The notes below the pieces were generated by a model. The model saw only the letters and a list, made by a program, of their open reading frames with translations. It made no database searches and was not told the DNA's origin. A stretch of 64,000 bases of DNA from assembly GCA_963706575.1 (NCBI GenBank), contig CAVPNL010000001.1, forward strand, positions 1 to 64,000. Reading direction: 5' to 3'. This DNA is from an uncultured delta proteobacterium. Its GTDB lineage: Bacteria > Desulfobacterota > Desulfobacteria > Desulfobacterales > JAHEIW01. The position numbers and the translations under genes were made by a program. Positions 1 through 64,000 of this stretch are shown here, piece by piece. Within the stretch, counting starts at the first letter, position 1. Each line of letters begins with the position of its first letter.

Positions 1-16
1 CTTTGATATGTTGGAG

Positions 17-30
17 CTGTACGACATAAA
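17..30. repeat. Left terminal inverted repeat of the dual-recombinase element
   Basis: Perfect 14-bp inverse of 2111-2124; a second 11-bp inverted pair CTGTTTTTTCT (33-43) / AGAAAAAACAG (2060-2070) lies subterminally. Confidence 0.9.
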
Positions 31-70
31 GTCTGTTTTTTCTATTAATATTAATTAGTTAGCTTCCATT

Positions 71-991
71 TTAATTAATCAAAATTTCTTCTTTGTCAAG
101 TCTTTTGTTTCCGACCGGGCTGTGGCGCTCGATCACTTTATCCATTGCCTGGTAGTAATCCCTTCGCACTTTCTGGTTCGACACACGGCAATACCGCTCG
201 GTTGTTGTGATGTAGGCGTGGCCCAAAAGGTCCTGGATGGTCACTAAATCCGCATCGGCATTGAGCATCTGGGTGGCCATGGTGTGGCGCAGCTGGTGGC
301 AGGTGACCTTAAAGCCGGCCTTTTTCGAGTAGTATTTCATACGGTGCTGGATGCCGCGAACGTTGAGCGGTTGGCCTCTAAAGCGGCCCTTGTTGACCAA
401 AAAAAGCCTTTTGGCCCGGGAGAAAGGCCTGACCTTCAGATAGGCCAAAAGCGCCTGATAGGCATCTTTGCTTAAATAAACCATCCGTTCTTTGGCGCCC
501 TTGCCATGGTAGACAAACACCTGGGCGCGTTTTAAATCCACAGAGGCAAGAGTCAACTTGGCCACCTCTTGCACCCTAAGGCCGCAGCGCAGCATCAGCT
601 TGAAGATGGCCAAATCCCTTGGATCATCGATCTGTGCAAAAAGCGTCCGCACCTGCTCATCTCGCAAAAAGCGCGGCAGTGGCTTGGACATGCGCAGTGT
701 ATCTCCGAGTTTCACCGGATTTTGCATCTTAAGTTGCTCCTCACAGATCAGGTAGTCATAGAAGCCGCGGATGCTGTCCAGGTAGCAGTTGATGGTCTTG
801 GGTTTCAGGCGCTTGGCCAACAGATCATCGATAAAGCCCACCAGCTTTTGGTGGGTTACCTTATCGATGGGCACATCCAGCCAAATGACAAACTGCTTCA
901 GTGTGCTCATGTAATTTCTGATGGTGTATTTAGAGAAGTTGCGCCTTTTTAACGATCTACGGTAGTTGATAATCGAGTCGGTAATGCCCAT
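71..991 (-). CDS. Tyrosine-type recombinase/integrase (XerC/D-like), second gene of pair
   Basis: Catalytic motifs RCGLRVQE, HGKG, HQLRH, LLGH, TERY intact; N-terminal SAM-like domain; ATG at 991 preceded by GGAG. Confidence 0.93.
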   Translation of the reverse strand: MGITDSIINYRRSLKRRNFSKYTIRNYMSTLKQFVIWLDVPIDKVTHQKLVGFIDDLLAKRLKPKTINCYLDSIRGFYDYLICEEQLKMQNPVKLGDTLRMSKPLPRFLRDEQVRTLFAQIDDPRDLAIFKLMLRCGLRVQEVAKLTLASVDLKRAQVFVYHGKGAKERMVYLSKDAYQALLAYLKVRPFSRAKRLFLVNKGRFRGQPLNVRGIQHRMKYYSKKAGFKVTCHQLRHTMATQMLNADADLVTIQDLLGHAYITTTERYCRVSNQKVRRDYYQAMDKVIERHSPVGNKRLDKEEILIN

Positions 992-2036
992 TGATCTCTC
1001 CTGCTTCAATGATGGTCATCGCCTGGTAATAAGCCTTGCGACGCGTGTTGTCGGTTAGCCGCGCATATCGGCGCGTCATCTCAATGCTTTTGTGACCCAA
1101 AAGCTCCTGCAGACATTGCAGCGGCATACCGGCATTTAACAGCTCACTGGCGTATGTGTGACGCAGGCAGTGAAGCGTGTAGCCCTTGTGGGCCAGACCG
1201 GTTTTGTCTATATAGCGTTTGAACATCGCACGGGCCGCTTGGTAGCAAAGCGGTCCAACATCATAGCCATAAAAGATAAATTTGCTCTGATATTTTCTTG
1301 TCTTTAACCATTTTTCCAAGGTGCCCACCGCATCAGCGCTAAGATAGACCACCCGGCCCACCCGATTTTTATGTGCTTCAAAGATCTGAACCAGTTGCTC
1401 GCGCAGATTGATATCCTTAACCCTGGTGCTTAAAAGCTCGCCGATACGCATGCCGGTGCGAAGAAGCGTTAGTATCAGCGCCCGATCCCGAGGCTTTTCT
1501 ATTGCCGCCAACAGCTGCTTAATATCCTCCGGATCAATGGCCCGCGGCAGGGCCTGGGGCACCCTGATGCGAAGCTTACGCTTGATCACATCCGCGCTGA
1601 TAACCTCGTGCTCAACTAAAAAATTTAAAAACGCATACAATCCCTTTAGCCGTCCATCCACCGAGTTTGGCGCCATACCACGATCTTGCTCATGTTCAAC
1701 AAAAGCGCTGATATGCTCTGGACCTGCTGCCGCCAACTGCTGACCGCCGCTTTGCTTAAAAAACTCTAAAAATAGCACGATAGTGGTTCCGCTGCTGCGA
1801 ATGGTGCTGGGCCGGCAGTTGTGCCGTAGCTGCCGGCAAAGGTAATCGCGCACCATATCGCTGCCACACAACCCTTCAGCGGATATTCGCCGCAGGGTGC
1901 GCTCGATCTGTTCATTAGATACATGATAGGCGGGGCGAAGAGATATTTTGGGAAAAATTGAAAGTTGAATCGCTTTGGGCTGGATCGCTGTGGGGCTGTA
2001 TGTGCTTTTTCCTGCAGACACATGCTCGAGGTTCAT
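957..2036 (-). CDS. Tyrosine-type recombinase/integrase, first gene of pair
   Basis: Motifs RTGMRIGE, HCLRH, LLGH, TRRY intact; AGGAGG RBS upstream of ATG 2036 (GTG 2039 alternative); overlaps downstream recombinase by 35 nt. Confidence 0.93.
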   Translation of the reverse strand: MNLEHVSAGKSTYSPTAIQPKAIQLSIFPKISLRPAYHVSNEQIERTLRRISAEGLCGSDMVRDYLCRQLRHNCRPSTIRSSGTTIVLFLEFFKQSGGQQLAAAGPEHISAFVEHEQDRGMAPNSVDGRLKGLYAFLNFLVEHEVISADVIKRKLRIRVPQALPRAIDPEDIKQLLAAIEKPRDRALILTLLRTGMRIGELLSTRVKDINLREQLVQIFEAHKNRVGRVVYLSADAVGTLEKWLKTRKYQSKFIFYGYDVGPLCYQAARAMFKRYIDKTGLAHKGYTLHCLRHTYASELLNAGMPLQCLQELLGHKSIEMTRRYARLTDNTRRKAYYQAMTIIEAGEINGHYRLDYQLP

Positions 2037-2074
2037 CACTACCTCCTTTCGCTTTTTGCAGAAAAAACAGGTAG

Positions 2075-2103
2075 ATAATGACCTCGATCGACTGTTTAGT
2101 CAA
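2075..2103 (-). promoter_or_regulatory. Putative sigma70 promoter for the recombinase pair
   Basis: Minus strand TTGACT-17 nt-CATTAT just inside the right IR. Confidence 0.45.
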
Positions 2104-2110
2104 TTATCAT

Positions 2111-2124
2111 TTTATGTCGTACAG
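2111..2124. repeat. Right terminal inverted repeat of the dual-recombinase element
   Basis: TTTATGTCGTACAG followed by GTTGGAG. Confidence 0.9.
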
Positions 2125-2482
2125 GTTGGAGTAATCGCAACTTTTGAACTGAAACTTGATACCACAAGATGTTGGATATGGCCAAAATAATTGAAAGCGT
2201 GGATTCAAAATGACAAACGACGCTTTCTAATTGATTGGTTTGAGTGAACATCGATAGCCGTAAAACTTCAGATTTATATAAATAAAACATACATTATGTA
2301 TTGTTGACTTTTTCAGCTTAGATTGGATTTATAAAAGATAATTAATACTAATTCGAGCCGGAGTACCTGAGGCTACACCTGTGTACATTCTAAATAATCT
2401 TCTTTGTCCTTGTTTAGGTTTTCCCTGACTTTTGATTGATTACCTACAATCGCTCTAAGCAATGGCTGACGGATACTTAAAG

Positions 2483-3658
2483 TTAACGGGCCTTTTCAAG
2501 ATTACTCGTAATAACGCTCAGAAGATCATTGATAAGCAACAGGAGATAGAACTCCTTTTGCTGCTCACGGTTACTAATTAGTCCAATACTTACACCGTAT
2601 TCAGGTAAGTACCAAATAAACGCAAAGTAACCAAGCGCGTTACCAGCATGTCCCCAAATTTCTAAGCCGTTGAAAAAACGAGGTGTATATCTCGTGACTC
2701 CAAAGCCATACCCGGCAAGGATAGGGCTACCATGCACGGGTGAATGAAAATCAAGCATTTGGTCGAGAGATCCCTTTTTGAGTACTCTACCCTCGTGAAA
2801 TAGAGCATGGGTCCACTTTGCCAGATCTTCTGAAGTTGAAAAAACTCCGCCGGCGGCCCAAAATAAGCTATAAAGAGCTGTTCTTGGGAAGACTGAAAAA
2901 TCGTCAAGAACTTTATCCCCATCGAGGTCAATCCAGCCGTGGGCAATATTTTCGGGAAGCACTTCCTCAACGGCAAAAAAAGTGTTGTCGAGATCCAGAG
3001 GATTCCAAAAGCGATTCCTGAGTTCAGTGGATAACTTTGATCCGGTTGCTTTATTGATAATCATTCCAAGCAGAATGTAGCCGGTGTTGGAATAGTGCCA
3101 GCCTGTCCCTTTGGGGAAATGTGGTTTGCGCACCAAGGTTATTAGTACCTCTTTGGGAGTCCAGAATCTCCCCGGGTCTTTAAGAATTGGGCGAATAGCT
3201 GAGGGGCCTTGAAGACTGTAGAGGCCACTGGTGTGGTTAAGTAGCTGTCGGATGGTAATTGTGTTGTCAATGTTTGGATAGTCCGGGAGCCATTTATGGA
3301 GCGGGTCATCCAAAGCGAGCAGGCCCTCTTCCACCAGTCTGAGAGTTAGCGCAGCCACGAAGTTCTTTGTAATGCTGCCAGCATCAAACACTGTATCCGG
3401 CTTTATTGGAGTTGTATCATGAGACACGCCACTTACGCCGACCCACGGTTTGTATCCTGGGACAATTACAGCGACTGAAATCCCCTTTCCGTTGTACTTT
3501 TTAAGACCATTAACCAGTACTTCTTGCATCTTCTTGGTAAATGGCAGTTCGGGTTGAGACTTTGGCTTTGCTGATACCGCAGGACTAACGGAGAATGCTG
3601 TCAAAGCCAAAACGGTACTCAACAACAAAACTCGTGTTAAAAGCTTATTGAAAGACAT
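2483..3658 (-). CDS. Secreted serine hydrolase, beta-lactamase/D-Ala-D-Ala carboxypeptidase family
   Basis: Signal peptide; GSITK (SxxK), LLNHTSG, HYSN, GHAG motifs. Confidence 0.9.
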   Translation of the reverse strand: MSFNKLLTRVLLLSTVLALTAFSVSPAVSAKPKSQPELPFTKKMQEVLVNGLKKYNGKGISVAVIVPGYKPWVGVSGVSHDTTPIKPDTVFDAGSITKNFVAALTLRLVEEGLLALDDPLHKWLPDYPNIDNTITIRQLLNHTSGLYSLQGPSAIRPILKDPGRFWTPKEVLITLVRKPHFPKGTGWHYSNTGYILLGMIINKATGSKLSTELRNRFWNPLDLDNTFFAVEEVLPENIAHGWIDLDGDKVLDDFSVFPRTALYSLFWAAGGVFSTSEDLAKWTHALFHEGRVLKKGSLDQMLDFHSPVHGSPILAGYGFGVTRYTPRFFNGLEIWGHAGNALGYFAFIWYLPEYGVSIGLISNREQQKEFYLLLLINDLLSVITSNLEKAR

Positions 3659-3927
3659 ATCTGTACCTCTTTATTGAAAAATATCAATAAATTGTTCAGA
3701 GTCAGCCTCAGAATTTAAAGAAACTTGTACCAACTGAAATATCCTAAAATTCCAGAATACTAATGCTATTGTTCAATATAGGGGTCAGTACAGAAACGAG
3801 CAATGCTTGCCGCTGTCTGCACTGATAACTGTCAAAAAAATAATGCAGCTTGCGGTCGATAGTCTTCAGACAGAAGAAATAAGGCTGGCACAACATCTGG
3901 TGGTCGTTCTTTTATGTTAAAATTACG

Positions 3928-3944
3928 GATACATTGAGAGTATC
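3928..3944 (+). repeat. Putative recombination site GATAC-ATTGAGA-GTATC
   Basis: Perfect 5-bp inverted arms around a 7-bp core that recurs in the same orientation at 4285, 6843, 7708, 10586, 10887, 12665. Confidence 0.65.
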
Positions 3945-4004
3945 ACCAAAACAAGGAACTTGTGATATTATCCCCATTTTCTGAGAACAGTATCTCAATA
4001 ATAG

Positions 4005-4169
4005 TTAACTTTTTTTTGAAGTTACCGTCTGAAAGGATGAAATTTGTTGCTTCAATTTTTTGGCTTTACACTTTGGGCAACTGTATTTTTTCTTTTCATA
4101 TTCGGAAATAGAAAGGACTATGCTAAAGGATTTTTTACATTTTTCACAGTAAAACTCATATGTGGGCAT
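4005..4169 (-). CDS. FmdB-family zinc ribbon protein
   Basis: MPTYEFYCEKC...CPKC; GGAGG RBS before ATG 4169. Confidence 0.88.
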   Translation of the reverse strand: MPTYEFYCEKCKKSFSIVLSISEYEKKKYSCPKCKAKKLKQQISSFQTVTSKKS

Positions 4170-4279
4170 GTTACACCTCCTTTTTTCAGGTGTTATACCA
4201 CCCAATAATGATGGTGATACGACATTTATGCTTGTATCAAATTATTTAATCACTGGCGAGCTCGCTACAATCACATGGT

Positions 4280-4333
4280 GATTAATTGAGAGAAACACAA
4301 CTATCGCAATTTTGCAGATACGTTCTGGATATA
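4280..4333 (+). repeat. Composite intergenic repeat (ATTGAGA core + GTTCTGG core), homologous to 12660-12723
   Basis: GATTAATTGAGAGAAACACAACTATC...CAGATACGTTCTGGATATA vs GATACATTGAGAAACAAACAACTATC...CAGATAGAATCTGGTTACA. Confidence 0.6.
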
Positions 4334-4378
4334 TGAACCTCACCATGCAACCAACCGTCTTTTCTAAGTTTTGTCATC

Positions 4379-4443
4379 TGTGATTAAAATCGAATATCGC
4401 AGGAATTTTCAGAATTGATATCTACCGAATTGTTGGAGTTATC
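4379..4443 (+). repeat. 65-bp composite repeat (AAATCGA core + GTTGGAG core), copy 1
   Basis: 56/65 identical by manual count to 8534-8598. Confidence 0.8.
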
Positions 4444-4453
4444 AAAGGATTCC

Positions 4454-5536
4454 CTACCTATTTAATAAATAGGATGCTAAATCATCAAATAGAAATGAAT
4501 CAACAGACCTATGCCGTTTAAAAGAGACAGATGGTTCTGGGTCAGGTTCTGCTTGAGTGACAAGTACAGCACTCACATCAGGTATAATTGCTATTCGCTG
4601 TCCTCCGTGGCCCATTGCAAATGGAATATCAATATGGTTTTCTATTCGTTTAATCCACCAAAGGAAGCCATAGCCATATGATTTATTCCAGCCTGAATAA
4701 TAAGTACCTATCATTCCGGTTCTTTCAATTATTGATGACTTAATCCATTCTGATGGTACGACCTGACTCCCATTAAAGAGTCCATTGTTCAAATAAAGAG
4801 TACCAAAGTTTACCATGTCTTGAGCTTTCAGAGACAATCCCCAACCGCCAATACAATATCCCTTTGGATCTTTTTCCCATTTGACTTTAGTAATGCCAAG
4901 GGGTGAAAATAGAACAGATTTTGCATAATCAAAGGTACTCATGCCGGTAGCCTTGGTGATCGTCGCTGATAAGAGATGAGTGTTAAAACTATTGTAGCTG
5001 AATTTTTTTCCAGGGGCTGCTCTAAACGGAAAATGAAGGATATGCTCTACCCAATCAGTCGATTTGTATAATTGCTGATAGGCCTGAGCGGTTTCCTCAA
5101 TGTTGAAACCTGATTTCATAGTTATCAGGTGCCTAATTCTAAGATCATATATTTTAGGATCTAACTCATCGGTGATGTATTCAGGGAAAAAATCAATGAT
5201 CTTTTGCTCTATGCTGTTTATATACCCATCCTTTATTGCGATACCCACAATGGCAGACAAAACACTTTTCGAAGCAGATCGGATATCATGAATTTGATCG
5301 GGACCGCCGCCATTGATATACTTTTCGATTATCAATTCATCATTTTTCAAAACTATCAGACTTTTTAAATAGGGCATTTCATCAGTCTTACGCAATATTT
5401 TGGAAAGATTGTCGGATTTAGTTACAATTTTGCTTAATGATTTGTCCGTTTCTGTTTGTCCGATGGTGCAACAATAAAGTGTGAAGCTAAAGGTAGTCAT
5501 TAAGAGAAAAAAAAGTTCTAAATTTAGCTTTTTCAT
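4454..5536 (-). CDS. Serine hydrolase, beta-lactamase class C-like (6-aminohexanoate-dimer hydrolase-like)
   Basis: RSASK (SxxK), HLITMKSG, FSYNS, YGYGFLWW, AMGHGGQ. Confidence 0.9.
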   Translation of the reverse strand: MKKLNLELFFLLMTTFSFTLYCCTIGQTETDKSLSKIVTKSDNLSKILRKTDEMPYLKSLIVLKNDELIIEKYINGGGPDQIHDIRSASKSVLSAIVGIAIKDGYINSIEQKIIDFFPEYITDELDPKIYDLRIRHLITMKSGFNIEETAQAYQQLYKSTDWVEHILHFPFRAAPGKKFSYNSFNTHLLSATITKATGMSTFDYAKSVLFSPLGITKVKWEKDPKGYCIGGWGLSLKAQDMVNFGTLYLNNGLFNGSQVVPSEWIKSSIIERTGMIGTYYSGWNKSYGYGFLWWIKRIENHIDIPFAMGHGGQRIAIIPDVSAVLVTQAEPDPEPSVSFKRHRSVDSFLFDDLASYLLNR

Positions 5537-5550
5537 CCTACCTGCCCAAT

Positions 5551-6810
5551 TTAGATAATTGAAGGCAATTCGATCTTTCCTGAATAGTATTGCTTTATTT
5601 TTTCAGATATTTTTAATAATTGCGTCTGTGGATGTATGTGTGGGACTTCTGCGGTTGAAACTAACAAAATTGCGCTTTTTTTATTTAGATCCGCAACAAC
5701 TTGGGCATTAAAAGCGAATCCTCTGCCGCCGTGCCATATTAATTTGTGTCCATTCTCATCGGTTTTGGTAAACCACCCCAGCGCATAATTAAAACCAAGG
5801 TCGATATCAATATCCCAAGTCGCCAAATCAGGAGGCGTATGTAACTTTTGCAATGAGCTTGGTTTTATCAAACTACCTTGGTTTACCGGGTCTGAATCCA
5901 GATGCATTAAAATGGATTTTGCCCAATCCGCCATTGTCATGTGCATATGACCAGTAGGTGATAAAAATTTTGGACAATTCGCTTGGTAAGCCACAAAGGA
6001 TTTTGTTGACTTATCCCAGTAATGTCCCAAAGGTTGCTTGTTTGGCTCTAAAGCTGTCGGCGGTCCATACCCTGCGGAGGAAATAGATAAAGGCCTAAAT
6101 ATTTTTTCTGTCCAAAGATCCTCAATTGCTCTTCCTGTGGCTTTCTCCATCATTGCTCCTGTCAGAATATAGCCACTGTTGGAGTAATGGACCATTTGAC
6201 CTGGTGGTGCAAATAATTGATGTTGAACCGTCTTTTCTACATACTGGCATCGTAATTGTTCGGGTGCCGACCCGCGCGCTTCATCGAACTCATAGTCAAT
6301 CAGCCAGGTTGTTTTACCACCTTTGAAATTTTTAGGTAGTCCGGCGCGATGAGACAGTAATTGATATAATGTGATATGTTCATATTCTGGAAGCATTTCC
6401 AGGTCAGGAAATACGTTGCGAATTGTTGTCTGCCAACTCAAAACGCCTTCATCCACCAATACTGCAGCCAGGCTGGCAGTAAATGATTTTGTACAAGATC
6501 CGATTAGAAATTTATCATTTACTGTTAACCAATTATCCGTTCCAATTTCTCGGACGCCTACAGCAGCAGCGGAATGAAGTTTACCATCAACGATGATAGC
6601 TGCTGCCAATCCGGGTAGTCTTTCTTCAAGCCTGATAGAATTAAGCAATTCTGCAAGATCAGTATCACCAGATTCCTTTGTGACAGGTGCAGGAATAGCA
6701 TCATAAGGTGGTGACTTTTCGCATGCCAACATAAATACAATACATACAAATCCCAATAGAATCGAAGTTAATCGCCTATTAATATGGATGGCCATAAAAA
6801 TTTTTTTCAT
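5551..6810 (-). CDS. Serine hydrolase, beta-lactamase family, probable lipoprotein
   Basis: MLAC lipobox-like; GSCTK, LLSHRAG, HYSN, WHGG. Confidence 0.9.
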   Translation of the reverse strand: MKKIFMAIHINRRLTSILLGFVCIVFMLACEKSPPYDAIPAPVTKESGDTDLAELLNSIRLEERLPGLAAAIIVDGKLHSAAAVGVREIGTDNWLTVNDKFLIGSCTKSFTASLAAVLVDEGVLSWQTTIRNVFPDLEMLPEYEHITLYQLLSHRAGLPKNFKGGKTTWLIDYEFDEARGSAPEQLRCQYVEKTVQHQLFAPPGQMVHYSNSGYILTGAMMEKATGRAIEDLWTEKIFRPLSISSAGYGPPTALEPNKQPLGHYWDKSTKSFVAYQANCPKFLSPTGHMHMTMADWAKSILMHLDSDPVNQGSLIKPSSLQKLHTPPDLATWDIDIDLGFNYALGWFTKTDENGHKLIWHGGRGFAFNAQVVADLNKKSAILLVSTAEVPHIHPQTQLLKISEKIKQYYSGKIELPSII

Positions 6811-6837
6811 AGTATTTCAGCCCGGATCCGGAATGCA

Positions 6838-6984
6838 GATACATTGAGAATACATGAAATATCGTAAAATTGCAGATATCGCAATCTGATATCATAGTCT
6901 TTTAGGGATGGTAAGTTCTGCATTGATGTTAGAGATATCGGCAGTTTTTTGGTTTGAAAATATTTTAGATTTCCATGAGATATC
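6838..6984 (+). repeat. Composite intergenic repeat (ATTGAGA, GTTAGAG and CCATGAG cores)
   Basis: GATAC-ATTGAGA-ATACA (6838), TTGAT-GTTAGAG-ATATC (6923), GATTT-CCATGAG-ATATC (6968); aligns with 7703-7800 and 10882-10977. Confidence 0.6.
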
Positions 6985-7107
6985 TGCAACTATTTTCGAC
7001 TGTCCCTTCACAGACAGAATCTAATAAAAATCTATTAAATCGGATACCACAACATAAAGGGGATAAGCAAAACTTCAGAATGTTAAAATTGTTATAGACA
7101 ATACTGG

Positions 7108-7560
7108 TTATGTATTTATGTCCTCAATACGTTTTATGTTCTCAACAATCTCTGCCGGAAGTGAAGTCTTTTGGTTTTTCCTGTAATCGAAGCAGACAAT
7201 CATACCGTCGCCTTCCGCCGCCACACAATTGTGTTTTTTGCTGACAACTCGATAGAGCATTAAAAAACTGTCCTCCTCTATATCGGTCGAACGTGCGCCG
7301 ATCTGAACCATGTCTGGGAACGATAAGGCTTTTTTAAATCGGCAGCTTGTTTTCGACAAAATGGGCCCGACACCGATGTTTTCCTTTAATTTTATAAACT
7401 CTATTTTTTCAAAATAGGCGATACGAGCACTTTCGAAATACCGGAAATATACAATATTGTTAACATGGCCAAATGCATCCATTTCACCCCAGGCAACCGG
7501 CACTTCAATGGTAACAGGAAAATTGGTTAAAAAAGATTTACTAGTGTTATCCGCTATCAT
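7108..7560 (-). CDS. Acyl-CoA thioesterase (4HBT/YbgC hot-dog family)
   Basis: VAWGEMDAFGHVNNIVYFRYFESAR. Confidence 0.92.
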   Translation of the reverse strand: MIADNTSKSFLTNFPVTIEVPVAWGEMDAFGHVNNIVYFRYFESARIAYFEKIEFIKLKENIGVGPILSKTSCRFKKALSFPDMVQIGARSTDIEEDSFLMLYRVVSKKHNCVAAEGDGMIVCFDYRKNQKTSLPAEIVENIKRIEDINT

Positions 7561-7702
7561 TTCAAATCCTCAAGTCTAAAGTTAACAAGCTATGTGTAAA
7601 ATGGAATCACAAAAGAAATTTGAAAAAGTAATGTGAAGCCCCATTGCTCATGAACAAATCGATGGGCTTTTTCAAATTAGATTCACGATTCTAATAACTA
7701 CT

Positions 7703-7800
7703 GATATATTGAGAATACCTGAAAAAGACCAAAAGAGCAGATATGCGAATGTATCACAAGTTTTTAAAGGATTCAAAAGTGCTGCTATGTTGAAGAGTAA
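7703..7800 (+). repeat. ~100-bp composite repeat (ATTGAGA core ... GTTGAAG core)
   Basis: 7703-7766 is 56/64 identical by manual count to 10882-10945. Confidence 0.8.
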
Positions 7801-7805
7801 TCTGG

Positions 7806-8342
7806 TTACGCCTTTGAAGCTCCGAATCCCCCTGCCAACCAAAAAAACAAAGCGAAAATGACGGTCTGAACGATCCAGCCGATGATACAGACACCGACTG
7901 CTCGCCAAGTACTTTTATAATCAAGCGCCTGCCTGACAGCAATGACCATCGCCACCAGCATCCAGATACCAACGATGAAATTAAGAATAGCCCCCAACAT
8001 GGGGATAATTGCCAAAATACGCAGGACTCCCGGAGAACTGGAGAATCCGATGGTGCGGAGCAATTCCCCATAATCTGCTCTTGTTTGTGGTTCAGGTAAC
8101 AGTCTGGTTCCAATAAAATATGTAAGAAACGCCCAAATAAACCATCCCAGCAAGGCAGCTATGGTCCCGAAAATAAGTCCATTTATCCCTGTAGCGCTGA
8201 TAGTTCCGATTCCTGCAGCAACACTGGAGAGAATGACCACTCCCATGGCCTGCCCCATGGCCCCCTTATCCGCTTCGACCTCTTCATAAAGGGCTACATC
8301 CAGCTTTGCTGCCCTTAACATCCGATCTGTAAATGATGCCAT
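7806..8342 (-). CDS. YIP1-family membrane protein
   Basis: MASFTDRMLRAAKLDVALYEEVEAD..., five hydrophobic segments, AVRQALD. Confidence 0.8.
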   Translation of the reverse strand: MASFTDRMLRAAKLDVALYEEVEADKGAMGQAMGVVILSSVAAGIGTISATGINGLIFGTIAALLGWFIWAFLTYFIGTRLLPEPQTRADYGELLRTIGFSSSPGVLRILAIIPMLGAILNFIVGIWMLVAMVIAVRQALDYKSTWRAVGVCIIGWIVQTVIFALFFWLAGGFGASKA

Positions 8343-8533
8343 GATTGCCCCCTTTTGCAATTCAGATTAAAATCTCAAGATTTCATTTTAAATCTTTTTG
8401 CATGTTAACATGGTCTTGTCAAAGCGAAAGTCCCATTCTTGTCATAGAAAAAATCCCCCTCCAATAAGGGGAAAATGCGGCTCTAAGGCGATAAAAAGGG
8501 CAAACCCATAGCCTCAGATTCACCCTTTTGAGT

Positions 8534-8598
8534 TGTGATTAAAATTGAATATCCAAACAATTTTCGGAATTGATATCTACCGATATGTTGGAGGTATC
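8534..8598 (+). repeat. 65-bp composite repeat (AAATTGA core + GTTGGAG core), copy 2
   Basis: GATTA-AAATTGA-ATATC and GATAT-GTTGGAG-GTATC; homologous to 4379-4443 and to the site split by the recombinase element. Confidence 0.8.
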
Positions 8599-8930
8599 GC
8601 AGGTTTTAGGCTGCAATGAAACCTGTGTTAAATAGCAGATCACACAACTATCGCTTGCTTTCAGTACCCCCTACATCTTGTGGTGGCTTAAAAACGAAAA
8701 GCGCGGTATCGAAGCTGTTTCCACGCTTTTTATCACTAATTGCACCCGAGCTGACGCGAAAAGGTGACAATGGATTGGTAGAGATAAAATAAGAAACACA
8801 TTAACGTGAGCCCGTGCTGAGACCCTGATCCATTATAGAAGCAGACATTTCAGTACTTCTCCTTTTTTCACATCCGAAATATTGCGTCTTCAATTGTACG
8901 TGTAACGGGCAAATTCATGTTTTAGAAGTA

Positions 8931-10559
8931 TTATTTTTTCAACTCTTCTTTAACGGCACTCGCTAATGTTTCCAAAATAAAGGGTTTCTTTATATATTTC
9001 CCCGCTCCCAGTTCCTGAGCAGCTTTGACGTCTTTTGTCTCGGCAAACCCGCTGGCAATAATCGCTTTTTGGTTAGGATGTAATTCAATGATCCTTTCAT
9101 ATGTTTCGCGACCGTTCATTCCCGGAAACATAATCATATCAAGCACGATCAAATCTACCGAATTAGTCTTTAGATATCTAACCGCCTCCTCACCGCTAGA
9201 AACAGCGTTAGCCGAATAACCAAGTTTAATCAGCAACGCACATGTGATTTCCCTTTGAAGCTCCTCGTCATCGACCACAAGAATCGTCTCATCATTTCCA
9301 GCGTAATGTTCCCATGATGCCTGCTCCACAGTAGCAGCCACTTCATCTCTGGTTATAGGATAGTATAGTTCAAAGATAGTTCCGTCTTCATTACTCAATA
9401 CATTTACGTAACCACCATGATCTTGAACGGTGTTCCATACAACCGATAAGCCTAATCCCGTACCACTTCGACCCATAATCTTTTTACTATAAAAAGGCTC
9501 AAAAATTCTATCCAGATCTTCTGCAGATAATCCTGAACCATCGTCGTAAACTGTTAGCACGGCATATTCACCCTGGCGCACGTCCTCGTACCCTTTTAAG
9601 GGTTTATCCAAGTACCGATTCGTTGTCGATATGACAACGGTACCACTGTCTTGAATTGCTTGGGTCGCATTCGTTACTAAGTTTAATAAACTCTTATTTA
9701 TATGAGATGATGAACATTCTGTATTCAAGAGGTTGGGATCAAGTTGAAATTTGAAATTTATAGTGGGATTAACTGTTTCGAGTTTTTTGTGTTCAGCAGA
9801 ACGCATATATCCCTTGATTATGGAGTTTATGTTTAAGATTTCTTTCCCTGTTGCCGCACCTCTGGCTACAGCTAATAAATCAGAGACGATAGCAGCAGCG
9901 CGATTGCCGGAATCCCTGATAATTCCAATTGGTTTTCGTAATGGGCTATTTTTGGGTAAATCCATTAAAATCAGCTCAGGATAACCTACAATCCCTGATA
10001 AAATGTTATTCAAGTCATGCGCAATGCCTGCAGCCATAAACCCGATGGCTTCCATCCGTTTGGCTCTAGAGAGTTTTTGTTCGCTTTCTCCTAATGCCTC
10101 CTCTGCCCGCTTGCGCTTGGTAATGTCACGGATGTTGCATTGAATCACCTTCTTGTTTTTGACCATATAGACATTACTGACGAACTCTACGGCAATATGG
10201 CGCCCGTCCTCTGTTTCAAGCGGTAAATGCTCGTAGCGAATATATTCTTTTTTCTGTAACTCCCGAAAAGCTGATTGGCTTGCCTCAATGTCTTTGAAAG
10301 GACCGATTTCCCAAAGTTCCTTACCTATGAATGTTTCGTTAGCATAATCCAGCATTCCTAATAGAAATGGATTGACGTCGGTTATCTTCCCGGTGTCGGC
10401 ATCAAGGATTAATATTCCATCTTGAGCTGTTTCAAAAAGTCGTCGGTAGCGACTTTCGGACTCTTCCAGCGCCTCCTCTGCCCGCTTGCGCTCAAAAGCA
10501 TCTTTCTTTAATTCCTGAATCCTCTGTTCCAATCCTTCATAGGTCGGTTTTTTAATCAT
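8931..10559 (-). CDS. PAS-domain hybrid sensor histidine kinase/response regulator
   Basis: PAS domain; AHDLNN H-box; N/G boxes; receiver ILVVDD...LDMIM; GGAGGA RBS before ATG 10559. Confidence 0.93.
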   Translation of the reverse strand: MIKKPTYEGLEQRIQELKKDAFERKRAEEALEESESRYRRLFETAQDGILILDADTGKITDVNPFLLGMLDYANETFIGKELWEIGPFKDIEASQSAFRELQKKEYIRYEHLPLETEDGRHIAVEFVSNVYMVKNKKVIQCNIRDITKRKRAEEALGESEQKLSRAKRMEAIGFMAAGIAHDLNNILSGIVGYPELILMDLPKNSPLRKPIGIIRDSGNRAAAIVSDLLAVARGAATGKEILNINSIIKGYMRSAEHKKLETVNPTINFKFQLDPNLLNTECSSSHINKSLLNLVTNATQAIQDSGTVVISTTNRYLDKPLKGYEDVRQGEYAVLTVYDDGSGLSAEDLDRIFEPFYSKKIMGRSGTGLGLSVVWNTVQDHGGYVNVLSNEDGTIFELYYPITRDEVAATVEQASWEHYAGNDETILVVDDEELQREITCALLIKLGYSANAVSSGEEAVRYLKTNSVDLIVLDMIMFPGMNGRETYERIIELHPNQKAIIASGFAETKDVKAAQELGAGKYIKKPFILETLASAVKEELKK

Positions 10560-10585
10560 TAAAAAATCCTCCAACTACCAGAAAT

Positions 10586-10630
10586 ATTGAGAATTGCGAC
10601 AAGCTTACGTTTAAAACCCTCTTCTGCCAT
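10586..10630 (-). pseudogene. 5' stub of an adenylate/guanylate-cyclase-type gene (MAEEGFKRKLVAIL), cut at an ATTGAGA core
   Basis: Manual translation from ATG 10630 matches the recalled (K/R)RKLAAILSAD N-terminus of class III cyclase proteins; similarity stops at the core 10586-10592. Confidence 0.6.
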
Positions 10631-10881
10631 AGTGGCATCCGCCTCTTTTAGGTTTCAAACAGAGGAGCTTAGCAGGTGGATTATTCGAAGGAGAGCAGCA
10701 AATCAGATGTAAAATACAGCTCAATGGTGAAAATAGAGAACCGTACCGGGTTAGGTGGAAGAGGGGAATCAGAAATAGTTTATATGTATTTATACCAAAT
10801 TAAAGGGATTTAGTCAATCATAATCAAGGATTCCGGCAGGTTGTGATACCTTACCAGAAAACCAAATATAACTGAACCTGT

Positions 10882-10977
10882 GATTTATTGAGAATACCTG
10901 AAAAGTACCAAAAGTGCAGATATGCGAAACTATCACAGTTTTTTAGTAATTAAAAATGCTAATATCTTGGAGATATT
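10882..10977 (+). repeat. ~100-bp composite repeat (ATTGAGA core ... CTTGGAG core)
   Basis: Homologous to 7703-7800 and 6838-6939. Confidence 0.8.
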
Positions 10978-11047
10978 TCAAGACATAGGGCTCTTGGAAA
11001 ATTTTTGCCTTGGCAGCATATTATCACTACTATGAAAAAAAATCAGA

Positions 11048-11422
11048 TTATTGCTTCGGGGCCAGCATTAGCATAATTATTGATTTGCCGGACTGACCCG
11101 TACTGATGTTAACAACCGTATTGTTCGATCCTTTTTCACCTATAAGACCTGAAAGCCCCTGTTGCTTGGTTTCGGCCGAGATTGTCCAGCCGTTAGCTGC
11201 CAAGTTCTTTTTATAAAACTCGAGTATCTTTTCCAGGTTGTCGCCAGATTCCATCCCAACGATTATATTTCCAGGAACCTGCACGGTCTGGGTGATTGTG
11301 GCATCGGGATAAGGTGCAGAGACTTCCATCATCTCTTGGGGATATACCATCCCAGACAAGGCCACATTCATAGAGAGGGCAAAAAACACTAAAACAGCAC
11401 AAATTATGATATTTTTTGACAT
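11048..11422 (-). CDS. Hypothetical exported protein
   Basis: Signal-peptide-like N-terminus; GGAGG RBS; YPDA...FYKKNL..NGW motif seen in small periplasmic proteins. Confidence 0.75.
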   Translation of the reverse strand: MSKNIIICAVLVFFALSMNVALSGMVYPQEMMEVSAPYPDATITQTVQVPGNIIVGMESGDNLEKILEFYKKNLAANGWTISAETKQQGLSGLIGEKGSNNTVVNISTGQSGKSIIMLMLAPKQ

Positions 11423-11677
11423 ATTGACCTCCTATTCGAAGTTAATTGTTTGCCCTTATTCCGCCTGCCAACGTTGCGGGCTTCAACTGACATTCCTCAG
11501 TTTTATGGCTTTAAAAGCCTTGCTACACATCGAGAGATTTCTGAAAGATCGGTTTAATGTCAAGGATCGGTATGCGCTCCAGCGCCTCCGGTGGACGCAC
11601 CCTGTACCGCTTTCATGCCCTTGAATTTGCATAGACCAATCGTAAAAAAGCCAAGTACAATCTTATTCGGGCCTGAA

Positions 11678-12634
11678 CTAACTCTCAAAGGGGTCCTTCA
11701 GCTTGGCATCCCAGGCGGTTACGATGTTTTGTTTGCGCAAATTTACCTGAAGTTGAAAAACATCGGGTCTTGCGTAATGGCCTGGCGTGTCGAGATCGTA
11801 CTTTCCTTCCGGGATCTTGTTCAGATCCAGGTCTGCACGAAGAATGGTAGGGCCGTTATAATCGGGACCTGCCAAAACTTCTCCCAGGGGCCCCACGATA
11901 CAGCTGCCGCCGCGCATTAAAACGTTTTCAGGATTATCCCCTTGAATCGCGTCGAATTTCTCCGGACAATCCTTCCGTGTCAGATATTGACAACTACTCA
12001 GCACAAAACAACGACCCTCCAGGGCAATATGCTGCATGGAAGGCAACCAGACATCTCGATCGTCTGCTGTCGGAGCGCAGTAAATCTCAATGCCCTGAGA
12101 ATACATGTGCATCCGAAGCAATGGCATATAGTTTTCCCAACAAATAACTGCACCGATACGCCCGATTGGTGTGTCGACCACTTGCATTGTCGATCCATCG
12201 CCAAAGCCCCATACCAATCTTTCCATAGCTGTCGGCATCAGTTTTCGATGCTTGCCCAGTAGCTTGCCTCCCGGAGAAAAAAAGCATACCGTGCAATACA
12301 AAGTGCCCAATTCTCTTTCAATCACCCCGATTACCAGATAGATCTTATTTTCTTTGGCGATCGTTCCCAAAAGGTCTGTGGCCTGGCTCGGAATTTCAAC
12401 AGCGCTTTCAAAATACCGGCGGAAATCTTCTCGGCCCTCGGGAAAGCGCATTCCAATGCGAGCCCCAAAATCCAGTCCCTTGGGATAGGCAGAAACAAAT
12501 GCCTCTGGAAATAGCACCAATTCGGCCTCTTGACTCGCAGCCTCTTTTACTAAGTCTCGGACCTTCTCGATTGTGGCCTCTCGATCGAATACAATCGGAT
12601 TATCTTGTACCACTGCAGCACGAACGATACTCAT
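11678..12634 (-). CDS. Nitrilase (carbon-nitrogen hydrolase family)
   Basis: E-K-C triad: LFPEAF, HRKLMPT, ICWENY; C-terminal GHYARPDVF. Confidence 0.92.
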   Translation of the reverse strand: MSIVRAAVVQDNPIVFDREATIEKVRDLVKEAASQEAELVLFPEAFVSAYPKGLDFGARIGMRFPEGREDFRRYFESAVEIPSQATDLLGTIAKENKIYLVIGVIERELGTLYCTVCFFSPGGKLLGKHRKLMPTAMERLVWGFGDGSTMQVVDTPIGRIGAVICWENYMPLLRMHMYSQGIEIYCAPTADDRDVWLPSMQHIALEGRCFVLSSCQYLTRKDCPEKFDAIQGDNPENVLMRGGSCIVGPLGEVLAGPDYNGPTILRADLDLNKIPEGKYDLDTPGHYARPDVFQLQVNLRKQNIVTAWDAKLKDPFES

Positions 12635-12659
12635 TTTGATCTCCTATCGAAATGTTAAA

Positions 12660-12723
12660 GATACATTGAGAAACAAACAACTATCATTTTAACCGAGAGT
12701 ATTTCAGATAGAATCTGGTTACA
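12660..12723 (+). repeat. Right-most composite site of the array (ATTGAGA and AATCTGG cores)
   Basis: GATAC-ATTGAGA and GATAG-AATCTGG-TTAC; homologous to 4280-4333. Confidence 0.6.
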
Positions 12724-12910
12724 TGATATCCCCGGGGGAATCAACCGGTAATTCAGATCCAGGTGAACTCAGGAGTCTAAAGGTTTGATGCTTGGATGCG
12801 GGTTTCAGGGGTATGGATATTGAAAGGCAGTCAAAGGAGAAAAAAAGATAGGAAATCTGGAACAGGATCGATGTTCGTCGGACCGACAGGCTATTTGTGC
12901 GCTTTTGCTG

Positions 12911-13219
12911 TTAAGGCTCAACGGGATAATGGTATTTGACACCAACGCCAAATGAATATTGGGAATCTTGCGCAAGCAATTTCTGCCGCCATCTAACCTG
13001 AGCGCGATACATGTCCGGACTGGAATCATAAGGGGATTTTTCTATTCCGATGTAAATTTCAGTACCGGGCAGCGGCGCATAATCGGATTCAAAATACATG
13101 CCGCCGCGACTGTAATTGTGCATTTTCGCATCGAAGTGTGCTCCGGCAGGAAAATTTTCGAGCAGGATGTTGGCCGTATGCTTCAAACGCGTGGCGTCGC
13201 GTTGCTCAGAATGAGCCAT
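12911..13219 (-). CDS. PilZ domain protein
   Basis: EQRDATR (RxxxR) and NYSRGG (D/NxSxxG) c-di-GMP motifs. Confidence 0.85.
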   Translation of the reverse strand: MAHSEQRDATRLKHTANILLENFPAGAHFDAKMHNYSRGGMYFESDYAPLPGTEIYIGIEKSPYDSSPDMYRAQVRWRQKLLAQDSQYSFGVGVKYHYPVEP

Positions 13220-13408
13220 TTATACCCCCTTCATAGACCTGTAGGCAGAAATAAACGTGTTGCGTCAGGAGAATGGTGTCAGTTGGCACCGAAGATTATA
13301 GCGGCATAAATAAACCAATGCCGCTGCAATGTCAAAGAAAAAAACAGGCCCGGGAAAAATAAATTTATTTTTAATAAGTTTAAATAGTTATGTTAATTTC
13401 GACTCATG

Positions 13409-13891
13409 TTATTGTTTATAGCCGATTTTTCTCAGAAATTCTTTGCGGACGTTGATATCCGCTTCATTTTCGATGCCTTTAGATTTAAATCCGTCAATAA
13501 CACCCAGGATTCCCCGTCCCAGATCAGTTTCAGCCACAATCACCTCCACTGGATTTGCCGTGGCGCAAAAGATGCGGCAGACTTCAGGCACTGCTTTAAT
13601 GGCGTTTAAGACGTTGATTGGAAAACAATCTTTCATGAATACAATAAAACTGTGGCCGGCTGAGAGATTGAGGGCGTTTTTCTTAGCCAGTTCCAAAAGC
13701 TCATCATCCGTACCTGCATGCCGGATCAGGCATTTATCAGAGGCTTCACAGAAGGCCAGAGCAAACTTTGCCATGGGGACGGTTGTTACCATAATCTCGT
13801 AAATATCTTCAACGGTTTTGATGAAGTGGGACTGGCCTAAGATAAAGTTGAGTTCACCCGGGTTTTCGATTTTAATGGTTGTGATTTCCAT
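13409..13891 (-). CDS. Adenosine-specific kinase family protein (DUF355)
   Basis: [38 protein letters not shown]. Confidence 0.85.
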
Positions 13892-14068
13892 AAGACCCTC
13901 CATACGACATATTTTCTGGCAATGCGCCTATAATCTGTCTCAATCCGCCTCCGGCGGACTAAGTGCCCATAGCTTAGATATGTAATCCCGCTTCAGCGAG
14001 ACCATGAACCCTGAACCACATTCCTGAGATAGGTTGTAGTGAAAAAAACCTTTTAAGTGAAAAAAACC

Positions 14069-14097
14069 TTGACCGGTTGAAATGAGTCTGGTATCTA
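14069..14097 (+). promoter_or_regulatory. Putative sigma70 promoter overlapped by a 15-bp direct repeat
   Basis: TTGACC-17-TATCTA; AGTGAAAAAAACCTT at 14038-14052 and 14056-14070. Confidence 0.4.
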
Positions 14098-14169
14098 ATT
14101 GTGTCTATAAGCCTGTGATACTTTGTGGCATTTAATCAAGCTGCAAACCCTTTCAGGCTTTACTTCTTT

Positions 14170-14240
14170 AAGCCCGGATTGCATCCGAAAATGTGTGCGA
14201 GTAAATGTAGCCTCCCACTCTTGCAGTCCGGGCTTTTTTA
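14170..14240 (+). terminator. Long stem-loop with U-tract (possible 3' end of an sRNA)
   Basis: AAGCCCGGATTGCA pairs with TGCAGTCCGGGCTT, followed by TTTT on the + strand only. Confidence 0.5.
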
Positions 14241-14288
14241 CTTTCACCCCGGCACCCAGTCCGCGGGAGGCGGACTGCGAATGCCTCA

Positions 14289-15296
14289 TTATCCGCCGAT
14301 GGCGCGCATTTGTCCACAAATACGGGCTGGATTTTTGGCAACCAGGTTGTGATCCGAAGGCTTATGCCTTACGGTCTTGATAAAAATATCCGCGAGCTGT
14401 TCGTCCGAACAGCCCTGTCTGACGGCTTCTTTTAAATCTTCTTGATGATCGGACAACAGACAGGGCCTTAGCTGGCCGCTTGCGGTCAGCCTGAGCCGGT
14501 TGCATTTATTACAGAAATGCTGGCTGAGTGCCGGGATAAACCCGACTTCTCCGATAGCATTTTCGTATTTATAACGCCGGGCAGGTCCGTCGTGTTCGTC
14601 TTCCTGAACGGTTGCCAGATTTCCCAGGTCGCTGATACGGCTCTTTATTTCCGGGGCCAGCAAAAGGGAATCGGGATTAAAATCGGACCGGCCGATGGGC
14701 ATGTATTCGATAAAGCGGATGTGAAACGGATATTGAAATGATAGCCGCGCCATCTCGACAAACTCTTCTTCATTGATGCCCTTCAGGGCCACAATATTCA
14801 ATTTAATCGGATAAAATCCCATCTGATGGGCTTTTTCAATTCCCTGCCAGACGCGATCAAATTCATCGTAACCGGTTATTTCATGATATTTTGCCGGGTT
14901 CAACGTATCCAGACTGATATTGATTCTGGATATGCCGGCAGCCTGAATTTTTTCGAGGTTGTCCTTCAATAAAACTCCGTTGGTGGTCAAAGACACGTCT
15001 TTAAGGCCCTCTGTGGCGGTCAGTTCGTGCAAAAATTCATAAACACCTTTGCGCACGAGCGGTTCGCCACCGGTAACCCGAACCTTTGATATGCCAAGGC
15101 GCGTCGCAACCCGCACCACCCGCAAAATTTCTTCGTAGGTTAATATTTCAGCGTGAGAGAGTTTCGGAATTAAATCCTGCGGCTCACAGTAGCGGCATTG
15201 CAGGTTGCAGCGGTCGGTAATGGATATGCGTAAATAATTCAAATGACGGTTGAAATTATCGACAAGTTTAGAAGTGTTCACGGTTTGGTTTCCCAT
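14289..15296 (-). CDS. moaA: GTP 3',8-cyclase MoaA
   Basis: YLRISITDRCNLQCRYC radical SAM motif, CNKCNRLRLT...PCL, C-terminal MRAIGG. Confidence 0.96.
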   Translation of the reverse strand: MGNQTVNTSKLVDNFNRHLNYLRISITDRCNLQCRYCEPQDLIPKLSHAEILTYEEILRVVRVATRLGISKVRVTGGEPLVRKGVYEFLHELTATEGLKDVSLTTNGVLLKDNLEKIQAAGISRINISLDTLNPAKYHEITGYDEFDRVWQGIEKAHQMGFYPIKLNIVALKGINEEEFVEMARLSFQYPFHIRFIEYMPIGRSDFNPDSLLLAPEIKSRISDLGNLATVQEDEHDGPARRYKYENAIGEVGFIPALSQHFCNKCNRLRLTASGQLRPCLLSDHQEDLKEAVRQGCSDEQLADIFIKTVRHKPSDHNLVAKNPARICGQMRAIGG

Positions 15297-15325
15297 TTTC
15301 AGCTGAATTCAGTCCAGGCGTGTTT

Positions 15326-16330
15326 TTATGCTTCTTGACGTTTTTGGATTTGCTTTTGGTCAATTTCAAATTTTTCACGATATTGCGGGATCTCGATTAT
15401 CGGCGGTCTTTCATGCCCTTCGATTTTAAAAATGTCCGCTTGATATTCTTCGTTGACGAGATTGTACTGAATCATTTCGTCGAAAAGCTCTTCTTTTAAA
15501 TCGATTAATCCCAGCCGAATTTTACGATTGATAAACGTCTTTAAAATGACAAAAGCCATCCGGCCCAGTGCTTTTGTGTCCTGATTGCGATGGATGCGCC
15601 GGTCGAGATCGACCTGGGCCATGACTTCCAGGCCCCATTTTTGATAAATATCCATATTCATACTGGTTTCAACACCGTAGCCGATGGGAAACGGTATACG
15701 CTCAAATACTTCTCTGAAACCGGCGTATTCGCCAGAAAGGGGCTGGATTAACTGGGTAAGTTCCGGGAAAAACAGAGAAAACAAAGGCCGGATGACCAGT
15801 TCGGTGACCCGTCCGCCGCCGGTCGGGCGCATCTTATTTTTTCCGATCGAAATCGGGCGGTCGTAAAATGCCTTTACGAATTTAATGTCGTCGTACAGCA
15901 GCAGCGGGCCCAGCAAACCATAGGCGAAGCGGTGATGGATGTTTTTAATATCTGCATCCAGGTAAATGATGATATCCCCTTTCGTGATATAGAGCGCCTT
16001 CCATAGATTCTCGCCTTTGCCTTTATATTGTTCCAGATGAGGGAAAATTTCTGTGGCTTTATGGACATCGGCACCATACGCCCTGGCGATCTCCCGGGTT
16101 TTATCTGTTGAACCTGAATCCACCACCACGATCTCATCCAACAGCGCATAGCGGGTCATCAGTTCCGATTTCAGGATGATGATCTCTTTGGCAATCGTTT
16201 TTTCTTCATTCAGCGTCGGCAGACACAAAGATATTTTAAGATTCTTTTTTACCTTCTCTTCAACCAGCCGGTTAAGATCCTTAAAATCTGAATAATGAAA
16301 TGTGTTTTTTGCAAGCCAGTTATTGCTCAT
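15326..16330 (-). CDS. gpgS: Glucosyl-3-phosphoglycerate synthase
   Basis: GT-A fold, GKGENLWK, DAD, GGGRVTELV, QPLSGEYA, RRIHRNQ. Confidence 0.88.
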   Translation of the reverse strand: MSNNWLAKNTFHYSDFKDLNRLVEEKVKKNLKISLCLPTLNEEKTIAKEIIILKSELMTRYALLDEIVVVDSGSTDKTREIARAYGADVHKATEIFPHLEQYKGKGENLWKALYITKGDIIIYLDADIKNIHHRFAYGLLGPLLLYDDIKFVKAFYDRPISIGKNKMRPTGGGRVTELVIRPLFSLFFPELTQLIQPLSGEYAGFREVFERIPFPIGYGVETSMNMDIYQKWGLEVMAQVDLDRRIHRNQDTKALGRMAFVILKTFINRKIRLGLIDLKEELFDEMIQYNLVNEEYQADIFKIEGHERPPIIEIPQYREKFEIDQKQIQKRQEA

Positions 16331-17480
16331 CACACACCCCGCCGTCGATTGCCTTTAAAACGCCGATGATCTGCGCAATCCCTGTATACATGGGCTCAAT
16401 TTCCATGGTGGCCTTATCCTTATAGACATTTTCCCCATGCGTAATGCCCAGGGTAACCGCCGGTATCTTTTGAGAAAGAAAGATGGACTGCGCCGATTCA
16501 GTCGATTTGCTGAAGGGTTTGATTCCGAGCGTCTCCATGACCGCAGCCGAATTTTTCACCAATGGGTGGTTATATTTCAAGCGGGAAGCTCTCAAATTAC
16601 TGATTGTTTTCAGCTTCAAGTCAACTTCATTTTCATGGCTGATTCCCTCGACGATGTCTTTGATGTACTTAAAATTTTTTTTGACTATTTTATATGAATC
16701 ACTTCTTATTTCAAATCCCAGCGCAGCTTCTAAGGCAATCTTGCCGTGATTGGCGCCCCCTCTGATTTTCCCAATAACAATTCGCGAGCGTGGCCGCTGG
16801 GAAATTTTAAGATTCATGATCTCGTTGATCACTTCATTCAGGACGATGATCGCATTTGGCGGGTATTCATCCAGTGTGCCCCGGTCGCCGGAAACGCTGC
16901 AATGAATTTCACCCCGAATCATGCCGTCTGAAAAATAATTCAGCCGGCCGAGTTCCACGCCTTCGATACAAATGCCGCCTCTTATGGGGGTGGGCCAGGT
17001 TTTTAAAAGATGCCGGACGCCCCTCAGATTTCCCTTGCCGATGGATTGAATGGTGCCGGCCAGCACGATATCCGATTCAAATTGGAGATCCAGTCTTTTA
17101 AATATTGCCGGCAGGGACATGATGACACCCACGCCGAGAGAATTGTCCAGAAGCCCGGGGCCGGTGATGGTATTTTCCTTAATGGTATAATTTATCGGCT
17201 GATCTTTTTCAAAGAATGTATCCAGATGGGCAAGGACAAAAATAGGCGGCTTGCTGGAGTCGCTGCCCCGCACGATACCGATCGGGTTGCGATATCCATC
17301 GGTGGTGACTTCGTCGACCTGGAATTCAGCCAGTCGATCCATGAACAGCTTGCTGCGCTTTTTTTCTCTAAATGTCGGCGCCGGCGTCTGACCGATCAAT
17401 ACGATGTTGGTAATAATGATCTCCTTGAGAGATTTTACCTCATCGACCAGGGCGGGTAATTTTTCGAGAAAATTATCCAT
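16320..17480 (-). CDS. M20/M25/M40-family metallopeptidase-like protein
   Basis: AHLDT, GPGLLDNSLG, dimerisation domain. Confidence 0.78.
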   Translation of the reverse strand: MDNFLEKLPALVDEVKSLKEIIITNIVLIGQTPAPTFREKKRSKLFMDRLAEFQVDEVTTDGYRNPIGIVRGSDSSKPPIFVLAHLDTFFEKDQPINYTIKENTITGPGLLDNSLGVGVIMSLPAIFKRLDLQFESDIVLAGTIQSIGKGNLRGVRHLLKTWPTPIRGGICIEGVELGRLNYFSDGMIRGEIHCSVSGDRGTLDEYPPNAIIVLNEVINEIMNLKISQRPRSRIVIGKIRGGANHGKIALEAALGFEIRSDSYKIVKKNFKYIKDIVEGISHENEVDLKLKTISNLRASRLKYNHPLVKNSAAVMETLGIKPFSKSTESAQSIFLSQKIPAVTLGITHGENVYKDKATMEIEPMYTGIAQIIGVLKAIDGGVCDEQ

Positions 17481-17943
17481 AACCTTCTGAACCTAAAATG
17501 GTTGAATGGATTTCGGGGAAAATCAGAAAAAAATGATATTTGTGGAATCTGTCGAAACGTTCTAAATTACACCAAAATTGAGCATTAGGTCAACCTTTCA
17601 AAGAATTAATTTCGCTTCGCTCATAGTTGGAATGATGGCCTGCGGCTCATAGAGCCTATGGCTCGGGGAGAAAAATGGGATACCGCAATATTAGGTCTCT
17701 GTATTGTAACGCATTGAAAAATTACATAATTCATGTGGCAAACGGACCCTATTCCACACTTCATTGTTCCCTGCAGACAGCATAAACCTGGTACCGCAAA
17801 AAGATGCATGGTTTCAAGATGTTATCGAAATCCCGAGACGTTAATTTGGTTGTTTTTAATCGATAATGGGATATAATCATACTTTAGGTGTTCACTCGCT
17901 TGCCTGGGAACAAATTTATTGCATACCAAATGAGGAGACAGCA

Positions 17944-18891
17944 ATGGCCAATCGTGATTACTATGATGTTATTATTATCGGCGGCGGTCCTGCCGGATTG
18001 TCAGCCGCCATTTATGCGTTAAGAGCTTCCTTGCGCACTGTTCTGATTGAAAAGGCTTCTCCAGGGGGCCAAATAACGCTGAGCGATGAAGTTGAAAATT
18101 ACCCCGGCTTTAAAAGCATAAACGGCTATGATCTTTCTGAAAAATTCCTTAGCCATGCGAAATCCTACAATCTTGAAATCCTTTCACAGGAAGCCGGAGT
18201 TTTGGTACCGGGCCTTGATTGGCACACCGTGCAACTCGATGGCGATGAAAAGCTGAAGTCTCATGCCATCATCATGGCCTCCGGGGGGTTGCCCCGCAAG
18301 CTGAATATCCCGGGCGAGGATGAATTCTATGGAAAAGGCGTCTCTTATTGTGCGGTTTGTGATGGGTTCTTTTTTCGAAATAAGACCGTCGTGGTCGTTG
18401 GCGGCGGTGATACAGCGCTAGAGGAAGCCCTGTATCTTTCAAAATTGGCCCAAAAGGTCTATCTGGTTCATCGCCGGGATGCCCTGCGGGCCAGCATGAT
18501 TTTGCAGCAACGCCTGGAGGCCGACAACAAAATTGAAATACTTTGGGACACCATCGTCACCGCCATCAAGTCGCAGGAAGGACAGGTCAGCGCCGTTGAT
18601 TTGCAGGACACCCAGACGGAAGAAACCCGGGTGCTTGCCACTGACGGGATCTTTATCGGTATTGGTTTCGATCCGAACAATCAACTGGTTCCCGCGGGTG
18701 TCAAAGTCAATTCCGATGGGTATGTGTGCACCGACGAGAAATGCGAAACCAGTATTCCCGGACTTTTTGCGATCGGAGATTTAAGAGAGAAATACGGCAG
18801 GCAAATTGTGCTCTCGGCTGCAGACGGCTGCACGGCAGCACTGGCTGCGGCTTATTACGTCGAGGTTAAGCGCGCCGCCGAAAACTTATAA
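17944..18891 (+). CDS. trxB: Thioredoxin-disulfide reductase
   Basis: GGGPAG, CAVC, VVGGGDTA, AIGD; GAGGAG RBS before ATG 17944. Confidence 0.95.
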   Translation: MANRDYYDVIIIGGGPAGLSAAIYALRASLRTVLIEKASPGGQITLSDEVENYPGFKSINGYDLSEKFLSHAKSYNLEILSQEAGVLVPGLDWHTVQLDGDEKLKSHAIIMASGGLPRKLNIPGEDEFYGKGVSYCAVCDGFFFRNKTVVVVGGGDTALEEALYLSKLAQKVYLVHRRDALRASMILQQRLEADNKIEILWDTIVTAIKSQEGQVSAVDLQDTQTEETRVLATDGIFIGIGFDPNNQLVPAGVKVNSDGYVCTDEKCETSIPGLFAIGDLREKYGRQIVLSAADGCTAALAAAYYVEVKRAAENL

Positions 18892-18952
18892 ACAGCAGTT
18901 GTTATATATGCCAATTTGCCGGATTTTTTAAATCAACACGTTTATGCTGCCG

Positions 18953-19423
18953 CTACCTGTCGGAAAAATCAATTTTGCCGTCCGGCAACAGGTATAATAT
19001 CAGTGCTCTTCCATTCGTTACCGTTGGGTGGTGTGACGATCCTACTTCAAATACGCACCAGCCACGTGACGTGCCATCAAACTGGGCTTCCGGGGTGATT
19101 GGTATCACCATGCAGACTTCGCCGGTAGGATGACCATGGAGTGATCCCACTAAATCGGTCAAGTCCACGACGTCAACGCTGAGTCCGCCGGTTTCTTCAC
19201 AGGGTTCAATTACACGGCCCCAACGAGGCCCCCCCTCCTCGCCGTTTGCACACATCCATCCATCGGTGATGGCTTCGTGGCAAGCTTTCTCAATTGCATC
19301 GAACACATCACCCCCGGGCGGGAAGCGGTGGTTTAGTTCCTCGGCAAGTTTAGCGTTAATCGCCATGCTTGAGATCAAATCGGTCACGGGTTTAAGCAAA
19401 ACCTTAAATTCACTGATTTCCAT
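18953..19423 (-). CDS. DUF4863 / 4-hydroxylaminobenzoate lyase (PnbB)-like cupin
   Basis: RWGRVI, SVDVV, HGHPTGE, HHPTV..GRALILYLLPDG. Confidence 0.75.
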   Translation of the reverse strand: MEISEFKVLLKPVTDLISSMAINAKLAEELNHRFPPGGDVFDAIEKACHEAITDGWMCANGEEGGPRWGRVIEPCEETGGLSVDVVDLTDLVGSLHGHPTGEVCMVIPITPEAQFDGTSRGWCVFEVGSSHHPTVTNGRALILYLLPDGKIDFSDR

Positions 19424-19511
19424 GATATCGTCTCCCGGTTAAGTTGTCGTCAGTCATTTCGGTTGTTCAAGTGTCTATATTCTCCATAGCACAGCCAGGT
19501 TCAATTTTGAA

Positions 19512-21032
19512 TCAGCTTTTTTTATAGTATTGCAGAATGGCTTCAACCAGCCCGGGTATGGTGTAGGATTCGGCGGTGATATGGACATCAAACCCCAGTT
19601 CTGTTGCGGTATCGGACGTAATCGGGCCGATGCTGGCGATGGTGACTCCCTGGATCAGTTTTGTAAAGTTTTCGGCCGGCAACAGCGCTTTGAAATTTTT
19701 GACCGTTGACGAACTGGTAAATGTGATTAAATCAATGTGGTTGTCTTTGAGATTCTGTACCAGATCATCCGTGCTTTCTACTGCTTTTAAGGTCTCGTAG
19801 GCCGGGATTTCATCCACCGTGGCGCCCATTTTTTTGAGCTCTTTCGGCAGAATCGGGCGGGCTTCTGCGGCGCGCGGCAGCAGAATTTTCTTGCCTTTCA
19901 ACTTCTCTTTGCCAAAAGCTTCCACTACCGATTCCGCCCGGTAAGTCTCCGGAACAATATCGCTGGTCAAGCCGAATTCAAGCAGGCGCGCAGCGGTGGC
20001 CGGTCCGATGGCGGCTGTCTGCATCCGGCCCAGGGCACGGGCATCTTTGCCGGCAGCAAAGAGCTGCTCGAAGAAATAAATGACGCCATTCACACTGGTA
20101 AAGACGATCCAATCATATGCGGCTAAGCTTTCAACTGCCTGTTTGAGGGGTTCGGGATCTTTGGGCGGCATGATTTTAATGGTCGGATACTCGAGGCACT
20201 CGGCGCCCTGATCTGAAAGCAGCCTGACCAGATCACTGGCCTGCTGCCGTGCCCGGGTCACCACGATGCGTTTGCCCAGCAGGGGCCTGTTTTCAAACCA
20301 TTTCAGTGACTGGCGCAAATTAACGACATCTCCAACCACGATAATGGCAGGCGCCTTCAAACCGGCTGCCTTGGCCTTTTCGACAATTGTCTCCAGGGTT
20401 CCGCTGACCGTTCGTTGTTGGGGAGTCGTGCCCCATCGAATCAGCGCAACGGGTGTATCCGGCGGCTTGCCGTGGTCTATCAGGCTTTTGGTAATATTGG
20501 GCAGGTTTTTGACACCCATGAAAAAAACCAGTGTTCCAATGCCGGTCGCCAGAGAAGACCAGTTAATGCTCGTTTCTTCTTTAGCCGGATCTTCATGGCC
20601 GGTAACAAAGGCAAGCGTGGAGGTCAATTGGCGATGGGTCAGCGGAATACCGGCGTAGGCTGCGGCAGCAATCGCGGAAGTAACGCCGGGTACGATTTCA
20701 AATGAAATACCGGCTTTGAAAAGCACTTCGGCTTCTTCACCGCCGCGGCCAAATATATACGGGTCTCCGCCTTTCAGCCGACAGATGATGCCTCCGGATT
20801 TCGCTTTTTCCACGATCAACGCATTGATCTCATCCTGGGAAAGGGTATGGTCGCCGCCTTTTTTGCCGACATAGATCAGTTCAGCGGATTTGCGGGCGTG
20901 TTTTAACAGGGCAGGGGAGGCCAGGTAATCGTAAATGACCACATCCGCTTTTTGGATACAGGCTCTGCCTTGAACCGTGATGAGGCCGGGGTCTCCCGGA
21001 CCGGCGCCGACCAGATATACTTTAGCTTTCAT
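19512..21032 (-). CDS. cobA: Uroporphyrinogen-III C-methyltransferase / uroporphyrinogen-III synthase fusion (CobA-HemD)
   Basis: VYLVGAGPGDPGL, RLKGGDPYIFGRGGEE; C-terminal HemD (VVTRA, FTSVNGV, AIGPAT). Confidence 0.95.
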   Translation of the reverse strand: MKAKVYLVGAGPGDPGLITVQGRACIQKADVVIYDYLASPALLKHARKSAELIYVGKKGGDHTLSQDEINALIVEKAKSGGIICRLKGGDPYIFGRGGEEAEVLFKAGISFEIVPGVTSAIAAAAYAGIPLTHRQLTSTLAFVTGHEDPAKEETSINWSSLATGIGTLVFFMGVKNLPNITKSLIDHGKPPDTPVALIRWGTTPQQRTVSGTLETIVEKAKAAGLKAPAIIVVGDVVNLRQSLKWFENRPLLGKRIVVTRARQQASDLVRLLSDQGAECLEYPTIKIMPPKDPEPLKQAVESLAAYDWIVFTSVNGVIYFFEQLFAAGKDARALGRMQTAAIGPATAARLLEFGLTSDIVPETYRAESVVEAFGKEKLKGKKILLPRAAEARPILPKELKKMGATVDEIPAYETLKAVESTDDLVQNLKDNHIDLITFTSSSTVKNFKALLPAENFTKLIQGVTIASIGPITSDTATELGFDVHITAESYTIPGLVEAILQYYKKS

Positions 21033-21969
21033 AACCTTCGGGTGCCATTGATTTGAGTTTTTCCAGAATTTTATCCGCTCCCCTGGCAAGCAATTCTTCA
21101 GCCAGATCGATACCGATGGTTTCAGGCGAATCCAGCGGCCCGGTCTTTTCCCCCTTGATTACCCGGGTACCGTCAATCTCTGCGACCAGACCGCTTAAGG
21201 CAAGCTGATTTCCGCTGATTCGACCATGCCCGGCGATGGGTACCTGGCAGCCACCCTCGAGCCGATTAAGAAAGGCGCGTTCTCCGGCAATCACGGCCCG
21301 GGTGGATGCATGATCCAGGGATGCCGCCAGGGGGCCGACAATTGCGTCGTCTTTTCGAGTTTCGATACACAGGGCGCCCTGGCCGATAGCGGGCAACATG
21401 ATAGTGGAGTCCAGATATTCGGTAATTTTATGTTGAAGATTCAGCCGCTTCACGCCCGCAGCCGCCAGCACCAGAGCGTCAAAATTTTCCGATTCGAGCT
21501 TTTTGAGCCGTGTATCCAGGTTCCCGCGGATGGACCGGATAACAATATCCGGCCTTACGTGACGCAGCTGAGCACCACGCCGAAGACTGCTGGTGCCGAT
21601 AACGCTGCCCGCGGCCAGTTCGCTAAATCCAGCTCCGTTGCGTGATATGAACACATCGACCGGGTTTTCCCGTTTGGGGATCGCGCCGATACACAACCCC
21701 TGAGGGATGTCAGCCGGCATATCCTTCATACTGTGTACCGCAATATCGATGCGCCGGGTAAGCAACGCCTGTTCGATTTCTTTAACAAAAAGGCCCTTGC
21801 CGCCCACTTTGGCAAGCGGCACATCCAAAATTTTGTCTCCCTGGGTTTTTATAATGATGAGTTCAATAGGAGTTGACGGGAATTTTTTTTCGAGGACTGA
21901 TTTAACCCAGTTGGCCTGCCATAGTGCCAGTTTGCTGCCCCGGGTTCCGATTTTGATGGGATTGTTCAT
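21022..21969 (-). CDS. hemC: Hydroxymethylbilane synthase
   Basis: IGTRGSKLALWQA, GKGLFVKE, VHSMKD, LEGGCQVP. Confidence 0.97.
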   Translation of the reverse strand: MNNPIKIGTRGSKLALWQANWVKSVLEKKFPSTPIELIIIKTQGDKILDVPLAKVGGKGLFVKEIEQALLTRRIDIAVHSMKDMPADIPQGLCIGAIPKRENPVDVFISRNGAGFSELAAGSVIGTSSLRRGAQLRHVRPDIVIRSIRGNLDTRLKKLESENFDALVLAAAGVKRLNLQHKITEYLDSTIMLPAIGQGALCIETRKDDAIVGPLAASLDHASTRAVIAGERAFLNRLEGGCQVPIAGHGRISGNQLALSGLVAEIDGTRVIKGEKTGPLDSPETIGIDLAEELLARGADKILEKLKSMAPEGYES

Positions 21970-21974
21970 CTTGG

Positions 21975-22205
21975 TTAGTGACTGCAGCCGGCGCAGCTGG
22001 AAGCTGCACATCCGCTACAGGAGGATGCCCCGGCGGAACTGGAGACCGTTTCCCCGCCACTGCCTTTAGAAATAAACCCGCATGCAGACATCAATTTGGA
22101 TACTTTTTTGCTTTTACAGGAAGGGCAGTCCGGTTTCTCGCTGCCAAATACCAGGCATTCAAAATCCTGGTCGCAATTTTTACAGTGGTATTCGTAGATC
22201 GGCAT
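21975..22205 (-). CDS. FmdB-family zinc ribbon protein
   Basis: MPIYEYHCKNC...CPSC, Cys-rich tail. Confidence 0.85.
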   Translation of the reverse strand: MPIYEYHCKNCDQDFECLVFGSEKPDCPSCKSKKVSKLMSACGFISKGSGGETVSSSAGASSCSGCAASSCAGCSH

Positions 22206-22348
22206 AAAAATTCTCCCGGTGCTTTTTAATAAAGAATAGATAATCATCAACGTTCTAAAGGCAACCCGTTCCTGAGCCTTTTTGGAGTGAAATCAGCTAA
22301 AAATATAAAATAGACATGAAATCCAGCAGGGTGTCAACCCTATGAAAT

Positions 22349-23695
22349 TTATGATGCCTTGGCCGGCAATCGCTTTTGAATTTGTGTGATTACCGCCGAT
22401 GCGTCCTGGCCCAGAAACTCGGCTTTCTTAAACTCCTTTAAAGCATCCGTCAGGCGGTTTTCCTTAAGATAAAGCTGTCCCAATCGAAATCGAAAAAGAC
22501 CATTTTCAGGGGAAAGACGAACACTTTCCTGACAGAACAGCAGGGCGATTTCCGGATTTTCTTCACGTTCATCGAACAGGCATCCCATCGCCGATAAGGA
22601 GGCTGCATCACTGGGATTATGTTTGATGGCCTTTTTATACGCCGAGATTGCAGCATCCTCATCGCCAATGGCCGCGTAGCATTCACCCAGATACCGAAAT
22701 GCCGCACCCGATTCCGGCTCCAGCTCCGCGGCATGTTCAAGGAATTTTTTCCCGCTTTCAGGCTGGTCCATTTCCATAAGAAGTCTGCCGGTTTGAAAGG
22801 CGACTTCAAATACATTCCGATCGATGGTGTTGGCCTTCAAAAAAAGATCGAGGGCTTTGTGGCGATCGCCGGCCAACATGATGGTAAAGCCTAGATTGTA
22901 CCATGGCATTACCGCCTTGGCCTTCAGCTTTATGGCTGAATAAAATTCCCTTTTTGCCTTCTCATAGTTTCCCATCAGGCCATAGCAGACGCCCAGACTG
23001 TTATGAACATTGAAGTTTGACGGATTCAATTTCAAGGCCAGCTGAAATTCTGAGATGGAACCTTTGATATCGCCTTTATCGAACAGGCGATCACCGCTGA
23101 TGTTTAAACTGACGGTGTCAAAGATTGCGTTACTGCCGGGCCCAAAAAAGGCCGCATGGTCCAGTGCTTTGAGGGCGTTGGTCAGCATCTCGGCCGGCTG
23201 ATAGCTAAGCGTTGGATATTCGGCAATGCCGGCGCTTACGGCTATACCCGTCTGTTTTATCAGTTTATTTTGAAATTTCTGGACCAACTTGAGACACTGG
23301 GAAGCGTTTTTACCTTCAAAAAAGGCCCCGAACAAACCCGAATTTATCAAGCCCCAGCTGCCTTTGTTCTTTTTGCACAAATTATCAAATAATTTTGCAG
23401 CATTCTGATGCACAGCGGCCGGATCAGTTTTTGCCTGCTCCGGAGTGGAGGCGGTGTCATCATCGATCTGGAAAACCAGACATGCAAAAATGGCGGCCGA
23501 AGACAGCTGCTGCTCGGCGCGATCGATAAATGCATGTCCGGTCAGCAGACCGGGGTAAACGGATTGGATTGCTTTTTGAATGCGGGCCGGTATGTGGATT
23601 CGCTTCTTCCGCAGACCTTCGGCTTCAGCTTTAGAATATAGAAAGTGGCGCGTCGATTCCCGGTTGTGATAGAGTTCTGGTGTTTGGTTTCGCAT
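22349..23695 (-). CDS. TPR-repeat protein with degenerate GGDEF-like N-terminal region
   Basis: VSAGIAEYP...ALKALDHA followed by multiple TPR motifs. Confidence 0.75.
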   Translation of the reverse strand: MRNQTPELYHNRESTRHFLYSKAEAEGLRKKRIHIPARIQKAIQSVYPGLLTGHAFIDRAEQQLSSAAIFACLVFQIDDDTASTPEQAKTDPAAVHQNAAKLFDNLCKKNKGSWGLINSGLFGAFFEGKNASQCLKLVQKFQNKLIKQTGIAVSAGIAEYPTLSYQPAEMLTNALKALDHAAFFGPGSNAIFDTVSLNISGDRLFDKGDIKGSISEFQLALKLNPSNFNVHNSLGVCYGLMGNYEKAKREFYSAIKLKAKAVMPWYNLGFTIMLAGDRHKALDLFLKANTIDRNVFEVAFQTGRLLMEMDQPESGKKFLEHAAELEPESGAAFRYLGECYAAIGDEDAAISAYKKAIKHNPSDAASLSAMGCLFDEREENPEIALLFCQESVRLSPENGLFRFRLGQLYLKENRLTDALKEFKKAEFLGQDASAVITQIQKRLPAKAS

Positions 23696-23697
23696 TT

Positions 23698-25152
23698 TCA
23701 GGCTTTCTTTGTCAGATTTTCAAAAGCAGCTTCGATCATTGTTAATTCATCCTCCTGGATGGTTCGGGGATCCATGACATAAAAATCGTCTTCAATCCTT
23801 GCGATGATCGGCGGATCATTGTACCGCATCATTTTTTCAAGGGTGTTGGGTGATATCCCCTTGATTTGTATGCCGACGCATAAACTGGGAAGTTCCATAA
23901 GGGGAAGTGCGCCTCCGCCGGTTTTGGAAGATCGCTCCAGAAGCCGGATGTGCATCCGGGGGTCACCAATCTTTTTTAATCCCCCCGCCAGGCGCCCGGC
24001 TCGCTTTTGAATCTCTTCCAGGGGCAGCATGATCATGCGCAGGGTGGGGATGATACGAGACGCTTTTTTTTCATCGCGGTATAATCGCAGGGTGCTTTCC
24101 AGAGCGGCCAGGGTAAGTTTATCTATTCGCAGCGCCCGGGTGATCGGATTTTTCTTAATCACATCGATGACCGCTTTTTTACCGACGATAATCCCGGCCT
24201 GCGGGCCGCCAAGCAGTTTGTCGCCGCTAAAGGTAATCACATCGGTTCCGGCGTTCACGGATTCCTGAACGGTGGGTTCTTTCAACAGACCGTATTTTGA
24301 AAAATCGATAAACGTTCCGCTGCCCAAATCCTCCATAACCTTCAGTTGATGTGCGGCGCCCAGATCCACGAGGTCACTCAGGGCAACTTCTGCAGTAAAA
24401 CCGACCACACTGTAGTTGCTGGTATGGACCTTTAGAAGTAACCCGGTATTTGGGCCAATCGCATTTTCATAGTCTTTTAAATGAGTGCGGTTGGTCGTCC
24501 CGATTTCTTTCAAAATGCCGCCGCTTTTGGCCATGACATCCGGTACTCGAAAGGATCCGCCGATTTCGACCAGTTCACCGCGTGAAACAATCACTTCTTT
24601 GCCACTTGCGATGGTTTCCAGGCACAAAAGGACGGCTCCGGCATTGTTGTTGACAGCCAAAGCGGCCTCGGCGCCGCTGATTTCGCAAATCAGATCTTCT
24701 ACACTGCTGTACCGAGAGCCTCTTTTTCCGATTGACAGGTCATATTCCAGATTTGAATATCGGCCGGCAACCGTCAGCAGATTCTCTATGGCCTCGGGCG
24801 CCAGAAGTGAGCGTCCCAGGTTGGTATGCACCACGACTCCGGTTGCATTAATTGTGCGTCTTAGATTCGGTGTCATGGCTTTGTTGACCGCCGCTTTTAC
24901 CGCATCAATCATCCGGGCGTCTGACAGGCTGGATTTATTTATGGAGAGATCACCGTTAATAATTGCCTGGCGTTTGTCGTTGATGACGTTTCGGATTGAA
25001 CCGGCCACCACTGTTTGCGGAATGTGTTTAAAAGAAGCTTCTTTTTTAGCAAGCTCCATAAGGAAATCCACGCCCGGGAGTTGGCGCAAAAGCGCCTGCT
25101 GATCCGGGCTGATTTCTACCGACTTTTTTTTCTGTGATTTTGCTTTTGCCAT
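23698..25152 (-). CDS. selA: L-seryl-tRNA(Sec) selenium transferase
   Basis: INATGVVVHTNLGRS, VSRGELVEIGGSFR, FSGDKLLGGPQAG. Confidence 0.97.
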   Translation of the reverse strand: MAKAKSQKKKSVEISPDQQALLRQLPGVDFLMELAKKEASFKHIPQTVVAGSIRNVINDKRQAIINGDLSINKSSLSDARMIDAVKAAVNKAMTPNLRRTINATGVVVHTNLGRSLLAPEAIENLLTVAGRYSNLEYDLSIGKRGSRYSSVEDLICEISGAEAALAVNNNAGAVLLCLETIASGKEVIVSRGELVEIGGSFRVPDVMAKSGGILKEIGTTNRTHLKDYENAIGPNTGLLLKVHTSNYSVVGFTAEVALSDLVDLGAAHQLKVMEDLGSGTFIDFSKYGLLKEPTVQESVNAGTDVITFSGDKLLGGPQAGIIVGKKAVIDVIKKNPITRALRIDKLTLAALESTLRLYRDEKKASRIIPTLRMIMLPLEEIQKRAGRLAGGLKKIGDPRMHIRLLERSSKTGGGALPLMELPSLCVGIQIKGISPNTLEKMMRYNDPPIIARIEDDFYVMDPRTIQEDELTMIEAAFENLTKKA

Positions 25153-25225
25153 GTTTTTTCAAATTAGGATCGTTAATAAAAAAATAAAACTTTGCTTACT
25201 TTGCGACTCTGCGGTGAGTGCTTTT

Positions 25226-26581
25226 TCAGCCCGTCAAGGCAAACTCCGGTGAAGACTCCAGCGCTTTAAGAGGAATATGGTCGACAAGCGCCGGAAATTC
25301 GGAGATCGATAGCCCAATAGCTTCCAATCTGGTTTCCAGGGTATCGGTGTTGAGGCGCTCCAGCTCCAGCCCGGCATGAAACCTGCTCATCAAAAGATCG
25401 GCCAGATAAACGATATGGACCAATTCGTTATGCTGTTGGGCGTCTTCAGGGTTATGGTGATGCCTGATGGTTTCGACCAGAGACTCCGGAAAAGACCATT
25501 TTAGGGCCAGGCTTGCGCCCACTTCGGTATGATCGGTTCCGAGCACCTGTTTTTCAACCTCTGAGAAATTTTTTCCTTCCTCATTTAATTGCCGATAAAA
25601 TAGCGGAAACCCCGAGTTGACGAATTGATCCAGTACAACCTTGCCGATATCATGCAACAGGCCGGCTGTGTAAGCCATGGAGGGCCCCGCTTTCCCCGTT
25701 AAGGAAGCCAACTTTTCGGCAATCACCGCCGTTCCGACTGCGTGATGGTATATTCCGCCTTTACAGAGAGAATATCCCTTCCCGCACTGGTTAAAGAAGT
25801 TATTCAAGGAGGCGGAGATGACAAATTTCAGCAAAAGATGTTGGCCCAGCATGACCAGTGCATGATCCAAGGACTCAATCTTTTTGCGGCTGGCAAACAT
25901 CACCGAGTTGCACAGCTGCAAAGTTCTGGCGCTGATGACCTGATCTTTTCGAATTTCTTCAGTTAGATCCTTGATTTCATAAAGCTCATCGTTGAAAATA
26001 CGCAATACCTTTAGCGCAATTTGCGGTATTGGTTTTAAGTCCTTTGCAGACTGGCTGATTTCATTTGGTTCCGGTATTTTAACATCGGCACTGGCAGCTA
26101 GCCTGTCAAACCCGGCCGGCTCAATACGGCATTCCCATGTCCGCATATCCAGGGTCAGGCTGCAGGTGAAAAAACCACCGGTTTCCAATTTATCGACCCG
26201 AATACCTTCCGCACGAATGAATTGCATGACCTGTTCGGTAGTTCGCCCGCCGATATCCAACTCGAGGTCGGAATCATCCAGCGGGCCCACCAGCGCTCCA
26301 CCGGCGATACACGCATGGACGTTATCGGTTGATGCTCCAGCATCGATTAAAGCCTGCAGAAAAAGCGGAAAACCGGTGGATGCATATTTTTCCGGTTGAG
26401 AGGTGCTTTCAATGCCAATGGGTTCCGGGAGCAGGAGATGAATGAGGCCGCCAACCCGGGCAACCGGGTCATAAAGGGCCACCCCTACACAGGTTCCCAG
26501 ATATGCCTCCAGGATCATCGGTTTTTGTGTATCAACATAATAGCTTCCGGCAGCTACATGATATCGAGTGACGTCTATCAT
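25226..26581 (-). CDS. CheD-like deamidase fused to HDOD domain
   Basis: LGTCVGV...GGLIHLLLP (CheD); HDOD with AGLLHDIGK, HHNP. Confidence 0.85.
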   Translation of the reverse strand: MIDVTRYHVAAGSYYVDTQKPMILEAYLGTCVGVALYDPVARVGGLIHLLLPEPIGIESTSQPEKYASTGFPLFLQALIDAGASTDNVHACIAGGALVGPLDDSDLELDIGGRTTEQVMQFIRAEGIRVDKLETGGFFTCSLTLDMRTWECRIEPAGFDRLAASADVKIPEPNEISQSAKDLKPIPQIALKVLRIFNDELYEIKDLTEEIRKDQVISARTLQLCNSVMFASRKKIESLDHALVMLGQHLLLKFVISASLNNFFNQCGKGYSLCKGGIYHHAVGTAVIAEKLASLTGKAGPSMAYTAGLLHDIGKVVLDQFVNSGFPLFYRQLNEEGKNFSEVEKQVLGTDHTEVGASLALKWSFPESLVETIRHHHNPEDAQQHNELVHIVYLADLLMSRFHAGLELERLNTDTLETRLEAIGLSISEFPALVDHIPLKALESSPEFALTG

Positions 26582-26769
26582 CAGGTGGGTTTAATACTTA
26601 GTATTTATCTGTAAATATTAAAAACTCATTTTATATCATTATAAAGTCAATTCTTTCAATAGTTTTCTTAAAGATCCTAAGCCGTTGAAGTAAATTTACT
26701 TTATAACCCAATTAATATAAGATATGAGAAAATGTTCAGTGTCAATAATTAGTGGCATTGTAATATAAA

Positions 26770-26886
26770 GGTTTCAGGTGTCAGGCTTCAAGATTCAGAG
26801 GACAGAGGTCAGACGACAGAAGACAGAGGATAAGATATCAAGACTGCCTTCTGTCTTCCGTCATTTGTTTAGTAACACCTGACACC
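26770..26886. repeat. Intergenic palindrome with heptamer tandem arms (CAGGTGT / CAGAGGA)
   Basis: GGTTTCAGGTGTCAGG, (CAGAnnn)x5, TCTGTCT, ACACCTGACACC. Confidence 0.7.
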
Positions 26887-26971
26887 ATATACATATACCG
26901 TTTTGTTCCTAAATTGCCTTAAAAAGACCAATTTTTCCCATAGGGGTTTCCAGGGAAATACAGGAGACTGA

Positions 26972-28030
26972 ATGAAAAACATCCTAGTCACCGGCGGTTG
27001 CGGTTTTATCGGAACTAATTTCGTTTATTATATGCTGTCCAATTCTGATTTTGACGGGCGGATTATTAATATCGATAAGTTGACTTATGCCGGCAATCCG
27101 GAGAACCTGGCCCCTGTCGAGAAAAAATTCCCGGAACGCTATATCTTCGTACAAGCTGATATCTGTGATCCGCAGGCATTGGCGGATGTCTTTGACGCCT
27201 ATCAGGTGGATACGATCTGTCATTTTGCTGCCGAATCGCATGTCGACCGCTCAATCATAGGCCCGGGGGCATTCATAAAAACCAATATTGAAGGGACCTT
27301 CTGTCTGCTGGAAATTGCCCGACGGCAGCAGGATGGGCTGGCGCTGTTTCACCATGTCAGCACGGATGAAGTTTATGGATCGTTGGGTATGGATGGTCAT
27401 TTCACCGAAAAGACACCCTATCGGCCCAATAGCCCGTATTCCGCTTCGAAAGCTGCTTCGGATCATCTGGTAAGAGCCTACCACAAAACCTATGGATTGC
27501 CGGTGACCATTTCCAACTGCTCAAATAATTACGGTCCCTACCAGTTTCCGGAAAAAATGATTCCGCTGATGATTTTAAACGCTCTGGAAGGAAAGCGCCT
27601 GCCGGTTTACGGTCAGGGCCGCAACGTGCGGGACTGGTTATATGTCACCGATCACTGCAAGGCGGTCTGGAAGATTATGAAAGATGGAATGCGTGGCGAA
27701 ACTTACAACATCGGTGGTCAATGTGAAATGAGCAATATCGATCTGGTCAACCGAATCTGCGACACGCTTGATGAGATGGTGGAGCGGCCCGATCTGCCGC
27801 CACGCCGAGAGTTAATTGCGTTTGTCAAAGACCGGCCCGGTCATGATCTTCGGTATGCGATCGACTTCAGCAAGCTGAACGAAGAATTGGGCTGGCTGCC
27901 GGATGAGACTTTTGAAACCGGAATCAGGAAGACCATTGAATGGTATCTGAACAATCCAGCCTGGGTGGATAAGGTCAAAAGCGGCAAATATTACCAGGCC
28001 TGGGTGGAGCAGCATTATGGTGGCGATTAA
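26972..28030 (+). CDS. rfbB: dTDP-glucose 4,6-dehydratase
   Basis: [45 protein letters not shown]. Confidence 0.96.
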
Positions 28031-28091
28031 GCATTGAACCCTTAAAAATGAGCATTACAGGTTTAATACCTAAGGGAGTTTGGGAATATGT

Positions 28092-28152
28092 GTGTTACGA
28101 GTTGAACACTGGGTTTTGCTGAACTCGCAACCCGCAACGCGCAACACGTAAC
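28092..28152. repeat. Heptamer (CGCAACn) tandem/inverted repeat
   Basis: GTTACGAGTT ... AACTCGCAACCCGCAACGCGCAACACGTAAC. Confidence 0.6.
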
Positions 28153-28207
28153 GGTTAACGACCCTGGCACATGTATCTTAAAACTCCATTTGCTTTTTGG
28201 TGTGATT

Positions 28208-28927
28208 ATGAAACAGGGCAAAGACTACATCATCTTTCCGTTAGACGTCGCTACGATTGACGCGGCTAAAAAATATATCGGATTGTTGGCCGAAAGGGTA
28301 GGCCTGTTCAAGGTGGGATTGGAGTTGTTTATTCGCTGCGGCACCGAGGTTATTGATTTCATCCATTCGCAAACTGCTGCCCGGGTGTTTCTGGATTTAA
28401 AACTTCATGACATACCGGCAACAGTGGGTCGGGCCATGTCACGTATCGCCGATCTCGATGTTGCTTTTGCCACGGTTCATGTGGGTGAGACCCGCCGGAT
28501 GCTGGAAGCGGCCGTCGAGGGCAGCGGCGGGAAAGTGGGCATTCTGGGGGTGACGGTTCTAACCAGTGTTTCTGCAAAGGATCTGGAATCAGCCGGTTAT
28601 CGCCCGTATTTTTATGATGATATGCCGCAACTGGTTCTTCAAAGAGCGCGACAGGCTCGTGAAGCCGGTTGTGCCGGGGTGATTTGCTCGGGCCATGAGG
28701 CCGGGCAGATTAAGGAAAGATTCGGCCAAGATTTCCTTGCGGTTACCCCGGGGATTCGCCCGGCCTGGACGGTCAACCCAAAAGAGGATCAACGGCGGAT
28801 TACAACACCCGCGCAGGCCATAAGGGCCGGCGCGGATTATCTGGTGATCGGCAGGCCCATCCGGGATGCGGAGGATCCCCGCCAGGCGGTAGTTCGAATT
28901 GCCGAAGAGATCGAAAGTGCATTTTGA
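28208..28927 (+). CDS. pyrF: Orotidine-5'-phosphate decarboxylase
   Basis: FKVGLELF, FLDLKLHDIPATV, TPGIR, VIGRPI. Confidence 0.96.
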   Translation: MKQGKDYIIFPLDVATIDAAKKYIGLLAERVGLFKVGLELFIRCGTEVIDFIHSQTAARVFLDLKLHDIPATVGRAMSRIADLDVAFATVHVGETRRMLEAAVEGSGGKVGILGVTVLTSVSAKDLESAGYRPYFYDDMPQLVLQRARQAREAGCAGVICSGHEAGQIKERFGQDFLAVTPGIRPAWTVNPKEDQRRITTPAQAIRAGADYLVIGRPIRDAEDPRQAVVRIAEEIESAF

Positions 28928-29022
28928 TCAGAACATAAAAAAATAACGGTAAATCGTAATCCCAAGTATGACCACACCTACCAGCAGAGCAAAAATCATC
29001 TGGTCTCTGCTAAATTTTTTCA

Positions 29023-30243
29023 TCAGGATACTTTATCAAGTTCAAAAGCGGAATGCAGTACCCGCACCGCCAGCTCGGTGTATTTTTCCTCGATGATACA
29101 GGAAATGCGAATTTCAGAAGTACTGATCATGATGATGTTGATGTTTTCTTTGGCCAGAGCGTTAAACATTTTGGATGCCACGCCCGAGTGATCTTTCATG
29201 CCAACACCGATAACGGAAACCTTGGCGATTTTCTCGTCCCCCAATACATCTTCTGCACCGATATCTGCGGCGATCTTTTTTTGCATTTCCAGCGCCTGTT
29301 TAAAACTGGCTCTCGGAACGCTGAATGTTAAGTCCGTTTGGCCCTCGGCCCGGGTGTTTTGAATGATCATATCCACGACGATACCGGCATCTGCCACCGG
29401 CGTAAAAATTTTGGCGGCAATGCCGGGTTTGTCCGGAACTTTTCTTAAGGTAATGCGGGCCTGATCTTTGTCATGGGTGACACCGGATACAACCAGGCGC
29501 TCCATACCCGAATTTTCATCCACTACCATGGTTCCCTCCTCTTCACTGAATGATGAACGAACGTGCACAGGAATTTTATATTTTTTGGCAAAGCCCACCG
29601 AGCGAATTTGCAGCACTTTTGCTCCCAGACTGGCCATATTCAGCATTTCATCATATGAAATGGCATCGAGCTTCCGGGCCTGCGGGCAGATATTCGGGTC
29701 GGCAGTATATACACCATCCACGTCAGTATAGATTTCACAGACGTCTGCTTTGAGTGCCGCTGCAATTGCCACTGCAGATGTATCCGAACCACCGCGTCCC
29801 AGAGTTGTAATATTGCCGTCCGGATCACAGCCTTGAAATCCGGCGACCACAACGATGTGACGCTGCTTCAGCAATTCTTGGATACGATTAGCCCGGATAT
29901 CAAGAATACGGGCATTGCCATGGCATTGGTCGGTGAGAACTTCAGCCTGATGACCCAGCAGCGACTGGGCGGGATAATTCATCGATTTGAGTGTCATGGC
30001 CAGCAGGGCGGAAGTGGTTTGCTCGCCGGTTGCCAGCAAAACATCCAGTTCACGTTTATCCGGCGATTGAGAAATTTTGTCGGCCATTTTAATCAAATCG
30101 TCGGTGATACCTGCCATGGCCGAGAGAATGACAACGACCGCATTGCCCTGGTCATGTGTTTTCGCCACTCGATTGGCCACGTTTTTGATCCGCTCAAGAT
30201 TGGCGACGGATGTGCCCCCGTATTTTTGTACAATTAAAGCCAT
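29023..30243 (-). CDS. lysC: Aspartate kinase
   Basis: [25 protein letters not shown], two ACT domains. Confidence 0.96.
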
Positions 30244-30347
30244 TTTCTTTTTCCTGAGTTATCTATCAACGCTTAAATTAGTATAAGTTACATGCCTTCC
30301 TTGCAAATATATCTCATGCCCTGGTTAGATGCGTTTAGAACCGATCA

Positions 30348-30433
30348 TTCACCACAGAGAGCACGAAGAAACACGAAGATCAAAAAAATATTTAAATTCC
30401 TTGCTTTGTGGCCTTCGTGAACTTCGTGGTGAA
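30348..30433. repeat. Intergenic palindrome with CACGAAG tandem arms
   Basis: TTCACCACAGAGAGCACGAAGAAACACGAAG ... CTTCGTGAACTTCGTGGTGAA. Confidence 0.7.
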
Positions 30434-30474
30434 ATTTTTATGCCTGTAAGCATTTAGGCGCTAATTTTAGCCTA

Positions 30475-30987
30475 TTATTTCATAATATCCAGAAGCTGGA
30501 TTTCCAGAGCTTTTAGCAAATTACCGACCTGATGTCCATATGCAAATATATCGATGCGACGGGTGTTTTCGTTTATGATTCTTAAACGGAGGTCCAGGTG
30601 GCTGGAAAGCGTTTCTTCTGAAAGCCTTTCGGCCCATTCGATTGCGATGACTGCATCTTCTTGAAGAATTTCGTCCAGGCCGATTTCCTCTAATTCAGGG
30701 GAATGTTCAATGCGGTAAAGATCCACATGGTAAAGCGGATGACGGCCCGGGTATTCATTGATGAGCGTGAACGTCGGGCTGGTAATATAGTACTTTTCAG
30801 AAACATCCAGGCCTTTTGCCAAACCTTGCACAAAGGCGGTCTTGCCGCTTCCGAGATCACCGGTCAAAGTGATGATGATCGCTTGACGGATTTCTGCGCC
30901 CAGCGTTTGTCCTAGCTTCTGGGTTTCTGTTACGGAATGGGTCGTGATTTGAAGCTTGTGATTTGAAACTTGAAACTTGGCTGTCAT
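30475..30987 (-). CDS. tsaE: tRNA threonylcarbamoyladenosine biosynthesis ATPase TsaE
   Basis: GDLGSGKT, SPTFTL, HVDLYR, IEWAE. Confidence 0.93.
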   Translation of the reverse strand: MTAKFQVSNHKLQITTHSVTETQKLGQTLGAEIRQAIIITLTGDLGSGKTAFVQGLAKGLDVSEKYYITSPTFTLINEYPGRHPLYHVDLYRIEHSPELEEIGLDEILQEDAVIAIEWAERLSEETLSSHLDLRLRIINENTRRIDIFAYGHQVGNLLKALEIQLLDIMK

Positions 30988-31088
30988 TTTAATTCCTGAA
31001 CAGGCGTCTAATGGGTCCGAAAAAAGTGGTATGATGAAATAAGGAAGCAGTTCCTCAAGGCATTGGCTATCGCGGTAACAATTCAGTT

Positions 31089-32669
31089 TCAAGTTTCCAG
31101 TTTCGAGTTTCCTTCGAGCAATTTTTTAATTTCCCCCGGTATGGTGTTCATGACTTCACCGGCCAGATAGCCGACCGGGCCAATGGTTTGGGCTAATGTG
31201 TCGGCTGCAGCGCCATGTAGATAAACCGCTGCATGCGCGGCTGCCTTCGGGGTCAATCCTTGGGTGATGAAGCCGGCCAGGACACCGGTCAGCACATCAC
31301 CCATGCCTCCGGATGCCATGCCGGGGTTGCCGGTGGAATTAATATAGGCACTGCCGTCGGGGTGCGCAATTACAGTTGCAGCGCCCTTTAAAACAACATG
31401 CACACCGAAATTCGTTGCAAAATCCCGGGCACAGGCAAGCCGGTTCTGTTGAACAACTGTTGAGGAGGTTTCGATCAGTCGGGCCATTTCTCCGGGATGA
31501 GGGGTCAGAACAACTGGCGCTTTTGCCTTCTTCAACAACTGTGTCTGGCCGGCGATGTTGTTGAGACCGTCGGCATCGATAACTAGGGGAGTTTCAATTT
31601 GACTTATAATTTTTTTAACCAGGCTTCGGGTTTCTTCAGCCTGGCCGATACCGGGCCCGATAGCCAGGCAATTTTTTCCGTCAGCCAGCATCGTTAAAAC
31701 GTCAATGGCGCTGGCTGCGAGAATACCGTATCGGCATTCCGGTAAGGGCGCGGTCATGACTTCCATTACCTGAGTCTCGATGATCGGATTCAGGCTTTCG
31801 GCAATTCCCAGCGTCACCAGTCCGGCGCCGGCTCGCATGGCCGAAACGGCCGTCATTACGGCGGCACCGGTTTTTCCGGTTGAACCGGCGACAACCAGCA
31901 GATGCCCGGTTCGCCCCTTGTGCGTGTCCGCAGATCGAAGCGGAAGAGTGGCACGGATCCGTTCGGCAGTGAGCAAATATTGCTGCGGGCCGACCGATTC
32001 CACGACAGAGGCCGGAATTCCGATATCGATAATCTCCAGTTTGCCGGTATAGTCGGCGCCCGGATAGGTGTAATGACCGATTTTGGCCAGGGCGAAGGTT
32101 GCGGTTCCCTGTGCTCGGATGCACGTCCCGCAGGGCTGACCCGTATCTGAGTTCAAGCCTGATGGCATGTCCACGGCAAACACCGGTATGCCGTTACGGT
32201 TAAGGTCGTTGATAAAATCGATGACAGTTTTGAAAAAGCCCCTGACATCAGATGTCAGTCCGGTGCCCAGGATGGCATCCACCAGGAGGTCGAAACTGGA
32301 GAGGTCGGATTTTATTTTTGAAAAAGAGTTTTCGTCCGGAATTTCAATGACCGGAATTTTAAGCGCTGCTAAACGTTTGAGGTTGGCGGCGGCATCGCCT
32401 TTTACCTTATTGGCTTTCGCCAGCAGATAAACCGTCACATCAATATGCCGTTCGGCCAGATATCTGGCCATAACAAACCCGTCACCGCCATTGTTGCCTT
32501 TGCCGCAAATAATGCCCACAGCGGTTTTAATACTGCCGGCAAACTGATCCAGCAACACATCTGTGGCACCCCGCCCGGCATTTTCCATAAGCTCCAGGCC
32601 CGGAATACCGTGAGTTTCGATCGCCTCACGATCCATCTCCTGCATTTCACCGGCAGTTACGAGAATCAT
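31089..32669 (-). CDS. nnr: Bifunctional NAD(P)H-hydrate epimerase/dehydratase
   Basis: LMENAG, GKGNNGGDG, DMPSG, HKG, TPHPGE, GGMGDVLTG. Confidence 0.95.
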   Translation of the reverse strand: MILVTAGEMQEMDREAIETHGIPGLELMENAGRGATDVLLDQFAGSIKTAVGIICGKGNNGGDGFVMARYLAERHIDVTVYLLAKANKVKGDAAANLKRLAALKIPVIEIPDENSFSKIKSDLSSFDLLVDAILGTGLTSDVRGFFKTVIDFINDLNRNGIPVFAVDMPSGLNSDTGQPCGTCIRAQGTATFALAKIGHYTYPGADYTGKLEIIDIGIPASVVESVGPQQYLLTAERIRATLPLRSADTHKGRTGHLLVVAGSTGKTGAAVMTAVSAMRAGAGLVTLGIAESLNPIIETQVMEVMTAPLPECRYGILAASAIDVLTMLADGKNCLAIGPGIGQAEETRSLVKKIISQIETPLVIDADGLNNIAGQTQLLKKAKAPVVLTPHPGEMARLIETSSTVVQQNRLACARDFATNFGVHVVLKGAATVIAHPDGSAYINSTGNPGMASGGMGDVLTGVLAGFITQGLTPKAAAHAAVYLHGAAADTLAQTIGPVGYLAGEVMNTIPGEIKKLLEGNSKLET

Positions 32670-32684
32670 TGGAAACTCCGTTTG

Positions 32685-32810
32685 AAATGATCTAAAGTGA
32701 TCTAAAATGCCTAAAATGCCTAAAATTATGGGTATTGAACCTTTTATAAAAAAGACAGAATTCCATAACTTTAGGCATTTTAGTTCATTTTAGGCATTTT
32801 AGGCACTTTG
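32685..32810. repeat. Intergenic palindrome with (AAATGCCTA)n arms
   Basis: AAATGCCTAAAATGCCTAAA ... TTTAGGCATTTTAGGCAC; same family as 55611-55730. Confidence 0.75.
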
Positions 32811-32864
32811 AATATTTTGGTCACCTTTACTTACTTATAATATTTGTATGATACCGTTAAGAGC

Positions 32865-33584
32865 TTACAGAGCCTGGATCAGATCAATCATGTCCTTGAC
32901 GGCCTTTTCCATTCCCGTCAATACCGCCCGTGAAACAATACTGTGGCCGATGCTGAATTCATCAATTTCTTCTACGCCGCTGAAGGCCTTGATACTCTTG
33001 TAGCATAGCCTGCGTCCGGCCTTAACATTGAGTTTGAGTTTGTGTGCCAGTTTGACGGCATCTACTATCTTTAAAAATGCCTGATGTCGTGTTCGAGTTG
33101 TCTTGGCCTCACAATAGGTGCCGGTATGGATTTCGACAATTCCGGCATTGGTTCGATGGGCCTGCTTGAGCTGTTCGGGTTCCGGATCGATTAAAATGCC
33201 CACGGGGATGCCGCTGTTCTGCAAGGTATCGACGGTTTCCCTTATTTCTTCTTTATGGACAACGAGGTCCAAACCGCCGCCGGTGCTAAATTCTTCCCGT
33301 TTTTCGGGCACCAGGGTAACATGGTCCGGCTTGATATCCAGGGCCATGCCGACCATCTCGGTGGTTGAGGCCATTTCCAGGATCAGCTTGCTTTGTATCG
33401 TCTGGCGCAGGATGCGAACATCGCGGTCACTGATGTCCCGACGGTCTTCGCGCAAATGGACGACGATACCATCTGCTCCTGCCAATTCGGCCAGAACCGC
33501 GGCTGCCACCGGATCAGGAAACGAACTTTTCTCGGCTTCCCGCAAAGCAGCCACGTGATCTATCTTAACTGCTAAACCGGACAT
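32865..33584 (-). CDS. pdxJ: Pyridoxine 5'-phosphate synthase-like protein (divergent active site)
   Basis: IDHVA, HLREDRR, TLVPEKRE, EIHTG, IGHSI; several conserved residues replaced. Confidence 0.8.
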   Translation of the reverse strand: MSGLAVKIDHVAALREAEKSSFPDPVAAAVLAELAGADGIVVHLREDRRDISDRDVRILRQTIQSKLILEMASTTEMVGMALDIKPDHVTLVPEKREEFSTGGGLDLVVHKEEIRETVDTLQNSGIPVGILIDPEPEQLKQAHRTNAGIVEIHTGTYCEAKTTRTRHQAFLKIVDAVKLAHKLKLNVKAGRRLCYKSIKAFSGVEEIDEFSIGHSIVSRAVLTGMEKAVKDMIDLIQAL

Positions 33585-33612
33585 ATACCCCCCCCTTTTA
33601 GTTAAGTTTTGA

Positions 33613-34059
33613 TCAGACCTTTTGCGTTTCAAGTAATTGTAACAATTCGTTTGCTTTTTTTTCCATTTTTCGGGATTCGTCTGGGGTATTCTCATGGTCA
33701 TATCCCAGAAGGTGCAAGGTTCCGTGAATGAGAAGCTGGTCAAAGCGGTCCTGCATGCTGATACCGGCACTTTGTGCTTCGCGCTGCGCGGTGTCGGCTG
33801 AAATTACAACATCGCCCAGAAGGTTGGGAGCGATGTCTGAGAATGGGGCCTGGCGCATGGAAAATGCAATCACATTTGTCGGGCCTTCACGGTTAAGGTA
33901 TTGATGGTTGAGTAGCGCAATCTGTTGATCGTCAACAATGAGAATGGAAAGTTCTGCGTCAGGATAGTCCAAGGCGTTTAAGATGACGCTCGCCGTTTGA
34001 TGAATCTTCTTCTTTGAGATCCTGTGGTTGTCTTGCCTGTTGCCGATTTGAACTTCCAT
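33613..34059 (-). CDS. ybeY: rRNA maturation endoribonuclease YbeY
   Basis: GPTNVIAF, LGDVVIS, HGTLHLLGYDH. Confidence 0.93.
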   Translation of the reverse strand: MEVQIGNRQDNHRISKKKIHQTASVILNALDYPDAELSILIVDDQQIALLNHQYLNREGPTNVIAFSMRQAPFSDIAPNLLGDVVISADTAQREAQSAGISMQDRFDQLLIHGTLHLLGYDHENTPDESRKMEKKANELLQLLETQKV

Positions 34060-36382
34060 TCTTCAATTTTCCTTTATCATTTTCATTTCCCGTTGCCCGG
34101 CTTTCACTATATTCGATGCGGTGATGATGGATGCCGTACAAAATTTTGTTAAAACTTTTTGCAATATTATGGAGGTCTTTCAGCGTCAGTTCACAGGAGT
34201 CCAGTTGGCCGTCTGAGAAGATCTGGTTGATCAGTTTCTGGACCAGCCCCTGAATTCGTGAAGGAGTGGGGTTGTCCAAAGTTCGTGATGCAGCCTCAAC
34301 CACATCCGCCAGCATAACGAGGCCGGCCTCTTTGGTTTGAGGCTTGGGCCCCGGGTATCGGAAATCGTCGATGTTGACGGCATCCTCCCCCTTTTTTTGT
34401 TTGGCCTTTTCGTAGAAAAATTTAATGATGCTGGTGCCATGGTGTTGACGGATGGTATCGATGATCACCTGGCCCAGTTTATTTTCCCTGGCGGTTTCAA
34501 CACCGTCTTTGATGTGGGCAATCAGGATCAGGCCCGACATGGAAGGGGCCAGTTTATCATGCTTATTTCGGCCATTGGTCTGGTTTTCGATGAAGTAAAG
34601 GGGTTTTCTTATTTTGCCGATGTCATGATAGTATCCGCAAACTTTTGCCAGTAGGGGGTTGGCACCGATTTGCGTTGCCGCAGCTTCAACCAGAGAGCCG
34701 ACAATTACCGAATGGTGATAGGTGCCCGGCGCTTCGATCATCAACCGCTGCATGATCGGGCGGTCCAGCTGGGCAAGCTCAAGCAGGGTGATATCGGTTG
34801 TATAGTCAAAAGCAATTTCGACCAATGGGACAATGCCGGCTGTGAGGATTCCAGCGACAACACCCCCCATAAAGGCAAACGCCCAATCCCAGATGAGTTT
34901 GGAAGTTGATAATTCCCCTATATAGAGGTGGATCGCGGTAGCCAGCACGATATTTAGCAATCCAAGCTTGGTGCCTGCGATGATGAACACTTTTCTTTCA
35001 CGGCAACTCCGCAGCCAGTAAGCCGCCATCGTTCCGCTAATCAGAAAATAAATAAATATTTCAAAGCTGTTTTGGAAAATGAAAGCAAAACCGATGGCCA
35101 GCACCATGGCCATGGGAAGGGCTACCGCTAGCCCTAAAAACAGACAGATGATCATCGCTCCCGAAGCCAGGGGGATACCGAAATAAATTGATGCGCCCGG
35201 TATGAAGACCGCTGAATTGTGAGTGAGCAGTCCTGCAAAAGACCCGGAGATCTCTGCCAAAAAGAAAAAGGTCAGGGACAAACAGGCAATCAGAAGCAAG
35301 TTTTTATTATGATAGTTGGTCATTGGGCCCTGAACATTGAGGTGCAAAATGTAGGTGGTTATCAGGAGGCTAATTAAAAGCAACGCTGCGCCAAGGCTGC
35401 TGAGCAAGACCTGCTCCTTTTTGGTCTGGGACTGCAGCGCCTCCAATTTTAGCAAATCAAGTTCGGTCACCAGCGCACCTTCTCTTAGCAGCATTTCCCC
35501 AGCCTTGATTTTATATAAAACCGGCTTTATTTCTGCTCCAACTTTGTTCTGGCGTTCCTGGGTTTCGCTGCGGTTTAAGGTGATATTGGGTTGGATAAGC
35601 TCCTGAACAAAGTCCACAACCAGGTTTTTAAGCGTATAATCCAGGTCCTGCAGGTCGGGCTGGCCAATGGTGCGGACAATGGCTTTGGCCTGATTCAGTC
35701 CGTAAAATTGATTTAAGTTGCCTGCGATCCTTTCTTTTTTAGTAGCGACGTCCCTTAGGATAATGCCCTTATCCAGTTCCTTTAGCAGGATTTCTTTATT
35801 GGTCACCACGCCGTTGTTTAAAATAGTGGCTAAAATCTTATTGATAATGTCGGCAATTTTGATTGAAAAACCTTCTTTGGCAAGGGCTTGATAGGCGCCC
35901 TGGCTGACGCGAATACCGATGGTTTCTTCAAACTGTTCCTGTTTTTGCCGGATCAGTTCCTGCAGGGATGGTTTCGGATCTTGCGGCTCGATAGGCTCAG
36001 GTTCTGATTGGGTTTCCAATTCCTTCAGCAGGCTGTTTTGGTATAGTTCAATCACTGATTGTAAACCGCCAAAGGCCTGCTCCACATTGCGCTTTAGGGT
36101 ATTGGCAAGATTGTCATCGAAGTCGTAAACCGTTAGCACATCTGCCACGGTCTGCTGGCGCTTTTTGTCGGTTGCCGCCTGGTCTTCGATAAAAAAATCC
36201 CTTGAGGCTTTGATGTCGCGCTCGACCACATCTCCCACGGTATACTGGTGTTTGGTGATGACGAGACTGGGGTATAAAATGATGATAAAAAGGATGGCCG
36301 ACAACACCAGAATTCCCCACCGAATCCGGGTGTTATTGTCCAGTAGCTTATTTATCGATTCTCTGCCTTTTCCGAAATTCAT
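33959..36382 (-). CDS. 7TM-HD membrane phosphohydrolase (PgpH-like)
   Basis: Extracytoplasmic domain, 7 TM helices, EAPGTYHHS, YYHDIGK, QHHGT, MLADVVEAA. Confidence 0.9.
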   Translation of the reverse strand: MNFGKGRESINKLLDNNTRIRWGILVLSAILFIIILYPSLVITKHQYTVGDVVERDIKASRDFFIEDQAATDKKRQQTVADVLTVYDFDDNLANTLKRNVEQAFGGLQSVIELYQNSLLKELETQSEPEPIEPQDPKPSLQELIRQKQEQFEETIGIRVSQGAYQALAKEGFSIKIADIINKILATILNNGVVTNKEILLKELDKGIILRDVATKKERIAGNLNQFYGLNQAKAIVRTIGQPDLQDLDYTLKNLVVDFVQELIQPNITLNRSETQERQNKVGAEIKPVLYKIKAGEMLLREGALVTELDLLKLEALQSQTKKEQVLLSSLGAALLLISLLITTYILHLNVQGPMTNYHNKNLLLIACLSLTFFFLAEISGSFAGLLTHNSAVFIPGASIYFGIPLASGAMIICLFLGLAVALPMAMVLAIGFAFIFQNSFEIFIYFLISGTMAAYWLRSCRERKVFIIAGTKLGLLNIVLATAIHLYIGELSTSKLIWDWAFAFMGGVVAGILTAGIVPLVEIAFDYTTDITLLELAQLDRPIMQRLMIEAPGTYHHSVIVGSLVEAAATQIGANPLLAKVCGYYHDIGKIRKPLYFIENQTNGRNKHDKLAPSMSGLILIAHIKDGVETARENKLGQVIIDTIRQHHGTSIIKFFYEKAKQKKGEDAVNIDDFRYPGPKPQTKEAGLVMLADVVEAASRTLDNPTPSRIQGLVQKLINQIFSDGQLDSCELTLKDLHNIAKSFNKILYGIHHHRIEYSESRATGNENDKGKLKNGSSNRQQARQPQDLKEEDSSNGERHLKRLGLS

Positions 36383-36439
36383 AAATATTCCACAAATGTT
36401 AACGGCGAGCACACTGCCGATGTGCGCTTGCACCGCGTT

Positions 36440-37453
36440 TTACGGCTGATCCTTCCTGTCGGCGGCATCCTGCTGCTGCATCTTGCTGTCTTCAAATTCC
36501 TCATAGGCCTTGATGATATCCTGCACGAGTCTGTGCCTGACAACATCCAGTTTTGAAAAAAAGACAAATTTGATGTCCCCAATTTCCTGAAGAATATTTT
36601 TAGCCTGAATCAAACCCGATGTCCTTCCAACCGGAAGGTCAATCTGGGTGATGTCTCCGGTGATGACCGCTTTTGAATTGTATCCAATACGGGTCAGGAA
36701 CATTTTCATTTGTTCCGGAGTCGTGTTTTGAGCCTCATCCAGGATTATAAAAGAATCATTTAAAGTGCGCCCCCGCATGAATGCGAGCGGTGCCACCTCG
36801 ATGGCGCCTTTTTGCATCAGATTCGCGACCTTCTCAAAGCGCATCATATCATGAAGGGCGTCATATAAGGGCCTTAAATATGGATCTACCTTTTCTGCCA
36901 GATCCCCGGGTAAAAAGCCCAATTCTTCGCCGGCTTCCACTGCCGGGCGCGTCAGGATAATGCGATTAACTAATCCTTTTGTAAGGGCAGAAACCGCCAT
37001 CGCCATGGCCAAGTAGGTTTTTCCCGTTCCGGCGGGACCGATTCCGAAAACTATATCATATTTTCGAATCGCATCAATGTATTCCTTCTGGGCCGGACTT
37101 TTAGGGGCAATGGTTGTTTTTTTTGAGGTAATGAAGACGGCATCTAAAAAAATCTTCTTCAAATCGGCACGGTCATTTCCGCTGAGCACCCGCACCGCGT
37201 AATCAATGTCATTAGCGTGAATGGGATACCCTTCCTTTATCAGGCCATACAACTGTTCAAGCACGTTTTGTGCCAGGTGCGCGGCAATGCTGTCTCCCTG
37301 AATAAATACCTTACTGCCTCTTGCGTTCACGGTAATTTCCGTAGCCTCGGCGATTCGCTGTAAATTGCTGTTGTGTTCCCCAAACAATTGCCTGGCCAAT
37401 TCAATATCCGTAAAATCAACCGTGATGGGTTTGTTGTGCGAATTGTCATCCAT
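36440..37453 (-). CDS. phoH: PhoH-family ATPase
   Basis: GPAGTGKT, RPAVEAGE, MRGRTL, DEAQN, GDITQID. Confidence 0.94.
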   Translation of the reverse strand: MDDNSHNKPITVDFTDIELARQLFGEHNSNLQRIAEATEITVNARGSKVFIQGDSIAAHLAQNVLEQLYGLIKEGYPIHANDIDYAVRVLSGNDRADLKKIFLDAVFITSKKTTIAPKSPAQKEYIDAIRKYDIVFGIGPAGTGKTYLAMAMAVSALTKGLVNRIILTRPAVEAGEELGFLPGDLAEKVDPYLRPLYDALHDMMRFEKVANLMQKGAIEVAPLAFMRGRTLNDSFIILDEAQNTTPEQMKMFLTRIGYNSKAVITGDITQIDLPVGRTSGLIQAKNILQEIGDIKFVFFSKLDVVRHRLVQDIIKAYEEFEDSKMQQQDAADRKDQP

Positions 37454-37774
37454 TTTGTTTACAATGAATTAAAGTGGAATAAAGTTTCCATGCCTTAACC
37501 GAAACCGCGGCATGCGGTTTTAATCTCGAGGGGCTTTACTTCCTATCACAACCGATAATGATTGCAAGAACCTTTCTATTTTAGACCGAAATCGGTTCAA
37601 AATACAAATCATAACCTCATTTTTCCCTGGAAAAATACCTTGACTCACCATATATGCTCTGTTACTTCAACCGGCTGAAACAGTTGCAATTTGCGCCATG
37701 GTCCATTATGTGTGCCGGGTGATCGCACAGGCGAAACCCGAGGTCTCAAGATTTGTGGTCGTTCACGTGATTAG

Positions 37775-38302
37775 ATGAACCCATTTGATATTTTCATAAT
37801 AATTATAATAGCTTATAGCCTAATACGAGGCCTTTTCAGAGGTTTGGTCAAAGAAGTTTCATCCATTATCGGTGTTCTGGGCGGCTTTTATGCGGCCTAT
37901 TCATATTACCCGATGGTGGCCAAATTGTTTGCGAACCTGATTATCAATTCTTCATATTTGAATATTTTGAGTTTTCTGATTATTTTTTGCAGCGTTCTCA
38001 TTATCATTAGCATTCTGGGGATTGTCATCAAATATCTGCTGAATGTGGCTTTTTTAGGATGGATCGATCGCGCATGTGGTCTCGGATTTGGACTGGTTAA
38101 AGGCCTTTTAATTGTCACGGTATTATTTATCATTCTCACAACCTTTCTTCCCAAAGGTGCTGCGCTCATAAAAAAATCGATTCTCGCTCCCCACGTAATC
38201 TGGATTTCTGAAAAAATGGTCAACGTGGTACCCAAGGAGATGAAGAAAGACTTTTTCGGCAAACTCGACGAATTTAAAAAAGCGTGGAAAATTCCAAAAT
38301 AA
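37775..38302 (+). CDS. CvpA (colicin V production) family membrane protein
   Basis: RGLFRGLVKE, DRACGLGFG. Confidence 0.88.
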   Translation: MNPFDIFIIIIIAYSLIRGLFRGLVKEVSSIIGVLGGFYAAYSYYPMVAKLFANLIINSSYLNILSFLIIFCSVLIIISILGIVIKYLLNVAFLGWIDRACGLGFGLVKGLLIVTVLFIILTTFLPKGAALIKKSILAPHVIWISEKMVNVVPKEMKKDFFGKLDEFKKAWKIPK

Positions 38303-39015
38303 AATCAGAAAAAGATCCTATAAAAGCCCTGATATCGCTCGTTAAATCCTTGCGGGGCCAACCCGGATGCCCCTGGGACAAAAAGCAAACCCCTAAAACC
38401 ATGCTCATCTATCTGATAGAGGAAATGTATGAGCTTGCCGATGCCATTGAGTCAAATTGTGCTGAAGAAGTGCGAGAAGAGCTCGGGGATGTATTATTTC
38501 ATATTGTTTTTATCACCCGCTTGTTTCAAGAAACAGGCCGCTTTTCAATCTACGATGTTGCGCGGGACATCACAGAGAAGATGATCCGTCGCCATCCCCA
38601 TGTCTTTGGTGCCGCCCGGGTTGATAACACCGATGAGATCAGGCAAAATTGGTATCAAATAAAGCAGAATGAAAAAAAACAGTTCAAAAAAGAGTCCGTC
38701 CTTGATTCGGTGCCCATAAACCTGCCGGCGTTAATGCGAGCTTACCGGATTGGTGAACGCACAGCGCGTTGCGGGTTTGAATGTGAAGATCGTGACAGCC
38801 TGCTGGATAAACTAAATTCTGAATTCGAGCAATTAAAGTCCAGCACAGCGAACGATCAATCAGACCGAATAGCAAATGATTTCGGAAATTTGCTATTTTC
38901 TCTGGTTAATTTGGCCCGGCTTTCAAAAATTCACCCTGAAAGCGCCCTTTCTGGTGCAGTTAAAGCGTTTGAAAAGCGATTCAGAAAGATGGAAAAAGAG
39001 GTTTCGGCAAAATGA
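38284..39015 (+). CDS. mazG: Nucleoside triphosphate pyrophosphohydrolase MazG
   Basis: LRGQPGCPWDKKQT, EELGDVL, RRHPHVF. Confidence 0.92.
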   Translation: MENSKIKSEKDPIKALISLVKSLRGQPGCPWDKKQTPKTMLIYLIEEMYELADAIESNCAEEVREELGDVLFHIVFITRLFQETGRFSIYDVARDITEKMIRRHPHVFGAARVDNTDEIRQNWYQIKQNEKKQFKKESVLDSVPINLPALMRAYRIGERTARCGFECEDRDSLLDKLNSEFEQLKSSTANDQSDRIANDFGNLLFSLVNLARLSKIHPESALSGAVKAFEKRFRKMEKEVSAK

Positions 39016-39638
39016 TTGCAATTATTGACTACGATGCCGGCAATCTTGCGAGCGTATTCCGGGCGGTTTCTCATCTTGGTTTTGCATGTGCGATCACCAA
39101 AGATGTTCATGAGATCAAAGCGGCGGAGCGGATTATTTTTCCGGGAGTTGGCGCCGCCGGAGCGGCTATGACAAGTCTGCAACGTTCAGGGCTGGATGTT
39201 GTCATCAAAGAAGCATTTGCCGAGGGGAAACCCATTCTGGGGATTTGCCTGGGTTCACAGATTATTCTGACCCATAGCGAAGAAAATTCCACTTCGTGCC
39301 TCGGAATATTAGGCGGGGTGGTGCGCGCCTTTGCGCCTGGTCACCAATCAGAAGACGGCCAAAAGCTAAAAATTCCGCACATGGGTTGGAATGGTGTTCG
39401 CATTGAAAAATCCCATCCGCTGCTATCCGGAGTGCGAGCAGATGATGAGTTTTATTTTGTGCACAGCTATTATCCGGATCCGCAAGACCTCGACACCGTG
39501 ATAGCCGTAACGGATTATGGAATTTCGTTTGCCTCGATTGTCGGGTTGAATAATTTGTTTGCGACTCAATTTCACCTTGAAAAAAGCGGACGGCCCGGCC
39601 TGAAGATACTTGACAATTTTTGCAGATGGACACCTTAG
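39012..39638 (+). CDS. hisH: Imidazole glycerol phosphate synthase, glutaminase subunit
   Basis: PGVG, GICLG, PHMGWN, FVHSY, QFHLEKS. Confidence 0.96.
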   Translation: MIAIIDYDAGNLASVFRAVSHLGFACAITKDVHEIKAAERIIFPGVGAAGAAMTSLQRSGLDVVIKEAFAEGKPILGICLGSQIILTHSEENSTSCLGILGGVVRAFAPGHQSEDGQKLKIPHMGWNGVRIEKSHPLLSGVRADDEFYFVHSYYPDPQDLDTVIAVTDYGISFASIVGLNNLFATQFHLEKSGRPGLKILDNFCRWTP

Positions 39639-39643
39639 CCTGA

Positions 39644-39785
39644 ATGGAATGATGGAATGGTGGAATAATGGAATATTGTTTAAAAATGCCTAACCAATGC
39701 ATTAAGGCTGAAGAGATTGCTTCGCTTGTTATTGATTTTTCATGAATGCCCCATATACCAACATTCCATTTTTCCATTATTCCAA
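39644..39785. repeat. Intergenic palindrome with (TGGAATnn) octamer arms
   Basis: TGGAATGATGGAATGGTGGAATAATGGAAT ... ATTCCATTTTTCCATTATTCCA. Confidence 0.7.
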
Positions 39786-39858
39786 TTGCGGACGAAGAGA
39801 AATAAGTTCAAAAAACGTTTCGATTTGCTAATTGATATTTAGTTCTGAGGATACCGGC

Positions 39859-40638
39859 ATGCTGAGCAAACGCATCATACCCTGCCTGGATGTACGGGAA
39901 GGAAAGACCACCAAAGGCATCAAGTTCAAAAATAATGTGGACATTGGTGATCCGGTTGATATGGCCCGGCTCTATTACGAAGCCGGAGCCGATGAAATTG
40001 TTTTTTATGACATCACGGCATCCCATGAAAAACGGAATATCATGTTGGACGTCGTCAAACGTGTGGCAGAGACCATATTTATCCCTTTTTCCGTTGGGGG
40101 CGGGATTCGGACAGTTGAGGACATGCGAAAGGTGCTTTTGGCCGGTGCCGAGAAAGTTAGTGTTAATAGTGCGGCGGTAAAAAATCCCGACATCATCGCA
40201 CTGGGCGCCAAGGCATTCGGCAGTCAGTGCATTGTTCTGGGCATGGATGCCAAATTTGTGGGCGAGAACGAAAAAACGCCGTCGGGTTATGAGATTTACA
40301 TCAACGGCGGAAGAACACCCATGGGAATTGACGCCTTGAGTTGGGCGACTGAAGCCCAAAAACTCGGTGCGGGTGAGATCTGTTTGAATTCAATTGATGC
40401 CGATGGAACCAAAGACGGATATGAACTGAACCTGACGACGATGATTTCTGAAAATGTCGATATTCCGGTGATTGCCTCCGGCGGCGCCGGTACACCCGAA
40501 CATCTATGCGATGTGCTCACCAGGGCCAAAGCCGATGCAGCCTTAATTGCTTCCATGGTCCATTATGGGACCTATACGATAACCGAAATCAAGTTATTTC
40601 TGGCAAAGAACTCGGTTAAGATTCGTAAAACCTGGTGA
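39859..40638 (+). CDS. hisF: Imidazole glycerol phosphate synthase, cyclase subunit
   Basis: [34 protein letters not shown]. Confidence 0.97.
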
Positions 40639-40798
40639 GAATATTAAGAATTCTGGCATAAAAGGCAGGTGGGGGGGGACAGGATATACGGGTGCCAATC
40701 ACCCCCAAAGGGGTGGATTGACCCGGTATAAATATGACTGTTCGACCGGTTAACGTATTACAGTTTTAATGAAATGGCGGATATTGCTTAATGATTAA

Positions 40799-41092
40799 TT
40801 AAGCCATTTCATTTGACAGTACGTATCCAGGGGGAGTTTTGCGAACAATTTCCCCGTTTTCGTTATATTCCTCGACAATGATGTCGCCGTCTTCGAATGT
40901 GTTTTTCCGTGTCGTCTCTTCGTCTTTTTTTAAATTCATTTCGGATTTGGAACTGTCTTCCGTTTTTTCAACGGGTCTTTTCCCTTTAACTTGATCGCTT
41001 TTCTTCACAGCGATCTGCTGGTCATACATCTCGCTGTCATAATTTGCGCGCACCGTGTGTTGCATGGTGGCTTCTCCAATAGCATGTAACAT
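40799..41092 (-). CDS. Hypothetical protein, FlaG-like C-terminus
   Basis: GGAGG RBS; C-terminal IIVEEYNENGEIVRKTPP resembles FlaG. Confidence 0.6.
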   Translation of the reverse strand: MLHAIGEATMQHTVRANYDSEMYDQQIAVKKSDQVKGKRPVEKTEDSSKSEMNLKKDEETTRKNTFEDGDIIVEEYNENGEIVRKTPPGYVLSNEMA

Positions 41093-41146
41093 GATGCCCT
41101 CCTTTGGTTTGATGAGCCCTCCTGACCCATATGCTGCTGCTGACGG

Positions 41147-41569
41147 TTAAATGTCAGCATCTTTTTCAACCGCGTCTTTTGCCAATTGTTCGAGCCGGTC
41201 AATCAGAAATTTCGTATCTTTGACCGATAACGCGGTTGTTCTCTTTTTATTGAGGTCGTCGATCACATTAAATACGAACCCGGTTTCTTTTTTGTTGTCG
41301 GGATCAAGGCTGTTTTTTGCATTTTCTCGGGGCTGATTTTGTTCCTGTGTCATCATTTCGCTTTTAGAGCCATAGCGGGAAATTTTATTTAAAATGTCTT
41401 GCGCGACCCTCTCAATTATGGCCCTGCGTCTGCCCTCGGTTGAAAGATTAATTTGATCCAGCTGTTGTTTTTCATTTCCCGGTTTCGGCTTTTGGGTATT
41501 TCTGTCCTGACTGAGTTGTTTGCTGTAAACGTTTAACACATTATGGATCTGATAACTGGACACAAACAT
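41147..41569 (-). CDS. DVU0524-like (FlgM-associated) protein
   Basis: MFVSSYQIHNVLNVYSKQL...DQINLSTEGRR; AGGAG RBS. Confidence 0.65.
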   Translation of the reverse strand: MFVSSYQIHNVLNVYSKQLSQDRNTQKPKPGNEKQQLDQINLSTEGRRRAIIERVAQDILNKISRYGSKSEMMTQEQNQPRENAKNSLDPDNKKETGFVFNVIDDLNKKRTTALSVKDTKFLIDRLEQLAKDAVEKDADI

Positions 41570-41592
41570 TTGGCAATTTTCTCCTGTATTTT

Positions 41593-41620
41593 CTATCGGT
41601 CGAACTTTAAACAAACTTTA
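41593..41620 (-). promoter_or_regulatory. Putative sigma28 (FliA) promoter
   Basis: Minus strand TAAAGTTT-12 nt-ACCGATAG vs consensus TAAAGTTT-11-GCCGATAA. Confidence 0.5.
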
Positions 41621-41816
41621 GGGAAAAATGGATCAGGGCGGGTGGTACTTTATATAACTATCTAATTATTTTATAAATATTTGAATAACAGAGATGGGGT
41701 CGGTAGGATGCCGACGGGGAGAATGGTCTTAATTTTTTGATAGGAAAATCGATAGGGACAGTTATGCCACAGACAATCGACACGGTCAAACCCGATATAT
41801 TCGTAAGCGCTTCCCG

Positions 41817-43118
41817 CTAATCGTCGAAGTCGCCGCCCGGGCCTTTATCGCTGCCGATTTTAGCAGCATGTTTCTGGATGAACTCCGGTGTCCATTTTTC
41901 AGGGTCTTCAATTCGCTGTGCTTTCGGTTTGCTTGCGTAAGATCCAGTATCGAGGATGGTTTCGATGGCCAGTGGTGCGGTGTTTTCAGCATTAAAAACG
42001 TTGACGATCATGTTAAAGGCAAAATCTTCAACCCGTTTTATCATTCTTTCCCGGATTTCCCGGGGTTGGCCGAGCAGTTTATTTTCAAAAGGCAGGTTCA
42101 GTTTTTTAAAGTTGCCGCCTTTATATCCCTGCGCATCGGCGTAGGCTAACATTTCAGACCACATCTGTTCGGTAACCCCGGCGTCTTTAACTTTTTTGAA
42201 GTTGCCGTCATCATCGAGGATGGCATTGCCGTAATCATTGACTTCCAGACCCCATGAAATCATTTGCAGCGCTGTTGCGACATTGGCTTTGGTGGTTCGG
42301 GTGTTGGCGGCAATCTCCCGCAGGCGATCTGAATTATTGCCGGAAGTTCCGTGTTGTGCCCCTGAAATATGGTAATCACTTAACGCTTCATGAATTTGTT
42401 TGGTTAATTCGACCTGTATGCCCTGACCACTGGCCTCAATCCCATGGGTGGTGCCGTTGTTTAATGCGATCCAATCCGGAAAGATGCCGTGGGCGTTTAA
42501 GCCCTGAATAAGAAACAGGGCTTCCTCCACGGTAGAAAGTCCTTCTTTTCCTTTAATTTCACCGACTTCAGTTTCAAGCCCGGCCCATTCGGGGACATAC
42601 TTGCCCAGCGCGATGCTGGCCAACAGGTTTTTATCATCCGCCATATGGGATGCATCTATGGCTGCAGAGGTCATGCCGGCTTCGAAAAGGGTGGGGATTT
42701 CCACTTTGGCGGATTCAATATCAGCATCGTTTTTAATTCCGTAATGGTCGGCATGAATAGCCACCGGGACGGTGATACCGAGTTCGTTGCAGGCGGCATC
42801 TACGATACGGGCGATGTTCCAGTAATTGACGGCGCAATAGGCATCGGCTCCGCCTTCGGACTTGGCGATTTCGATGATCAGGGCGGCATTGGCCCGTTGA
42901 GCGGCTTGCAGGGCGCCGCGGATAACGAGGCTGTTTCTGCCGTTGGCTGCCATGGCAATCGCCTGGCCCTTGGCCAGCGCGGCCCGATCAATAAATTTGC
43001 CGCTAACAATCAAAGCCCTGGAATTCGGAAATAGCTTTACGATATTTGGCGGACGGCCAATTCTAAGGGCTTCATCAAAATGAACAGGTTTTCCAATTCC
43101 AGAGCCTTGTGGGGACAT
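41817..43118 (-). CDS. fba: Class II fructose-bisphosphate aldolase
   Basis: HADH, IDASH, ETEVGEI, NNGTTHG, QHGTSG, KANVATA. Confidence 0.88.
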   Translation of the reverse strand: MSPQGSGIGKPVHFDEALRIGRPPNIVKLFPNSRALIVSGKFIDRAALAKGQAIAMAANGRNSLVIRGALQAAQRANAALIIEIAKSEGGADAYCAVNYWNIARIVDAACNELGITVPVAIHADHYGIKNDADIESAKVEIPTLFEAGMTSAAIDASHMADDKNLLASIALGKYVPEWAGLETEVGEIKGKEGLSTVEEALFLIQGLNAHGIFPDWIALNNGTTHGIEASGQGIQVELTKQIHEALSDYHISGAQHGTSGNNSDRLREIAANTRTTKANVATALQMISWGLEVNDYGNAILDDDGNFKKVKDAGVTEQMWSEMLAYADAQGYKGGNFKKLNLPFENKLLGQPREIRERMIKRVEDFAFNMIVNVFNAENTAPLAIETILDTGSYASKPKAQRIEDPEKWTPEFIQKHAAKIGSDKGPGGDFDD

Positions 43119-43130
43119 GGTTGTTCCTCC

Positions 43131-43394
43131 TCATGCATAAATATCGAGTTGGCGCCCCACCCGATCCGCATCGGAATAGTAAAGGCATTGGCTGGAATCG
43201 TACCGGTTATCAGACATATCGAAATGGACGGCACTCACCTTGATATCCGGACGCGGCTGTCGAAGCCGATTATGCCGCTCTATCGATTCCTGCCCGGGAT
43301 GTTGATTGGCCAGTGCCTTTTCCGGGGTATAGGGCTGGATCGGATAATGATGTTCGGGATAGGGTATCAGATTGTAATTTGAAGAAACAACCAT
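43131..43394 (-). CDS. Hypothetical protein
   Basis: GGAAGG RBS; co-oriented; C-terminal GRQLDIYA motif. Confidence 0.55.
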   Translation of the reverse strand: MVVSSNYNLIPYPEHHYPIQPYTPEKALANQHPGQESIERHNRLRQPRPDIKVSAVHFDMSDNRYDSSQCLYYSDADRVGRQLDIYA

Positions 43395-43437
43395 CTGCCT
43401 TCCGATAAGGTGTTGTTTGACAAGTGTTGTTTAAAAA

Positions 43438-43725
43438 TTATCCGTATTGATAAATCTCGTAAATTGTCTCTTCATTCAGCCGGGCATCAATTTCGTTTTG
43501 AACTTCGATTCTCTCGCGGGAAACCACCCATTCCCTCCACTCATCAAGGGATTGCCAGGTACTGATAACCAAATATTTGCCGGGGCTATCTATTTTTTTT
43601 AAGGTTTCACCGGAAATATATCCGGGCTGGTTGGTCGCTAGATTCCGTAAGCGCCTGAAAAGAGGCAATAAATCATTTATCCTCTCTTCAGCGATGACCC
43701 GTCTGATAAAAATTTTAACGGCCAT
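43438..43725 (-). CDS. Antibiotic biosynthesis monooxygenase-family protein
   Basis: QPGYISGETL, LVISTWQSLDEW. Confidence 0.85.
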   Translation of the reverse strand: MAVKIFIRRVIAEERINDLLPLFRRLRNLATNQPGYISGETLKKIDSPGKYLVISTWQSLDEWREWVVSRERIEVQNEIDARLNEETIYEIYQYG

Positions 43726-43964
43726 GAGACTTCCCTAAATCCAAATGATGATCAGGTAAAGCGAGAATAAGGAAAAAAGCGGGGGGCTGTCAAGTAAAAA
43801 TTGCTTTAAATACCAATTAATTATTTTTATTTCAGCCTGCTGGAAGGCCTGCGGGTTGGGTGCTGAGCCCTTGCAGGTCAGAACATATTGATGGCGTATG
43901 AAACGTTAAGGTGAAGAAGATTCTAGGGCCACGAAAATTCAAATAAAATTAGAATATTCGGGAG

Positions 43965-44504
43965 TTATTGGGTTTGATTTTTTGAATTTTGCTGTGTGAT
44001 TCTCTGGTTATACGCATCGACCTGGGCTTTGTAGTCTTTTCCTTTTTCCTGATAGGCAGCTACGCGTTTGTTCAGGCTATCGACCTTTTTATTGAATTCG
44101 AGGATTTGATCCCCGGTTTTCGCCTGTTTTTTGTCTTCGGCAAGCTGCTGCCTCTCTTTCAGCAGGGCCTCATATTCCTGGTCTATTTCACTTTTTAGCG
44201 CATCGATTCGCTTTTTAACATCTTCAAGGCTTTCCGATTCATCATCTGACAGGTCAGAATTTGTTTCCTGATCTTCGGAAGTCTGTTCTGGCTTATTTTC
44301 CAGGGCAGTTTTCTGCTCGGTGGGGTTTTGGCTTTCCGATTCGATATAACTGCGAATTTTAGCCCGTTGCGCTTCCGGCACCTGGTTAATATCATCGGTG
44401 AAGTGGACGTTGCCTTCGTCATCCACGTATTTATAGAATTCAGCAGATGCGCTTACTGAAAACATCAAAAAGGTGATGATGATAAAAATCTTGAGATATT
44501 TCAT
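43965..44504 (-). CDS. DUF4124-domain exported protein
   Basis: Signal peptide, AEFYKYVDDEGNVHFTD, coiled-coil tail. Confidence 0.82.
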   Translation of the reverse strand: MKYLKIFIIITFLMFSVSASAEFYKYVDDEGNVHFTDDINQVPEAQRAKIRSYIESESQNPTEQKTALENKPEQTSEDQETNSDLSDDESESLEDVKKRIDALKSEIDQEYEALLKERQQLAEDKKQAKTGDQILEFNKKVDSLNKRVAAYQEKGKDYKAQVDAYNQRITQQNSKNQTQ

Positions 44505-44762
44505 CAAAGATTTCTCCATGGTGAATGGTTATGGATGGTTTTGCCGTTAAAATATTGCTTTAACATTATTATAAAAATTTATCACATGCGGCCTCTGATT
44601 GCAAATTTGCGACCACTTCTAATCATATAACAATTTTAAGAATTTATCTGCTTATCAGATTCCTAAAATAATTTTCGACCAAAAAAGATAATACTTTAAA
44701 AAAAAAACCAGTCTGCTATCTTCGCAGATGAAGTCAGCAACCCTTCTGCGAAAGGAACCACC

Positions 44763-45998
44763 ATGCTAAGTGAAAAGGAGAAACTGGATGCCCTGGCCAC
44801 CTTAGGAATTGATTTAGGCCGGGTACAGGACCTGGATATCATGATGGAACGAATTCTTACCGAGGCGCGGCGTTTTGCCAATGCGGATGCCGGCTCCATT
44901 TATATCCGAGAAAAAGACTTATTGCATTTTGCTTATACGCAAAACGACACTCTGCAACAGCGTCTGGCCGACGGTGAAAAACTAATCTATTCAACCTTCC
45001 ACATGCCCATCAATGAGGAAAGCATTGCCGGCTACGTAGCTGCCACGGGAAAACCGCTGAATCTGCCCGACGTTTATTCCATCGACCCCGCCAGTCCGTA
45101 TCATTTCAGCAAGGTATTCGATAAAAAGACACACTATACCACTCGATCGGTGCTGACGATTCCACTGAAAAATCATAATGATGATATCATCGGTATCCTT
45201 CAAATAATAAATGCTGAAGATGAGGCTAAAAATGTCGTGGCCTTTTCTCAAAATGATGAGAAAATGATGCTTCACTTTGCCAGTATTGCAGCGGTCGCGC
45301 TGGAGCGGGCTCAAATGACCCGTGCGATTTTGCTGCGAATGATACGCATGGCGGAGATGCGTGATCCTAAAGAAACCGGTGCGCATGTAAACCGCGTTGG
45401 CGGCTATGCGGTGGAGCTTTACGAACGCTGGGCCAAAAGACGCCATTTAAGTCAGAAGGAGGTCGATAAGCATCGGGATATCCTGAGAATGGCGGCAATG
45501 CTTCATGATGTTGGCAAAATTGCCATCTCTGATCTAATCCTTAAAAAGCCCGGCCGCTTAAACGAAGAAGAATACCAAATCATGAAACAGCACACGGTGC
45601 TGGGAGCCCAGCTGTTCTCTGACCGCCAGTCGGATTTTGATGAAGCCGCGGCTCAGGTTGCCTTAAACCATCATGAACGCTGGGACGGTGTCGGTTATCC
45701 AGGACATGTTGACGTTCAAACCGGACAGGCGTTGAGGGGCTTTGAACAACCGGACGGTCGCACGATCGGGAAAAAAGCAGAGGAAATCCCGCTTTACGGG
45801 AGGATTGTTGCCCTGGCGGACGTGTACGATGCGCTTTCATCGGTGCGCGTCTATAAGGAAGCCTGGGACGAATCCAAAGTACTTGATGAGATCGAAAGTG
45901 AATCCGGCCGCCAATTTGATCCGGAACTGGTGGAAATATTTTTTTCCGGCCTCGACTTTCTGCGCACGGTGCAGCGAAGGTATCAAGATAAAGATTAG
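44763..45998 (+). CDS. GAF + HD-GYP c-di-GMP phosphodiesterase
   Basis: GAF domain; ETGAHVNR, LHDVGK, HHERWDGVGYP, ADVYDAL. Confidence 0.92.
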   Translation: MLSEKEKLDALATLGIDLGRVQDLDIMMERILTEARRFANADAGSIYIREKDLLHFAYTQNDTLQQRLADGEKLIYSTFHMPINEESIAGYVAATGKPLNLPDVYSIDPASPYHFSKVFDKKTHYTTRSVLTIPLKNHNDDIIGILQIINAEDEAKNVVAFSQNDEKMMLHFASIAAVALERAQMTRAILLRMIRMAEMRDPKETGAHVNRVGGYAVELYERWAKRRHLSQKEVDKHRDILRMAAMLHDVGKIAISDLILKKPGRLNEEEYQIMKQHTVLGAQLFSDRQSDFDEAAAQVALNHHERWDGVGYPGHVDVQTGQALRGFEQPDGRTIGKKAEEIPLYGRIVALADVYDALSSVRVYKEAWDESKVLDEIESESGRQFDPELVEIFFSGLDFLRTVQRRYQDKD

Positions 45999-46226
45999 GA
46001 CTGAGGACTGAGTGCTGAGGTCTGAGGTATATCGAAATAGAAAAGGGCGAAAATGGCCGTGCCAGCTCATGACGGAAAACGACAACTCATGGTCCCAGGA
46101 GGACGATTCATGACGGAAATCGACACTTCATGTTGAAATGGTCGGCCCCCAAGCAGGCTTTTGTGCTCAGTCCTCAGCACTCAGTCCTTATTTTCCCTGA
46201 CACCTGGAACCTGACACCCGAAACCT
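45997..46226. repeat. Intergenic palindrome with (CTGAGnn) and (CCTGACA) heptamer arms
   Basis: GGACTGAGGACTGAGTGCTGAG ... CTCAGTCCTCAGCACTCAGTCC, CCTGACACCTGGAACCTGACACC. Confidence 0.7.
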
Positions 46227-46332
46227 TATTTTATTATCCACCGTTTGATGATATATATAAGAACCAGTTTCATTCCTTTAAAACCAATAACCAATAACGC
46301 CATTTAAAAATATGAGGATATCGCTACGATTT

Positions 46333-48315
46333 ATGAAGACCAACCGCATCATCATTATTTTTTATCTTCTTTTGGTTCTCAGCGCATGCGTGCAAAAACC
46401 CCCGGTTACCACCGAACCCGCTCCCATCGGCGTTGAAGATGAGCTTTTTACTGCAGCCGAGAAAATGTTTGAATTTCAAGACTACCCCCAGTCTCTGGAG
46501 ACTTATCGAGCTTATGTCAACCAATATCCTGACAGACCTCTGGCTCCCGCGGCTTTGATGAAAATCGGCAAAATTAATTCTATTTTAGGCAACTATGTTG
46601 AATCGCGTCGCGCCTATAACCGCGTGATTTCAGAATACCCTCGGAGTTCTTTCAACCCGGATGCCCGGGTGGAGATTTTGTTTACACTTTACCAGGAAGG
46701 CGCTTATTCAGCGGTTATTGAACAGGCATCCGACGTTTTGCGAAGTCTTTATTCGGCCCCACACATTTTCCGGACCTATGCAATGGTGGGTGATGCTTAC
46801 CTGGCGCTCGGATCGCCGGCAAATGCCTTCAAATACTATGTCGAAGCCCAACAAATGGCTTCAGAGCTGGAACAGGAAGCCATCACCCAGAAAATAAAAA
46901 CATCCATTGCCCAGCTTGATTCAGCAACCATACTCGAGCTACTCAAAAGCCGGGAAATATATTTATCCCGGGAATATCTGATGTTTCAGCTGGGATTGAA
47001 CTATGCCATGGAGGAAAAATATGATGATGCCCTGGCGGCTTTTGAAAAATTTATAAATCAATACCCTGATCACGAAAATGCGGCGCTGGCTGAAGATCTG
47101 ATCCAACAGATAAAAGAAAGTGCGCTATTTAATCGCTATACCGTTGGCTGTCTGTTGCCGCTTAGCGGCCCTTATCAAGCATTCGGTTCTCGGGCTTTAA
47201 AGGGACTTGAACTTGCTCTTGAACGCTTCAGCGTCCATTCCAGCGGCCCGCAGATGAATATTGTCGTCAAAGATTCACACGGTGATCCGGATCAAACGCG
47301 CCTGGCGATGCAGGAATTGATCAATGAGAAGGTCGCCGCCATCATCGGCCCCATTGTCACCGCCGAAGTTGCTGCTGCCGAAGCCCAGGCAAACGGAATT
47401 CCCATCATTACTTTAACTCAGAAGGACAATATCACCTCAATTGGCGATTATGTTTTCCGGAACTTTATTACCCCGGAAATGCAGGTAAAGACCCTGACCG
47501 ATTTCACCATCAATACACTCGGTTTGAAGCGGTTTGCGATTCTATACCCCGATGAGACTTACGGCATCACATTTATGAATTTATTCTGGGATCGGTTGCT
47601 TGAGAATGGGGGGAAAATTGTCGGGGTCGAAGCCTACAACCCGCAGCATACGGATTTTGCCGATCCCATCAAAAAACTTATCGGGCTGTATTATGATATT
47701 CCTGAGGATTTGAAAGAAGTGGAACAATTGCACTGGGAAGAAGGTGAGAATCAAAGAGATGCGGGCTCACCATTTGATCAGGATAACCCATATGGAAATC
47801 AGAAACAAAAAACGGAGGATGAAGAACCGGAGGCAATTGTTGATTTTGATGCCATATTCATTCCGGATTCACCCCGGACAGCCGGCCTGATTATTCCGCA
47901 GTTGGCGTTTTATGATGTCAAAGATATTTATCTGTTGGGCACGAATGTGTGGCATTCGGATACCTTGATCAAAATGGCCGCCAAGTACGTTCAAGGCGCT
48001 ATTATGCCCGATGGTTTTTTTGCGGAAAGCTCGGCACCTGCTGTGCAGGATTTCGTCCAGATTTTCGAAGAGACTTATCAGGAAAAGCCGGGATTCATTG
48101 AAGCGGTGGTATATGATTCAGCCATGATGATCTTCAGTGTGCTTAATAAACCCGAGCTGAGATTTAAAAGTGAACTGAAAAATGAACTCTTAAATATGGC
48201 GGGTTTTTCGGGCATCAGCGGCCCTATCTATTTTGATGAGAATGGAGAGGCGCAAAAGCAGCTGTATCTTCTGAGGATCAAAGGGAGGAAGTTTGTAGAA
48301 CTGGAACAGGATTAA
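46333..48315 (+). CDS. Lipoprotein with TPR repeats and periplasmic-binding domain (LpoA/LppC-like PBP activator)
   Basis: LSAC lipobox, TPRs, VGCLLPLSG, FDAIFIPD. Confidence 0.82.
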   Translation: MKTNRIIIIFYLLLVLSACVQKPPVTTEPAPIGVEDELFTAAEKMFEFQDYPQSLETYRAYVNQYPDRPLAPAALMKIGKINSILGNYVESRRAYNRVISEYPRSSFNPDARVEILFTLYQEGAYSAVIEQASDVLRSLYSAPHIFRTYAMVGDAYLALGSPANAFKYYVEAQQMASELEQEAITQKIKTSIAQLDSATILELLKSREIYLSREYLMFQLGLNYAMEEKYDDALAAFEKFINQYPDHENAALAEDLIQQIKESALFNRYTVGCLLPLSGPYQAFGSRALKGLELALERFSVHSSGPQMNIVVKDSHGDPDQTRLAMQELINEKVAAIIGPIVTAEVAAAEAQANGIPIITLTQKDNITSIGDYVFRNFITPEMQVKTLTDFTINTLGLKRFAILYPDETYGITFMNLFWDRLLENGGKIVGVEAYNPQHTDFADPIKKLIGLYYDIPEDLKEVEQLHWEEGENQRDAGSPFDQDNPYGNQKQKTEDEEPEAIVDFDAIFIPDSPRTAGLIIPQLAFYDVKDIYLLGTNVWHSDTLIKMAAKYVQGAIMPDGFFAESSAPAVQDFVQIFEETYQEKPGFIEAVVYDSAMMIFSVLNKPELRFKSELKNELLNMAGFSGISGPIYFDENGEAQKQLYLLRIKGRKFVELEQD

Positions 48316-48317
48316 AA

Positions 48318-48405
48318 TGTTTTTAGTGTTTAGTATTTAGTGTTTAGTAGGAAGGATTGCGGGAAAGCGATATACCAAACACCAAACACTAAATACTAAA
48401 CACTA
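48318..48405. repeat. Intergenic palindrome with (TAGTGTT) heptamer arms
   Basis: TTTAGTGTTTAGTATTTAGTGTTTAG ... CCAAACACTAAATACTAAACACTA between convergent genes. Confidence 0.72.
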
Positions 48406-48423
48406 TCCCCCTAAACACCATCT

Positions 48424-49749
48424 CTACTCATTCTTAAGTGATCCCTGCCCGGTTGCTCCCAGCGCGCTGCGCCATAGACTGCCTTTCGGATCGATTTGTT
48501 TGCGTTTCCCGGCCACCGTTTTCATGGGGACGTGCACAAAGTTGTTATTCCAGTGCCCGATTAGCAGGTTTGTTTTGCCGGCCATACCGGCGTGGACCGC
48601 ATTGCGTCCCAGGAAATTACAAAAAACGCGATCGTTGGCGTTTGCCGGCAAACTCCTGATCATGTAACTCGGATCGATGTATTTGGTGGAGATATTTATG
48701 CCTTTCGCATTGAAATAAGATATAATGGCCGCCTTAAGATATATCCCAATATCTTTGAGTTTAATATTACCGGAAGCATCGCGTTCGGTTTTTTCCTTCT
48801 CAAAAAATTTTTGACCGGCCCCCTCTGCTACAACAATGACCGCATGACCTCTATCTGCCAATCGCTGCCGTAACGCTTCTAACAGCCCATTGGGCCCATT
48901 CAGGTCGAAATCGACCTCGGGGATTAAAACAAAATTGACATCCTGCTGTGCCAGCGCGGCTGTTGCCGCAATAAAGCCGGAGTGCCGGCCCATCAGCTTT
49001 AAAAGGCCAATGCCGTTTGGGTAGCCCAGGGCTTCATTATGGGCGCTCATAATTGCGCGGGTGGCAACATCGACAGCCGTATCGAAGCCAAACGAGCGAG
49101 AGACCAGAAAAATATCGTTATCAATGGTCTTGGGGATCCCGACCACGCTGATTTTCAGGTTTCGCTTCAGAATGGCATCTGCAATCCGGGTAGCGGCATT
49201 CAGCGTTCCGTCGCCCCCAATCATAAATAAGATGCCCACGTTCATGCGTTCCAGACAATCAACAATTTCCTCGACATCCTGCGGGCCTCTGGAAGATCCC
49301 AGAACCGATCCGCCCCTTTCGTGTATATTGACGACATAGTCCGGGGTCAGGTCAACAACCTGATGGCCGAATTCAGGGATGAACCCTTGAAGACCAAAGC
49401 GGATCCCATATATCGTTTGAACACTATAACCCCAATGAAGCTCCAGAACAATTGAACGGATGATATCGTTTAACCCGGGACAAAGTCCGCCGCATGTCAC
49501 CAGAGCGCAGCGCAGTTTGCTGGGATCAAAAAAAATGTTGTCTCTGGGGCCTGCCAGTTCAAAACAGGGCGGATCCTGGCCGTCTTTAATCTGCTGGATA
49601 AGGTTTAACTTGTTGACATCAATAACCACGTGTTCATTATCTGTAACAAATGTGATGCCGTTGGCACCCTTGGCGCGATTTTGAACCGGCGAAGGTATTT
49701 TGGCCTCACCCAGGATCGGTATGTCTGTCTCAATAGATGCTAAATCCAT
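48424..49749 (-). CDS. pfkA: ATP-dependent 6-phosphofructokinase
   Basis: TCGGLCPGLN, GSSRG, IGGDGT, PKTIDND, MGRHSG. Confidence 0.92.
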   Translation of the reverse strand: MDLASIETDIPILGEAKIPSPVQNRAKGANGITFVTDNEHVVIDVNKLNLIQQIKDGQDPPCFELAGPRDNIFFDPSKLRCALVTCGGLCPGLNDIIRSIVLELHWGYSVQTIYGIRFGLQGFIPEFGHQVVDLTPDYVVNIHERGGSVLGSSRGPQDVEEIVDCLERMNVGILFMIGGDGTLNAATRIADAILKRNLKISVVGIPKTIDNDIFLVSRSFGFDTAVDVATRAIMSAHNEALGYPNGIGLLKLMGRHSGFIAATAALAQQDVNFVLIPEVDFDLNGPNGLLEALRQRLADRGHAVIVVAEGAGQKFFEKEKTERDASGNIKLKDIGIYLKAAIISYFNAKGINISTKYIDPSYMIRSLPANANDRVFCNFLGRNAVHAGMAGKTNLLIGHWNNNFVHVPMKTVAGKRKQIDPKGSLWRSALGATGQGSLKNE

Positions 49750-50050
49750 AACCACCTCAAATAAAATACGTTAGCTGTCGGAGCCGCTGCGGTTTCATTG
49801 CTTTGCGGACTATCTTATCACAACTGAAAAATTTTTTTAATTTTTTATTGACAAGCTGCCTCGGCCCCATTATATTCCGGAAACTTTTTTTTAGATAATC
49901 TAAACTGGCACGTATATTACCGCAGTTTTATCCTTCGTTATTTTAACATTGAAAACCCGGTTCTCCCTCCGGGCTGTAGGCCATGCTGGCCGGAAGCTGG
50001 ATCGGGATTTTTTATTTTTTATTACTTAGCGCCGGAAGGGGGTGATTCCA

Positions 50051-50329
50051 ATGATTTGCGCAACTATTAAAAAAGGCATGGAGTGCACCTTTATGACGTC
50101 TAAAGGATGCTCCTATAATGGTGGAATTTGTAACCAGATCGTCGAGCAATGCAATGGCTGCAACCGCGGCACCGAGCTTTCTTCCGGATGGTACTGCACC
50201 GCTTGCCCGGAACCTTCCATTAAATGGAAAAACGGCAATTGTAACCTGGCGACCCATCTGGCCGTTGAATCCAATAAAGCCAAAACAAAAATTAACCCGC
50301 TGAAGGCATCCAAACGCAGAGGCAGATAG
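50051..50329 (+). CDS. PxxKW-family cysteine-rich protein
   Basis: C-rich, CPEPSIKWKNGNCNLATH, KINPLKASKR. Confidence 0.85.
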   Translation: MICATIKKGMECTFMTSKGCSYNGGICNQIVEQCNGCNRGTELSSGWYCTACPEPSIKWKNGNCNLATHLAVESNKAKTKINPLKASKRRGR

Positions 50330-50432
50330 GGGCCGATTCTCGGCACCAGCGAATTGCTTTGACGGAATGTCTGCGGCCTAATTTTGTTTGACCCATCCGC
50401 CTGGTGCGGATTGCGGCAAGATTCATTATTTC

Positions 50433-50473
50433 AAATAAAAACCCCGTCCTTGTTTAAGGCGGGGTTTTTATTT
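50433..50473. terminator. Bidirectional intrinsic terminator
   Basis: AAATAAAAACCCCGTC-loop-GGCGGGGTTTTTATTT between convergent genes. Confidence 0.8.
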
Positions 50474-50528
50474 GTTTTAAGCGGGCACGTTGAATGTTAT
50501 CCGGCAACAACGCCTTGTGCTACAAACT

Positions 50529-51806
50529 TTATGCTGAGGTTTTATCAAGGCTAACCAGTTGAATACAGACAGCGACGAGTTCCATGGCAACCTGGATATC
50601 GTCTAACGGCGGGAAAGACGGTGCGATGCGAATATTGCGATCCAGGGGGTCATTCTTATACGGGTAAGCCGAACCGGCGGGTGTCAGCTTAACGCCGGCG
50701 TCAGCGGCCTTTTTAATAACTGAAGCCGCACAGCCTTCCAGGGTATCAATGCTCACAAAATAACCGCCCTGCGGCTTGCTCCAGCTGGCGATATTTTTGC
50801 CTTTCAGTTCATTTTCCAGAATGCGTTGGACCGCGTCGAACTTTGGCTTTAAAATCGCGGCATGTTTTCTCATATGGGCCTCAATGCCGCCCATATCTTT
50901 AAAGAATAGGGTATGGCGCAACTGATTCAGCTTATCCGGTCCGATGGTTTGAAAGGCCATCTGGTTTGTGACCCATTGCATATTTTTTTGACTTCCGGCC
51001 ATGATCGCCAGACCGGCGCCGGCAAAAGAAATCTTTGAGGTTGATCCGAACATAAACGCGCGCTCCGGGTTGCCGGCCTGTTTGCAGGCTGTCAGGATAT
51101 TTTTTAACGGAGCCGGTTTGTCCGACAGATGATGTACGGCATAGGCGTTGTCCCAAAAAATTCTAAAATCAGCCGCCTGGGTCTTCATCTTCGCCAGACG
51201 CTCGACAACCTCGTCCGAATAGACCGCGCCGGTCGGATTGCTGTATTTGGGAACGCACCAAATACCTTTAATATCCTCATCTTCGGCAACCAGATCCTCA
51301 ACTGGGTCCATGGCGGGTCCGTTTTCCTGCATGTCGATGGATATCATCTCGATGCCAAGATATTCACAAATAAAAAAGTGGCGGTCGTAACCGGGGCTGG
51401 GGCACAGGAACTTCACCTTCGGTAATTGTCCCCAGGGTGGGGCACTGTCGCTCACACCCTTTACCAGGGCGCGTAAAATTGTGTCATGCATCATATTGAG
51501 GCTTGAATTTCCGGCCAGGATCAATTCATCGGGTTCAACACCCATGTAGTCGGCAAATAAAATTTTTGCCGCCGGAATACCGTCGAGCCCGCCATAATTA
51601 CGACAATCCAGGCCGTCTTGGGTTAAATAAGCTTTGCCGATATCGCTTTCCAGCATCCCCAGCGCCAGGTCCAGCTGCTCGGAACAGGGTTTTCCCCGGG
51701 TCATGTCCAGCGTAATCCGGCGGGACTGAAATTCACCATAACGCTGCAGCAATTCTTCTTTAATTTTGCGACGCTCCTGACCGCTCATTTTTTTAAAATC
51801 TGTCAT
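50529..51806 (-). CDS. PLP-dependent aminotransferase class I/II (aspartate aminotransferase type)
   Basis: LDMTRGKP, PGYDRHF, VPKYSNPTG, WDNAY, STSKI, NIRIAPS. Confidence 0.9.
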   Translation of the reverse strand: MTDFKKMSGQERRKIKEELLQRYGEFQSRRITLDMTRGKPCSEQLDLALGMLESDIGKAYLTQDGLDCRNYGGLDGIPAAKILFADYMGVEPDELILAGNSSLNMMHDTILRALVKGVSDSAPPWGQLPKVKFLCPSPGYDRHFFICEYLGIEMISIDMQENGPAMDPVEDLVAEDEDIKGIWCVPKYSNPTGAVYSDEVVERLAKMKTQAADFRIFWDNAYAVHHLSDKPAPLKNILTACKQAGNPERAFMFGSTSKISFAGAGLAIMAGSQKNMQWVTNQMAFQTIGPDKLNQLRHTLFFKDMGGIEAHMRKHAAILKPKFDAVQRILENELKGKNIASWSKPQGGYFVSIDTLEGCAASVIKKAADAGVKLTPAGSAYPYKNDPLDRNIRIAPSFPPLDDIQVAMELVAVCIQLVSLDKTSA

Positions 51807-52034
51807 TTTCAAAATCCTTTTTGCTGGTGTTTAATATGAGGACGCACGCACCTAAAAGCATTAGCCGTCTTCTATAACATTGGATAGAAAACGCATCAAC
51901 CCTGGAAGTAGCCAAACCGGATATCGTATTAAAAGATACTGTTGTCAGCATATAACGAGAACGAGTACGAGGACGATGCGAAGGCGTGTTACCTAACTTC
52001 GTCCTCGTCCTCGAAATCCGTATTTTTGAGATGC

Positions 52035-52778
52035 TTACTCGTAATTAACTTTCATGAGGGTAAGACCTTGTGCCGGAGCCGTCGCACTGGCCTGGCAACG
52101 ATCTTTCGAATCTAAAATACGCTTGAAATCATGGGGTGTTAATTTTTCAAGACCCACATCCACAAGCGTTCCGACGATGTTGCGAACCATGTATCTCAAA
52201 AATCCGTCAGCTTCGATTTGAAAGATCAACAATCCGTTGTCTTGCTCGCTAAGATCGGCTGAAAAAATGTGACGGTTCGTATGCTGTCTGGGGCTGCCGC
52301 TGCCCTCAAAGGCTTTGAAATCATGGCGGCCGATGATGTGGGCAATGGCGGCCCGCATTGCCTCATGGTTGAGTGCTTTGCGAATGAACCATGAATACTG
52401 GCGCCCGATAGCAGCCGGTAAGGATCGGTTTAGAATCCGGTAATGATAAACTTTGCTCCTGGCATCATAGCGGGCATGAAAGGATGCACTCACTGGCTCG
52501 CACCCTTTAATAACGATATCACTTTGCAGCAGATGGTTAAGACCGTTCATCAGGGTCTCGGGTTCCAACCGGGTGTTGCTTTTAAAATTGGCTACCTGAC
52601 CCTGGGCATGGACGCCAGCATCGGTGCGTCCCGACCCGATAAGCGTCACGCTGCGAGCCGTTATTGTTTTCAGGGTTTTTTCAATTTCGCCCTGAATGCT
52701 GCGGTCTTCTTTCTGACGCTGCCAGCCGTGATATCGGCTGCCATCGTATTCAATAATCAATTTAAAATTTCTTGTCAT
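52035..52778 (-). CDS. truA: tRNA pseudouridine(38-40) synthase TruA
   Basis: YDGSRYHGWQ, GRTDAGVHA, FLRYMVR, TAPAQGL. Confidence 0.96.
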   Translation of the reverse strand: MTRNFKLIIEYDGSRYHGWQRQKEDRSIQGEIEKTLKTITARSVTLIGSGRTDAGVHAQGQVANFKSNTRLEPETLMNGLNHLLQSDIVIKGCEPVSASFHARYDARSKVYHYRILNRSLPAAIGRQYSWFIRKALNHEAMRAAIAHIIGRHDFKAFEGSGSPRQHTNRHIFSADLSEQDNGLLIFQIEADGFLRYMVRNIVGTLVDVGLEKLTPHDFKRILDSKDRCQASATAPAQGLTLMKVNYE

Positions 52779-52797
52779 GGTTGGTCGGGTTTTATTT

Positions 52798-53007
52798 AAC
52801 CTAAGTTGAGCGATTGTCGAGGTTGCCGCAGCTACAAGGAAGATGCCGTTTCGCTATAGTAAACTATGCGGGACGGCATCTGACGCCGTAGATGCGGTAA
52901 GATCGGCGATCCCGCAGGGTTTCAAATTTTAAAAATTTAATCGATAGAATTCCTCAAGAATAAAGATGTTTTCCCATTTTTAAAATTTGAAACGCTCAAT
53001 TTAGGTT
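52798..53007. mobile_element. MITE-like 210-bp element
   Basis: AACCTAAGTTGAGCG / CGCTCAATTTAGGTT terminal IR (14/15); two internal long hairpins; no ORF. Confidence 0.55.
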
Positions 53008-53011
53008 TAAG

Positions 53012-53923
53012 TTAGATCAACAGGGCCACTGACAATGAGATAAATGATAGTATCGTCGAAAGCGCAATGGCGGCTGATGCCAGTTGAGTATCACTGCTTA
53101 ACTGGGAAGACAATATATAGAGCGCAGTAGAGGTCGGTAATGCGAAATAGATCATGCCGACCTTAAAGGAAATTCCGGTTGCATTAAAAATTTTTAAAAA
53201 TAGATAACCGATCATGGGAAGAAGGATGAGTTTGAATACGCAGGCAACCAGGGATAATTTTAAATGCTTTTTTATGCCGCCCAGGGTCAACGTTCCGCCA
53301 ATGGAAAACAGAGCCAGAGGCAGGGTAACAAACGCCGCCAGCCGAAAGGTGTTGTCGATGAAAATCGGAAATCCACCAATCAATTTCCAGTAGACGATAC
53401 CGGCCAGACAGGCGATGATCAATGGATTGGAAATCAACGCTTTGGCTGTAAGCTGTATGCGCTGCGGTAGCGATACTTTTTTCCCTGAATGCCAGGATAG
53501 GGTGGTCACGGCCAGAATATTGATGATCGGAATGATCAAGCCAATCAGAATACTGAACTGACGGGCGCCGTCTTCCCCCAATGCATTCAGAATGACGGCC
53601 ATTCCGATATAGGTATTGAAACGATAACAGCTCTGTGAAAAAGAACCGGCTTGATAGGCGGGCACGCTGAAGACCTTAATATAGAGGCTGCTGAATACAT
53701 ATACACTGATCACTGCACAGATCGCCGCTTTATAGAGACCGGGATCGCCGATCTGATCCGATGCGGCGGCACCAATCTTCCAAAAAAGCAGTGCCGGGAA
53801 AAAAATATAGTATATGAGCTTATCCGCTGTTTTTAAAAACGCATCATGGGTCAAGCCGACTCGTTTCAGCAGGTGGCCGAAGAGCAGCAGCACAAATACC
53901 GGAAAAAGATTGTTTAAAACCAT
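53012..53923 (-). CDS. AEC-family (auxin efflux carrier) transporter
   Basis: About 10 TM segments; YIFFPALLF, RFNTYIG, NPLII, LPTS. Confidence 0.9.
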   Translation of the reverse strand: MVLNNLFPVFVLLLFGHLLKRVGLTHDAFLKTADKLIYYIFFPALLFWKIGAAASDQIGDPGLYKAAICAVISVYVFSSLYIKVFSVPAYQAGSFSQSCYRFNTYIGMAVILNALGEDGARQFSILIGLIIPIINILAVTTLSWHSGKKVSLPQRIQLTAKALISNPLIIACLAGIVYWKLIGGFPIFIDNTFRLAAFVTLPLALFSIGGTLTLGGIKKHLKLSLVACVFKLILLPMIGYLFLKIFNATGISFKVGMIYFALPTSTALYILSSQLSSDTQLASAAIALSTILSFISLSVALLI

Positions 53924-53928
53924 TTGTC

Positions 53929-54114
53929 CTACAACCTGTCACAGGGGAAATTGCCGAGGGCTGTTTCAACATCCTCATCCAGCGAATCGGACAACCGTTT
54001 CACAGGAAACCGTTGGCTGCAGACCTTGCAGCGCAGGTACACATAAGGTCAGGCACGTTCAATCATGAGCGCATTGCCGCAATGCGGGCAGCGGGTGGAT
54101 TTTTTTTCAATCAT
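53929..54114 (-). CDS. Small dual-CXXC selenoprotein (UGA = Sec at codon 22), 61 aa
   Basis: Manual translation MIEKKSTRCPHCGNALMIERA-U-PYVYLRCKVCSQRFPVKRLSDSLDEDVETALGNFPCDRL*; TGA at 54049-54051; SECIS-like hairpin downstream; selA in window. Confidence 0.78.
54016..54032 (-). promoter_or_regulatory. Candidate bacterial SECIS hairpin
   Basis: GCUGCA-AGGUC-UGCAGC; loop begins 22 nt after UGA with G at loop position 2. Confidence 0.6.
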
Positions 54115-54372
54115 CTTTTTTCAATATTTAAAACTTTACCATCGGGTATTAAATGCATGTTTAAGATGGCTTCTCGTCATACGGCCTTTTCGCAACATCC
54201 CGGCAACGTAGCGAAAAGAAATCAGGATGTCAATTGATGTTGGTAAATAGCGGCTGGCGGACAGGCCGCTTGACATCTTTGTGGACAGCTGCCGGTTTTT
54301 TTTATATTATCATCGTCATTGAATTGTCTGCCTTTGTGCAAACCGTCAACCATCATCTTATGTGAGGACATC

Positions 54373-55545
54373 ATGTGTCTGGGCTTTAAATTTTCCGGAG
54401 TCGCCTCAGGATTGAAAAAGAATGGCCAAAAAGATCTTGGACTCATCTATTCCGAAACACCGGCAAAAGTCGCCGGCGTGTTTACCCGTAATCAAATAAA
54501 GGCCGCCCCGGTCCTGTTGGATATGCAACGGATCACCTCAGGTGCCTGTCAGGCGGTGATTGTCAACAGCGGTAATGCCAATTGCTGCACCGGCGCAAAA
54601 GGGATGCAGGATGCCATTTCAATGGCGCACTGGACGGCCGCAAAGCTGGATATTCCGGAAGAGCAGGTACTGGTGGCTTCCACCGGCGTAATTGGAGAAC
54701 CGCTTGCCGTTGAGAAGGTTCAAACTGCGCTTCCGAACCTTATCAATAGCCTGGATGCCGGTGGCGTATCGGCTCTTGCCGAGGCTATAATGACCACCGA
54801 TACCGTGCCCAAGGTCGTTACCCAAAAGAGGCAGTTGGATGGCACCACTTTTACGGTGACCGGGGTTGCCAAGGGCTCAGGGATGATTCGCCCGGACATG
54901 GCCACAATGCTGTGTTTTGTTATGACCGATATTGCTGCCGAGCCGCAGCTGCTCAAAGAGATGCTTTCGGCCTCAACGGACCGTTCTTTAAACCGTATTA
55001 GCGTGGACGGCGATACCAGCACAAACGATACCACGCTTTTGATGGCTAACGGCCAGTCCGGGATTGTGATCAACAGTGATGCCGCTAGAAAAGAATTTCA
55101 AGGCATCCTTGATGCGGTTTTGATGTCACTGGCCAAACTATTGGTCAAGGATGGCGAAGGCGCTACCAAACTGGTTGAGATCGCCGTGAAAGGGGCAACG
55201 TCAGATGCCGATGCCTATCAGATTGCCGATACGGTAGCCCATTCCAACCTTCTAAAGACAGCTTTATTCGGAGAGGACGCCAACTGGGGTAGAATCCTCG
55301 CGGCAGTCGGCCGGGCGGGGGTGCCGATTCAACCCGATGCAATCGATGTTTATTTTGCCGATGTGATGATGGTAAAAAACGGCAGGGGGTGCGGCAAAAA
55401 AGCCGAAGCCCAGGCCACCCGGATCCTCAAACAGCCGGAGTATGCCATAACGATTAATTTAAAGGCCGGCAAAGGAACATCTTCGGTGTTTACCTGTGAT
55501 TTTTCAATCGATTATGTCAGGATCAATGCCGACTATCGTTCGTAG
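54373..55545 (+). CDS. argJ: Bifunctional ornithine acetyltransferase/N-acetylglutamate synthase
   Basis: NSGNAN, STGVIG, IMTTD, KGSGMIRPDMATML, DGEGATK, NWGR, NADYRS. Confidence 0.96.
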   Translation: MCLGFKFSGVASGLKKNGQKDLGLIYSETPAKVAGVFTRNQIKAAPVLLDMQRITSGACQAVIVNSGNANCCTGAKGMQDAISMAHWTAAKLDIPEEQVLVASTGVIGEPLAVEKVQTALPNLINSLDAGGVSALAEAIMTTDTVPKVVTQKRQLDGTTFTVTGVAKGSGMIRPDMATMLCFVMTDIAAEPQLLKEMLSASTDRSLNRISVDGDTSTNDTTLLMANGQSGIVINSDAARKEFQGILDAVLMSLAKLLVKDGEGATKLVEIAVKGATSDADAYQIADTVAHSNLLKTALFGEDANWGRILAAVGRAGVPIQPDAIDVYFADVMMVKNGRGCGKKAEAQATRILKQPEYAITINLKAGKGTSSVFTCDFSIDYVRINADYRS

Positions 55546-55610
55546 CTTTTTTCAAATGCAAATCTTTTTCCCGGCAGCTTTGCGATATCGATCGGGGTGC
55601 TCTCACCAAT

Positions 55611-55730
55611 AAGTGAGCTAAAATTTAAAATGAGCTAAAATGCCTAAAGTTAATGAATTCTATTAATTTAAAAAAGACGGAGCGCAAGCGACACTACAAT
55701 TTTAGCTCATTTTAGCTCATTTTAGGCATT
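55611..55730. repeat. Intergenic palindrome with (AAATGAGCTA/AAATGCCTA) arms
   Basis: AAATGAGCTAAAATGCCTAAAG ... TTTAGCTCATTTTAGCTCATTTTAGGCATTT; shares internal TAAAAAAGAC with 32685-32810. Confidence 0.75.
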
Positions 55731-55803
55731 TTTTTTAAGTTGTTGTTAAGATCTAAGGATTTGAAAGCCAACTTAACTATCTTATTTCCTAAGTAACTGA
55801 CCT

Positions 55804-56505
55804 ATGACAGAGATGCGGCTGCAGAAGTTTCTTTCCAGAGCGGGCATATGTTCTCGACGCAAAGGCGAAGAATATATTAAAGCCGGTTGGGTAAAGGTTA
55901 ACGGAAAAATTGTCACCGAGCTTGGCGTAAAAGTTGATCCGGAGCGGGACGCTGTAGAAGTCGACAGTGATGCCATTCGATCCGATACCGCGCCGATCTA
56001 CATCGCGCTGAACAAACCCAGAGGTTATGTCTCCAGCTGTCATCAGCAAAATGAAAAAATCGTGCTTGATCTTTTGGATATTTCCGAGAGAGTCTATCCC
56101 GTTGGACGGCTGGACAAGGATTCAACCGGGCTTTTACTGCTGACCAGTGACGGCCAGCTGCACCACCGGATTTCGCACCCATCTTTTAACCACGAGAAGG
56201 AGTATGAAGTCACCGTAGCCAAACCGTTGCCCGAGGGAGCGCTGCGAAAACTGGCAAAGGGCCTGCCGATGATGGGGACGCGGACACGTGCGGCACGCGT
56301 CGAACGAATTTCCGCCAGACGCTTCCGGATTGTTTTACAGGAAGGCAAAAACAGGCAAATTAGACGGATGGTTCGAAAAGTGGGAAACCAGGTTACGCAT
56401 TTAAAGCGGATCCGAATCGCCAACATCAAGCTGGGTGATCTGCCATCAGGTCGCTGGCGGCACCTGACCGAAACAGAAACAGAAAACCTGCTAAAGGCGC
56501 TCTAA
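55804..56505 (+). CDS. rRNA pseudouridine synthase (RluB/RluF/RsuA family)
   Basis: S4 domain RLQKFL..AGICSRR, NKPRG, VGRLDKDSTGLLL, EGKNRQIRRM. Confidence 0.92.
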   Translation: MTEMRLQKFLSRAGICSRRKGEEYIKAGWVKVNGKIVTELGVKVDPERDAVEVDSDAIRSDTAPIYIALNKPRGYVSSCHQQNEKIVLDLLDISERVYPVGRLDKDSTGLLLLTSDGQLHHRISHPSFNHEKEYEVTVAKPLPEGALRKLAKGLPMMGTRTRAARVERISARRFRIVLQEGKNRQIRRMVRKVGNQVTHLKRIRIANIKLGDLPSGRWRHLTETETENLLKAL

Positions 56506-57036
56506 AACAAATTCAGTGCGTTCTTCAACGCTGAGCAACGGCACATGGATAATGTCATAACCCAGCGATTGATAACTTTCTTCGATTAACCGGCTCAGCC
56601 GCCGGGCTGTTTTTTCATTTTCGGAGCGTGCCGAGTCCGTCAAAAAACGGAGCCTTTCAAATAAAAATACATTTTGGTAGCGAACCTCAGCGCTCTTCTG
56701 AAACGGTTCGGCGGAGTCGAGCCCGTTCAGTTTGTAGTAAGCAATGCTGTCGGGTACCCCGCGATCAAAGAAAATAATTTCATCCCTTTTAAGCGTGGAT
56801 TCAATCCTGACCTTTTCCATCAGAATACGGCGTTCAAAGACCCATTCATCGGCTTTTATCTCCAGCAACGTCTTGCCCTTCATTAGTTCAGCATCGATAA
56901 AGGCACGCGCGACTTCGTGAACAACTTTATGCCCCCGCTGCTCCAGCATATGGATGACAGCTGTTTTGCCCGAACAGGGGGCGCCGGTGATCACAGACCA
57001 TCTCGTGGATTGCCGATGTGTGTTCTCAATTGTCAT
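56491..57036 (-). CDS. AAA_28/NadR-like P-loop ATPase
   Basis: ITGAPCSGKT, EVAR, FFDRGVPD. Confidence 0.85.
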   Translation of the reverse strand: MTIENTHRQSTRWSVITGAPCSGKTAVIHMLEQRGHKVVHEVARAFIDAELMKGKTLLEIKADEWVFERRILMEKVRIESTLKRDEIIFFDRGVPDSIAYYKLNGLDSAEPFQKSAEVRYQNVFLFERLRFLTDSARSENEKTARRLSRLIEESYQSLGYDIIHVPLLSVEERTEFVLERL

Positions 57037-57794
57037 ATCGCACTGGCGCCACCGTCTACCAGCAGCGTCTGGCCGGTAATAAAATCAGCACCGCTTGAGC
57101 ATAAGAATAGGGCTGGATGGGCGATATCGATCGGCTCCGCGATTCGGCCCAGCGGAATCGTTTTAACGATCGCTTCATGAAGATCCTTGTTTGACCAGAA
57201 GGGCTCACTGAAAGCTGTTCGCACCATACACGGGGCAACAGCATTAACCTGAACATTAAATGGGGCCAATTCCTGCGCCAGCACTTTGGTCATCATCTCG
57301 ATGCCGGCTTTGGCAATCCCATAAATTCCCATAGCGGGGGCGGACCTTCTGGCGGCGATTGAAGAAATATTCACAATTTTTCCGTTATGTTGGTCGCGCA
57401 TGATCTGTCCTGCTTTGCGGGAACATAGAAAATTGCCGTTGAGATTGGAATCAATAATTTTATTCCACAGGCCGGGGTCGGCATCCACCGCAGCGGTGAT
57501 GATGTTCATGCCCACGTTGTTAATCAGCCCGTCCAGTTTGCCGAAGCGGTCCAGCGTCTGATCAAAGAGGGCTTCGATTTCTTCATTTTTAGCAACATGG
57601 GCCTGAACCGCTAGAAGATTATCGTTAGCCCCGAGCTCTTGAACAGCCAAATCAAGACCTTCCTGCTTTCGGCCGCAGATGACGACGCTGGCCTTCTGTT
57701 CGAGCAGCAACCTGGCGATTTCGAATCCGATGCCTCTGCTGCCGCCGGTGACAATAAAAATCTGATTCTCAAGATTATAATTGATTGCGCTCAT
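57033..57794 (-). CDS. SDR-family oxidoreductase
   Basis: TGGSRGIG, NNVG, YGIAK; AAGGAGG RBS. Confidence 0.93.
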   Translation of the reverse strand: MSAINYNLENQIFIVTGGSRGIGFEIARLLLEQKASVVICGRKQEGLDLAVQELGANDNLLAVQAHVAKNEEIEALFDQTLDRFGKLDGLINNVGMNIITAAVDADPGLWNKIIDSNLNGNFLCSRKAGQIMRDQHNGKIVNISSIAARRSAPAMGIYGIAKAGIEMMTKVLAQELAPFNVQVNAVAPCMVRTAFSEPFWSNKDLHEAIVKTIPLGRIAEPIDIAHPALFLCSSGADFITGQTLLVDGGASAI

Positions 57795-58162
57795 GGTTCC
57801 TCCTTTTAGGTGCGTGACAGTTTGGCAGCCATATGTGTTACCCAAATTGATCTTAACAGAAAGGAAAACATCTGATCAATTGGCATCGAAGTGGTTTCAA
57901 GGCCCCAGATCAGGTTCCCCGCTTTAACGCGGGATTGCACGTCTTTATTTTAACACATTAATGTGTGCATCAAAGCCCCGCTGAAGCGGGGTTACAGGTC
58001 TAATCTAAATAGATAAAGGTATGCATCAAGGCACAGGTCGATCGATAAACTGCAATCCGCCACACATTCTGGCGGATGAGCATTTATCGTAGGCCGGTGC
58101 TGCACCCTGTTGAGACAACTAATGGGATGGGGCGGCGGGGAGATCGGCGTTTGAATCCACTG

Positions 58163-59977
58163 CTATTCAATATATACGGTCTGGCCGGGATAAATGGTGT
58201 CATCGGGCCATAATTTATTTAAAAATAGAAAACGCTTCAGTGGCATATTGTGTCTTTTGGCAATTAAGAACGGGCTGTCACCTGATTTTACCTGATAGGT
58301 GCCTAAACCGTCGACCTGCGGCGGCGTTTGTTTGTCGTCAAAGATGGTCAGGATTTGACCTTTGTGCAATGCGGTCGTTCTCAGATGATTGAGCTTCTGG
58401 ATGTTTTTGGTTGTCGTCCCGTATTGCTTGGCGATGGTCCATAGCGAATCGCCTTTTTTAACTGTATGGACAACACTGCGGCCGTACTTCGGCATTGGAA
58501 CTTTTGGCGGATTATATCGATAACCTCTCTGGGGTATTTTGAGTAATCGGCCGGCGACGATATAATTTGACCGACGCAAATCATTTGCCCGCATGATCAT
58601 TGAGACGCTGGTCCGGTATCGTTTGGCAATGAGTGAAAGGGTTTGGCCGGAACGGACGCGATGATAAACGTATGCACGCTGGGGCGGCGTCGAAACCGGT
58701 ATTTCATCCAGTTGAGTCAATAAAATGCTGCTTTTATACGGCGGGACCTTAAGCGGATAGCTGTCTTCCGGGGATATTTTATAACGCAATTCAGGATTCA
58801 GTTCGCTGAGTGAGTTTTCTTCAACCGCAATCGACCTGGCGACGTCTTTGAGATGCACCTGTTTGGCAATCGTTACCGTCTCATATTGCTGCGGCATATC
58901 CAGATCGCTTAAATTCATGCCATATTTTTCCGGGTTATCCAGAATATGCAGGGTTGCCAAAAATCTGGGCACATAGCGCGCGGTCTCGCGCGGCAGTCGC
59001 TCGTAAAGATCCCAGAAATTGTCCAGATAATTCACATTCTGGCGCCGGATGACATTCAATACTCTTCCTTCCCCGCAATTGTATGCGGCCAAAACAGTGG
59101 TCCAATCTCCGAAAATGGCGTGCAGCTCCTTGAGATAATCAATAGCGGCCCGGGTCGATTTTATGGGATCCATGCGCTCATCAATGAGCTTATCCCTTTT
59201 GAGCCCGAACTTATAGCCGGTAGACGGGATAAATTGCCATAAACCCAAAGCTCTGGACCGGGAAAGTGCCCTTACTTTAAAACCGCTTTCGATTAACGGC
59301 AGCCACGAAAGCTCTTCAGGCAGGCCGGCTTCTTCAAGGGCGGCGACAATATGCTGCCGGTATTGACCGGATCGCCGGTAGGATTCGATGAAAAAAATTC
59401 TTTCGGCGCCGATGGTAAAGCGATCAATTTCAGTCTGGACATGTTTATTCATTATCCGCGGTATTTCATTGTGACTTCCGTTCACAACGATATTGCGCGA
59501 GGCGTAAATTTCCAGGATGCGCTTTGATATCATAAAGCGCAGATCTTCTTTTTGCTGGATTAATTTGGTACGATCGGATGTGTCGGCGTTTAAAATCAAG
59601 GCGTATGCCTGATCCAGGGCGTCCAGGGCGTTTTCGAGTTCACCGTTTTGCCAGAAATCCTGGGAGACCTGACACAAATCAAGGGCTTCGTCCAGCAGGG
59701 TTTCAATCTTTTTGGTTACATCTTCTGTTTTTTCATCCTCATAAGAACCCAGTTCTTTTTCTTCCAAAACAGAGCCACTGATAATGGGCGGGGTGGTTTC
59801 GGTATTAGTGGTGTTGTCAAAATCGGCACCCTGATTTGGATTGCTTGAGAGGCTGTCAGAGGATTTAGCACTCTGATCACTGCTATTGTGGTACTCAGAA
59901 GTGTTTTGAAGTAAATGACCACAGCCCAAAATGAGGATCGATAAATAGCAAGAAAGAAAGAGTAAGCGTATTTTCAT
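58163..59977 (-). CDS. Lytic transglycosylase with three LysM domains (MltD-like)
   Basis: LGC lipobox, IESG, GLWQF, AAYNCG, ETARYV, LysM repeats. Confidence 0.9.
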   Translation of the reverse strand: MKIRLLFLSCYLSILILGCGHLLQNTSEYHNSSDQSAKSSDSLSSNPNQGADFDNTTNTETTPPIISGSVLEEKELGSYEDEKTEDVTKKIETLLDEALDLCQVSQDFWQNGELENALDALDQAYALILNADTSDRTKLIQQKEDLRFMISKRILEIYASRNIVVNGSHNEIPRIMNKHVQTEIDRFTIGAERIFFIESYRRSGQYRQHIVAALEEAGLPEELSWLPLIESGFKVRALSRSRALGLWQFIPSTGYKFGLKRDKLIDERMDPIKSTRAAIDYLKELHAIFGDWTTVLAAYNCGEGRVLNVIRRQNVNYLDNFWDLYERLPRETARYVPRFLATLHILDNPEKYGMNLSDLDMPQQYETVTIAKQVHLKDVARSIAVEENSLSELNPELRYKISPEDSYPLKVPPYKSSILLTQLDEIPVSTPPQRAYVYHRVRSGQTLSLIAKRYRTSVSMIMRANDLRRSNYIVAGRLLKIPQRGYRYNPPKVPMPKYGRSVVHTVKKGDSLWTIAKQYGTTTKNIQKLNHLRTTALHKGQILTIFDDKQTPPQVDGLGTYQVKSGDSPFLIAKRHNMPLKRFLFLNKLWPDDTIYPGQTVYIE

Positions 59978-60770
59978 CTGATTAGTTCCCGGTTCTGAAT
60001 TTTTTTTATTATATACCATTATTTATGAAGTTAGTAAAATAAAATTCAACAATATCCTTGGTTTGATTCATTTTCGCCTTTGAGTACCCGGTCCGCCAGG
60101 GCCGTCTGCGGACCGTTTGATTAAGTAAAATCGCAACCGCTATACTTTTGCAACCTGCTGCTATAATTTAGTATCGTCAATTTTAATAAAAACTTAACCC
60201 AAGGCCGGGGCGCCAATGCCGGGCAGCATTAGATTATGGCTGCCACCTTATCGAATTATGCGTATGTGCCAAATATTTTTGATAATTTGAATGGAAAATG
60301 CTTGAAAGTCCATGGGATTAAGCGTAATATTCTATTTTACTATATTTGTATTTAAATAGTAACGGTAGCGGTTATAAAAATTTTGTCAAATAAATTTGTA
60401 TATATTGCCTTTGGATGCGCTTGTTGAAAATTTTTTCAGGGTCGGATCATCACACCTTCAAACAAAGCCAATGAAAACTAAAATAAGGTCAAATATTTAA
60501 TCCATCCGCATTGGCTTACATATCCTGATCAAAATCCGTTTTCAATAATTAAGAATATTGTAAAATAAATTAAAAATATGAGAAATTAGGAGAAAAATTA
60601 AGATAAATAGCATAAATAACCTTATTTCTATCGATAAATGAATATATTTAGCTATAATCGAATTTGATATTTACAATAAAGATAACTAAATAGAGTAGTT
60701 TTAGGTGCAGGACATCACCTCATCCTAAATCAAAAAAAATTAAAATAATTTTAACGGGTTAAGTTGTTAG

Positions 60771-60846
60771 GCCAGCGTAGCTCAGCTGGTAGAGCAACTG
60801 ATTTGTAATCAGTAGGCCGTGGGTTCGAGTCCCTCCGCTGGCTCCA
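60771..60846 (+). tRNA. tRNA-Thr(UGU)
   Basis: Cloverleaf, anticodon loop TTTGTAA, GTTCGA, CCA end. Confidence 0.97.
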
Positions 60847-60914
60847 TTTAAGCTATCTGGTATGCGAAACGTCCTGCAACTTGAATACCCGGTCTATATT
60901 CAGAGTGGTTTTTA

Positions 60915-60999
60915 GGTGGGGTTCCCGAGTGGTCAAAGGGAACAGACTGTAAATCTGTCGGCGAAGCCTTCGGAGGTTCGAATCCTCCCCCCACCACCA
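60915..60999 (+). tRNA. tRNA-Tyr(GUA)
   Basis: Long variable arm, anticodon loop CTGTAAA, CCA end. Confidence 0.97.
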
Positions 61000-61191
61000 A
61001 CCTTAGCTGAGTCGATTGTAGGAGATTTCGGTTTAACCTTAGGGATCGATTCGAACTACATGACTTCCTGCATGAAATTGGTTTCAGTTTTTGTGGGAAC
61101 AGTTTAGTCTCCCTATTTTTTGCTCGTATCTGACAAAGGAAGAAACAGAACTTATTTTAATCCGCTGCGGATATAGGTTCTAAATGATTTA

Positions 61192-61267
<76 letters not shown>

Positions 61268-61320
61268 AATGAAGTTTTGGTTGTTTTAAGCTCCTTACGT
61301 GAATCGGTTACCAATCTGAT

Positions 61321-61397
61321 GCCCACGTAGCTCAGTCGGTAGAGCGCTTCCTTGGTAAGGAAGAGGTTCATCGGTTCGATTCCGATCGTGGGCTCCA
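61321..61397 (+). tRNA. tRNA-Thr(GGU)
   Basis: Anticodon loop TTGGTAA, CCA end. Confidence 0.97.
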
Positions 61398-61503
61398 TTG
61401 GTAAATATGCGATTTGGAATGTGTTTACTTGGGGCGGCCTTTATGGGGTTCAAACATAAAGCAAAATCTTAAAACTTAATTAAAACCATGGGAGGATGAA
61501 AAG

Positions 61504-62697
<1,194 letters not shown>

Positions 62698-62715
62698 CGG
62701 GATAGGAGTCGATCG

Positions 62716-62865
62716 GTGAGAATAATCGTTACGCTTGCATGCACTGAGTGCAAAAGAAGAAATTACACGACGACAAAAAATAAGCGGACTACGCCCGACA
62801 AACTGGAGTTCAGTAAATACTGCAGATTTTGTCGCAAACATACGCCCCACCGAGAGACCAAATAG
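62716..62865 (+). CDS. rpmG: 50S ribosomal protein L33 (Zn-binding form)
   Basis: Manual translation from [52 protein letters not shown]. Confidence 0.96.
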
Positions 62866-62990
62866 ATAAATCCCGGTGGTGCCGTTTTTGGAAGCTTTGT
62901 TTATTCTAAGTGTAAAAGGAAATATAGGCGATTGGCAAGGATCAATCCATAACACCTTTTGATGAGCTGATTTCACCAATTGCGAAATGC

Positions 62991-63066
62991 AGGCCAGTAG
63001 CTCTAACGGTAGAGCATCGGACTCCAAATCCGGCGGTTGGGGGTTCGAATCCCTCCTGGCCTGCCA
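62991..63066 (+). tRNA. tRNA-Trp(CCA)
   Basis: Anticodon loop CTCCAAA, CCA end; canonical position before secE. Confidence 0.96.
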
Positions 63067-63147
63067 TTTTCTTTTTTAAAGCTTAGCGCTTGAAGGTTTA
63101 GGAATACTAAGATTCCTTCAACCTTTGATGCTTTGAGTAGGAGTAAA

Positions 63148-63552
63148 ATGGGACGGTTACAACGCAAAAAAACATCCGGTACGAAGAAAAAGAAAAAAAA
63201 GGCAGGATCGGCCGCGTCGGTCACAAGTCAGGCCGCAATTACGAAGCCTGGTAAAACGACTGCTCCCGCAACAGTTGGGAATAAAGTAACGCCGCCGGCA
63301 AAAACGGCAACCGCAAAAAAGAAATCCCAGGTTACCAGCGTTGCGGCATCGAAACCAAAGGCCAATATTTTTCAATCGTCGATCCAGTTTTTAAGAGAGG
63401 TTAAAATCGAACTCAAAAAAGTGACCTGGCCGTCCCGTAAGCAAACAATTGGTTCCACGGCCGTTGTGGTGGCTTTGGTTTTGCTGATTTCACTTTTTCT
63501 CGGATTCGTTGATATCGGCCTTTCTAATTTGATACGCGCAGTCTTGCAATAA
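63148..63552 (+). CDS. secE: Preprotein translocase subunit SecE with Lys-rich N-terminal extension
   Basis: QFLREVKIELKKVTWPSR + TM helix. Confidence 0.93.
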   Translation: MGRLQRKKTSGTKKKKKKAGSAASVTSQAAITKPGKTTAPATVGNKVTPPAKTATAKKKSQVTSVAASKPKANIFQSSIQFLREVKIELKKVTWPSRKQTIGSTAVVVALVLLISLFLGFVDIGLSNLIRAVLQ

Positions 63553-63569
63553 AACAAGGAGGAAAAAGA

Positions 63570-64000
63570 TTGGCGCTTAAATGGTATATCATCCATGTAT
63601 ATTCGGGCTTTGAAAACAAGGTTAAAGCAACCTTGGAAGAACGTGTTGCCTCTTCCCCGCATGCTGATAAATTCGGAGAGGTTGTTGTGCCGACCGAAGA
63701 AATTGTGGAACTGGTCAAAGGCAAACGCAAGACATCGGCGCGTAAGTTTTATCCGGGATATATATTGGTCCAGATGGACCTTGATGATGAAACATGGCAT
63801 ATCGTCAATGATACCGCCAAAGTAACCGGATTTTTAGGCGGCCGGCGAAAACCCACGCCGCTGTCTGAGGAAGAGGCTGGCCGTATTTTGAATCGCATGG
63901 AGGCCGGCAAATTAAAGCCTCAGCCCAAATACTTCTTTGAACACGGAGATGAGGTTCGCGTAATTGATGGGCCATTTACCAATTTCAATGGAACGGTTCA
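63570..64000 (+). CDS. nusG: Transcription termination/antitermination factor NusG (3' truncated by window)
   Basis: TTG start after AAGGAGG; KWYIIHVYSGFE, FYPGYILV, VTGFLG, KOW VRVIDGPF. Confidence 0.96.
   Translation, partial: MALKWYIIHVYSGFENKVKATLEERVASSPHADKFGEVVVPTEEIVELVKGKRKTSARKFYPGYILVQMDLDDETWHIVNDTAKVTGFLGGRRKPTPLSEEEAGRILNRMEAGKLKPQPKYFFEHGDEVRVIDGPFTNFNGTV

Follow-up and report, generated by a model that had tools for sequence, protein, structure and literature searches.

A mobile element of sediment bacteria that encodes only two tyrosine recombinases and carries an apparently strand-biased 7-bp core

Introduction

Can two tyrosine recombinases and a pair of short ends make up a mobile element, and if so, what does each protein do? 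The question is raised by the start of the 64,000-nt window analysed here (G000:C1:1-64000; the window is the whole stretch of DNA), where an earlier note had proposed a minimal two-recombinase, IS-like element, possibly acting as a heteromeric recombinase. In PMC10214605, tyrosine-recombinase transposons are divided into five groups (ICE/IME, SE, GInt, RIT and Tn554), and the movement of RIT and GInt elements is described as not reproduced. The need of such elements for several recombinases is an open question (PMC3414803).

Results

Layout and borders

The element spans positions 17-2124 of the window (2,108 bp) and holds two overlapping tyrosine recombinase genes; it is an intact, recently moved small mobile element of sediment bacteria. 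Because the window opens at the start of the contig, its left flank is only 9 nt long.

1-9: remnant of a target arm (host repeat), matching the arm of other repeat copies
10-16: 7-bp crossover core GTTGGAG at the recB end; in relatives this copy is the one that the element carries
17-30: terminal 14-bp arm on the recB side (family consensus), predicted to be bound by RecB; forms a perfect inverted pair with 2111-2124
33-43: inner accessory site at the recB end, perfect 11-nt inverted partner of 2060-2070
71-991, minus strand: recB, tyrosine recombinase, 306 aa from ATG 991 or 312 aa from TTG 1009
94-99, minus strand: TTGACA at 83 bp from the recB end, which may be the -35 box of a promoter directed outward, with a poor -10 in the window copy
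957-2039, minus strand: recA, tyrosine recombinase of 360 aa; roughly the first 35-40 residues are disordered, and the protein has a single core-binding domain
2060-2070: inner accessory site at the recA end, possible operator, with the -10 box on one side and the ribosome-binding site on the other
2075-2103, minus strand: predicted internal sigma-70-type promoter for recA-recB, TTGACT-17-CATTAT, a consensus match only
2111-2124: terminal 14-bp arm at the recA end, predicted RecB site, adjoining the putative favoured strand exchange
2125-2131: 7-bp core GTTGGAG at the recA end; in relatives this copy derives from the target
2132-2145: the other target arm, a host repeat half-site of WWATC-N5-TTTT type

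The 14-7-14 ends described in the earlier note were confirmed, with GTTGGAG at 10-16 and 2125-2131 and perfect 14-nt arms at 17-30 and 2111-2124. At up to one mismatch the 14-mer arm occurs exactly twice in the 64-kb window, where 0.02 occurrences are expected, and two occurrences were reached in 0/100 shuffles. The second inverted pair, claimed to be perfect over 11 bp, is so in the window copy (33-43 and 2060-2070) but matches at only 10/11 in the second genomic copy. Its interpretation as a pair of accessory sites is borne out across the family, in which the inner sites match at 10.5/11 at fixed offsets, as compared with 7.6 in controls, their position being conserved and their sequence varying among lineages. 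In addition, TTGAC lies 79-87 bp from the recB end (41 occurrences across 70 elements), and an outward promoter match of at least 10/12 is present in 10/70 elements, as compared with 1.9 expected. The internal recA-recB promoter is found at the equivalent position in relatives, scoring at least 9/12 in 40/70.

From these ends, the circle junction is predicted to be arm-core-arm. This predicted donor junction would be symmetric and loxP-like, as had been proposed; the target, however, is a different degenerate palindrome, so that the reaction would not be lox x lox.

The two recombinases

Both ORFs contain Phage_integrase and N-terminal SAM-like domains, and the two proteins are paralogues of about 30% identity. 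The R-K-HxxR-H-Y catalytic set previously read from them is present in both, as R198, K224, H290, R293, H316 and Y325 in RecA and as R145, K170/K173, H238, R241, H264 and Y273 in RecB (longest-ORF numbering), and it is kept in 68/68 extracted copies of each, except R198 of RecA (67/68). An AlphaFold model gives RecA one core-binding domain and a disordered N-terminus, and both proteins measure 300-400 aa, neither being of the long TnpB/IntB type. The 35-nt overlap claimed for the ORFs holds if recB starts at ATG 991, which is the near-invariant start in the family alignment and is preceded by a GGAG motif; with the longest ORF (TTG 1009) the overlap is 53 nt. Prediction of a RecA-RecB complex scored 0.30, 0.33 and 0.27, values on both sides of a mark of 0.32 that speak neither for nor against such a complex. 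Programmed readthrough in RecA was rejected, since the TGA in question is simply where shorter RecA variants normally terminate. Identity with the host XerC/XerD was likewise rejected: RecA and RecB score 137-204 against XerC/XerD model cut-offs of 330-335, and the host's own XerC- and XerD-like genes are separate, on C3.

Copies and relatives

A second copy in the source genome (C12:208281-210388) differs from the window copy at eight positions, has other flanks, and is bordered by GTTGGAG at both ends as the window copy is. The family is widespread: it is present in 17/401 genomes of the phylum, and 70 complete copies, which are phylogenetically non-independent, were analysed; the median element measures 2,149 bp and is filled by the two ORFs. 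The earlier note had held that homologous pairs lacking the inverted repeats, or always accompanied by a third recombinase, would speak against it. The inverted repeats are kept in relatives, a conservation inflated by the use of the arm motif in the relatives search (the motif itself was first found without it), and none of the 70 copies has a third recombinase, which, together with the shared ends of these copies and the second copy elsewhere in the source genome, upholds the description as a minimal two-recombinase element. One Nitrospiraceae genome holds five copies of 99.6-100% identity, with a constant recB-end core and four different recA-end cores, as well as five copies of a second element type. 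The element is thus multi-copy and mobile, and it encodes only two intact recombinases.

There is no sign of the family on phages, the best 80 matches among viral contigs being partial and at most 38% identical, or among catalogued plasmids, where the best match is about 30%. Contigs of four of 21 runs, which cover the C12 copy patchily and at low depth and in which rare forms are dropped, contained neither its circle junction nor a skip of the element. No empty orthologous allele was found among 40 relatives; empty paralogous targets are abundant.

In trees built with six Rit trios (FastTree) or three each of RitA, RitB and RitC (IQ-TREE), labelled by gene order and size without curated annotation, RecA and RecB form their own clade, separate from RitA/B/C with support of 98/94. 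Phylogeny, an analysis suggested in the earlier note, also places them outside XerC/D and apart from a Tn554-like TnpA, the reference being an actinobacterial Tn554-like pair and not Tn554 itself. The same clade includes single polypeptides with two recombinase domains, and one such fused gene is the only gene of a 2,066-bp unit bordered by inverted repeats of 35 nt. In FastTree the N-halves of the fused proteins group with RecB (89) and the C-halves with RecA (82), and the N-halves score higher with the RecB profile; this correspondence is not recovered in IQ-TREE.

The core 7-mer and its apparent strand bias

The 7-mers at the two ends are identical in 53/69 elements, and an ordinary exchange of both strands between matching cores would account for these insertions equally well. 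As for the flanking 7-mers, for which the earlier note had contrasted a constant core, indicating site-specific integration, with a variable one, the recB-end core is constant within the lineages compared, but the recA-end core is variable in 16/69, at positions far from the element. Core positions 1-7 of these 16 mismatched elements match 7, 7, 5, 9, 15, 14 and 15 times, or 3.4, 3.6, 3.6, 5.1, 8.5, 7.5 and 8.0 when counted per lineage (nine lineages); that is, the three bases adjoining the recA end nearly always match. By tally, the recB end keeps the lineage core in 15 of the 16 mismatched insertions decidable from a sister copy, whereas in the exception (L335) the lineage core lies at the recA end and the recB end has a version that differs from it by 1 nt. 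A recB-end core that stays the element's own, with three recA-end bases that nearly always match, suggests that one of the two strand exchanges is favoured. In its behaviour the 7-mer is a crossover core that the element carries and that is strand-biased; it resembles neither a duplicated target nor an overlap whose identity is strictly required, and the apparent duplication probably arises because most targets match the carried core.

Target sites

Target arms are palindromic beyond chance (5.77/14 as compared with 4.74 +/- 0.21 with shuffled partners; 0/2000 shuffles as high, n=60) and are only 3.7-4.0/14 alike to the element's own arms. Comparison of flanks shows that insertions lie at the 7-bp core within degenerate palindromes, with arms unlike those of the element. 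In the source genome the target is a pre-existing intergenic host repeat of 52 copies, and the following unoccupied copies were located by nhmmer:

4372-4453, plus strand: unoccupied target repeat, E 1.6e-11, in the training set
6838-6959, plus strand: unoccupied target repeat, in the training set
7702-7808, plus strand: unoccupied target repeat, E 3e-12, outside the training set
8499-8617, plus strand: unoccupied target repeat, in the training set
10882-10995, plus strand: unoccupied target repeat, in the training set

At least 11 relatives hold the repeat without a match to the element. The repeat is not a universal target of the family: in a set of 74 rows, its profile matches the reconstructed empty sites of only four distinct relatives, and some lineages show almost no target-arm consensus.

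Nor does the repeat resemble an integron attC, the hallmarks of which are a single-strand hairpin, paired R boxes and an accompanying IntI, with folding z-scores of -1.6 to +0.2 (four copies, both strands) and no conserved partner box; it has no Rfam match, and no IntI was identified among 10 PF00589 matches (C4:162488 left out; genome 92% complete). A role as an IS91 landing pad was considered, and the source genome has no PF04986 match, a weak result because control genomes have none either. One more recombinase, unrelated to RecA and RecB, adjoins a repeat copy in the source genome.

Which protein may read which arm

The three putative DNA-reading helices, which we assign by analogy to Cre/XerD, are 52/57/80% identical in RecB and 30/35/47% in RecA. 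Element-arm similarity tracks the RecB helices (partial rho 0.54, p=0.001, 41 lineages), as compared with a partial rho of -0.16 for the RecA helices. Target-arm similarity gives a partial rho of 0.06 with the RecA helices (p=0.23, 34 lineages) and of 0.02 with the RecB helices; because it tracks neither protein's helices, there is no positive support for RecA as target reader, a role that would fall to it by elimination.

Discussion

Proposed mechanism and alternatives

We infer, with good support, that RecA and RecB would act together as a heteromeric recombinase. Beyond this, we think it probable that the element is an autonomous, cargo-free transposon of about 2.1 kb that would leave as a circle. 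A tetramer of both RecA and RecB subunits would then recombine the arm-core-arm junction of this circle with the target, RecB being on the element arms and RecA, by elimination, on the target arms. The productive exchange would take place at the core edge adjoining the recA end, where about 3 bp of homology might suffice, and the other strand exchange would be dispensable, or its product lost at replication. A precedent is IntDOT, for which homology is needed only at the first cleavage site (PMC2817482). With one productive exchange, the recB end would always receive the element's own 7-mer, and the recA end that of the target. RecA and RecB would each contribute one cleaving subunit to this exchange, which may explain the conservation of both tyrosines.

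XerC/D is the textbook heteromeric recombinase, and a conventional cut-out and paste-in by two sequential exchanges, with one RecA and one RecB per site and the mismatch asymmetry due to repair or selection, would fit the identical cores of 53/69 elements and the simple Xer-like build of both proteins. However, dif consists of two different half-sites, unlike the donor junction with its two near-identical arms; the arms co-vary with RecB only, and unbiased segregation would not yield 15/16 one way. We regard this alternative as unlikely.

It could also be that RecB alone acts on both element and target, RecA being an accessory, architectural or directionality subunit on the inner sites, a recombinase in a TnpC- or Srap-like role, with target choice depending mainly on core homology. 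The lack of correlation between RecA helices and target arms is consistent with such a division, as are the weak target-arm consensus in some lineages and inner sites that are conserved in position and variable in sequence between lineages; yet RecA keeps its six catalytic residues in 67-68/68 copies, and the palindromic target arms are unlike RecB's element arms, which makes this quite improbable in our view.

A third alternative is a truncated RIT or a Tn554/SE-type element in need of a third gene elsewhere, or else a domesticated resolvase pair serving the repeat arrays; the tandem overlapping genes (as in RIT), the existence of Tn554-like couples without TnpC (PMC3414803) and the unrelated recombinase beside a repeat copy speak for it. 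It is very hard to reconcile with the lack of a third recombinase in all 70 complete elements, with proteins that lie outside RitA/B/C, apart from Tn554-like TnpA, and are not of the long TnpB/IntB type, with near-identical copies at many different sites, and with the relatives (at least 11) that hold the target and no element match.

The mixed tetramer with a single productive exchange remains the reading we favour. It would be tempting to go further and regard the element as the founding type of a further transposon class, with a split-specificity tetramer (one protein on the two donor arms, the other on the two target arms) and a single productive strand exchange, occurring also as single-chain fusions. 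The co-oriented repeat arrays would then be the places where these sediment bacteria recombine gene cassettes by a system that is not an integron and has not been described before; its shuffling would use the 7-bp core as well and might be done by RecA and RecB in trans. This combined idea is speculative, and we hold it to be doubtful.

The family represents the simplest version of such elements, with two proteins, 14-bp arms, one 7-bp core and dozens of natural variants with different cores, and makes the question of why several recombinases are needed directly testable. Should one subunit prove to read the donor arms and the other the target arms, a new target specificity could be introduced while donor recognition stays as it is; this, and the existence of natural single-chain fusions, would be relevant to builders of site-specific integrases. 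Furthermore, the element draws attention to a so far unexplained family of repeats interspersed in the accessory-gene arrays of these sulfate-reducer relatives.

Comparison with known systems

Among the papers searched we found no description of a two-recombinase element with its own core at one end and mirror-image targets. RIT (recombinase-in-trio) elements are likewise cargo-free multi-copy units with overlapping simple tyrosine recombinase genes and terminal inverted repeats (PMC3414803, PMC10214605). They differ in having three genes in about 3.5 kb (here two in about 2.1 kb), overlaps of 4-8 bp (here 35 nt) and repeats of 28-34 bp (here 14-bp arms with an explicit 14-7-14 logic). RitA has two core-binding domains (PMC8138268), whereas RecA has one, and RecA/RecB fall outside RitA/B/C.

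Strand-biased circularizing integrative elements (SE) and GInts also have a pair of catalytic tyrosine recombinases, short inverted motifs at their ends, and a donor spacer at one fixed end with the target's central bases at the other (PMC10214605). They carry four core genes, among them Tfp/GinC, Srap/GinD and one large recombinase, none of which is present in our element, and their spacer is 6 bp as against 7 bp here; a strand-biased circle that leaves no empty donor site is a further feature of theirs. In SE the left flank of the donor goes into the circle and is left behind on the right after insertion, and the spacer is thereby replaced at each hop, whereas here the core at a given end stays constant from copy to copy and from genome to genome. 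The Tn554 family (TnpA, TnpB and usually TnpC) also has two adjacent tyrosine recombinases, and some couples lack TnpC (PMC3414803); one recombinase of the actinobacterial Tn554-like couples is long, at 611-828 aa, whereas both are 300-400 aa here. RecA and RecB do not group with the Tn554-like reference TnpA.

Coupling sequences of Tn916-type elements end up on either side, whereas the element-carried core lies on one side here, and both Tn916-type elements and CTnDOT are large conjugative elements served by one integrase, which has an arm-binding domain. The IntDOT of CTnDOT shares a 7-bp overlap and a requirement for homology only beside the first cleavage (PMC2817482). Finally, XerC/XerD-dif and Cre/loxP share simple recombinases of one core-binding and one catalytic domain (CB+CAT) and palindromic arm-core-arm sites, XerC/XerD being two paralogues as well, a single-copy housekeeping pair; unlike in those systems, donor and target arms differ here, and the unit is mobile.

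The two-recombinase element and its copies

The element occupies positions 17-2124 of the window (2,108 bp) and carries two tyrosine recombinase genes, recA and recB, between inverted repeats.

Element anatomy in the window
10-16 and 2125-2131: core GTTGGAG, one outside each element end
17-30 and 2111-2124: 14-nt arms, a perfect inverted pair
33-43 and 2060-2070: inner 11-nt inverted pair
2039-957, minus strand: recA open reading frame
991-71, minus strand: recB open reading frame, starting at a conserved ATG

All of these features, which an earlier note had described, are present in the sequence, as is the 35-nt overlap of the two genes, counted from the conserved recB ATG; the window holds two occurrences of the arm, compared with 0.02 expected. 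The left flank is just 9 nt long because the window begins at the contig start. RecA (here the element's recombinase) and RecB are simple tyrosine recombinases, 30% identical to each other, that score under the XerC/XerD cut-offs; separate XerC- and XerD-like host genes lie on contig C3. In the structure model of RecA (pLDDT 76) the N-terminus is disordered and there is a single core-binding domain; its best structural match is archaeal XerA.

The element is almost certainly real, intact and recently active. A search of the source genome for further copies, suggested in the earlier note, found a second one at another site (C12:208281-210388; 2,108 bp, 8 differences), with other flanks and GTTGGAG at both ends. 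Three decayed recB ends of other family lineages lie in the same genome (C12:227.9-228.4 kb, C18:69.3 kb and C18:89.3-89.6 kb), one of them ~100 bp from a copy of the target repeat. Searches with RecA recovered 70 loci in species-representative genomes, with titles mainly from deltaproteobacteria/Desulfobacterota and Nitrospirota, and matched 540 of 593 candidate metagenomic stretches, the best 80 of which were used; within the phylum, 17 of 401 genomes match at E<=1e-80. Both ends were obtained in 74 of the 160 loci screened (70 species-representative, 80 metagenomic and 10 others). Removal of six (three weak 10/14 calls, two duplicates and one ambiguous register) and addition of the two copies from the source genome gave 70 complete elements, with a median length of 2,149 bp (range 2,034-3,298). 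None of the 70 carries a third recombinase, which argues against truncated RIT elements, a reading that the earlier note had weighed; an extra ORF in the two longest looks like a candidate inserted transposase. The majority of the remaining 86 loci are cut off at contig ends and some are decayed: L002, L036 and L061 have space for recB, yet all or most of it is missing, and the arm-pair motif search found none at several loci with space for both ends (e.g., L020, L030, L050). The catalytic set is kept at all six positions in 68/68 extracted copies of each protein, except for RecA R198 (67/68) and the second lysine of RecB, K173 (66/68). One Nitrospiraceae genome holds five copies that are 99.6-100% identical and five of a second type, every one at a different site. 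Loci L005 and L103 share the element and its recB-side flank and differ in their recA-side flanks, which suggests recombination between copies or element-mediated rearrangement.

Probable core inheritance and strand bias

A target duplication, an option raised earlier for the flanking 7-mer, should give matching 7-mers within an insertion and different ones from insertion to insertion. Neither holds: the core is the same on both sides in 53 of 69 elements and differs in 16, and the recB end retains the lineage core in 15 of the 16 cases where a sister copy reveals it (four copies of the five-copy type, L302, L021, L023, L028, L029, L014, L013, L048, L123, L160 and L316, with L335 the exception; L041, L080 and L144 were left out as undecidable). 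The recB-end cores comprise 29 different 7-mers.

Read from recA to recB, positions 1-7 of the 16 mismatched cores match 7, 7, 5, 9, 15, 14 and 15 times, or 3.4, 3.6, 3.6, 5.1, 8.5, 7.5 and 8.0 when counted by lineage (nine). A tyrosine recombinase cleaves at the overlap edges and probes homology beside the cut. With exchange at the position-7 edge, the recA end would be joined to the target core and the recB end to the element core, which is exactly the observed placement, and the reverse placement expected of the opposite-strand product is almost absent. These products thus point to one favored strand exchange that would serve both leaving and inserting, so that the core would be inherited. 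Relaxed homology has a precedent in IntDOT (PMC2817482).

Proposed recognition of element arms and target

The family arm was recovered by an unbiased search for inverted arms flanked by direct repeats; its consensus at both ends is CTRTACGTAACAAA (70 elements), a conservation partly inflated because the end search across loci used the arm motif. The inner pair, which the earlier note had singled out in this copy, proved to be family-wide: it agrees at 10.5 of 11 positions versus 7.6 in two controls, its offset difference is fixed at 37-39 in 67/70 elements, and its sequence varies between lineages with both members changing in concert. Because the recA-end inner site lies between a conserved internal promoter and the ribosome-binding site, it may also be an operator. 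In many copies a TTGAC stands within the element, ~83 bp from its recB end, and in 10/70 elements it forms a good outward promoter, versus 1.9 expected; in the window copy the -10 is poor.

We take three helices of each protein to be DNA-reading, after Cre/XerD. Among 56 non-redundant elements, these putative helices are 52, 57 and 80% identical in RecB versus 61% for its whole core, and 30, 35 and 47% in RecA versus 53%. Element-arm similarity follows the RecB helices (0.54, p=0.001, 41 lineages, the rest of both proteins controlled for) and does not track those of RecA (-0.16); target-arm similarity tracks neither RecA (0.06, p=0.23) nor RecB helices (0.02). This covariation supports binding of the element arms by RecB, and RecA, by elimination and given its conserved catalytic set, would bind the target. 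We regard the combined mechanism as reasonably probable, strand bias being its better-supported part and RecA as target reader its weaker one.

Target sites and the host repeat

Read away from the core, the two flanks are palindromic (5.77/14 versus 4.74 +/- 0.21 with shuffled partners and at most 5.48 in 2000 shuffles; n=60), with palindromy of 0.41 in register versus 0.23-0.28 after sliding 1-3 bases, and match the element's own arms at just 3.7-4.0 of 14 positions. Such target arms are sharp in some lineages (TGTCCA type) and nearly absent in others. Both copies in the source genome are inserted in a host repeat, AAAA-N5-GATAT, core, WWATC-N5-TTTT, which is part of a 75-120-bp unit holding two or three such palindromes; cores of other lineages (ATTGAGA/TCTCAAT type) also occur inside this compound repeat. 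Searched with a profile built on 25 copies, this genome yields 52 matches at E<=0.05; its reversed sequence yields none. The copies, five of them within the window's first 11 kb, form co-oriented clusters between genes, which are mostly on the opposite strand.

Co-oriented target repeat clusters among accessory genes of the source genome
C4:266-309 kb
C4:350-361 kb
C1:176-184 kb
C8:357-360 kb

The pattern is present in 20 of 41 related genomes (control hits 0), at least 11 of which lack an element match, which shows that the repeat does not depend on the element. Since targets matching its profile come from just four distinct relatives among 74 rows, it is a target of the host lineage, not of the whole family. 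Folding and Rfam checks ruled out attC.

Between two repeat copies, window 7799-8596 holds one gene for a 184-aa membrane protein, presumably Yip1-like, with no NCBIfam match. This unit is 86% identical to one in a relative, G005 (L369 237-1035); at each side the homology stops within 6-13 nt of a repeat core, and the neighbors differ. The unit may thus be cassette-like. Just 1 of 12 close orthologue loci is flanked by repeats, and just 1 of 24 long matches has repeat cores at its two ends. Window 2483-6810 contains three beta-lactamase-fold serine hydrolase genes in a repeat-punctuated array, and the two scanned in NCBIfam fall far under named beta-lactamase cut-offs. A divergent tyrosine recombinase (L071 7742-8428; C18 ~107.7 kb) lies one gene from a repeat copy; it has a long branch and is unrelated to RecA/RecB. 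The genome also encodes tRNA-Pyl (C15:118432-118505) and tRNA-Sec (C3:141925-142022).

Relatives and comparison with known elements

FastTree (104 rows) and IQ-TREE (40 rows) both recover RecA and RecB as monophyletic groups (100). The two share a clade (98/94) with the sister pairs L174-L179 and with fused proteins, separate from RitA, RitB, RitC, XerC/D and a Tn554-like TnpA. The sister family has recombinase pairs, its own 14-nt arms, a length of ~2.5 kb and a small extra ORF of ~90 aa; no 7-bp direct repeat was found in it. Among 1.84 billion representatives, the RecB profile's best matches outside the family are proteins of 600-700 aa that contain two recombinase domains; these are commonest in Chloroflexota in a protein atlas and present in 1 of 300 further Chloroflexota genomes. 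In that genome, G047, a 2,066-bp unit (L310 1407-3472) has a lone fused gene between 35-nt inverted repeats and no flanking direct repeat. Having two domains in one chain speaks for cooperation between two distinct recombinase units; IQ-TREE gave no resolved pairing of these domains to RecA versus RecB. A second group of fused proteins branches near Xer.

Searches of the open literature, ISfinder apart, yielded no description of a two-recombinase-only element of this kind, the fused proteins or the repeat, although proteins of this family might be listed in the PMC8138268 and PMC3414803 datasets. The present analysis adds the one-sided core inheritance with its positional bias, RecB-arm covariation, the fused relatives and a description of the host repeat. 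In a comparison that drew on PMC3414803, PMC8138268, PMC10214605 and PMC5737581, the element resembles SE and Tn554 in the fixed end at which it places a donor spacer and RIT in being a bare recombinase cluster, but it differs from all three in characteristic gene content, and its proteins fall outside the RIT clades and apart from a Tn554-like TnpA. We conclude that it represents a family, undescribed in the literature searched, within a known kind of tyrosine-recombinase transposons.

What the first reader, a model, noticed from the sequence alone, without database searches (positions are those of the whole stretch)
1..2150. The dual-recombinase element is inserted exactly into the GTTGGAG core of an array site
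Seen: removing the element and one core restores GATAT-GTTGGAG-TAATC-GCAACTTTT. This matches the intact sites at 8582 (GATAT-GTTGGAG-GTATC-GCAGGTTTT) and 4427 (GAATT-GTTGGAG-TTATC). Established: IS1111-attC elements and group IIC-attC introns target integron recombination sites. Inference: the element is either a parasite specialised on this array's sites or a self-mobile cassette carrying the array's own recombinase(s). Its 14-bp arms differ from the GATAY arms, which would fit two enzymes with different DNA specificities (speculative).
Basis: partly seen in the sequence, partly recalled or inferred. Interest (0 to 1): 0.75.

Follow-up and report, generated by a model that had tools for sequence, protein, structure and literature searches.

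The report
Two-recombinase element hunting gene-module junctions
A small jumping element with two DNA-cutting-and-rejoining enzymes lands exactly in the seven-letter centre of a repeated chromosomal signal that borders swappable gene modules in a sediment bacterium, which points to a gene-shuffling system that is not an integron and attracts several kinds of mobile DNA.

Summary
Confirmed. Window 17-2124 is a 2,108-bp element with two intact tyrosine recombinases and 14-bp inverted ends, flanked by a duplicated GTTGGAG. A second copy (8 differences) sits in the same kind of site, the best-scoring of 395 GTTGGAG positions. Among 96 metagenomic insertions of close relatives, 41 have GATW at the predicted offset (0-1 at neighbouring offsets). 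One gene module runs core-to-core in two species with different neighbours. It is not attC-like. IS1182-type elements and a group II intron occupy the same core. Best reading: a site-hunting parasite (0.6), not the array's resident recombinase, because 15 of 20 site-bearing genomes lack it. Targeting is a preference: relatives carry other 7-bp cores, and 4 of 10 GTTGGAG-core copies lie outside composite sites. This scan met the element family three times before, and possibly the junction repeat once; the link between them is what this adds. Nothing is shown biochemically; no circle or empty allele was seen.

The parts
1..9 (+). Visible end of the long (accessory-side) arm of the host site; GATAT at 5-9; the contig starts here
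10..16 (+). 7-bp core GTTGGAG on the intB side (inferred to be the copy the element carries)
   Evidence: the intB-side 7-mer is the constant one in multicopy relatives
17..30 (+). Terminal inverted repeat, intB end (14 bp)
33..43 (+). Subterminal 11-bp repeat, inverted partner of 2060-2070; also seen in many relatives
71..1009 (-). intB, Xer-like tyrosine recombinase, 312 aa, catalytic residues intact
957..2039 (-). intA, Xer-like tyrosine recombinase, 360 aa, overlaps intB, 30% identical to it, catalytic residues intact
2060..2070 (+). Subterminal 11-bp repeat, intA end
2075..2103 (-). Sigma70-like promoter match facing intA (consensus match only; 4 found in the region against 3.3 in shuffles)
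2111..2124 (+). Terminal inverted repeat, intA end (14 bp)
2125..2131 (+). 7-bp core GTTGGAG on the intA side (inferred target-derived copy)
2132..2145 (+). Short arm of the host site; ranks 2 of 395 GTTGGAG-adjacent right arms on a matrix built only from metagenomic insertions
2483..3658 (-). Module gene, PF00144 serine hydrolase family
4280..4330 (+). Upstream sub-sites of the 4427 junction, with a second core type ATTGAGA at 4285-4291
4375..4451 (+). Intact composite host site, core at 4432-4438
4454..6810 (-). Two further PF00144 module genes; the first stops 16 bases from the core
7734..7808 (+). Composite host site with variant core GTTGAAG at 7789-7795
7796..8593 (-). Core-to-core module with one Yip1-domain gene (7806-8360); the same unit, bounded by cores, occurs in G005 with other neighbours
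8529..8608 (+). Intact composite host site, core at 8587-8593
10911..10980 (+). Degenerate composite host site, the last one detected in this cluster

Best explanation
The 2.1-kb unit is an autonomous, insertion-sequence-sized integrative element that behaves as a site hunter. Shown: two intact tyrosine recombinases, 14-bp inverted ends, a 7-bp direct repeat, two near-identical copies, both in the core of a host composite repeat. Inferred from tyrosine-recombinase chemistry: it leaves as a circle whose joint is end-GTTGGAG-end and integrates where a matching 7-mer is framed by arms resembling AAnTnnnGATW; the 7-mer is the strand-exchange region, so it is duplicated. Inferred: one enzyme reads the element ends and the other the target arms. 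The host repeat is most likely the crossover site of a separate gene-module system of this bacterial family: one arm-7-arm core plus phased accessory arm pairs on one side, placed at gene 3' ends in co-oriented runs. The element gains harmless, abundant intergenic landing places; its variants carry different 7-mers, several of which match the host's conserved cores. The enzyme that normally acts on the host sites is not identified.
For: Second copy in the same site type, rank 1 of 395. A matrix from 96 metagenomic flanks finds 64 arm-7-arm sites in G000, 35 within 250 bp of host sites that cover 0.47% of the genome; spacers 5, 6, 8, 9 give 1/18, 18/43, 2/13, 3/16. Direct repeat perfect in 27 of 28 metagenomic and 23 of 36 genomic loci with both ends. 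A phased accessory arm on the intB side in 15 of 22 flanks, shuffle mean 1.7, maximum 6 in 1000 (offsets partly chosen after looking). Sites occur without the element: 15 of 20 genomes, 16 of 24. IS1182-type elements and a group II intron in the same core. Module behaviour: 26 of 26 neighbouring sites co-oriented; the core-side gene ends at the site in 37 of 42; Yip1 unit core-to-core in two species; the window's eight module genes match nothing at the moaA locus of 19 relatives.
Against: No biochemical test, no circle, no empty allele. 4 of 10 GTTGGAG-core copies have no composite-site match on the intB side. Among more distant genomic relatives the phased arm on that side is weak (5 of 30, 47 of 1000 shuffles reach it). 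Elements and sites co-occur more than independence predicts (8 of 301 against about 2.3), which also fits a closer partnership. Most element-free genomes are fragmented assemblies that can lose repeats, and one search scored only 7 candidates a genome. Module mobility rests on one clean two-species case; 7 other relatives have the Yip1 gene without flanking sites.
Confidence: 0.6

Rival explanations
1. The element family is the array's visiting recombinase. The target-reading subunit also recombines host site with host site, so modules move only while an element is present, and the host sites are shaped by these enzymes.
For: All host sub-sites match the element family's target-arm matrix and its 7-bp spacer. 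Five conserved host cores (GTTGGAG, ATTGAGA, CATCTAC, GTTTACA, ATAGCCG) also occur as flanking 7-mers of element variants. End remnants of other variants sit at such cores in G000. No other candidate enzyme was found: no integron integrase among 10 tyrosine-recombinase matches and no PF00239 resolvase in G000. Co-occurrence 8 against about 2.3.
Against: G004, G007 and single-contig G023 have 7-9 strict sites and no IntA match; the 30 of 42 recombinase loci fetched from five such genomes are at Xer-level identity only. The elements are widespread in lineages without this site (21 of 29 IntB genomes).
Confidence: 0.2
2. The repeats are not crossover sites. They are protein-binding or regulatory repeats, or decayed ends of another mobile element, and the element lands there only because they are the best arm-plus-core match.
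For: The gene on the long-arm side starts away from the site in 32 of 42 cases, as for a promoter-linked motif.
Against: Homology between paralogous junctions ends at +5 to +14 from the core start in 59 of 89 alignments, including alignments of 565, 788 and 1,386 bases. The bias is stronger for gene 3' ends. None of 6 Y1_Tnp matches abuts a site; the nearest is about 3.4 kb away. No Rfam match in 1-14000.
Confidence: 0.12
3. The host sites are dif-like sites recombined by the host's XerC/XerD, as with Acinetobacter pdif modules, and the element exploits them. This names the host enzyme and is compatible with the parasite reading of the element.
For: The genome's dif (C2:141705, single copy in most relatives, at a GC-skew switch) shares TGATAAGTT with some sites, and its arms score 4.0 and 6.5 on the target matrix. 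XerC or XerD-type genes are the only full-length tyrosine recombinases common to the site-bearing genomes examined.
Against: The spacer is 7 bases, not 6; both arms are alike rather than one C and one D arm; the sites are co-oriented and have accessory repeats; the best host arms score 9-10. IntA and IntB form clades apart from host Xer (quick tree).
Confidence: 0.15
4. The window junction is an assembly artefact at a contig end.
For: Only 16 bases of left flank; all differences between the copies cluster at that end.
Against: The C12 copy has long flanks on both sides and the same geometry; independent assemblies show the same junction type.
Confidence: 0.03

Closest known systems
Tyrosine-recombinase transposons with several recombinases: Tn554, SEs, GInts, RIT elements (PMC10214605 passages incl. 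Table 1; PMC3414803 passages)
   Same: No transfer genes, more than one tyrosine recombinase, terminal repeats, target specificity. SEs and Tn554 place an element-carried 6-mer at one end and the target's at the other, as the imperfect 7-mers of relatives suggest here.
   Different: Only two ordinary-sized recombinases (360 and 312 aa); no TnpC, Tfp, Srap, GinC/D or third recombinase; 2.0-2.4 kb without cargo; 7-bp core; hosts mainly Desulfobacterota and Nitrospirota.
Site-hunting elements: group IIC-attC introns (PMC3001079 abstract), ISAjo2/IS1202 at pdif and dif (PMC10132070 abstract), IS1111-attC (search listing only; details recalled)
   Same: Oriented insertion into or beside the recombination sites of a gene-module system.
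   Different: Those use a ribozyme with reverse transcriptase, a DDE or a DEDD transposase. This one uses tyrosine recombinases and duplicates the 7-bp core; the target is neither attC nor pdif.
Helicobacter TnPZ/ICEHptfs with XerT (PMC2731543 abstract)
   Same: Xer-like recombinase; flanked by a fixed 7-bp direct repeat present once at empty sites.
   Different: TnPZ is a large element with type IV secretion genes and one recombinase; no composite host repeat is described in the abstract.
Integron cassette arrays / CALINs (for the host array; attC features recalled)
   Same: Co-oriented sites just after gene stops, small accessory genes, no integrase nearby, parasitised by introns and insertion sequences.
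   Different: No shared long hairpin, no integron integrase in G000; symmetric arm-7-arm sub-sites with accessory repeats; several core types; clusters on many contigs.

Membership tests
RIT elements | Three adjacent tyrosine recombinase genes | tested here: not met
   Two genes between the ends here and in relatives
RIT elements | About 34-bp terminal inverted repeats (PMC10214605 Table 1 note) | tested here: not met
   14-bp terminal plus a separate 11-bp subterminal repeat
Tn554 / SE / GInt | One large and one ordinary recombinase plus TnpC/Srap/GinD (and Tfp/GinC) | tested here: not met
   360 and 312 aa; the two ORFs fill 71-2039 of 17-2124
Tn554 / SE / GInt | Carried 6-mer at one end, target-derived at the other | tested here: inconclusive
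   13 of 36 loci have unequal 7-mers, with the intB-side one constant within multicopy genomes; donor-recipient order unknown
Tn554 / SE / GInt | Strand-biased circular intermediate | not testable with these tools
   one search had no coverage of this strain's element
Tyrosine-recombinase mobile element (broad kind) | Intact R-K-H-R-H-Y catalytic set | tested here: met
   IntA family 47-48 of 48 per residue, IntB family 44-45 of 45
Tyrosine-recombinase mobile element (broad kind) | Discrete unit at several sites with a duplicated overlap region | tested here: met
   Two copies in G000; 27 of 28 perfect 7-bp repeats in metagenomes
Integron / CALIN (host array) | attC single-strand hairpin with paired R and L boxes | tested here: not met
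   8 strands folded: z from +0.29 to -2.42, no common long hairpin; no attC covariance model was available
Integron / CALIN (host array) | Integron integrase | tested here: not met
   TIGR02249 scores 113 and 75 against a cut-off of 265; the other 8 of 10 recombinase matches are XerC/D-type, fragments or fusions by size and Pfam; genome 92% complete
Integron / CALIN (host array) | Co-oriented sites at gene 3' ends | tested here: met
   26 of 26 and 37 of 42
pdif modules (host array) | XerC arm, 6-bp spacer, XerD arm (recalled) | tested here: not met
   7-bp spacer is optimal and both arms fit one matrix; partial likeness to dif
pdif modules (host array) | Recombination by host XerCD | not testable with these tools
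   needs binding and cleavage assays
Orphan ends of a Y1 (RAYT-like) transposase element | The repeat abuts a Y1_Tnp gene in at least one copy | tested here: not met
   0 of 6 PF01797 matches in G000 abut a site; other genomes not tested

The most novel reading that the evidence does not exclude
Desulfobacterales carry an undescribed gene-cassette platform that is neither integron nor pdif: composite arm-7-arm junctions with a small set of conserved cores and no resident integrase. Passing two-recombinase elements, each variant carrying a 7-bp key for one core, both parasitise the junctions and supply the enzyme that shuffles the modules.
Probability: 0.25. Interest if true: 0.9.

Novelty: new variant of a known kind. 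Interest (0 to 1): 0.68.

Why it matters
It gives a complete, testable recombination system in 2.1 kb: two enzymes, element ends, target arms and an exchangeable 7-bp core, with many natural core variants. That bears on how multi-recombinase elements divide labour, which the 2023 SE paper (PMC10214605) lists as unresolved for RIT, GInt and Tn554. It also marks the host repeat as a probable recombination site, since three unrelated mobile elements converge on its core, and so points to a route of accessory-gene gain in abundant sediment sulfate reducers that integron and pdif screens would miss. A compact integrase pair whose target is set partly by a carried 7-mer could be useful for genome engineering.

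Tried and rejected
Reads and contigs of 4 public runs laid on window 1-4600: patchy coverage from other organisms, no circle joint and no empty allele; says nothing either way. A strict matrix for the accessory sub-site scored only 2 of 21 intB-side flanks because spacing varies; replaced by the positional count, whose offsets were partly chosen after looking. attC-type folding rejected. Rfam: 0 matches. Serine resolvase as array enzyme: none in G000. Viral contigs: 5 pattern matches, none passed the site profile, one distant recombinase 3 kb away; no IntB relative. Plasmid collection: IntA matches only under 60% identity, best rows 25-31%. A recombinase next to a site in G007 is a 174-aa fragment beside tRNA-like genes, not pursued. 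Protein atlas returned generic Phage_integrase clusters. The tree is the quick version; the careful search did not finish. No structure or complex prediction was run. Literature: 10 searches found no description of this element family or this site; the library lacks most subscription journals, Ricker 2013 was not read, and no supplements were read, so print novelty is provisional.

Full report
1. Observation. The window begins at base 1 of contig C1. It reads GATAT (5-9), GTTGGAG (10-16), a 14-bp inverted repeat (17-30), two overlapping tyrosine recombinase genes on the minus strand (intA 957-2039, 360 aa; intB 71-1009, 312 aa), the partner repeat (2111-2124), GTTGGAG (2125-2131) and TAATCGCAACTTTT. 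A second copy at G000:C12:208281-210388 differs at 8 of 2,108 bases and has the same 7-bp repeat, GATAT on the intB side and AAATC on the intA side. GTTGGAG occurs 396 times in the genome, 23 times inside composite sites. Caveats: only 9 bases of the window's left arm exist, and all 8 differences lie in window 31-338.

2. The element family. IntA retrieved 69 loci from genome contigs and 11 matches in 9 of 61 relatives. Where both ends were found, the units are mostly 2.03-2.38 kb, hold the same two genes and end in a 14-bp repeat with consensus CTATACGTAACAAA. The flanking 7-mer is identical on both sides in 23 of 36 such loci (these include both G000 copies and one duplicated insertion). In the other 13 the intB-side 7-mer stays constant within multicopy genomes while the intA-side one varies. 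Among 99 distinct intA-side flanks the 7-mer was CTTGCCA 46 times, CTCCAAC (the window's core, reversed) 16, CTTCCCA 7, CATCTAC 4 and 19 other words 26 times. 27 of 28 loci with both ends have a perfect repeat. Catalytic residues are kept in 47-48 of 48 IntA and 44-45 of 45 IntB sequences; on a quick tree the IntA group and the host Xer group are each a starred clade. Neither protein reaches an NCBIfam cut-off. This scan had already noted the family three times.

3. GATW sits exactly five bases before the core in 41 of 96 distinct metagenomic flanks, against 0-1 at offsets 6-10. The same bias holds in the genomic set (GAY at that offset in 28 of 87 flanks). A matrix built only from the 96 metagenomic arms finds 64 arm-7-arm sites in G000, 35 of them within 250 bases of host repeats that cover 0.47% of the genome; other spacer lengths do worse (1/18, 18/43, 2/13, 3/16). 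The C12 target ranks 1 of 395 GTTGGAG positions and the window's right arm 2 of 395. On the intB side, 15 of 22 metagenomic flanks carry a second arm at a phased distance (shuffle mean 1.7, maximum 6 in 1000; offsets partly chosen after looking), against 21 of 95 on the intA side, so insertion is mostly oriented. In distant genomic relatives the intB-side signal is weak (5 of 30). Of 10 distinct GTTGGAG-core copies with an intB flank, 6 match the G000 site profile (3 of them weakly, under 10 bits) and 4 do not (L300, L018, L164, L241). Targeting is therefore a strong preference, not a rule.

4. The host site. It is a composite: TGTGATAT-N7-ATATCACA, about 25 bases, then GATAT-GTTGGAG-NWATC, often with more sub-sites upstream. 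A matrix gave 41 hits against 2 in the reversed genome; a profile gave 47 at E<=0.01 and none in the reversed genome. They form clusters on several contigs. All 26 neighbour pairs within 16 kb are co-oriented; the gene on the core side ends at the site in 37 of 42 cases and the gene on the other side starts away from it in 32 of 42. The genes between are diverse accessory functions (104 of 216 ORFs scanned). The window's eight module genes match nothing at the moaA locus in 19 of the 20 relatives with a moaA match, though many of those contigs are short. The Yip1 unit (7796-8593) recurs in G005 at 86% identity from core to core with different sequence beyond both cores; 7 other relatives have the gene without flanking sites. 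Alignments between junctions end at +5 to +14 from the core start in 59 of 89 cases, partly by construction since the conserved site ends there. A strict pattern finds the site in 18 of 24 family members and 24 of 301 genomes of the order; its reversed control scored 0 in the 61-genome search. Other conserved cores in the junctions (ATTGAGA, CATCTAC, GTTTACA, ATAGCCG) also appear as flanking 7-mers of element variants. The sites do not share an attC-type hairpin, and G000 shows no integron integrase or resolvase.

5. Other tenants. An IS1182-type element (Pfam DUF772/DDE_Tnp_1_6) interrupts the core after GTTGG at C1:182576, on C6 and on C8; a fourth copy is a fragment. A group II intron at about C4:301232-303087 splits the core after its first G, and related introns start 3 bases after the core in three relatives. 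Convergence of three unrelated elements is what known recombination sites attract (PMC3001079 and PMC10132070, abstracts).

6. Parasite or partner. 15 of 20 site-bearing genomes have no IntA match, including G004 and G007 (97% complete) and single-contig G023; 30 of the 42 recombinase matches from five such genomes were fetched and are at Xer-level identity. At order level 8 genomes have both, 16 only sites, 21 only IntB (7 candidates scored per genome, kin not independent); about 2.3 would share both by chance. The element has its own ends and duplicates the core, so it is not a module of the array. I put parasite at 0.6, visiting recombinase at 0.2, and non-recombinational repeats at 0.12. 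Host XerCD as the array enzyme (0.15) is a separate question: dif was located and its arms resemble the site arms only in part.

7. Mechanism. Shown: anatomy, duplication, target bias, orientation. From established tyrosine-recombinase chemistry (recalled): a 7-bp overlap between two bound arms is exchanged, so a circle with joint end-core-end integrating at arm-core-arm yields this pattern. Inferred: one enzyme reads the element ends and one the target arms; the element end scores -3.9 on the target matrix and the putative recognition helices of IntA and IntB differ. Which binds which is untested.

8. Against the known. PMC10214605 (passages, Table 1) lists five groups of tyrosine-recombinase transposons; none has just two ordinary recombinases. 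Parts 1-3 of 9 of PMC8138268 and passages of PMC3414803 and PMC5737581 describe no such unit. TnPZ shares the fixed 7-bp repeat (PMC2731543, abstract). Ten searches found no report of the family or the site, within a library that lacks most subscription papers.

9. Verdict. The element is a new variant of a known kind that this scan has met before; what this adds is its tie to an undescribed cassette-like junction system. Interest 0.68.

Noticed in passing
G000:C8:345000-359986 and window 1-13900: Synteny with G004, G007 and G020 suggests the end of C8 and the start of C1 are neighbours. Sites on C8 face the other way, so modules appear to have piled up from both sides of a gene convergence point, where relatives have a conserved operon.
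   Followed up: partly
G000:C4:266681-308724 and C4:350391-360679: The two largest site clusters, 12 and 5 profile hits, all on one strand.
   Followed up: partly
G000:C4:~360480-360600: A short non-coding unit with IS1182-type ends sits inside an ATTGAGA core.
   Followed up: no
G000:C18:69293-69338, C18:89256-89545, C12:228089-228280, C4:~297290, C4:350439: Remnants of other members of the two-recombinase family, some with their end still next to an ATAGCCG-type or GTTGGAG core.
   Followed up: partly
G000:C2:141705-141732: Chromosomal dif site, single copy in most relatives and at a GC-skew switch.
   Followed up: yes
window 2483-6810: Three PF00144 serine hydrolase (beta-lactamase family) genes in adjacent modules, and a fourth in the C1:176-184 kb cluster; function untested.
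   Followed up: no
L117:8504-9463: A sulphur oxygenase reductase family gene (PF07682) lies between two sites in this sulfate-reducer relative.
   Followed up: no
L126:7426-8628: A protein with a partial Phage_integrase domain fused to GntR and FCD domains, beside methylamine methyltransferase genes; a similar match in G014.
   Followed up: no
L032, L039-L041, L047, L050, L063, L071: More distant elements insert into a different repeated palindrome (GGACA-type arms, cores TGTTGTA or GAGCGTA), perhaps a second host site family.
   Followed up: no
window 4285-4320: This sub-site stretch is matched by many reads and contigs from other organisms, whose sequence diverges just before the ATTGAGA core yet ends in GATAT-type arms.
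   Followed up: no

Follow-up and report, generated by a model that had tools for sequence, protein, structure and literature searches.

A probable integron-like cassette array built on three-part junctions, with a two-recombinase module inserted in a junction core, in a relative of sediment sulfate reducers

The window analysed here, a stretch of 64,000 nucleotides, comes from a relative of sediment sulfate reducers in which unrelated genes are kept in one-way strings with three-part DNA junctions between them. All genes in the interval 2483-12634 lie on the minus strand, forming a co-oriented array that continues beyond the contig start. The cassette genes comprise a serine hydrolase of the beta-lactamase family (PF00144; 2483-3658), a zinc-ribbon protein of the FmdB family (gene 4005-4205) in a cassette that runs from one ATTGAGA core to another (3933-4291), two PF00144 paralogues in a two-gene cassette (4454-6810) whose 3' boundary is the core at 4432 (termed Z below), a 4HBT-type thioesterase (7108-7560), a Yip1-domain protein (gene 7806-8360) in a cassette bounded by Z cores (7789-8593), a hybrid PAS histidine kinase with a receiver domain (8931-10574), a 124-aa protein without a family match (11048-11422) and a carbon-nitrogen hydrolase (11678-12634). 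Between two ATTGAGA cores on the plus strand lies a non-coding unit of about 300 nt (10586-10893), which recurs upstream of other genes in the same genome and in many relatives. The original prediction described nine unrelated minus-strand genes with a site-bearing spacer between every gene; the strand is as described, but three of the genes are PF00144 paralogues and no such spacer separates 4454-5536 from 5551-6810.

Each junction, about 96 nt long, is composed of X (ATTGAGA), Y (a palindrome with a variable spacer) and Z (GTTGGAG), such that the sites initially described as four free core classes are three ordered subsites within a single element. Each subsite is an imperfect palindrome with a 7-nt centre, with the consensus GATAY-ATTGAGA-RTAYC for X, TGTGATAT-N7-ATATCACA for Y and AAAA-N5-GATAT-GTTGGAG-ATATCRCAGGTTTT for Z, and the arms exceed the 5 nt first assigned to them. 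Across the junction consensus, the 7-nt centre is kept in X and Z and the arms are not, whereas conservation in Y is reversed, with the arms kept and the centre not. The X and Z centres are direct repeats of RTTGRRR rather than inverted versions of it, each junction is found on the 5' side of its gene, and junction copies lose their likeness at the Z core. On the plus strand of the array, X-Y-Z junctions were located at 6836-6948 (cores 6843-6849, 6880-6886 and 6928-6934, the last GTTAGAG), 7701-7812 (7708-7714, 7745-7751 and 7789-7795, GTTGAAG) and 10880-10986 (10887-10893, 10924-10930 and 10966-10972, CTTGGAG), together with a junction of four subsites at 4278-4452 (X 4285-4291, Y 4322-4328, a second Y 4387-4393 and Z 4432-4438). 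A second type of junction, at 8492-8608 on the same strand, has a Y core at 8542-8548, a Z core at 8587-8593 with the right arm GTATCGCAGGTTTT, and a terminator-like hairpin at 8492-8527. The last junction (12659-12730, plus strand) has X and Y only (cores 12665-12671 and 12712-12718), after which comes the conserved PilZ/DUF355/MoaA anchor.

All 21 core positions given in the original prediction carry the core named for them: ATTGAGA at seven positions on the plus strand, ATCGAGA at 11529, GTTGGAG at 10, 2125, 4432 and 8587, its variants GTTAGAG at 6928, GTTGAAG at 7789 and CTTGGAG at 10966, AAATCGA and AAATTGA at 4387 and 8542, respectively, and the xxxCTGG cores GTTCTGG at 4322, ATACTGG at 7101 and AATCTGG at 7799 and 12712. 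Two of these are probably no sites, 7101 being a stop-codon region and 7799 the right arm of the Z site at 7789. Measured against 300 first-order Markov simulations of positions 2125-12730, ATTGAGA occurs seven times on the plus strand and twice on the minus strand (simulated mean 1.08, maximum 4), GTTGGAG four times and once (mean 0.40, maximum 3), and GATWN-RTTGRRR seven times and not at all (mean 0.19, maximum 3), which bears out both the orientation and the enrichment of the cores; just two matches to GATWN-RTTGRRR were found across the remaining 51 kb of the window. The strict consensus GATWN-N7-NWATC was matched 16 times in the window where 6.25 +/- 2.81 matches were expected, and no shuffle out of 100 gave as many. 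Ten of the 16 fall within the array region, and five of those ten lie inside ORFs, probably by chance. Among the sites listed, the strict form is shown only by 3933, 4387, 8542 and 8587, in agreement with the claim that copies other than the best ones are degenerate.

As anticipated, units lying between identical cores were found again in other contexts, and three cassettes (zinc-ribbon, Yip1 and beta-lactamase-family) have their homology breaks at cores. The zinc-ribbon cassette matches C1:174119-174490 at 98.656% over 372 nt, from ATTGAGA to ATTGAGA and with unlike flanks; exactly at the cores, a stretch of 98.7% identity gives way to unrelated sequence, and the roughly 12 nt shared there are too few for homologous exchange. 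All four copies of this unit in the genome start at an X core, and X sites were present in one and absent from two of the three zinc-ribbon loci examined in relatives. The Yip1 cassette recurs at G005:C161 221-1032 (86%) with GTTGGAG at each end and in G013 with its left break at ATTGGAA, and the PF00144 cassette in G011 breaks after a Z-type core; in three contigs of run X2, the sequence diverges after 4438, the final letter of the Z core. For the 124-aa gene, the homology breaks against relatives did not fall at cores, and the proposed circles or deletions joining two identical cores were not seen at read level.

It had been suggested to look for a resident integrase to the left of the window; two tyrosine recombinase genes instead lie inside it, at 71-2039. 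They make up a 2.1-kb module on the minus strand (17-2124), with 12-nt terminal inverted arms at 17-28 (CTGTACGACATA) and 2113-2124 (TATGTCGTACAG), which has its own 12-7-12 palindromic site and is inserted in a Z core. On the plus strand, the left junction of the module (1-16) consists of the Z-site left arm CTTTGATAT, cut by the contig start, and the core GTTGGAG, and the right junction (2125-2146) of a further GTTGGAG and the right arm TAATCGCAACTTTT, so that the layout reads ...TGATAT-GTTGGAG-[12-nt arm ... 12-nt arm]-GTTGGAG-TAATCGCA. Both encoded proteins are Xer-like: P0002 (71-1009, minus strand; 312 aa), whose translation shows the R, K, HxxR, H and Y residues, and P0001 (957-2039, minus strand; 360 aa), which has an N-terminal extension of about 70 aa; both match PF00589 in full, and Xer models are the best-scoring models for each. 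A second copy of the module, 99.44% identical over 2141 nt, lies in a different Z site in C12, where the left-junction structure is repeated (C12:210389-210409), and both copies have GTTGGAG and the 12-nt arms on both sides. The same module junctions recur in contigs of three other species, and the right junction was found in 36 metagenome contigs with 29 distinct right flanks, 15 of which fit ATATCRCAGGTTTT at at least nine of 14 positions (background 0.4%). A second module lineage, in a genome of another family (G034; 47% identity, different arms), has the reverse complement of ATTGAGA at its flanks, within an X site that has a Y-like arm after it. The module lineages target different defined subsites of the cassette-separating junction, Z in one case and X in the other. 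Among 30 related loci, about half, as counted by eye, have a clear pair of terminal arms bordered on the outside by seven identical or almost identical letters, and in the remaining loci the longest inverted repeat was internal or none was found. Scoring of 8000 candidates gave 6363 protein clusters related to the module recombinases at E up to 1e-30, a count that will include ordinary Xer relatives, and the names among the best 120 listed are of the generic XerD type only. The module belongs among IS-sized two-tyrosine-recombinase elements, with its adjacent pair of Xer-like genes, terminal inverted repeats of 12-14 nt and identical 7-nt words beyond each end. Literature searches found no paper on elements of this kind.

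A census of the genome returned 49 junction copies in 21 loci, none of them inside a long ORF, with uniform junction orientation within each array and genes antiparallel to the junction in 43/48 cases on the Z side and 41/47 on the X side. The proposed clustering in a few variable loci with strand bias was seen as regards the bias, but the loci are not few, and many junctions occur singly, with genes of ordinary appearance on either side. The locus does vary between close genomes, as had been supposed: at the same anchor, G014 has other genes and seven relatives have no array. Within the genus (21 genomes), the Z pattern was present in 16 and a module orthologue (E below 1e-90) in only four; outside the family (16 genomes), the Z pattern was confined to G027 and G034, the sole two with a module orthologue. 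Z sites are present without a module orthologue in three good genomes, G004 and G007 (97% complete) and G023 (one contig), so that the modules may only exploit these sites.

Since the X and Z cores behave as cut-and-rejoin points and modules sit in them, the arrangement resembles gene shuffling of an integron-like kind with different parts. The reading favoured, with reasonable though far from complete confidence, is that the region is part of a cassette array joined by tripartite junctions of about 96 nt in which X and Z are recombinase crossover sites. The integron-like system is probably real and undescribed; no account of such a junction-based cassette system came up in literature searches. 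What stands of the gene-capture platform originally proposed on double-stranded cores is the core-site behaviour (a 7-bp overlap of the tyrosine-recombinase type), and not a single platform with a resident integrase and attI, as the two recombinases themselves form a mobile unit that sits inside a junction. Mechanistically, a tyrosine recombinase tetramer would pair two sites with the same asymmetric 7-bp overlap, leading either to insertion of a circle or to excision of the DNA between direct repeats, and the arrays would be one-way because orientation would be fixed by the pairing of asymmetric overlaps. The likeliest cassette-moving enzymes would be the two module recombinases (P0001 and P0002); arms of the module itself may be recognised by one and GATAT-type arms by the other, with Y as a putative accessory binding site. 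More tentatively, and with not quite even weight, this could amount to a second, integron-independent cassette system, in which IS-sized modules with nothing but a recombinase pair act as portable integrases, each lineage with a 7-bp address (GTTGGAG or ATTGAGA) matching one subsite of the common junction, and cassettes, non-coding units and modules undergo insertion, excision and exchange among Desulfobacterales genomes.

An unlikely alternative is that the junctions are no more than intergenic repeats of an ordinary kind (promoter, operator and terminator modules that contain protein-binding palindromes), that the modules are selfish and use X and Z only as landing sites, and that the arrays are plain variable islands. 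The many single-copy junctions and the Z sites in module-free genomes would fit this explanation, as would the polarity to genes expected of a transcription signal, the hairpin of the second junction type and a TTGAAT-17-TAnnnT match in the coding strand of the junction consensus, located between Z and Y. Promoter and terminator signals may also be part of the junction and could alone account for its polarity. However, a general promoter scan gave no excess (27 matches versus 28.2 expected), conservation in X and Z is higher in the 7-nt centre than in the arms, contrary to what a dimeric operator would show, and both the collapse of zinc-ribbon identity exactly at cores sharing some 12 nt and the breaks of the Yip1 and PF00144 units at Z speak against it.

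It is improbable that the cassettes are real but moved by host XerC/XerD (the host has two Xer-like genes, at C3:159.7k and C3:203.9k), as proposed for dif modules and Xer-exploiting elements, with the modules as fellow users of the sites. In favour of host recombinases are the persistence of junctions in genomes with Xer-level matches only and the best scores of both module proteins against Xer models, from which similar site types may follow. Against them, the 7-nt centres and AAAA-N5-GATAT arms differ from the 11-6-11 layout of the 28-bp pdif site, the sites are direct repeats rather than alternating, and each of two module lineages bears precisely the centre of X or of Z. As predicted, no IntI reached the cut-off in the window or the whole genome (TIGR02249 / NF011946: 113 bits for P0002 and 75 bits for P0001, against 265), and the spacers are unlike attC sites, which are imperfect hairpins of 55-140 nt with an inverse core at one end and a core at the other: 13 folds of six spacers gave weak folding (z +0.11 to -2.5) with small local stems only and no long hairpin. 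These results, along with X and Z being direct rather than inverted versions of one word and the junction being 5' of its gene, make a classical but integrase-less integron array (CALIN) with very divergent attC sites scarcely credible, despite the co-oriented arrays of diverse small genes and the resemblance of GTTGGAG to the integron core consensus GTTRRRY.

The proposed cassette system shares with integrons the one-way arrays of diverse, mostly single-gene cassettes between recombination sites, a presumed tyrosine recombinase chemistry, and the occurrence of arrays at several loci, some without a nearby recombinase gene. It differs from them in the absence of IntI, in having three short double-strand palindromes with a 7-bp centre per junction versus one folded hairpin, in the junction lying upstream of its gene, and in the candidate recombinases forming a pair whose carrier unit is itself inserted in cassette fashion. 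The ICEHptfs / TnPZ elements of Helicobacter pylori use a single XerT recombinase. According to PMC4234485, these have a conserved heptanucleotide integration motif, and they are comparable as tyrosine-recombinase elements whose integration needs little beyond 7 nt, but are large conjugative elements that are not known to form cassette arrays or to have a junction element. RIT elements are likewise small and made solely of Xer-like tyrosine recombinase genes, but with three each, versus two between the arms of the module here, and the passages of 10.1101/542381 consulted describe no link to cassette arrays. In the dif modules of Acinetobacter plasmids, as presented in PMC6449649 and PMC13141974, gene modules bounded by short Xer-type pdif sites are shuffled among replicons by XerC/XerD, also without an adjoining dedicated integrase. 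The present arrays are set apart by a 7-nt rather than 6-nt centre, by arms made of a GATAT block and a distal A-run, by direct sites where pdif sites alternate or oppose around a module, by their chromosomal location in Desulfobacterales with a tripartite junction, and by cores common to a dedicated mobile recombinase pair.

Among machines that assemble single genes into arrays for expression and exchange, the integron is, to our knowledge, the only one that is well understood, and it requires one special integrase as well as sites folded from single strands. If the proposed system is borne out, the same end would be reached by a mobile pair of recombinases acting on ordinary core sites in double-stranded DNA, and the cassette-array solution would have evolved more than once. 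It would also assign a role to a recombinase family that is very abundant and still unnamed, provide new site/enzyme pairs with a 7-bp address, and explain part of the variable gene content in sediment sulfate reducers.

Repeat finding and iterated nhmmer searches, by which the junction was defined, showed the sites of the original prediction to be ordered parts of a single junction element of approximately 96 nt with three subsites, X, Y and Z, and 34 copies yield the consensus GATAY-ATTGAGA-atAcCtgAAa...cAAaatTgCA-GATAT-N7-TATCACA-A.tttTt..aGg.ttcaaAA.t.ct-GATAT-GTTGGAG. The 7-nt centres of X and Z are conserved in at least 80% of copies and the arms are variable, a pattern that is reversed at Y, where the arms TGTGATAT and ATATCACA are conserved and the centre varies. 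Likeness among junction copies ends at the Z centre, and the DNA to its right still matches the arm ATATCRCAGGTTTT, the mirror of the left arm AAAA-N5-GATAT. A second junction type carries a terminator-like hairpin in place of X. There were no matches to Rfam in window positions 1-14500 at E-values up to 0.1, and neither a general promoter scan (27 vs 28.2 expected) nor a general terminator scan (8 vs 10.3 expected) gave an excess; we tentatively suggest that expression probably proceeds from signals in the junctions together with each cassette's own leader.

The original prediction had proposed an attC-independent cassette array in 2125-12730, built on oriented 7-bp cores, and its site words are present at all 21 of the 21 positions it gave, with the cores occurring on the plus strand far above chance relative to simulations. 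ATTGAGA was observed seven times on the plus strand of this region, against a mean of 1.08 and a maximum of 4 in 300 simulations, and GTTGGAG four times, against 0.40. The pattern GATWN-RTTGRRR was found seven times on the plus strand and never on the minus strand (0.19 in simulations), with only two matches in the remaining 51 kb of the window, which is the first 64 kb of contig C1 in an assembly of 5.67 Mb and 25 contigs. For the strict palindromic form, the window contains 16 matches where 6.25 are expected; ten lie in the region, and five of these ten are inside open reading frames and are probably due to chance. Two members of the proposed xxxCTGG class, at 4322 and 12712, proved to be Y sites, while those at 7101 and 7799 were dropped. 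The array genes (2483-12634) are all on the minus strand, as the original prediction noted. Three of them encode PF00144 serine hydrolases (beta-lactamase family); the products of the others are an FmdB-type zinc ribbon, a thioesterase, a Yip1-domain protein, a hybrid histidine kinase, a 124-aa protein with no family match and a carbon-nitrogen hydrolase. With three PF00144 members, the genes are not all unrelated, and the sites do not separate every pair, there being none between the PF00144 genes at 4454-5536 and 5551-6810. The histidine kinase gene contains an internal 38-nt direct repeat of 82% identity (10080-10117 and 10455-10492). An approximately 300-nt non-coding unit lies between two ATTGAGA cores at 10586-10893, with no open reading frame of at least 50 aa and no Rfam match, and copies of it precede other genes at C12:205976-206320 and C4:310773-311013 and in many genomes of the genus.

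Across the assembly there are 49 junction copies at 21 loci, comprising four arrays with 6, 6, 10 and 4 copies and a remainder of single or double occurrences. None of the 49 falls inside a long open reading frame, and an antiparallel gene is present on the Z side in 43 of 48 cases, on the X side in 41 of 47 and on both sides in 36 of 46. A scan of the whole genome found 174 matches to GATWN-RTTGRRR, of which 41 are within 300 nt of a junction element, so the motif is not spread evenly over promoters, as a transcription factor box would be. The cargo of the other arrays includes hydrolases, regulators, a globin, an MreB-like protein and many unknowns, along with IS fragments and a group II intron, and no further site-specific recombinase was found in it. 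The MreB/Mbl-like gene (PF06723, 476 bits) is full length, is located at C4:294391-295452 within the large C4 array and has as neighbours a truncated globin gene, IS fragments and a group II intron reverse transcriptase.

Gene content beside the conserved PilZ/DUF355/MoaA anchor differs among relatives. The anchor itself is conserved across the genus; in seven genomes (G002, G003, G007, G008, G012, G013 and G015) the position left of PilZ is occupied by a conserved plus-strand gene set and the array is absent, while G014 has six other minus-strand genes there with only a junction in common with the window and G004 has two or three minus-strand genes of this kind. The genes that G002 has on the left side of the anchor had no counterpart in the studied genome, whose window begins at a contig start. 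Homology at the anchor starts at approximately 12776-12811, some 50-80 nt past the last subsite, and is too diverged for base-level placement. A dispersed short repeat at 13926-14045, between DUF355 and moaA, has related copies scattered over many contigs, both here and in relatives, and resembles an abundant 31-nt repeat family with approximately 45 occurrences.

Homology breaks that coincide with cores were found for three units. Between its first and second ATTGAGA, the zinc-ribbon unit (3933-4291) shares 98.7% identity with C1:174119-174490, and the flanks diverge at the core edges; two further copies (C1:177.5k and C4:305.9k) likewise open with an X core and have an X-type core after them. 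On excision, the joint of this unit would read GGTGATTA-ATTGAGA-GTATCACC, a near-perfect palindrome. The Yip1 unit (7789-8593) is matched in G005 at 86% identity between GTTGGAG cores at 221 and 1026, and it breaks on the left at ATTGGAA in G013; the Yip1 gene of G001 and G011 has no sites beside it. For the PF00144 unit, homology from 4432 onward starts in G011 directly after a GTCGGAG core, and three contigs of run X2 diverge after 4438, the final letter of the Z core. The 124-aa gene did not follow this pattern, its homology breaking away from the cores, nor did two of the three zinc-ribbon loci in relatives, with X-type edge sites in G004 and none in G014 and G020. The FmdB-family gene occurs four times in the genome (4005-4205, C1:174.2k, C1:177.6k and C4:306.0k), always within arrays, as well as in several relatives, and may be merely a successful cassette or an accessory factor of the system. 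Joints of two identical cores, the predicted read-level trace of recombination, were sought in Logan contigs of four runs, with word coverage of at most 0.37 in any run, and no clean one was found. The joints 4305>8577, 4320>8533 and 4320>8472 have other letters between their sides, or intervening letters that are not known, and appear to be other junction copies that match piecewise. Logan contig depth is uneven among cassettes, with 2421-3872 almost uncovered, and neither depth nor holes are usable as evidence.

The original prediction suggested looking left of the window for a resident integrase; two Xer-like tyrosine recombinase genes lie within the window itself, P0002 (71-1009) and P0001 (957-2039), each matched by PF00589 over its whole length and with the usual R, K, HxxR, H and Y residues readable in translation. 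Inverted terminal arms of 12 nt (17-28 and 2113-2124) enclose both genes, GTTGGAG is present outside both arms, and beyond it a Z site is split in two, its left half reading CTTTGATAT and its right half TAATCGCAACTTTT. The array does not start at this module, as the nine letters to its left are the Z left arm, at which the contig begins. A second copy in C12, 99.44% identical over 2141 nt, occupies a different Z site between two genes. The arms, flanking GTTGGAG, split Z site and C12 copy together indicate, at the sequence level, a module that carries its own 12-7-12 site and appears to have entered by exchange within the 7-bp centre. The module ends and centre recur in contigs of three other species, and the exact right junction was found in 36 metagenome contigs; among the 32 long enough for comparison there were 29 distinct right flanks, 15 of which agree with the right arm of Z at no fewer than 9 of 14 positions, a level reached by 0.4% of random 14-mers. 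Public database names for this protein family were generic among the best 120 listed. Relics were also observed in the genome: a third-lineage module, truncated and with ATAGCCG as its core, approximately 100 nt from a junction (C18:89230-89720), a lone recombinase fragment (C12:228077-228343) and an isolated module arm attached to GTTGGAG within a Z site (C4:350430-350460).

Among 16 genomes from outside the window's family, two carried the Z pattern, G027 and G034, the sole two there with a module orthologue, and a reversed control pattern gave one match across all 41 genomes. The G034 module, from another family of the order, belongs to a lineage at 47% identity with different arms, and has the reverse complement of ATTGAGA on both sides, within an X site followed by a Y-like arm; the G027 and G015 modules carry GTTGTAG or GTTGGAG. 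In G041, a related junction family retains the Y site and Z left arm with a Z centre of ATAGCAG or a variant, and a module with centre ATAGCCG lies approximately 190 nt from one such junction; this module lineage is also present in G010, of the window's genus. Within the genus, 16 of 21 genomes have the Z pattern and only four of 21 a module orthologue (E below 1e-90), and Z sites occur without a module in G004, in the 97% complete G007 and in G023, which is a single contig; such absence is weak evidence, since modules are often on contigs of approximately 2 kb and may drop out of binned genomes. In the five members without GTTGGAG sites, left arms were found only at control level.

At the level of sequence, the junction has three subsites with 7-nt centres and a fixed polarity, homology breaks off at the centres of X and Z, and modules are inserted with the 7 nt on both sides. 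X and Z would be the crossover sites of tyrosine recombinases, with the asymmetric centre determining orientation and choice of partner, and direct repeats would permit excision of cassettes as circles able to re-enter any site with an identical centre. The two module proteins are the best candidate enzymes: besides them, the 92% complete assembly yielded no tyrosine recombinases other than two Xer-like genes, a 267-aa gene in C18, a weak match within a 409-aa C4 frame and two fragments. Y may bind one module protein or an accessory factor. A dif-type motif, allowing up to four mismatches, had no convincing match, and the system is set apart from dif modules by the length of the centre, the orientation of the sites and the design of the junction. 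The likeness to integrons lies in functioning as a cassette array, but no IntI was found among the proteins of the window or the whole genome and there is no attC-type fold, in agreement with the predicted attC-independence: 13 single-strand folds of six spacers gave z-scores of +0.11 to -2.5 and no long hairpin. No description of such a junction and module system was found in the literature outside subscription journals. These arrays probably represent a real and undescribed variant of cassette shuffling via site-specific recombination, with the module proteins as candidate enzymes.
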